Assembly (NCBI GenBank): GCA_000004985.1
Contig: GG739256.1
Reading direction: 5' to 3' (one strand)
Source of the DNA: Naegleria gruberi
Lineage: Eukaryota
DNA length: 2,601 bases
Shown here: piece by piece, positions 1-2,601 of the stretch
Numbering within the stretch: position 1 is the stretch's first letter
Layout: every line of letters begins with the position of its first letter
Notes under the pieces: generated by a model
Databases searched by the model: none
Seen by the model: only the letters and a program-made list of their open reading frames with translations
Told to the model about the DNA's origin: nothing
Translations under genes and position numbers: made by a program

Positions 1-324
1 AAAGGGTGAGTGGTTTAAATCTCTTCTGACTGATGTTGAAGATGACGATGACGAAGAGGACGATGAAGGAGAGGATGATCTTCCTGTTGTTGTATTCCTT
101 CTTGATGAAGTAGATCTTGATGAAAAAGATGTTTTCTTATTATTATTGTAAGAAGTTGTTGATGATGATGAACCTCGTAAATAGGAATTAATTAGTGAAG
201 ATGAGAACTTATTCACTTGTTGACCAAGTAACTTCGAAGCTGATGATGCATCAACAATGACTTGTTGCTTCTTGGAAAAAATTCCGCAATTGAAAGTGAT
301 TGGGTTGAGAATAAATTTCTTCAT
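1..324 (-). CDS. N-terminal part of a Ser/Thr/Arg/Asn-rich low-complexity protein (3'-partial, continues beyond window start)
   Basis: ATG at complement(322..324) in an A-rich context (aaaaaaATGaag). All 108 codons are open to position 1: MKKFILNPITFNCGIFSKKQQVIVDASSASKLLGQQVNKFSSSLINSYLRGSSSSTTSYNNNKKTSFSSRSTSSRRNTTTGRSSSPSSSSSSSSSTSVRRDLNHSPF. The ATG coincides with a sharp switch to extreme AT-richness at 325. It is absent from the ORF track only because it has no in-window stop. Caveat: the antisense plus frame (2..151) is also open and reads as an acidic D/E tract, so the strand is not certain. Confidence 0.5.
   Translation of the reverse strand, partial: MKKFILNPITFNCGIFSKKQQVIVDASSASKLLGQQVNKFSSSLINSYLRGSSSSTTSYNNNKKTSFSSRSTSSRRNTTTGRSSSPSSSSSSSSSSTSVRRDLNHSPF
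31..78 (-). repeat. imperfect trinucleotide (TCN)n / antisense (GAN)n tract encoding poly-Ser (SSSPSSSSSSSSSTS)
   Basis: On the minus strand 16 consecutive codons are TCA/TCT/TCG/TCC/CCT/ACA. The plus strand shows gatgacgatgacgaagaggacgatgaaggagaggatgat. Shorter (GAT)3 at 161..169 and (TTA)3 at 137..145 lie nearby. Confidence 0.6.
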
Positions 325-544
325 TTTTTTAATATTTTACTTTTTTCAATATATTCCACAAAATAATTGAAAATATTTTCGAAATTATTAAATATTTCAA
401 ATAAATATGAATTGAATTTATAATTTGATTTTTTTTATTGGATAACATCAATAAAAGATTTTTTCGTATTTTCTAAAGATGGAAATTGTCTTTTTTGATA
501 ATTTGTTATATTGGCAGATACTAATCAAAAAAAAATAGATCAAC
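325..544. promoter_or_regulatory. AT-rich intergenic region, putative divergent promoter (for the minus-strand gene starting at 324 and possibly for the plus ORF at 545)
   Basis: The region is much more AT-rich than its flanks. It contains poly(dA:dT) tracts (T7 at 324..330, T6 at 341..346, T8 at 429..436, T6 at 459..464, T6 at 491..496, A9 at 527..535), a TATAAT at 419..424, and GATAA motifs at 441..445 and 497..501. It sits directly 5' of the minus-strand ATG at 324. Confidence 0.5.
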
Positions 545-805
545 ATGATTCGAACGGTTTGCAAGTCAGTATACAACAAACGAATGGTTTCTCATTTGAA
601 AAGATCAATACAAAATAATTCTAAACGAAACTATTGTCAATCACAGTGTAAACTCTTCACACCAATCATTGTGGAGAGTGGATCATGTCTGGAAGGTTTC
701 TTTTCCAATACTAAACTTGAATTTGATATTGAAACTGGACAATTAATATCAGATTATCAAGATCCAAAACAAGTTTCGATTAATGGAACAAGAAATTACG
801 AATGA
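545..805 (+). CDS. hypothetical small protein (86 aa, 7 Cys); coding status doubtful
   Basis: A complete ATG..TGA ORF with A at -3 (atcaacATGa). Its composition is less AT-rich than the adjacent intergenic block and it has no homopolymer runs. I recognise no family motif. It overlaps nothing else, but it is convergent with and only 58 bp from the MFS stop, so it could equally be 3'UTR/intergenic sequence. Confidence 0.25.
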   Translation: MIRTVCKSVYNKRMVSHLKRSIQNNSKRNYCQSQCKLFTPIIVESGSCLEGFFSNTKLEFDIETGQLISDYQDPKQVSINGTRNYE

Positions 806-838
806 GTCATTTAAACACCCGTTGGATTCAGAAATTGA

Positions 839-844
839 TTTATT
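839..844 (-). terminator. AATAAA polyadenylation positioning-element candidate for the MFS gene
   Basis: Plus tttatt at 839..844 is AATAAA on the minus strand, 20 nt downstream of the TAA stop (866..864). A T-rich tttgtttg lies immediately upstream on the minus strand. Confidence 0.35.
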
Positions 845-863
845 CAAACAAATCTAAATCAAA

Positions 864-1397
864 TTATGCATCCTTGCTTTCTGTCAATTGGATATCTTTG
901 GTATCATTTTCCACGTTTCCATTTTGAGTTTCCTCTTCTTTCGTCTGCACATTTTCAACTCCTGCAACACTAATTGCCTTTTTTTCAGCTTCCTTCTTTG
1001 CTTTAGCAACAGCTCTCTTTGCAATAATATTTGGTGAAGTTTCCTCCAACAAGGTCGAATAAATAATAATTCCAATAAAAGAAAATCCAGCAAAAATAAA
1101 CCAAGGAACTGCCTGATTTGTCATTACAACAACAGGAATGAAAAACAATGAGAGAATAATTGAAGTTGACCACATGGCAATCGTGCTGATTGAAGTACCC
1201 AAAACGACAACCTTCTCATTCTCACCCCTAAAAACTTCATATGCCAAAACATAACCAAGTGAACCAACACCAACATGAAAACCTATTAAATACAAACAAT
1301 TGAACAAGAGAGCGAGGGCTACTTTGTAAACTTGTCCATTTTCTCCAAATTGAAAGATGAAACCTTCTGCAAGATCTGTTAAGAAACTGACAGTGAA
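864..1397 (-). CDS. MFS transporter, exon 2 (TM9 C-terminal half through TM12 plus Lys/Glu-rich C-terminal tail), stop TAA at 866..864
   Basis: The frame opens exactly at the acceptor (FTVSFLTDLAEGFIFQF...) and completes a hydrophobic TM9 begun in exon 1 (PLMIFG|FTVSFL...). Downstream motifs match the sugar-porter C-terminal half: GSLGYVLAYEVFRGENEK (cf. GPxPWxxxSExFPxxxR) and LLEETSPN (cf. PETKG...LEE). The track start at 1307..1305 is a TTG, not a true start. Confidence 0.85.
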   Translation of the reverse strand, partial: FTVSFLTDLAEGFIFQFGENGQVYKVALALLFNCLYLIGFHVGVGSLGYVLAYEVFRGENEKVVVLGTSISTIAMWSTSIILSLFFIPVVVMTNQAVPWFIFAGFSFIGIIIYSTLLEETSPNIIAKRAVAKAKKEAEKKAISVAGVENVQTKEEETQNGNVENDTKDIQLTESKDA

Positions 1398-1441
1398 CTA
1401 TTTGCGTATTGTCAATTAGATCTTTTAAATTCAGTACTTAC
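1398..1441 (-). other. spliceosomal intron (44 nt), phase 0, within TM9 of the MFS gene
   Basis: The minus-strand sequence is GTAAGTACTGAATTTAAAAGATCTAATTGACAATACGCAAATAG. It has a canonical GTAAGT donor, a CTAAT (CTRAY) branch-like element 18 nt before the 3' end, and a TAG acceptor. Its length is not a multiple of 3, which exactly accounts for the frame shift between the two large minus ORFs. The unspliced frame hits TGA 10 codons after the donor, and the downstream frame becomes open exactly at the acceptor AG. Confidence 0.8.
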
Positions 1442-2601
1442 CCCAAAGATCATGAGTGGCTTTCTTCCAAACTTATCAACAAGGAACATGGTTGGGAAGA
1501 TGCAAAATAATTGCCATACAGAAACACCTAGTGAAGCCAATTGCTGACCTAATGGATCAGAAACTCCGGCAGCCTCAATTAATGATGGTAAAAACATGAC
1601 TGAACTCTGAATACCTGTCCATTCCATAGCAAAACATCCCCAACAAGCTATAATAAGAGCCTTAATAACTTTGGAGCAGAATAATCTCTTGCAGGCAGCA
1701 ATGGTCGACATGGTTTTCTTCTTAATGGGTGGTTCTTCTGTTATTACTGGCATTTCTATCTCTGTGTTAGCTTCTCCAGATGGTTGTTCTTGTTGTAGTT
1801 TTGGTCTTTCTTGTTCATCAATTGGAGATTCATCTTGTTGAGTTTCAATATCAGCAGCATCTTGTTCTCTTTCCAATACTTCAGAGTCATCAATCGCGTC
1901 ATTATTGACATAGGCAGAACAAACATGAGGAAGAGTCTTTATCTGTTCTTCATCAGTGTTTCCCTCCACCACAGGACGATTTTCTGTTGGATTGGCTGCA
2001 TTTTGATTTGCAATGCCCACCTTTGATTCATCCATCTTTTGCTGATGTTTCTGTTTCAATTCCTCCTCATGATCATGATGACCACCATGAATAAACAATG
2101 GAGATTCAGGAATAATAAAAACAACCAAAACAAAAAGTGGAATGATAAATAAATTGTGGAAAGCATGAACAGCTCTCCACATTTCACTCGAACGAACAAA
2201 GATTGCCCCAAAGGCATATCCCCAACAAGTACCCAAACTAATACCCAAATTGAACATACTTCCCAATAATCCCATATATTTAGGGAATGGCATCAACTCG
2301 ACAACATACACCGAAGAAACTGCAGTGACAATTCCACTTCCAAAACCCAAAATGCATCTAAAGACAATCAATGTAGAATATTGATATGATGCAGCAGCTC
2401 CAATTGATCCAATAATTGAAATTAAACAACTGAGAATGATGGATAACTTTCTACCGAGTACAGATCCTGTAAACATGGCAAACAAACATCCAAACAATCC
2501 ACCAATAAAGATACTACTAGCAAACAATCCCTGTAATATAGTTGTATCAAGATTGAATGAACTATTAGTTGCAGTTTTGGTTGCATTTCCGTTCAGAGAG
2601 T
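1442..2601 (-). CDS. MFS transporter (sugar-porter-like, 12-TM type), exon 1, 5'-partial (continues beyond window end)
   Basis: The frame is open from 2599 down to 1442. The track 'M' at 2527..2525 is a TTG codon, and upstream residues (SLNGNATKTATNSSFNLDTTILQG) continue without a stop and contain NAT and NSS sequons typical of the extracellular TM1-TM2 loop. Hallmark MFS motifs are present: G-x3-G-x-LGRK after TM2, R-x3-GFGSG-x9-Y-x2-E-x2-P in TM4, PESP after TM6, and D-K-F-G-R-K before TM9. Multiple hydrophobic helices are evident. The exon ends with ...LMIFG immediately before GTAAGT. Confidence 0.85.

What the first reader, a model, noticed from the sequence alone, without database searches (positions are those of the whole stretch)
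1..324. Edge-truncated Ser-rich ORF hidden from the ORF track, with an acidic antisense frame
A 108-codon stop-free frame on the minus strand begins with ATG in a strong A-rich context, exactly where the sequence composition switches from coding-like to extreme AT-rich. It encodes a Ser/Thr/Asn/Arg/Lys-rich, RS-like low-complexity N-terminus. The same DNA read on the plus strand (2..151, stop at 149..151) is an acidic DVEDDDDEEDDEGEDD tract, the classic TCN versus GAN sense/antisense ambiguity. The longer open frame, the positioned ATG and the adjoining promoter-like block favour the minus strand. The ORF track omitted it only because it lacks an in-window stop. Its identity is unknown. No hydrophobic signal peptide is apparent, so a nuclear or RNA-associated protein is more plausible than a cell-wall protein.
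Basis: partly seen in the sequence, partly recalled or inferred. Interest (0 to 1): 0.6.

Follow-up and report, generated by a model that had tools for sequence, protein, structure and literature searches.

The report
Start of a mitochondrial RNA helicase gene
The serine-rich open frame at the left edge of this small Naegleria gruberi scaffold is the real, unannotated start of a known DEAD-box RNA helicase gene that other data place in mitochondria, so it corrects a gene model rather than revealing a new kind of element.

Summary
The minus frame 324..1 is stop-free for 108 codons. It starts at an ATG in an AAAAAAA context where GC drops from ~0.35 to ~0.15. It is 31% Ser, and its antisense frame (2..151) is acidic.

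The window is an entire 2601-bp scaffold of Naegleria gruberi. Residues 71-102 of the minus frame are identical to an internal stretch of the N. gruberi "ATP-dependent RNA helicase" XP_002682839.1. That stretch runs straight into a DEAD-box core.

The reference model is a chimera. It joins the first ~245 aa of the neighbouring MFS transporter to the helicase and skips the true start, which this window supplies.

A motif RDYxPLTLxxPP directly after the Ser tract is conserved in N. lovaniensis and Willaertia magna. In the window its KPLTL part is one base out of frame, from a 1-nt deletion at positions 17/18.

The closest solved relatives are the mitoribosome large-subunit assembly helicases DDX28 and mt-LAF2. 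The protein is also listed in the published N. gruberi mitochondrial proteome.

The basic, acid-poor N-terminus is therefore most likely a mitochondrial presequence followed by a species-specific Ser-rich linker. It is not a nuclear RS domain. The plus frame is an antisense shadow. Ordinary; low interest.

The parts
322..324 (-). Start codon ATG of the DEAD-box helicase gene, in an AAAAAAA-ATG-AAG context
   Evidence: It is the first ATG after an in-frame stop. It is the only Met in the 108-aa frame. The next Met in the reference protein lies after motif I. The same A-run plus ATG context is present in W. magna and N. lovaniensis.
172..324 (-). Codons 1-51 (MKKFILNPITFNCGIFSKKQQVIVDASSASKLLGQQVNKFSSSLINSYLRG): basic, acid-poor N-terminus, proposed mitochondrial presequence. 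The boundary at R50-G51 is only a guess from an R-2-like motif.
   Evidence: The first 50 residues hold 7 K+R and 1 D+E. The best 18-residue amphipathic segment is at residues 33-50, with a hydrophobic moment of 0.52. The orthologs have equally basic N-terminal extensions. [quoted passage not shown]
19..171 (-). Codons 52-102: Ser/Thr/Asn/Arg-rich low-complexity tract (…SSSPSSSSSSSSSSTSVRRD). It is specific to N. gruberi and probably a disordered linker. Codons 71-102 are identical to residues of XP_002682839.1.
   Evidence: the tract is absent from the N. lovaniensis and W. magna orthologs. Imperfect 15-nt tandem repeats lie at 38..79 and 100..130.
2..16 (-). KPLTL, part of the conserved RDYxPLTLxxPP motif that precedes the helicase core. 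It is one base out of frame with the upstream codons because the window lacks one base at about 17/18 (reference GAT TAT AAA, window GAT T-T AAA).
   Evidence: One search places KPLTL at 16..2 in a second minus frame. One search gives the reference reading RRDYKPLTLLEPP. Searches show the motif conserved in N. lovaniensis and W. magna (BLASTP E=5e-7).
2..151 (+). Acidic antisense frame (…DVEDDDDEEDDEGEDD…, TAA 149..151): a non-coding shadow of the Ser codons
   Evidence: No hits in the representative library. No Pfam match. No Met in the frame. Lower codon-usage score than the minus frame.
325..544 (.). Extremely AT-rich spacer (GC about 0.15-0.17) upstream of the helicase ATG. It is presumed to hold the promoter and 5'UTR; this was not tested.
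   Evidence: Composition. Stops in all frames. No Rfam match.
864..2601 (-). Upstream neighbour on the same strand: an MFS sugar-porter gene, truncated at the 5' end by the scaffold edge. It has a 44-nt intron at 1398..1441 and a stop codon at 864..866. Its first part is wrongly fused to the helicase in the reference model.
   Evidence: 100% identity to XP_002668161.1, with Pfam Sugar_tr and MFS_1; the spliced CDS has a single terminal stop; the fusion point RCILG lies at 2359..2345.

Best explanation
Window 324..19 (minus strand) is the true 5' coding end, M1 to D102, of the Naegleria gruberi DEAD-box RNA helicase annotated as XP_002682839.1 / D2UZ55.

Shown:
- The frame is open.
- It starts at the only available ATG.
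- Its last 32 residues are identical to the reference protein.
- The reference protein continues through a conserved RDYKPLTLLEPP motif into a complete DEAD-box core (Q motif, AQTGTGKT, PTRELA, DEAD, HRVGRTGR).
- The reference model is a chimera of the upstream MFS transporter's N-terminus and the helicase.

Inferred:
- The chimera arose because this 2601-bp scaffold fills a gap in the 1-Mb scaffold.
- The window carries a 1-nt deletion 17-18 nt from its end.
- The helicase is the heterolobosean counterpart of DDX28 / mt-LAF2 and acts on the immature mitochondrial large-subunit rRNA.
- The N-terminal ~50 basic, acid-poor residues act as a matrix-targeting presequence that is cleaved after import.
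- The following ~50-residue Ser-rich tract is a disordered, N. gruberi-specific low-complexity insertion produced by repeat slippage.
- The acidic plus-strand frame is simply the antisense reading of TCN codons, with third positions coinciding.
For: - Identity of the window: it is N. gruberi, and the contig length equals the window length, 2601.
- Link to the helicase: P0010 contains STSSRRNTTTGRSSSPSSSSSSSSSSTSVRRD followed by the helicase. Pfam DEAD scores 108.9 bits and Helicase_C 93.3 bits, both above their cut-offs.
- Orthologs: proteins in N. fowleri, N. lovaniensis and W. magna are 46-57% identical to it. The RDYxPLTLxxPP motif is conserved in N. lovaniensis and W. magna.
- Start codon: the context is shared with the orthologs.
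- Codon usage: the minus frame scores 16.2 bits and the plus frame 6.8 bits over the shared 150 nt, trained on the window's MFS gene.
- Plus frame: no homologs.
- Closest solved structures: by single sequence the top hits are Leishmania 7am2_BW, T. brucei mt-LAF2 (7aoi_XB, 6yxx_EB) and human DDX28 (9hcc_z), at 132-140 bits against 127.6 for Vasa. By family profile DDX28 scores 267.7 and mt-LAF2 252.6, against 242.1 for DDX3X. DDX28 and mt-LAF2 are treated as counterparts in PMC8998825. DDX28 holds H80-88 of the 16S rRNA in the pre-39S particle (PMC8316566).
- Localisation: XP_002682839.1 is in Sheet 1, the putative mitochondrial proteome, of Supplementary Data 2 of PMC8134430. It has 7 unique peptides and 15.2% coverage, and its intensity rises towards the purest fraction.
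- N-terminal composition: 15 basic against 2 acidic residues.
Against: - A direct search with the 108-aa peptide found nothing, so the link rests on the 32-residue identity to one (mis-modelled) reference protein plus the motif conservation.
- The DNA of the 1-Mb scaffold could not be fetched. The gap-filling scenario and the 1-nt deletion are therefore inferred from protein sequence only.
- No targeting predictor could be run. In PMC8134430, TargetP gave 'S62' rather than mitochondrial, but that was on the chimeric N-terminus.
- The 7 peptides were matched to a chimeric model, and their positions are not given.
- The bit-score margin of DDX28/mt-LAF2 over DDX3X/Vasa is modest, about 10-25 bits.
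- There is one acidic residue at position 25, and the amphipathic moment is only moderate.
Confidence: 0.8

Rival explanations
1. The plus-strand acidic frame (2..151) is the real coding sequence: the C-terminal tail of a gene convergent with the MFS transporter. The Ser-rich minus frame would be its antisense shadow.
For: Acidic C-terminal tails are common. The frame is open from the window edge to TAA 149..151. In N. lovaniensis and N. fowleri the gene after the MFS cluster is convergent.
Against: - No homolog in 1.84 billion representatives and no Pfam hit.
- The convergent neighbours in the other species are unrelated and lack such a tail.
- The frame would have to run antisense through the conserved RDYKPLTL and Q-motif coding region of a helicase that is demonstrably on the minus strand.
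- With the base that the reference protein implies (GGTTTATAATC on the plus strand), a TAA falls immediately upstream of 'SLLTDVED'. That leaves a Met-less 44-codon ORF (inference).
- The codon-usage score is lower.
Confidence: 0.02
2. The minus frame is coding, but the N-terminal extension is a nuclear or nucleolar RS-like / low-complexity domain. The helicase would then work in the nucleus, as Prp28/DDX23 or the nucleolar DEAD-box proteins do.
For: The tract is Ser/Arg/Lys-rich. DDX23/Prp28, which carry N-terminal RS domains, are also significant PDB hits. Basic low-complexity regions can act as nuclear or nucleolar localisation signals (general knowledge).
Against: - There are only about 4 RS/SR dipeptides in 108 residues.
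- DDX23 scores 113 bits, against 132-140 for the mitoribosome helicases.
- The protein co-fractionates with mitochondria in the N. gruberi organelle proteome.
- The orthologs have short basic N-termini without any Ser/Arg tract.
Confidence: 0.1
3. The window copy is a non-functional allele or haplotig. On this view the frameshift at positions 17/18 is real, so this copy encodes only a truncated Ser-rich peptide and not the helicase.
For: In the window the Ser frame and the KPLTL codons are in different frames. N. gruberi small scaffolds can be alternative haplotypes (general knowledge).
Against: Both ends of the window are otherwise identical at the protein level to the reference model. The indel lies within 18 nt of a scaffold end, where read quality is lowest. 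The reference model lacks most of the MFS gene, which fits a gap that this scaffold fills rather than a second haplotype.
Confidence: 0.07

Closest known systems
Human DDX28, and yeast Mrh4 by general knowledge: mitochondrial DEAD-box helicase, 39S/54S mitoribosome large-subunit assembly factor
   Same: DDX28 is the best PDB match to the family profile (267.7 bits). The full DEAD-box motif set is present. The protein has an N-terminal extension ahead of the Q motif. It is experimentally associated with mitochondria (for Naegleria; PMC8316566, for DDX28).
   Different: - The Naegleria protein has a ~100-residue N-terminal extension with a poly-Ser tract and an RDYxPLTLxxPP motif. The DDX28 and mt-LAF2 alignments do not reach this region.
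- It has a ~90-residue insertion before RecA2.
- Motif III is ATY rather than SAT.
- Association with pre-ribosomes was not tested.
Trypanosoma brucei / Leishmania mt-LAF2 (PDB 7aoi_XB, 6yxx_EB, 7am2_BW)
   Same: These are the top single-sequence PDB hits (138-140 bits). Naegleria and the kinetoplastids belong to the same eukaryotic supergroup, Discoba. mt-LAF2 is regarded as the kinetoplastid DDX28 (PMC8998825).
   Different: The match is limited to the helicase core; the N- and C-terminal extensions do not align. No structural or biochemical data exist for Naegleria.
Canonical N-terminal mitochondrial matrix-targeting presequences
   Same: The segment is N-terminal, net positive and nearly free of acidic residues. 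It is rich in hydroxylated residues and has a moderately amphipathic segment. Other N. gruberi mitochondrial-proteome proteins show similar K/S/N/T-rich N-termini. One of them, DNA polymerase I, also has a following Ser/Asn-rich tract.
   Different: It is unusually long if the whole 102 residues are counted. The cleavage site is unknown. No predictor or import assay was run.
RS domains of SR proteins and DDX23/Prp28
   Same: Ser- and Arg-containing low-complexity N-terminus on a DEAD-box helicase.
   Different: It lacks runs of RS/SR dipeptides (about 4 in 108 residues) and is dominated by poly-Ser, Thr and Asn. The helicase core is closer to the organellar helicases than to DDX23.

Membership tests
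DEAD-box RNA helicase (SF2) | RecA1 and RecA2 domains matching Pfam DEAD (PF00270) and Helicase_C (PF00271) above the gathering score | tested here: met
   DEAD scores 108.9 bits (cut-off 26) and Helicase_C 93.3 bits (cut-off 23.5). This was run on the reconstructed protein, which joins the window N-terminus to the P0010 helicase part. The domains lie outside the window.
DEAD-box RNA helicase (SF2) | Conserved motifs Q, I (AxTGxGKT), Ia (PTRELA), II (DEAD), III (SAT), V, VI (HRxGRxGR) | tested here: met
   Read from P0010 and alignment A1: TPSSIQ; AQTGTGKT; APTRELA; VLDEAD; TDIAARGLD; HRVGRTGR. Motif III is the variant F-A-T-Y.
DEAD-box RNA helicase (SF2) | The window's minus frame is physically continuous with the helicase coding sequence | tested here: met
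   There is a 32-residue identity between window codons 71-102 and P0010, followed by KPLTL at 16..2. Continuity needs a 1-nt correction at 17/18. The DNA of the large scaffold could not be fetched.
DDX28 / Mrh4 / mt-LAF2 mitoribosome LSU assembly helicases | Closer in sequence to this clade than to other DEAD-box subfamilies | tested here: inconclusive
   The top 4-5 PDB hits are DDX28, mt-LAF2 and the Leishmania homolog, by both phmmer and profile search. The margin over DDX3X/Vasa is only 10-25 bits, and no phylogeny was made.
DDX28 / Mrh4 / mt-LAF2 mitoribosome LSU assembly helicases | Mitochondrial localisation | tested here: met
XP_002682839.1 is listed in the putative mitochondrial proteome (Sheet 1, Supplementary Data 2, PMC8134430) with 7 unique peptides. 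Caveat: the entry is the chimeric model.
DDX28 / Mrh4 / mt-LAF2 mitoribosome LSU assembly helicases | Binds immature mt-LSU rRNA in pre-ribosomal particles | not testable with these tools
   This needs pull-down or cryo-EM of Naegleria pre-mitoribosomes.
Mitochondrial matrix-targeting presequence | N-terminal, net positive, almost no acidic residues, rich in Ser/Thr | tested here: met
   The first 50 residues have 7 K+R, 1 D+E and 9 S+T. The first 102 have 15 K+R, 2 D+E and 42 S+T.
Mitochondrial matrix-targeting presequence | Amphipathic helix and an MPP cleavage motif (R-2 / R-3) | tested here: inconclusive
   The best 18-mer hydrophobic moment is 0.52, at residues 33-50. 'YLRG/SS' at residues 48-53 fits an R-2 pattern by eye only.
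Mitochondrial matrix-targeting presequence | Predicted by TargetP or MitoFates, or shown to direct import | not testable with these tools
   No predictor was available. The published predictions were made on the wrong (MFS-derived) N-terminus and returned 'S62'.
RS domain | Dense consecutive Arg-Ser / Ser-Arg dipeptides | tested here: not met
   There are about 4 RS/SR dipeptides in 108 residues. The tract is mainly poly-Ser, Thr and Asn.

The most novel reading that the evidence does not exclude
The most novel reading the evidence allows is an annotation-level one. The reference N. gruberi model XP_002682839.1 is an MFS-helicase chimera created across an assembly gap. This orphan scaffold restores the helicase's true N-terminus, which carries a mitochondrial presequence. 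After it come a lineage-specific poly-Ser linker and a heterolobosean-specific RDYxPLTLxxPP motif of unknown role. That would identify the Naegleria counterpart of DDX28/mt-LAF2, and explain why targeting predictors missed a protein that proteomics places in mitochondria.
Probability: 0.65. Interest if true: 0.2.

Novelty: already known. Interest (0 to 1): 0.15.

Why it matters
The value is mainly in curation.

- It separates two wrongly fused N. gruberi genes, an MFS sugar porter and a DEAD-box helicase.
- It supplies the helicase's missing start codon and about 70 unannotated N-terminal residues.
- It reconciles a proteomic mitochondrial assignment with a failed in-silico targeting prediction.
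- It illustrates that Ser-rich and acidic sense/antisense ambiguities can be settled by what lies just beyond a contig edge.

It opens no new biological question.

Tried and rejected
- Direct homology search with the 108-aa minus peptide: no hit at E<=0.1. Low complexity masks the 32-residue identity to P0010.
- Exact look-up of P0010 to fetch the 1-Mb scaffold DNA: not on record. The same result was obtained for the N. fowleri ortholog P0121 and for the ORF 545..805 product.
- Scan of JGI metagenome contigs for relatives of the N-terminal 183 aa: 354 pattern matches, none confirmed.
- Synteny in N. lovaniensis and N. fowleri: the MFS cluster there is followed by an unrelated convergent gene, so synteny gave no help and briefly pointed the wrong way.
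- The near-identical ENA metagenome contig L003 stops about 240 nt past the MFS stop and does not reach the finding.
- Third-position periodicity cannot separate the two frames, because their third codon positions coincide. A synonymous-codon score was used instead; it is weak, being trained on only 563 codons. My first two codon tables used wrong intron coordinates and were discarded.
- Rfam: no RNA family in the window.
- tblastn of the three window peptides against the fetched Naegleria and Willaertia loci: only low-complexity noise.
- The bacterial promoter/terminator scan was not used, because the organism is a eukaryote.

Full report
**What is in the sequence**

The window is AT-rich and eukaryotic in style. 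Translating 324..1 on the minus strand gives 108 codons without a stop, beginning MKKFILNPITFNCGIF… and ending …SSSPSSSSSSSSSSTSVRRDLNHSPF. An in-frame stop lies five codons upstream of the ATG. The ATG sits in an AAAAAAATGAAG context.

GC falls from 0.31-0.36 over 1..300 to 0.15-0.17 over 301..525. The peptide is 31% Ser, with 15 basic and 2 acidic residues. The plus frame 2..148 reads …DVEDDDDEEDDEGEDD… and ends at TAA 149..151.

The ORF tool omits ORFs that run off the source, which explains why this frame was missing from the track. Only 15 of 5000 shuffles of bases 1..324 produced an open run this long.

**Where the window comes from**

The large minus-strand ORF on the right is an MFS sugar-porter gene. 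It has one 44-nt GTAAGT…TAG intron at 1441..1398 and a stop at 864..866.

Searching its spliced product gave a 100% match to 'predicted protein, partial [Naegleria gruberi]' (XP_002668161.1). The longest contig carrying that protein is 2601 bp, so the window is a whole small scaffold of the N. gruberi NEG-M assembly. It therefore cannot be extended leftwards within its own record.

**The link to a helicase**

The same search returned P0010, the N. gruberi 'ATP-dependent RNA helicase' XP_002682839.1 / D2UZ55. It is 857 aa long and lies on a 1,001,995-bp scaffold. Its sequence has three parts:
- It starts with the N-terminal ~245 residues of this MFS transporter, ending …STLIVFRCILG (window 2359..2345).
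- It then has eight residues, LEGGSSLQ, that are not encoded anywhere in the window.
- It then reads STSSRRNTTTGRSSSPSSSSSSSSSSTSVRRD, identical to codons 71-102 of the finding's minus frame, followed by YKPLTLLEPP… and a complete DEAD-box helicase.

The junction falls right after an AG at window 117-116. The reference model therefore splices artefactually into the middle of the helicase's first exon. Pfam DEAD and Helicase_C both pass their gathering scores, and the Q, I, Ia, II, V and VI motifs are present.

The reference model is a chimera. The most economical reading is that the 1-Mb scaffold has a gap over most of the MFS gene and the helicase start, and that this orphan scaffold fills it. 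That is an inference, because the large scaffold's DNA could not be fetched.

**A one-base problem at the edge**

The reference reads RRD-Y-KPLTL. The window reads GAT TTA AAC CAC TCA CCC TTT (D-L-N-H-S-P-F), with KPLTL encoded at 16..2 in another minus frame. Restoring one A (GAT TAT AAA CCA CTC ACC CTT) reconciles the two.

The motif RDYxPLTLxxPP is conserved in the orthologs from N. lovaniensis (RDYEPLTLKEPP) and Willaertia magna (RDYTPLTLLDPP) (BLASTP E=5e-7). The reference frame is therefore the biological one. The deletion, 17-18 nt from the scaffold end, is most likely a read-end error. A real frameshift allele is a minor rival.

With that base restored, the plus strand would read …GGT TTA TAA TCT CTT…. 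This places a stop immediately upstream of the acidic frame and leaves it a Met-less 44-codon ORF. That too is an inference.

**Which strand is coding**

Several lines beyond the helicase continuity favour the minus strand:
- The plus peptide has no homolog among 1.84 billion representative proteins and no Pfam match.
- Over the shared 150 nt, a synonymous-codon score trained on the window's own MFS gene gives 16.2 bits for the minus frame and 6.8 for the plus frame. This evidence is weak but consistent.
- Third positions of the two frames coincide, so periodicity alone cannot separate them.

ATG 324 is the only Met before helicase motif I. The same A-run plus ATG context precedes the W. magna start (MKKLLVSPQ…) and an upstream in-frame ATG in N. 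lovaniensis (MMKTLFGN…).

**What the protein does and where**

Against all PDB sequences, the best matches to the single sequence are the Leishmania and T. brucei mitoribosome assembly helicases (7am2_BW; mt-LAF2 7aoi_XB and 6yxx_EB) and human DDX28 (9hcc_z). They score 132-140 bits, against 127.6 for Vasa. With a profile of the heterolobosean family, DDX28 is first at 267.7 bits and mt-LAF2 next at ~252, against 242 for DDX3X.

A review equates DDX28 with mt-LAF2 (PMC8998825). In the human pre-39S particle, DDX28 binds domain V of the 16S rRNA and keeps helices H80-88 of the central protuberance immature (PMC8316566).

Independently, XP_002682839.1 is listed in Sheet 1, the putative mitochondrial proteome, of Supplementary Data 2 of Horváthová et al. 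2021 (PMC8134430). It has 7 unique peptides and 15.2% coverage, and its abundance rises towards the purest fraction. The authors' best BLAST hit was a plant RH39-like helicase.

Their TargetP result for this entry was 'S62', that is secretory. This is what one expects when the model's N-terminus is a transporter's first transmembrane region rather than the true start.

**How the N-terminal region most likely works**

The first ~50 residues are basic (7 K/R), carry one acidic residue, and include a moderately amphipathic stretch at 33-50. The orthologs all have basic, acid-poor N-terminal extensions of 40-60 residues before the RDY motif.

Other N. gruberi mitochondrial-proteome entries show the same K/S/N/T-rich N-termini. 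One of them, DNA polymerase I, also has a Ser/Asn-rich tract behind it.

I therefore propose the following layout:
- Residues 1 to ~50 form a matrix-targeting presequence. A possible R-2 cleavage site lies at LRG|SS, judged by eye only.
- Residues ~52-102 form an N. gruberi-specific disordered Ser-rich linker. It is built from imperfect 15-nt repeats and is absent from the orthologs.
- The conserved RDYxPLTLxxPP motif leads into the helicase core.

Import and cleavage are inferred, not shown. There are only about four RS/SR dipeptides, DDX23 is a weaker match, and the proteomics points to mitochondria.

**Verdict**

The finding is real, and its interpretation (minus-strand N-terminal exon with an antisense acidic shadow) is correct. 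What it uncovers is ordinary: the unannotated start of a known DEAD-box helicase gene on an orphan scaffold, and a chimeric reference model. Novelty is at the level of gene-model correction, and interest is low.

**Limits**
- There is no DNA for the large scaffold.
- No transcript data were available.
- No targeting predictor was available.
- Subfamily assignment rests on score ranking, not phylogeny.
- The positions of the proteomic peptides on the chimeric entry are unknown.

Noticed in passing
window 545..805 (+): There is an 86-aa ATG ORF (MIRTVCKSVYNKRMVSHLKR…) in the spacer between the helicase start and the MFS stop. Its GC is ~0.31, against 0.15-0.17 in the adjacent 325..525. The only Pfam match is below cut-off (APP_N, 20.2 bits against 22.1), and it is not on record as a called gene. 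In the near-identical metagenome contig L003, a 2-nt insertion near window ~798 lengthens the ORF to a TAA about 7 nt from the MFS stop. It could be a small gene divergent from the helicase, or just MFS 3'UTR.
   Followed up: partly
window 864..2601 (-), intron 1398..1441: The MFS sugar-porter gene has a 44-nt intron. It also has a long (roughly 150-aa) acidic/His-rich insertion (HGGHHDHEEELKQKHQQ…EEPPIKKK) in the central part of the protein. It is annotated only as 'predicted protein, partial' (XP_002668161.1). Its missing N-terminus sits in the chimeric XP_002682839.1.
   Followed up: partly
reference protein P0010 residues ~246-253; no counterpart in window: Eight residues, LEGGSSLQ, in the reference chimeric model are not encoded in any frame of the window. 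The model re-enters at window 115, just after an AG at 117-116. This suggests a mini-exon drawn from sequence at the edge of an assembly gap.
   Followed up: partly
L004 3950..4270 (N. lovaniensis ortholog locus): The N. lovaniensis model C9374_012154 probably starts too late. An in-frame upstream ATG (MMKTLFGNTMIRKVPII…) follows an A-run. The model also reads through a frame change between …HHEVKEG and …DKFFSFHFDPS, giving a stretch (FSSAAKATDSIIIGMALINSF…) that does not align with the orthologs. The N. fowleri model P0121 lacks the N-terminal extension altogether.
   Followed up: partly
L001 4449..13550 and L002 6826..16073: In N. lovaniensis and N. fowleri the MFS gene is one of three tandem paralogs. 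These are followed by a convergent, Pfam-less gene with an acidic N-terminus. The helicase ortholog lies on another contig, between a glyoxalase gene and an RGS gene. The MFS-helicase adjacency in N. gruberi is therefore not conserved.
   Followed up: partly
L003 (ENA ERZ929261, contig k127_327558, 2537 bp): An environmental metagenome contig carries the same MFS gene at 97% protein identity, and nearly identical downstream DNA. This indicates a close N. gruberi relative in that sample.
   Followed up: no

What the first reader, a model, noticed from the sequence alone, without database searches (positions are those of the whole stretch)
864..2601. Two ORF-track entries are one intron-containing MFS transporter gene
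ORFs 1412..2527 and 864..1307 (minus) are in different frames and are separated by a 44-nt stretch. On the minus strand this stretch starts GTAAGT, has a CTAAT branch-like site, and ends with TAG exactly where the downstream frame opens. Splicing restores a continuous hydrophobic TM9 (PLMIFG|FTVSFLTDLAEGFIFQF) and the expected MFS TM9-TM12 half. The intron lies in the 3' half of the gene and its branch site differs from the strict TACTAAC of Saccharomyces-type yeasts. This pattern resembles fission-yeast or Taphrinomycotina-like or other short-intron fungi (mode ~45 nt, TAG acceptors). Both 'M' starts in the track are TTG codons, so the real N-terminus is off-window.
Basis: partly seen in the sequence, partly recalled or inferred. 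Interest (0 to 1): 0.55.

Follow-up and report, generated by a model that had tools for sequence, protein, structure and literature searches.

The report
Annotated short intron in Naegleria transporter gene
The two reading frames are one sugar-porter-type membrane transporter gene of the amoeba Naegleria gruberi, interrupted by an ordinary 44-base spliceosomal intron that the public annotation already contains, so the finding is correct but routine and the organism is not a fungus.

Summary
On the minus strand, a 44-nt stretch (1441..1398: GTAAGT…CTAAT…TAG) separates two coding frames. Removing it joins Gly (1444-1442) to Phe (1397-1395) in phase 0.

The window is an entire 2601-nt scaffold of Naegleria gruberi (Heterolobosea). 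The public model XP_002668161.1/EFC35417.1 already uses exactly this junction.

Independent support:
- A separately assembled 97.9%-identical contig carries the same 44-nt insert. Its exon indels are in frame and its substitutions are mostly synonymous in both exon frames.
- Five other homologues have a GTAAGT…AG intron at the same codon boundary, 39-80 nt long: two N. lovaniensis genes, two N. fowleri genes and one environmental contig. A sixth contig ends just after a GTAAGT at that boundary.
- One N. lovaniensis paralogue has no intron there and reads straight through.
- The spliced protein aligns without a gap across the junction to bacterial, yeast, insect and plant sugar porters.
- A single-base frameshift cannot join the frames.

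No transcript evidence could be obtained here. This is an ordinary, already annotated feature of low interest.

The parts
1442..2601 (-). Upstream coding exon of the transporter, partial because the frame is open to 2599. It encodes the TM1-TM2 loop, TM2-TM6, a roughly 120-aa acidic central loop, TM7, TM8 and the DKFGRKPLMIFG motif region.
   Evidence: Translation. Pfam Sugar_tr match to residues 12-196. Identical to XP_002668161.1 from 2530 downward. The 23 codons upstream of 2530 are conserved in homologues: FNLDTTILQGLFASS versus FDLGNSLLQGLFASS.
1398..1441 (-). 44-nt phase-0 GT-AG spliceosomal intron.
   Evidence: Sequence. The public model splices exactly here. The same 44 nt occur in the independent contig L001. 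An intron sits at the same boundary in 5 other homologues and is absent in one paralogue.
1436..1441 (-). 5' splice site GTAAGT.
   Evidence: Sequence. GTAAGT is identical in all 7 complete homologous introns and in the cut-off copy in L002.
1415..1419 (-). Candidate branch site CTAAT, with its A 18 nt from the 3' splice site. The overlapping TTGAC at 1415-1411 is an alternative.
   Evidence: Motif scan. Retained in L001. Actual use was not tested.
1398..1400 (-). 3' splice site TAG. It is also the stop codon that closes the downstream frame when the intron is not removed.
864..1397 (-). Downstream coding exon: the rest of TM9, TM10-TM12, a charged C-terminal tail, and stop TAA at 866-864.
   Evidence: Translation. 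Pfam Sugar_tr profile positions 337-440. 4 synonymous versus 1 non-synonymous change against L001 in this frame, plus a 6-nt in-frame indel.

Best explanation
The minus strand of window 864..2601 is most of a single Naegleria gruberi gene for a 12-helix MFS transporter of the sugar-porter family (Pfam PF00083). It belongs to a divergent clade that was detected only in Naegleria-like sequences.

The gene is interrupted at 1441..1398 by a conventional U2-type GT-AG spliceosomal intron of 44 nt in phase 0. The spliceosome removes it and joins codon GGG (Gly) to TTC (Phe). That completes transmembrane helix 9 seven residues after the TM8-TM9 'GRK' motif and continues into TM10-12.

If the intron stayed in the mRNA, translation would stop after 9 extra codons (VSTEFKRSN*). 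The product would be a non-functional protein ending after helix 8.

Shown here: the sequence signals, the frame geometry, collinearity with homologues, positional conservation of the intron, and purifying selection on both exons. Inferred: actual excision in RNA and the branch point used. Unknown: the substrate.
For: 1. Identity. The spliced translation matches 'predicted protein, partial [Naegleria gruberi]' at 100%. That protein (EFC35417.1/XP_002668161.1) sits on a contig of exactly 2601 nt, and its sequence reads ...RKPLMIFGFTVSFLTDL... across the junction.

2. Family. Pfam Sugar_tr scores 8.4e-55 for the spliced protein. The downstream exon alone matches profile positions 337-440 of 452.

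3. Collinearity. MAFFT shows no gap at 386|387 against five Naegleria proteins, four bacterial sugar porters, one yeast transporter and one insect transporter. The phmmer alignment to the solved plant transporter STP10 is also continuous across the junction.

4. Intron conservation. A GTAAGT...AG intron lies at the identical codon boundary after '...FG/VG', in phase 0, in these homologues:
- N. lovaniensis P0004: 80 nt
- N. lovaniensis P0006: 53 nt
- N. fowleri P0005: 54 nt
- N. fowleri P0007: 66 nt
- Environmental contig L003: 39 nt, with in-frame stops
- Contig L002: GTAAGT begins at the same place and the contig ends shortly after
N. lovaniensis P0003 has no intron there and codes straight through as RKSITIFGLVISILT.

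5. Independent assembly. L001 is 97.9% identical and carries the same 44 nt with two substitutions (4.5% versus about 1-1.4% in the exons). The splice signals are intact. The exon indels are 9 and 6 nt. The synonymous:non-synonymous ratio is 11:5 in exon 1 and 4:1 in exon 2.

6. Uniqueness. Only this one of the 44 frame-restoring GT/GC-AG pairs has a consensus donor and removes no conserved residue.

7. Helix 9. A hydropathy peak at 382-400 straddles the junction and exists only after splicing.
Against: No transcript-level evidence was available. The 28-nt spliced junction is absent from the JGI metagenome collection, and a profile scan there found no relatives.

The Naegleria protein models used for comparison are themselves gene predictions. 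However, the intronless paralogue and the bacterial homologues do not depend on any prediction.

Forty-four nt is short for this genus (mean 203 bp in N. gruberi; median 80 bp in N. lovaniensis).

The sugar-binding TM7 signature QQxxGxN of characterised hexose porters reads MEWTGIQ here (alignment). A sugar substrate is therefore not assured.
Confidence: 0.95

Rival explanations
1. The break in frame is a sequencing or assembly error (a frameshift) in a continuous, intronless gene.
For: The window is a tiny 2.6-kb leftover scaffold, a type of sequence prone to errors. Its last 20 nt appear to differ by one base from what the main-scaffold helicase model implies.
Against: The open stretches of the two frames do not overlap. 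The upstream frame closes at TGA 1414-1412 and the downstream frame is closed until TAG 1400-1398, so no single indel can join them. An independent assembly (L001) has the same 44 nt. Homologues need zero extra residues at this point and carry their own introns at the same boundary.
Confidence: 0.01
2. The locus is a pseudogene, or two separate products: a truncated protein ending after helix 8 (the 371-aa ORF) and an unrelated 147-aa ORF starting at a TTG.
For: Prokaryote-style gene callers produce exactly these truncated products on the environmental contigs (P0002, P0008, P0009).
Against: The downstream exon is under purifying selection in its own frame, with a 4:1 synonymous:non-synonymous ratio and a 6-nt in-frame indel. 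It matches the C-terminal part of the Sugar_tr profile. It is about 61-62% identical to homologues in this half of the protein, with many invariant residues. TTG is not a normal eukaryotic start codon (general knowledge).
Confidence: 0.02
3. The intron is real but other splice sites are used, for example donor GTACTG at 1437 or acceptors at 1387/1376.
For: 43 other GT/GC-AG combinations also restore an open frame.
Against: All 43 delete or replace residues that are conserved in homologues, and none has the GTAAGT donor shared by every homologous intron.
Confidence: 0.02
4. The intron is retained in a regulated way, so that a substantial share of transcripts is unproductive (premature stop, possible nonsense-mediated decay) and this tunes transporter level.
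For: Retention gives a stop after 9 codons. In general knowledge, intron retention is the commonest form of alternative splicing in non-animal eukaryotes.
Against: Nothing in the sequence points to regulation. Intron sequence and length are not conserved between species. There are no expression data.
Confidence: 0.05

Closest known systems
NCBI/JGI gene model XP_002668161.1 (EFC35417.1), 'predicted protein, partial', Naegleria gruberi NEG-M
   Same: It is the same locus, on a 2601-nt contig. It uses the same intron and junction, and is 100% identical over 540 aa.
   Different: The public model starts at window 2530. The reading frame is open to 2599, and the 23 additional codons are conserved in homologues, so the model is slightly short at its 5' end.
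Tandem MFS paralogues of N. lovaniensis (C9374_008621/22/23) and N. fowleri (FDP41_004510/11)
   Same: 43-54% identity, the same architecture with a long variable central loop, and an intron at the same codon boundary in four of the five genes.
   Different: Their introns are 53-80 nt with unrelated sequence. Some have a further intron after EWTG that the window gene lacks. One paralogue (C9374_008621) has lost the junction intron.
Sugar porter family (Pfam PF00083, within the MFS), e.g. Arabidopsis STP10, S. epidermidis GlcP, human GLUTs
   Same: The fold-level sequence signature is shared: GRK motifs after TM2 and TM8, and PESP after TM6. Alignment through TM7-TM12 is continuous.
   Different: Identity is only about 24-30%. 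The central loop is roughly 120 aa, acidic and His-rich. The TM7 sugar-binding QQxxGxN is MEWTGIQ, and the C-terminal PETKG-like motif is EETSP. The substrate is unknown.
Short introns of fission yeast/Taphrinomycotina
   Same: GTAAGT donor, a CTAAY-like element, a TAG acceptor and a length of about 45 nt.
   Different: The resemblance is only in form. The organism is a heterolobosean amoeba, in which introns are on average longer.

Membership tests
U2-type GT-AG spliceosomal intron | GT at the 5' end and AG at the 3' end, with an extended donor consensus (GTAAGT). | tested here: met
   GTAAGT at 1441-1436 and TAG at 1400-1398. All homologous introns begin with GTAAGT and end with AG.
U2-type GT-AG spliceosomal intron | Removal restores one reading frame that is collinear with intron-free homologues. 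| tested here: met
   Gapless alignment across 386|387 to bacterial, yeast, insect and plant sugar porters and to the intronless paralogue P0003.
U2-type GT-AG spliceosomal intron | Branch-point element (YTNAY) 10-40 nt upstream of the 3' splice site. | tested here: inconclusive
   CTAAT (A 18 nt from the end) and TTGAC (14 nt) are present. However, homologous introns share no fixed motif and one has none. Which site is used cannot be known from sequence.
U2-type GT-AG spliceosomal intron | Non-coding evolution: length and sequence are free to vary while position and phase are conserved. | tested here: met
   Lengths of 39, 44, 53, 54, 66 and 80 nt at one boundary, with unalignable sequence. 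2 substitutions in 44 nt versus about 1-1.4% in the exons against L001, though the counts are small.
U2-type GT-AG spliceosomal intron | Excision observed in RNA. | not testable with these tools
   No transcript collection for Naegleria was available. The junction 28-mer is absent from the JGI metagenome contigs.
Sugar porter family (Pfam PF00083) of the major facilitator superfamily | Profile match above the curated threshold. | tested here: met
   Sugar_tr 186.9 bits against a cut-off of 22.3. MFS_1 59.4 bits against 33.4.
Sugar porter family (Pfam PF00083) of the major facilitator superfamily | 6+6 transmembrane helices with GRK/R motifs after TM2 and TM8 and PESP after TM6. | tested here: met
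   Hydropathy peaks for TM2-4, TM6-10 and TM12, and a peak over SIILSLFFIPVV (TM11), are seen in the window. TM5 does not reach the hydropathy threshold and is inferred from the alignment. LGRKLS, IPESP and FGRKPL are present. TM1 lies off-window and is seen in L001/P0010.
Sugar porter family (Pfam PF00083) of the major facilitator superfamily | Hexose-binding TM7 signature QQxxGxN. This defines characterised hexose porters, not the Pfam family as a whole (my own knowledge). | tested here: not met
   Aligned to STP10 FQQITGIN, the window protein reads AMEWTGIQ. EWTGIQ is invariant in the Naegleria clade.
Sugar porter family (Pfam PF00083) of the major facilitator superfamily | Demonstrated transport of a sugar. 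| not testable with these tools
   No experimental data were found.
Fission-yeast/Taphrinomycotina (fungal) gene | Closest relatives and source genome are fungal. | tested here: not met
   The 100% hit is Naegleria gruberi, and the next hits are N. lovaniensis and N. fowleri. Outside Naegleria-like sequences the best matches are bacterial, at E about 1e-17. Lineage is Discoba/Heterolobosea.

The most novel reading that the evidence does not exclude
These transporters were detected only in Naegleria-like sequences. Their TM7 reads EWTGIQ where hexose porters have the sugar-binding QQxxGxN, and they carry a long acidic, His-rich central loop. They may form a functionally new subgroup of the sugar-porter family with a non-hexose substrate or a sensing role. 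On a separate point, the 2.6-kb scaffold may be the piece missing from the 1.0-Mb scaffold, where the public model XP_002682839.1 wrongly fuses the transporter N-terminus to the neighbouring RNA helicase.
Probability: 0.2. Interest if true: 0.3.

Novelty: already known. Interest (0 to 1): 0.1.

Why it matters
It matters little beyond annotation hygiene. The result shows that a no-tools reader correctly recognised a eukaryotic intron from raw sequence. It also shows that prokaryote-style ORF calling splits this gene: the ENA metagenome calls P0002, P0008 and P0009 are all truncated at this intron.

Minor by-products:
- The public N. gruberi model can be extended by 23 codons.
- A neighbouring public model (XP_002682839.1) looks chimeric.
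- The intron is an old, position-conserved one, with one clear paralogue-specific loss in N. lovaniensis.

Tried and rejected
- Transcript evidence. An exact scan of JGI metagenome contigs for the spliced 28-mer found nothing. A profile-based scan of the same collection found no relatives.
- Main-scaffold copy. I tried to fetch it through P0010, but it is not on record. I therefore could not test whether the window is a haplotype copy or a gap filler.
- Single-base frameshift. Rejected from the frame geometry and from the independent contig.
- Alternative splice pairs. Enumerated and rejected.
- RNA families. An Rfam scan of the window at a permissive threshold gave only sub-threshold chance hits, and none lies in the intron.
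- ORF 545..805 (+). Pfam gave nothing above threshold and there is no homologue in the 5.8-billion-protein set. It is left unexplained.
- Literature. A search for Naegleria sugar/MFS transporters found nothing specific.
- Fungal origin. Rejected.

Full report
**What is in the sequence**

On the minus strand, the transporter frame is open from the window edge (2599) to GGG at 1444-1442, reading ...LVDKFGRKPLMIFG. The next 44 nt (1441..1398) are GTAAGTACTGAATTTAAAAGATCTAATTGACAATACGCAAATAG (27% GC).

The upstream frame runs 9 codons into this stretch and stops at TGA 1414-1412. The second frame is closed by several stops, the last being the TAG at 1400-1398. It then opens at 1397 as FTVSFLTDLAEGFIFQF... 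and runs to TAA at 866-864.

Both 'M' starts in the ORF list are TTG. One detail needs correcting: the two listed ORFs are 104 nt apart, and the 44-nt element overlaps the tail of the upstream ORF.

**Where it comes from**

The spliced translation matches 'predicted protein, partial [Naegleria gruberi]' at 100% (EFC35417.1 / XP_002668161.1, 540 aa). That protein's only contig is 2601 nt long, so the window is a whole small scaffold of the N. gruberi NEG-M assembly. The intron is therefore already annotated.

Naegleria is a heterolobosean in Discoba, not a fungus. The fission-yeast/Taphrinomycotina suggestion is wrong.

Published figures:
- N. gruberi: 33% GC, 1.7 exons per gene, mean intron length 203 bp (PMC8296547).
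- N. lovaniensis: median intron length 80 bp (PMC6125883).

So 44 nt is at the short end for this genus, not the mode.

**Is it really an intron?**

Five independent lines agree.

1. Frame geometry. The open parts of the two frames do not overlap, so no single indel could join them.

2. Independent assembly. An ENA metagenome contig (L001) is 97.9% identical over 1976 nt and carries the same 44 nt.
 - It has two substitutions inside the intron, and GTAAGT, CTAAT and TAG are all intact.
 - Its exon indels are 9 and 6 nt, while the one indel downstream of the stop codon is 2 nt.
 - Substitutions are 11 synonymous to 5 non-synonymous in exon 1 and 4 to 1 in exon 2, each counted in its own frame.

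3. Homologues. I mapped the annotated proteins onto their genomic loci.
 - A GTAAGT...AG intron lies at precisely the same codon boundary, in phase 0, in N. lovaniensis P0004 (80 nt) and P0006 (53 nt), N. fowleri P0005 (54 nt) and P0007 (66 nt), and environmental contig L003 (39 nt, with in-frame stops).
 - Contig L002 starts a GTAAGT at the same boundary and ends shortly after.
 - The third N. lovaniensis paralogue, P0003, has no intron there and codes straight through as RKSITIFGLVISILT.
 - This gives an annotation-independent template, and it needs zero extra residues at the junction.

4. Collinearity outside the genus. The alignment is gapless at 386|387 against bacterial, yeast and insect sugar porters. 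It is continuous against the solved plant transporter STP10.

5. Uniqueness. 44 GT/GC-AG pairs would restore an open frame, but only 1441..1398 has the GTAAGT donor and removes no conserved residue.

What is missing is RNA evidence. The spliced 28-mer and a family profile found nothing in the JGI metagenome collection.

**What the gene is**

Pfam Sugar_tr scores 186.9 bits against a cut-off of 22.3, and MFS_1 also passes.

The window encodes the TM1-TM2 loop with N-glycosylation-like sites, TM2-TM6, and a central loop of about 120 aa that is acidic (29 D+E against 12 K+R) and opens with HGGHHDHEEE. TM7-TM12 and a charged tail follow. The junction sits seven residues after the TM8-TM9 FGRK motif.

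The protein belongs to a clade detected only in Naegleria-like sequences. The next best hits are bacterial sugar porters at E about 1e-17 and 24-30% identity.

The TM7 motif that binds sugar in characterised porters (QQxxGxN; my own knowledge) is MEWTGIQ here. EWTGIQ is invariant in the clade. Family membership is therefore solid, but a hexose substrate is not assured.

**Mechanism**

This is a conventional U2-type spliceosomal intron in phase 0. Splicing joins Gly to Phe. Retention would add VSTEFKRSN and a stop, giving a non-functional protein ending after helix 8.

The branch point may be CTAAT (A 18 nt from the acceptor) or the overlapping TTGAC (14 nt). Homologous introns show no shared branch motif, and one has no YTNAY within 40 nt of its end.

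**Surroundings**

- Window 323..1 (minus) starts another gene. Its product (...STSSRRNTTTGRSSSPSSSSSSSSSSTSVRRD...) matches the N-terminal part of the helicase portion of XP_002682839.1 (P0010), 'ATP-dependent RNA helicase', on a 1.0-Mb N. gruberi scaffold.
- That public model is odd. Its first ~242 residues are the N-terminus and TM1-TM4 of this very transporter. An 8-residue linker LEGGSSLQ follows, which is not encoded anywhere in the window, and then the helicase.
- The roughly 2 kb that the fusion model skips is what the window contains. This suggests either a gap or misjoin in the large scaffold or a haplotype copy. I could not fetch that scaffold.
- Window 301-540 is 13-19% GC, typical of intergenic or promoter DNA. 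Window 545-860 has coding-like GC of 30-33%.
- An 86-aa ORF at 545..805 (+) has no homologue or domain.

**Verdict**

The gene-structure interpretation is correct and the lineage guess is wrong. The feature is an ordinary intron already present in the public annotation, so interest is low.

Noticed in passing
window 1..323 (-): A second gene starts at ATG 323-321 and runs off the window. Its product (...STSSRRNTTTGRSSSPSSSSSSSSSSTSVRRD) matches the N-terminal part of the helicase portion of the N. gruberi 'ATP-dependent RNA helicase' XP_002682839.1.
   Followed up: partly
window about 11..21 (-): The window reads ...RRDLNHSPF where the main-scaffold model reads ...RRDYKPLTLLEPP. This is consistent with a 1-nt difference (gattTaaacc versus gattAtaaacc) about 20 nt from the scaffold end. 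It could be an end-of-scaffold sequencing error or an allelic indel. This is inferred from protein only.
   Followed up: no
P0010 / XP_002682839.1 (1.0-Mb N. gruberi scaffold) versus window 323..2601: The public model looks chimeric. Residues 1-~242 are the transporter's N-terminus through TM4, then comes a linker LEGGSSLQ that the window does not encode in any frame, then the helicase. The skipped ~2 kb is the content of this window. This suggests a gap or misassembly in the large scaffold, or that the window is a haplotype copy.
   Followed up: partly
window 2530..2599 (-): The public CDS (XP_002668161.1) begins at 2530 (GLFASS...). The frame is open to the window edge, and the 23 extra codons (…NSSFNLDTTILQ) are conserved in homologues (FDLGNSLLQ). 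The annotated partial model is therefore short at its 5' end.
   Followed up: yes
window 545..805 (+): An 86-aa ORF lies between the two genes, convergent with the transporter. Its GC is coding-like (30-33%, against 13-19% at 301-540). It is 100% conserved over 57 aa in contig L001, with a 2-nt indel just before its stop. It has no Pfam domain above threshold and no homologue in the protein collection. It is either a real orphan gene or the transporter's 3' UTR.
   Followed up: partly
window 301..540: An extremely AT-rich stretch (13-19% GC), presumably the promoter/intergenic region upstream of the helicase gene.
   Followed up: no
L001 about 105..170: In the 97.9%-identical relative, which extends 574 nt beyond the window, the gene starts MKNPIKLFYTLKYIEKYESY. 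It has a first intron of about 66 nt (GTACGT…CATTAAC…AATAG, phase 2) before KSKRVFLAICL. N. lovaniensis and N. fowleri paralogues have an intron at the same position. The full gene therefore has at least two introns.
   Followed up: partly
L004 13553..15682 (N. lovaniensis P0003): This is one of three tandem paralogues. It lacks the junction intron that its two neighbours and both mapped N. fowleri paralogues keep, which is a paralogue-specific intron loss.
   Followed up: yes
L003 1547..1585: The homologous intron here is 39 nt, a multiple of three, but it contains in-frame stops. It must therefore still be spliced out. The prokaryote-style gene call on that contig is truncated at this intron.
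   Followed up: yes
window about 1620..1640 (-) and 1700..2070 (-): The TM7 sugar-binding signature QQxxGxN of characterised sugar porters is MEWTGIQ here, and EWTGIQ is invariant in the Naegleria clade. The central loop is unusually long (about 120 aa), acidic, and begins with the His-rich HGGHHDHEEE. The substrate may not be a hexose.
   Followed up: partly

What the first reader, a model, noticed from the sequence alone, without database searches (positions are those of the whole stretch)
1673..2101. Unusually long acidic/Gln-rich central loop with an HGGHHDH histidine cluster in an MFS transporter
Between the PESP motif after TM6 and TM7 lies a hydrophilic segment of about 140 residues. 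This is far longer than the ~60-aa loop of canonical sugar porters. It is rich in E/D/Q (EQDAADIETQQDESPIDEQERPKLQQEQPSGEANTEIE) and opens with HGGHHDHEEE (plus 2069..2089). A His cluster next to an acidic stretch is the kind of element that can bind divalent metal or act as a regulatory or sensing cytosolic domain, as in transceptor-type transporters. The substrate cannot be assigned from sequence alone.
Basis: partly seen in the sequence, partly recalled or inferred. Interest (0 to 1): 0.5.

Follow-up and report, generated by a model that had tools for sequence, protein, structure and literature searches.

The report
Expanded disordered loop in Naegleria transporter
A sugar-porter-type membrane transporter of the amoeba Naegleria gruberi has a cytosolic loop about three times the usual length, and most of the extra length looks like a fast-evolving, disordered, species-specific spacer rather than a conserved metal-binding or sensing domain.

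Summary
The window is a whole 2601-bp Naegleria gruberi scaffold. Its minus strand encodes a sugar-porter-family MFS transporter (Pfam Sugar_tr 8e-55). The TM6-TM7 loop is 136-137 aa, against 39-53 aa in 89 canonical relatives. It has net charge -19 and starts with HGGHHDH.

The loop is translated sequence, not an intron. It shows codon periodicity and has no stop codon or GTAAGT-type donor. An independent allele differs only by substitutions and an in-frame 9-nt indel.

The functional reading is weakly supported. The extra ~90 aa are absent from the closest paralogue (57 aa), from Willaertia (67 aa) and from N. lovaniensis/N. fowleri relatives (65-114 aa, Ser/Thr-rich). AlphaFold2 predicts them disordered (pLDDT <50). 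They take 4 nonsynonymous to 2 synonymous changes between alleles, against 1:11 in the TM core, and they vary by slippage-type indels.

'HGGHHDHEEELK' aligns to the canonical '(K/R)G(K/R)xEEA' start of intracellular helix ICH1, so the acidic stretch beside the His cluster is ordinary.

One residual point: His patches recur in this Heterolobosea-centred clade, in 5 of 25 long loops against ~1 expected, including 'HHDH' in N. fowleri 4512. Thr and Lys cluster similarly. Low interest.

The parts
1442..2599 (-). Exon 1 (5'-truncated by the scaffold end) of the sugar-porter-family MFS transporter. It covers the end of extracellular loop 1, TM2-TM6, the central loop and TM7-TM8.
   Evidence: translation. 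Pfam Sugar_tr 8.4e-55; 100% identity to N. gruberi 'predicted protein, partial' P0001.
1398..1441 (-). 44-nt spliceosomal intron (GTAAGT...ATAG), GC 27%.
   Evidence: removing it restores the frame and gives the P0001 sequence; the three unspliced metagenome ORFs (P0002, P0008, P0009) all run into a stop just after ..FG|VS, so the position is conserved.
864..1397 (-). Exon 2: TM9-TM12, the C-terminal helix/tail and the stop codon (TAA 866..864).
   Evidence: AF2 helices 379-542.
2099..2110 (-). N-domain SP motif, PESP (aa 164-167). The canonical Arg that follows is replaced by Leu168.
   Evidence: canonical relatives have R in 98% at this column, the Naegleria proteins have L/M/Q. The SP motif is defined in PMC7898563.
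2069..2089 (-). His cluster HGGHHDH (aa 171-177). Codons are CAT GGT GGT CAT CAT GAT CAT, followed by GAG GAG GAA.
   Evidence: Shuffle P=6.5e-4. It aligns to the '(K/R)G(K/R)x' cap before ICH1. Canonical relatives have K/N/R at the H174 column.
1994..2101 (-). Predicted long helix aa 167-202, equivalent to ICH1 and extended. It contains the His cluster and EEELKQKHQQKMDES.
   Evidence: AF2: helix 167-202, block pLDDT 73/90/78. phmmer alignment to GlcP 4LDS and STP10. No difference between the two alleles in aa 168-210.
1712..1993 (-). Lineage-specific disordered acidic/Gln-rich insert (aa 203-296).
   Evidence: AF2 pLDDT <50 for 206-285. Uversky <H> 0.363 against a boundary of 0.478. Absent from P0008, P0009, Willaertia and 8621/4512. 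4 nonsynonymous / 2 synonymous changes plus one indel between alleles.
1853..1885 (-). Low-confidence helix aa 239-249 (SEVLEREQDAA). MAFFT aligns it with DPxLLKKERD of N. lovaniensis/N. fowleri paralogues. It may be an ICH2 relic or a chance match.
   Evidence: helix 239-249, pLDDT ~40-45. (alignment columns 446-460).
1780..1788 (-). In-frame 9-nt indel polymorphism inside an imperfect CAA repeat: CAACAAG[AACAACCAT]CTGG.
   Evidence: window against L001.
1682..1711 (-). Conserved amphipathic helix before TM7 (MSTIAACKRLF, aa 297-306). It is the C-terminal anchor of the loop.
   Evidence: M297, R305, L306 and F307 are invariant in the Naegleria family. AF2 helix 299-306, pLDDT rising to 81-94.

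Best explanation
The segment is the cytosolic TM6-TM7 linker of a divergent sugar-porter-family transporter. The transporter belongs to a clade so far seen mainly in Heterolobosea.

The two ends of the linker are the conserved, structured parts.
- An ICH1-like helix directly follows the PESP motif. Its N-terminal cap has become His-rich: HGGHHDH stands in place of the canonical (K/R)G(K/R)x, and EEE in place of EEA.
- A short helix (MSTIAACKRLF) precedes TM7.

Between these ends the N. gruberi gene has gained about 90 residues of acidic/Gln-rich, intrinsically disordered sequence. [quoted passage not shown] It most likely acts as a passive spacer. At most it carries short, evolutionarily labile regulatory sites, for example CK2-type [ST]xx[DE] sites at T215, T253, S258 and T279. 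It is not a folded metal-binding or sensing domain.

Shown: real coding sequence, length excess, lineage specificity, predicted disorder, relaxed constraint, slippage-type indels, and homology of the His/acidic start to the ICH1 cap.

Inferred: the growth mechanism, the lack of a specific function, and the cytosolic location (from sugar-porter topology).
For: Coding, not an intron or artefact:
- Codon-position GC is 0.60/0.32/0.27, and GC3 matches the rest of the CDS. The intron is 27% GC and the intergenic region 17%.
- No stop in 143 codons (P=5e-5), against 5 and 17 stops in the other frames.
- No GTAAGT-like donor in the loop.
- An independently assembled metagenome allele (L001) reproduces the loop with only 6 substitutions and an in-frame 9-nt indel.

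Length excess and lineage specificity:
- 137 aa against 39-53 aa in 89 canonical relatives.
- Within the family: P0008 57, P0009 58, Nlov 8621 66, Nfow 4512 65, Willaertia 67, 8622/4511 83/80, 8623/4510 110/113.
- Composition differs by lineage: net charge -19 here against 0 to -6, and Ser/Thr 27-40% in the N. lovaniensis/N. fowleri paralogues.
- In the rooted tree the window gene pairs with P0008 (82% bootstrap), and the six N. lovaniensis/N. fowleri genes form their own clade (100%).

Relaxed constraint: 4 nonsynonymous to 2 synonymous changes in the loop against 1:11 in the TM core, Fisher P=0.022, pN/pS 0.50 against 0.00-0.05.

Slippage: both allele indels lie in imperfect short repeats.

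Disorder: AF2 pLDDT <50 for residues 206-285 while the TM core exceeds 90. The charge-hydropathy value falls below the folding boundary. No Pfam domain is found in the loop.

ICH1 homology: phmmer alignments to GlcP 4LDS and STP10, column statistics, and a Foldseek top-hit list of sugar porters led by PfHT1, GLUT3 and STP.
Against: - The allele comparison rests on only 18 coding substitutions. A pN/pS of 0.5 cannot separate neutrality from weak constraint.
- The first 43 loop codons, which include the His cluster, show no change between alleles. Only about one synonymous change would be expected there, so this is uninformative rather than contrary.
- His-rich patches persist at the same place in P0008, Nfow 4512 and Nlov 8621. 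His clusters are over-represented in long loops of the clade: 5 of 25 against 0.95 expected, P=0.002. This hints at some selected property.
- Long central loops recur in the clade (22 of 139 relatives exceed 70 aa), so loop length itself might be favoured.
- Disorder does not exclude function. The plant TST/TMT loops are long, disordered and phospho-regulated (PMC3584717, PMC12143150).
Confidence: 0.7

Rival explanations
1. The His patch at the ICH1 cap is a functional metal- or pH-responsive switch. His residues replace the basic residues of the cytosolic SP-A charge network, which gates the outward/inward transition of sugar porters. Protonation or Zn/Ni/Cu binding would then tune transport. 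H174 sits where GLUT1 has Arg218, and L168 where GLUT1 has Arg212.
For: - H174 occupies a column that is K/N/R in 73% of canonical relatives. The PESPR arginine is lost in the whole clade.
- In GLUT1, Arg218 and Arg223 of ICH1, together with Glu209 of the SP motif, form a charged network and a proposed intracellular modulator site (PMC7898563).
- AF2 puts H171/H174/H175/H177 in or at the start of a helix. That gives i,i+3/i+4 spacing, which suits bis-His sites (inference).
- A His-rich patch is retained at this spot in P0008 (HGGNHQQH), N. fowleri 4512 (HHDH) and N. lovaniensis 8621 (HQQQH).
- (HX)n-type clusters occur in other long loops of the clade: Pharyngomonas NHEHKHEHG, P0142 EHRHHMHHEG, P0260 HHAHVH. 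That is 5 of 25 against 0.95 expected.
Against: - The patch is not conserved residue by residue, even between the orthologues Nfow 4512 and Nlov 8621.
- It is absent from P0009, 8622/4511, 8623/4510 and Willaertia.
- In the more distant relatives the His clusters lie at non-homologous positions.
- His clustering (z=4.9) is no stronger than Thr (5.4) or Lys (3.8) clustering in the same loops, so it fits generic low complexity.
- The codons are doubled triplets (GGT GGT CAT CAT GAT CAT GAG GAG), typical of slippage.
- Six His in 136 aa is far below bona fide metal loops such as E. coli RcnA, with 17 His in 67 aa (PMC11247825).
- 3 of 110 canonical short loops also reach 3 His in 7 residues.
Confidence: 0.12
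2. The long loop is a phospho-regulatory or protein-docking platform, working like the large central loop of plant tonoplast sugar transporters (TST/TMT). Kinases or adaptors would bind the disordered acidic segment and modulate activity or trafficking.
For: - Four CK2-type [ST]xx[DE] sites and one SP site lie in the insert.
- Long loops recur in the clade.
- There is precedent: AtTMT1 is phosphorylated by VIK on its large central loop, and 12 phosphosites were mapped in the barley orthologues' loop (PMC12143150; PMC3584717).
- A short helix-forming motif (SEVLEREQD) aligns with DPxLLKKERD of other Naegleria paralogues.
Against: - None of the candidate sites is conserved in paralogues, because the whole insert is missing from them.
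- [ST]xx[DE] matches are expected by chance in any acidic sequence.
- The mid-loop motif alignment is low-confidence. DPxLLKK could instead be the ICH1 (EEELKQK) equivalent.
- There are no phosphoproteomic data.
Confidence: 0.15
3. The loop is an artefact: an unrecognised intron, a mis-assembly of a tiny scaffold, or a pseudogene region.
For: - The scaffold is only 2601 bp and the gene is 5'-truncated.
- The main-assembly gene model (P0010) is chimeric across a gap.
- No transcript evidence was available.
Against: - An independent metagenome assembly reproduces the loop with in-frame variation only.
- There is strong codon periodicity and coding-level GC.
- No stop in 143 codons, P=5e-5.
- No GTAAGT-type donor in the loop.
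- The flanking TM core is under strong purifying selection, 11 synonymous to 1 nonsynonymous, so the gene is not a pseudogene.
Confidence: 0.02

Closest known systems
Sugar porter family (TC 2.A.1.1; Pfam PF00083), e.g. GLUT1/GLUT3, PfHT1, STP10, XylE, GlcP, with their intracellular helical (ICH) domain in the TM6-TM7 loop
   Same: - 12-TM MFS fold. Foldseek top hits are PfHT1, GLUT3 and STP, and Sugar_tr scores 8e-55.
- PESP follows TM6, an ICH1-like helix follows directly, and a helix precedes TM7.
- The C-domain A motif DKFGRK is present, and PROSITE-type signature 1 is matched (the pattern was recalled from memory).
   Different: - The loop is 137 aa against 39-53 aa, with about 90 aa of disordered insert.
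- PESPR has become PESPL and PETKG has become EETSP.
- The sugar-coordinating columns are systematically swapped: Q to N117, Q to E326, N to Q331, N to Q363, W to Y435.
- Extracellular loop 1 is about 130 aa (P0002/P0010).
- The substrate is unknown.
Plant tonoplast sugar/monosaccharide transporters (TST/TMT)
   Same: They are sugar-porter-family members with a greatly extended hydrophilic cytosolic TM6-TM7 loop. In plants this loop is a phosphorylation target (PMC3584717, PMC12143150).
   Different: - No sequence similarity was detected in the loop. No Pfam or other domain is found, and no TST appeared among the named hits.
- From my own knowledge, plant loops are much longer (about 300 aa) and are conserved among orthologues. 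Here the insert is specific to one N. gruberi gene.
- Regulation is unproven here.
His-rich cytosolic loops of metal transporters (RcnA; ZIP and CDF families)
   Same: A cluster of His next to acidic residues in a cytosolic loop of a membrane transporter. (HX)n-like strings occur in some clade members.
   Different: - The fold and family are different.
- His density is far lower: 6 His in 136 aa, against 17 in 67 aa in E. coli RcnA and 33-53 in cable-bacteria RcnA (PMC11247825).
- The cluster is not conserved in position across the clade.
SLC22 (OCT/OAT/URAT) and SV2 transporters
   Same: The overall topology combines a large extracellular TM1-TM2 loop with an enlarged cytosolic TM6-TM7 loop. 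They appear as lower-ranked Foldseek hits (URAT1, OCT1, OCTN2, SV2A).
   Different: Sequence and fold scores are clearly better to classical sugar porters. No SLC22-specific motifs were examined.

Membership tests
Sugar porter family (Pfam PF00083 / TC 2.A.1.1) | Significant match to the Sugar_tr profile above the gathering threshold | tested here: met
   186.9 bits against a cut-off of 22.3, E=8.4e-55. The match falls in two stretches split by the loop.
Sugar porter family (Pfam PF00083 / TC 2.A.1.1) | 12-TM MFS fold with an intracellular helical domain, closest to solved sugar porters | tested here: met
   AF2 model with pLDDT 80.8 and a TM core above 90. Foldseek top 38 hits are all sugar porters (PfHT1, GLUT1/3/4/5/7/9, STP6/10, XylE, GlcP), E down to 1e-13.
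Sugar porter family (Pfam PF00083 / TC 2.A.1.1) | N-domain SP motif PESPR after TM6 (PMC7898563) | tested here: inconclusive
   PESP is present, but the Arg is replaced by Leu168. Canonical relatives have R in 98%.
Sugar porter family (Pfam PF00083 / TC 2.A.1.1) | C-domain SP motif PETKG after TM12 (PMC7898563) | tested here: inconclusive
   The window has E504-E505-T506-S507-P508. Only E and T are kept.
Sugar porter family (Pfam PF00083 / TC 2.A.1.1) | A motifs (GxxxDRxGRR/K) in the TM2-3 and TM8-9 loops | tested here: met
   The C-domain LVDKFGRK is fully canonical. The N-domain GSVLGRK keeps G-R-K but lacks the acidic residue. PROSITE-like signature 1 matches at aa 370. Signature 2 fails by a one-residue spacing (patterns recalled from memory).
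Sugar porter family (Pfam PF00083 / TC 2.A.1.1) | Conserved sugar-coordinating residues: TM5 Q, TM7 QQ..N, TM8 N, TM10 W (GLUT1 Q161, Q282/283, N288, N317, W388; numbering from my own knowledge) | tested here: not met
   Columns that are 92-98% conserved in canonical relatives are changed to N117, M325/E326, Q331, Q363 and Y435. These changes are invariant within the Naegleria family. It is a family member by fold and profile, but hexose specificity cannot be assumed.
Plant TST/TMT-type 'long central loop' sugar transporters | Long central loop that is conserved among orthologues and phosphorylated | tested here: not met
   The loop is long, but the insert is absent from the closest paralogue and from other species. 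Phosphorylation cannot be tested with these tools.
His-rich metal-binding loop (RcnA/ZIP/CDF type) | High His density, (HX)n repeats, conserved among homologues | tested here: not met
   6 His in 136 aa, with a single 4-in-7 cluster. There is partial retention in 3 relatives and absence in 6. The benchmark is 17 His in 67 aa (PMC11247825).
His-rich metal-binding loop (RcnA/ZIP/CDF type) | Demonstrated metal binding | not testable with these tools
   This needs ITC/IMAC on the aa 164-205 peptide.
Transceptor / nutrient sensor (Snf3/Rgt2 type) | Signalling extension (a C-terminal tail with conserved repeat motifs) and loss of transport | not tested
   The extension here is in the central loop, not the C-tail. 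The C-tail (aa 507-563) is a Lys/Glu-rich helix followed by a disordered end. No Snf3-type motif search was done.

The most novel reading that the evidence does not exclude
A Heterolobosea-centred clade of sugar-porter-like transporters has lost the Arg of PESPR and remodelled its binding site. In this reading the clade repeatedly places His-rich patches in the cytosolic ICH/central loop. In N. gruberi the patch sits exactly at the ICH1 cap, where canonical porters carry the basic residues of the SP-A gating network. The patches would act as pH- or metal-titratable switches on transporter gating, a regulatory principle not described for sugar porters.
Probability: 0.1. Interest if true: 0.55.

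Novelty: new member of a known kind. Interest (0 to 1): 0.2.

Why it matters
As it stands this is mainly a clean-up result. A striking loop turns out to be a species-specific disordered expansion of the ordinary ICH linker of a sugar porter.

Three things are of modest use:
- The scaffold repairs a chimeric N. gruberi gene model.
- It helps define a Heterolobosea-centred subclade of sugar-porter-like proteins with remodelled SP motifs and binding-site residues. The clade includes three tandem genes in the pathogen N. fowleri, and its substrate is unknown.
- It gives a natural series of linker lengths (57-190 aa) between MFS half-domains. That series could be used to ask how tolerant alternating-access transport is to tether length.

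If the His patch proved to be a pH or metal switch on the SP-A network, it would be a new regulatory mode for this very well studied family.

Tried and rejected
- Unrecognised intron in the loop: rejected on codon periodicity, GC, the absence of stops, the absence of a donor consensus, and in-frame allele variation.
- Tandem repeats in the loop DNA: Tandem Repeats Finder found none at score >=30. Only short imperfect repeats lie around the allele indels.
- Loop-only protein search (aa 186-296): no hits at all. It also missed P0001 and P0002, which contain the loop, so the search failed its own positive control and carries no weight.
- Pfam scan of the loop alone: nothing at E<=1.
- Fetching the main-scaffold context through P0010: not on record.
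- Synteny of the downstream gene with N. lovaniensis: tblastn found no similarity. The window's neighbour is the DEAD-box helicase instead.
- Literature searches for a characterised Naegleria sugar/glucose transporter: nothing specific to this family.
- 1:1 orthology with N. fowleri or N. lovaniensis genes: rejected. Duplications are lineage-specific, with 100% bootstrap for the N. lovaniensis/N. fowleri clade.
- The mid-loop motif (SEVLEREQD ~ DPxLLKKERD) as a conserved ICH2: left undecided. The alignment is weak, and the N. lovaniensis/N. fowleri motif may instead correspond to ICH1.
Full report
WHAT THE WINDOW IS

The 2601-base window is an entire small scaffold of Naegleria gruberi. The database protein P0001 ('predicted protein, partial [Naegleria gruberi]', on a contig of 2601 bp) is 100% identical to the product.

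The gene lies on the minus strand.
- Exon 1 is 2599..1442. Its 5' end is cut by the scaffold end.
- A 44-nt GTAAGT...ATAG intron is 1441..1398.
- Exon 2 is 1397..864, with stop codon TAA at 866..864.

The spliced 563-aa product matches Pfam Sugar_tr at E=8.4e-55. An AlphaFold2 model built on a 95-sequence alignment has mean pLDDT 80.8 and a TM core above 90. Its best Foldseek matches in the PDB are all sugar porters: PfHT1, GLUT3, STP6/10, GLUT1/4/5/7/9, XylE and GlcP, with E down to 1e-13.

CHECK OF THE OBSERVATION

All the coordinates hold on the minus strand.
- PESP is aa 164-167 (2110..2099).
- HGGHHDH is aa 171-177 (2089..2069).
- The quoted acidic/Gln-rich string is aa 245-282.
- KRLFCSK/TM7 starts at aa 304-309 (~1690..1673).

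From PESP to KRLF the loop is 136 aa, with D+E 23%, Q 9% and net charge -19. Within the same alignment boundaries, 89 non-Naegleria sugar porters have 39-53 aa (median 45), against 137 here. Four His in seven residues is reached in 0.065% of shuffles of the whole protein and 0.27% of shuffles of the loop.

IS IT TRANSLATED SEQUENCE?

Yes.
- The loop has clear codon periodicity, with GC at positions 1/2/3 of 0.60/0.32/0.27. Its GC3 equals that of the TM regions. The real intron is 27% GC and the intergenic DNA 17%.
- The chance of 143 stop-free codons at this composition is 5e-5. The other two sense frames have 5 and 17 stops.
- No GTAAGT-like donor occurs in the loop.
- The strongest evidence comes from an independently assembled metagenome contig (L001, sample ERZ929261). 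It carries a 97%-identical allele (P0002) that covers window 2601..626. In the loop the two alleles differ by six substitutions and one in-frame 9-nt indel.

HOW THE LOOP EVOLVES

Between the two alleles the TM core (aa 1-167 and 306-506) has 11 synonymous and 1 nonsynonymous change, giving pN/pS 0.00-0.05. The loop has 2 synonymous and 4 nonsynonymous changes, giving pN/pS 0.50, plus the indel. Fisher's exact test gives P=0.022.

Both allele indels lie in imperfect short repeats, the pattern expected of replication slippage.
- In the loop: CAACAAG[AACAACCAT]CTGG.
- In the C-tail: GCTGTT[GCTAAA]GCAAAG.

The His-cluster codons are themselves doubled triplets: GGT GGT CAT CAT GAT CAT GAG GAG. 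The numbers are small. They show relaxed constraint relative to the core, not proven neutrality.

RELATIVES

The first word-indexed search found only Naegleria proteins before a steep drop to bacterial sugar porters at about 25% identity. The exhaustive phmmer search added more:
- Willaertia magna (P0121);
- N. fowleri FDP41_004512 (P0266);
- Pharyngomonas kirbyi (P0131);
- several metagenomic eukaryote-like proteins.

The named members of this clade are all heteroloboseans.

A tree of 237 TM-core columns was rooted with Pharyngomonas. The six N. lovaniensis/N. fowleri genes form one clade (100% bootstrap) made of three orthologue pairs: 8621/4512, 8622/4511 and 8623/4510. In N. lovaniensis the three genes are tandem (locus L004). 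The window gene groups with P0008 (82% bootstrap). P0008 is a paralogue from the same N. gruberi-like metagenome organism. The window gene therefore has no 1:1 orthologue outside the N. gruberi complex.

Loop lengths are as follows.

| Protein | Loop length (aa) |
|---|---|
| Window gene | 136 |
| Its allele (P0002) | 133 |
| P0008 | 57 |
| P0009 | 58 |
| Nlov 8621 | 66 |
| Nfow 4512 | 65 |
| Willaertia | 67 |
| 8622 / 4511 | 83 / 80 |
| 8623 / 4510 | 110 / 113 |

The longer N. lovaniensis/N. fowleri loops are Ser/Thr-rich (27-40%) and nearly neutral in charge. They are not acidic/Gln-rich. The simplest reading is an ancestral loop of about 60-67 aa that expanded independently, with different compositions, in different lineages. 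The roughly 90 extra residues here are specific to this one N. gruberi gene.

ANATOMY OF THE LOOP

HMMER aligns 'PESPLFIHGGHHDHEEELKQKHQQKMDESK' to GlcP 'PESPRWLLENR--NEEAARQVMKITYDDSE' and to STP10 'PDTPNSMLERGKNEEAKQM'. That region is the turn after TM6 plus intracellular helix ICH1.

Column statistics agree.
- L168 replaces an Arg that is 98% conserved (the R of PESPR).
- H174 lies in a column that is K/N/R in 73% of canonical relatives.
- The neighbouring columns hold the conserved Gly and the acidic 'EEA'.

AlphaFold2 predicts one long helix over aa 167-202, with block pLDDT 73/90/78. Residues 206-285 fall below pLDDT 50, apart from a low-confidence helix at 239-249 (SEVLEREQDAA). A helix at 299-306 then leads into TM7. 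The insert also falls on the 'natively unfolded' side of the charge-hydropathy boundary, at 0.363 against 0.478. It has no Pfam match.

So 'a His cluster next to an acidic stretch' is largely the standard ICH1 start, in which basic residues have been replaced by His and two extra residues have been added. The rest is a disordered insert held between two conserved anchors.

MAFFT aligns the mid-loop helix with DPxLLKKERD of the 8622/8623-type paralogues. I could not decide whether this is an ICH2 relic, a mis-aligned ICH1 equivalent, or chance.

THE HIS PATCH

The patch is identical in both alleles.

| Protein | Sequence at this position | Status |
|---|---|---|
| Window gene and its allele | HGGHHDH | present |
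| P0008 | HGGNHQQHGE | partly kept |
| N. fowleri 4512 | EPHHDHNDIELK (compare GGHHDHEEELK in the window) | partly kept |
| N. lovaniensis 8621 | VQHQQQH | partly kept |
| P0009 | none | absent |
| 8622/4511 | none | absent |
| 8623/4510 | none | absent |
| Willaertia | none | absent |

Further out, His clusters occur at non-homologous loop positions: Pharyngomonas NHEHKHEHG, P0142 EHRHHMHHEG and P0260 HHAHVH. Among 25 distinct loops of at least 60 aa, five reach 3 His in 7 residues. The expectation is 0.95 from pooled composition (P=0.002) and 1.73 from within-loop shuffles (P=0.0135).

Several points weaken a functional reading.
- In the same test Thr (z=5.4) and Lys (z=3.8) cluster as strongly as His (z=4.9).
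- The sequences are related, so the counts are not independent.
- 3 of 110 short canonical loops also reach the threshold.
- His density here (6 in 136 aa) is far below genuine metal loops such as RcnA, with 17 His in 67 aa (PMC11247825).

One mechanistic lead remains. In GLUT1 the SP-motif Glu209, together with Arg218 and Arg223 of ICH1, forms the cytosolic SP-A charge network that biases the outward/inward equilibrium. It also forms a proposed site for an intracellular modulator (PMC7898563). H174 aligns with Arg218, using the GLUT1 sequence from memory anchored on the numbering in that paper. A titratable or metal-binding replacement at that position could, in principle, modulate gating. 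This is inference only. I give it about 10%.

MOST LIKELY MECHANISM

[quoted passage not shown] Its functional parts are the two conserved anchors: ICH1 with a His-rich cap, and the pre-TM7 helix. It may carry labile CK2-type sites at T215, T253, S258 and T279. There is precedent in plant TST/TMT loops, which are phosphorylated (PMC3584717; PMC12143150). None of these sites can be conserved here, because the insert is unique to this gene.

COMPARISON WITH KNOWN FAMILIES

By profile and fold the protein is a member of the sugar porter family. It departs from the family in several defining details.
- PESPR has become PESPL.
- PETKG has become EETSP.
- The 92-98% conserved sugar-coordinating columns are changed to N117, E326, Q331, Q363 and Y435. 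These changes are invariant within Naegleria.

Hexose specificity should therefore not be assumed. I found no paper characterising this family in Naegleria.

VERDICT

The feature is real, but it is best explained as a lineage-specific low-complexity or disordered expansion of an ordinary structural linker. Interest is low (0.2). The recurrence of His patches in the clade and the remodelled binding site are the only points that might repay experiments.

Noticed in passing
window 1-324, minus strand: An ORF starting at ATG 324..322 (MKKFILNPITF...STSSRRNTTTGRSSSPSSSSSSSSSSTSVRRD) runs off the left end. It is identical to an internal stretch of P0010, the N. gruberi 'ATP-dependent RNA helicase' of 857 aa. 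The first ~245 aa of P0010 are the N-terminus of this transporter. P0010 is therefore a chimeric gene model built across an assembly gap, and this scaffold bridges that gap. After VRRD the window is out of frame with P0010 (LNHSPF against YKPLTL). That points to a 1-nt indel near position ~20, either allelic or an error at the scaffold end.
   Followed up: partly
window 626-863 (includes + strand ORF 545..805, 86 aa): The 3' flank between the transporter stop and the helicase start differs from the second allele by only 1 substitution and one 2-nt indel (at 797) in 238 nt. Synonymous sites of the transporter differ at pS ~0.044, so the Poisson probability is 3e-4. The region is therefore more conserved than synonymous sites. 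It could be a 3'UTR or promoter element, or a small gene. The 86-aa ORF has a basic N-terminus and only a sub-threshold Pfam hit (APP_N, 20.2 bits against a cut-off of 22.1). The 2-nt indel would frameshift its last codons.
   Followed up: partly
window 2540-2599 minus strand; N-terminus in P0002/P0010: The protein also has an unusually large (~130 aa) Ser/Thr/Asn-rich extracellular TM1-TM2 loop with N-x-S/T sequons (NGNATKTATNSSFN). Together with the long TM6-TM7 loop this gives an SLC22-like overall topology. This loop is also highly variable across the Naegleria family.
   Followed up: no
window aa 117 (2249-2251), aa 326 (1622-1624), aa 331 (1607-1609), aa 363 (1511-1513), aa 435 (1251-1253): Columns that coordinate sugar in canonical porters, 92-98% conserved as Q, Q, N, N and W, are N, E, Q, Q and Y/F here. 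These residues are invariant across the Naegleria family. The binding site is systematically remodelled (Gln and Asn swapped), so the substrate may not be a hexose.
   Followed up: partly
L001, L002, L003 (metagenome ERZ929261); L002 around the TM4 region: All three N. gruberi-type paralogues share the intron position after ..IFG|GTAAGT. Paralogue P0008 carries an extra in-frame read-through segment (GKFPIFKMEMFRICSVA) in TM4. It looks like an additional unspliced intron that the window gene lacks.
   Followed up: no
L004 4449-12130 (N. lovaniensis PYSW02000035.1); N. fowleri FDP41_004510-004512: The family forms a head-to-tail array of three genes in N. lovaniensis. In N. fowleri the three genes carry consecutive locus tags, each orthologous to one N. 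lovaniensis gene. The duplications post-date the split from the N. gruberi lineage, which has its own three paralogues.
   Followed up: partly
window 1002-1007, minus strand (C-terminal tail, aa ~517-518): A second in-frame allele indel (6 nt, GCTAAA = Ala-Lys) lies in the Lys/Ala/Glu-rich C-terminal helix. Like the loop, the tail changes length by slippage.
   Followed up: yes
(tool behaviour): The word-indexed protein search with the loop alone returned one candidate and no hit, although P0001 and P0002 contain the query exactly. Negative results from that tool on low-complexity queries should not be trusted.
   Followed up: no
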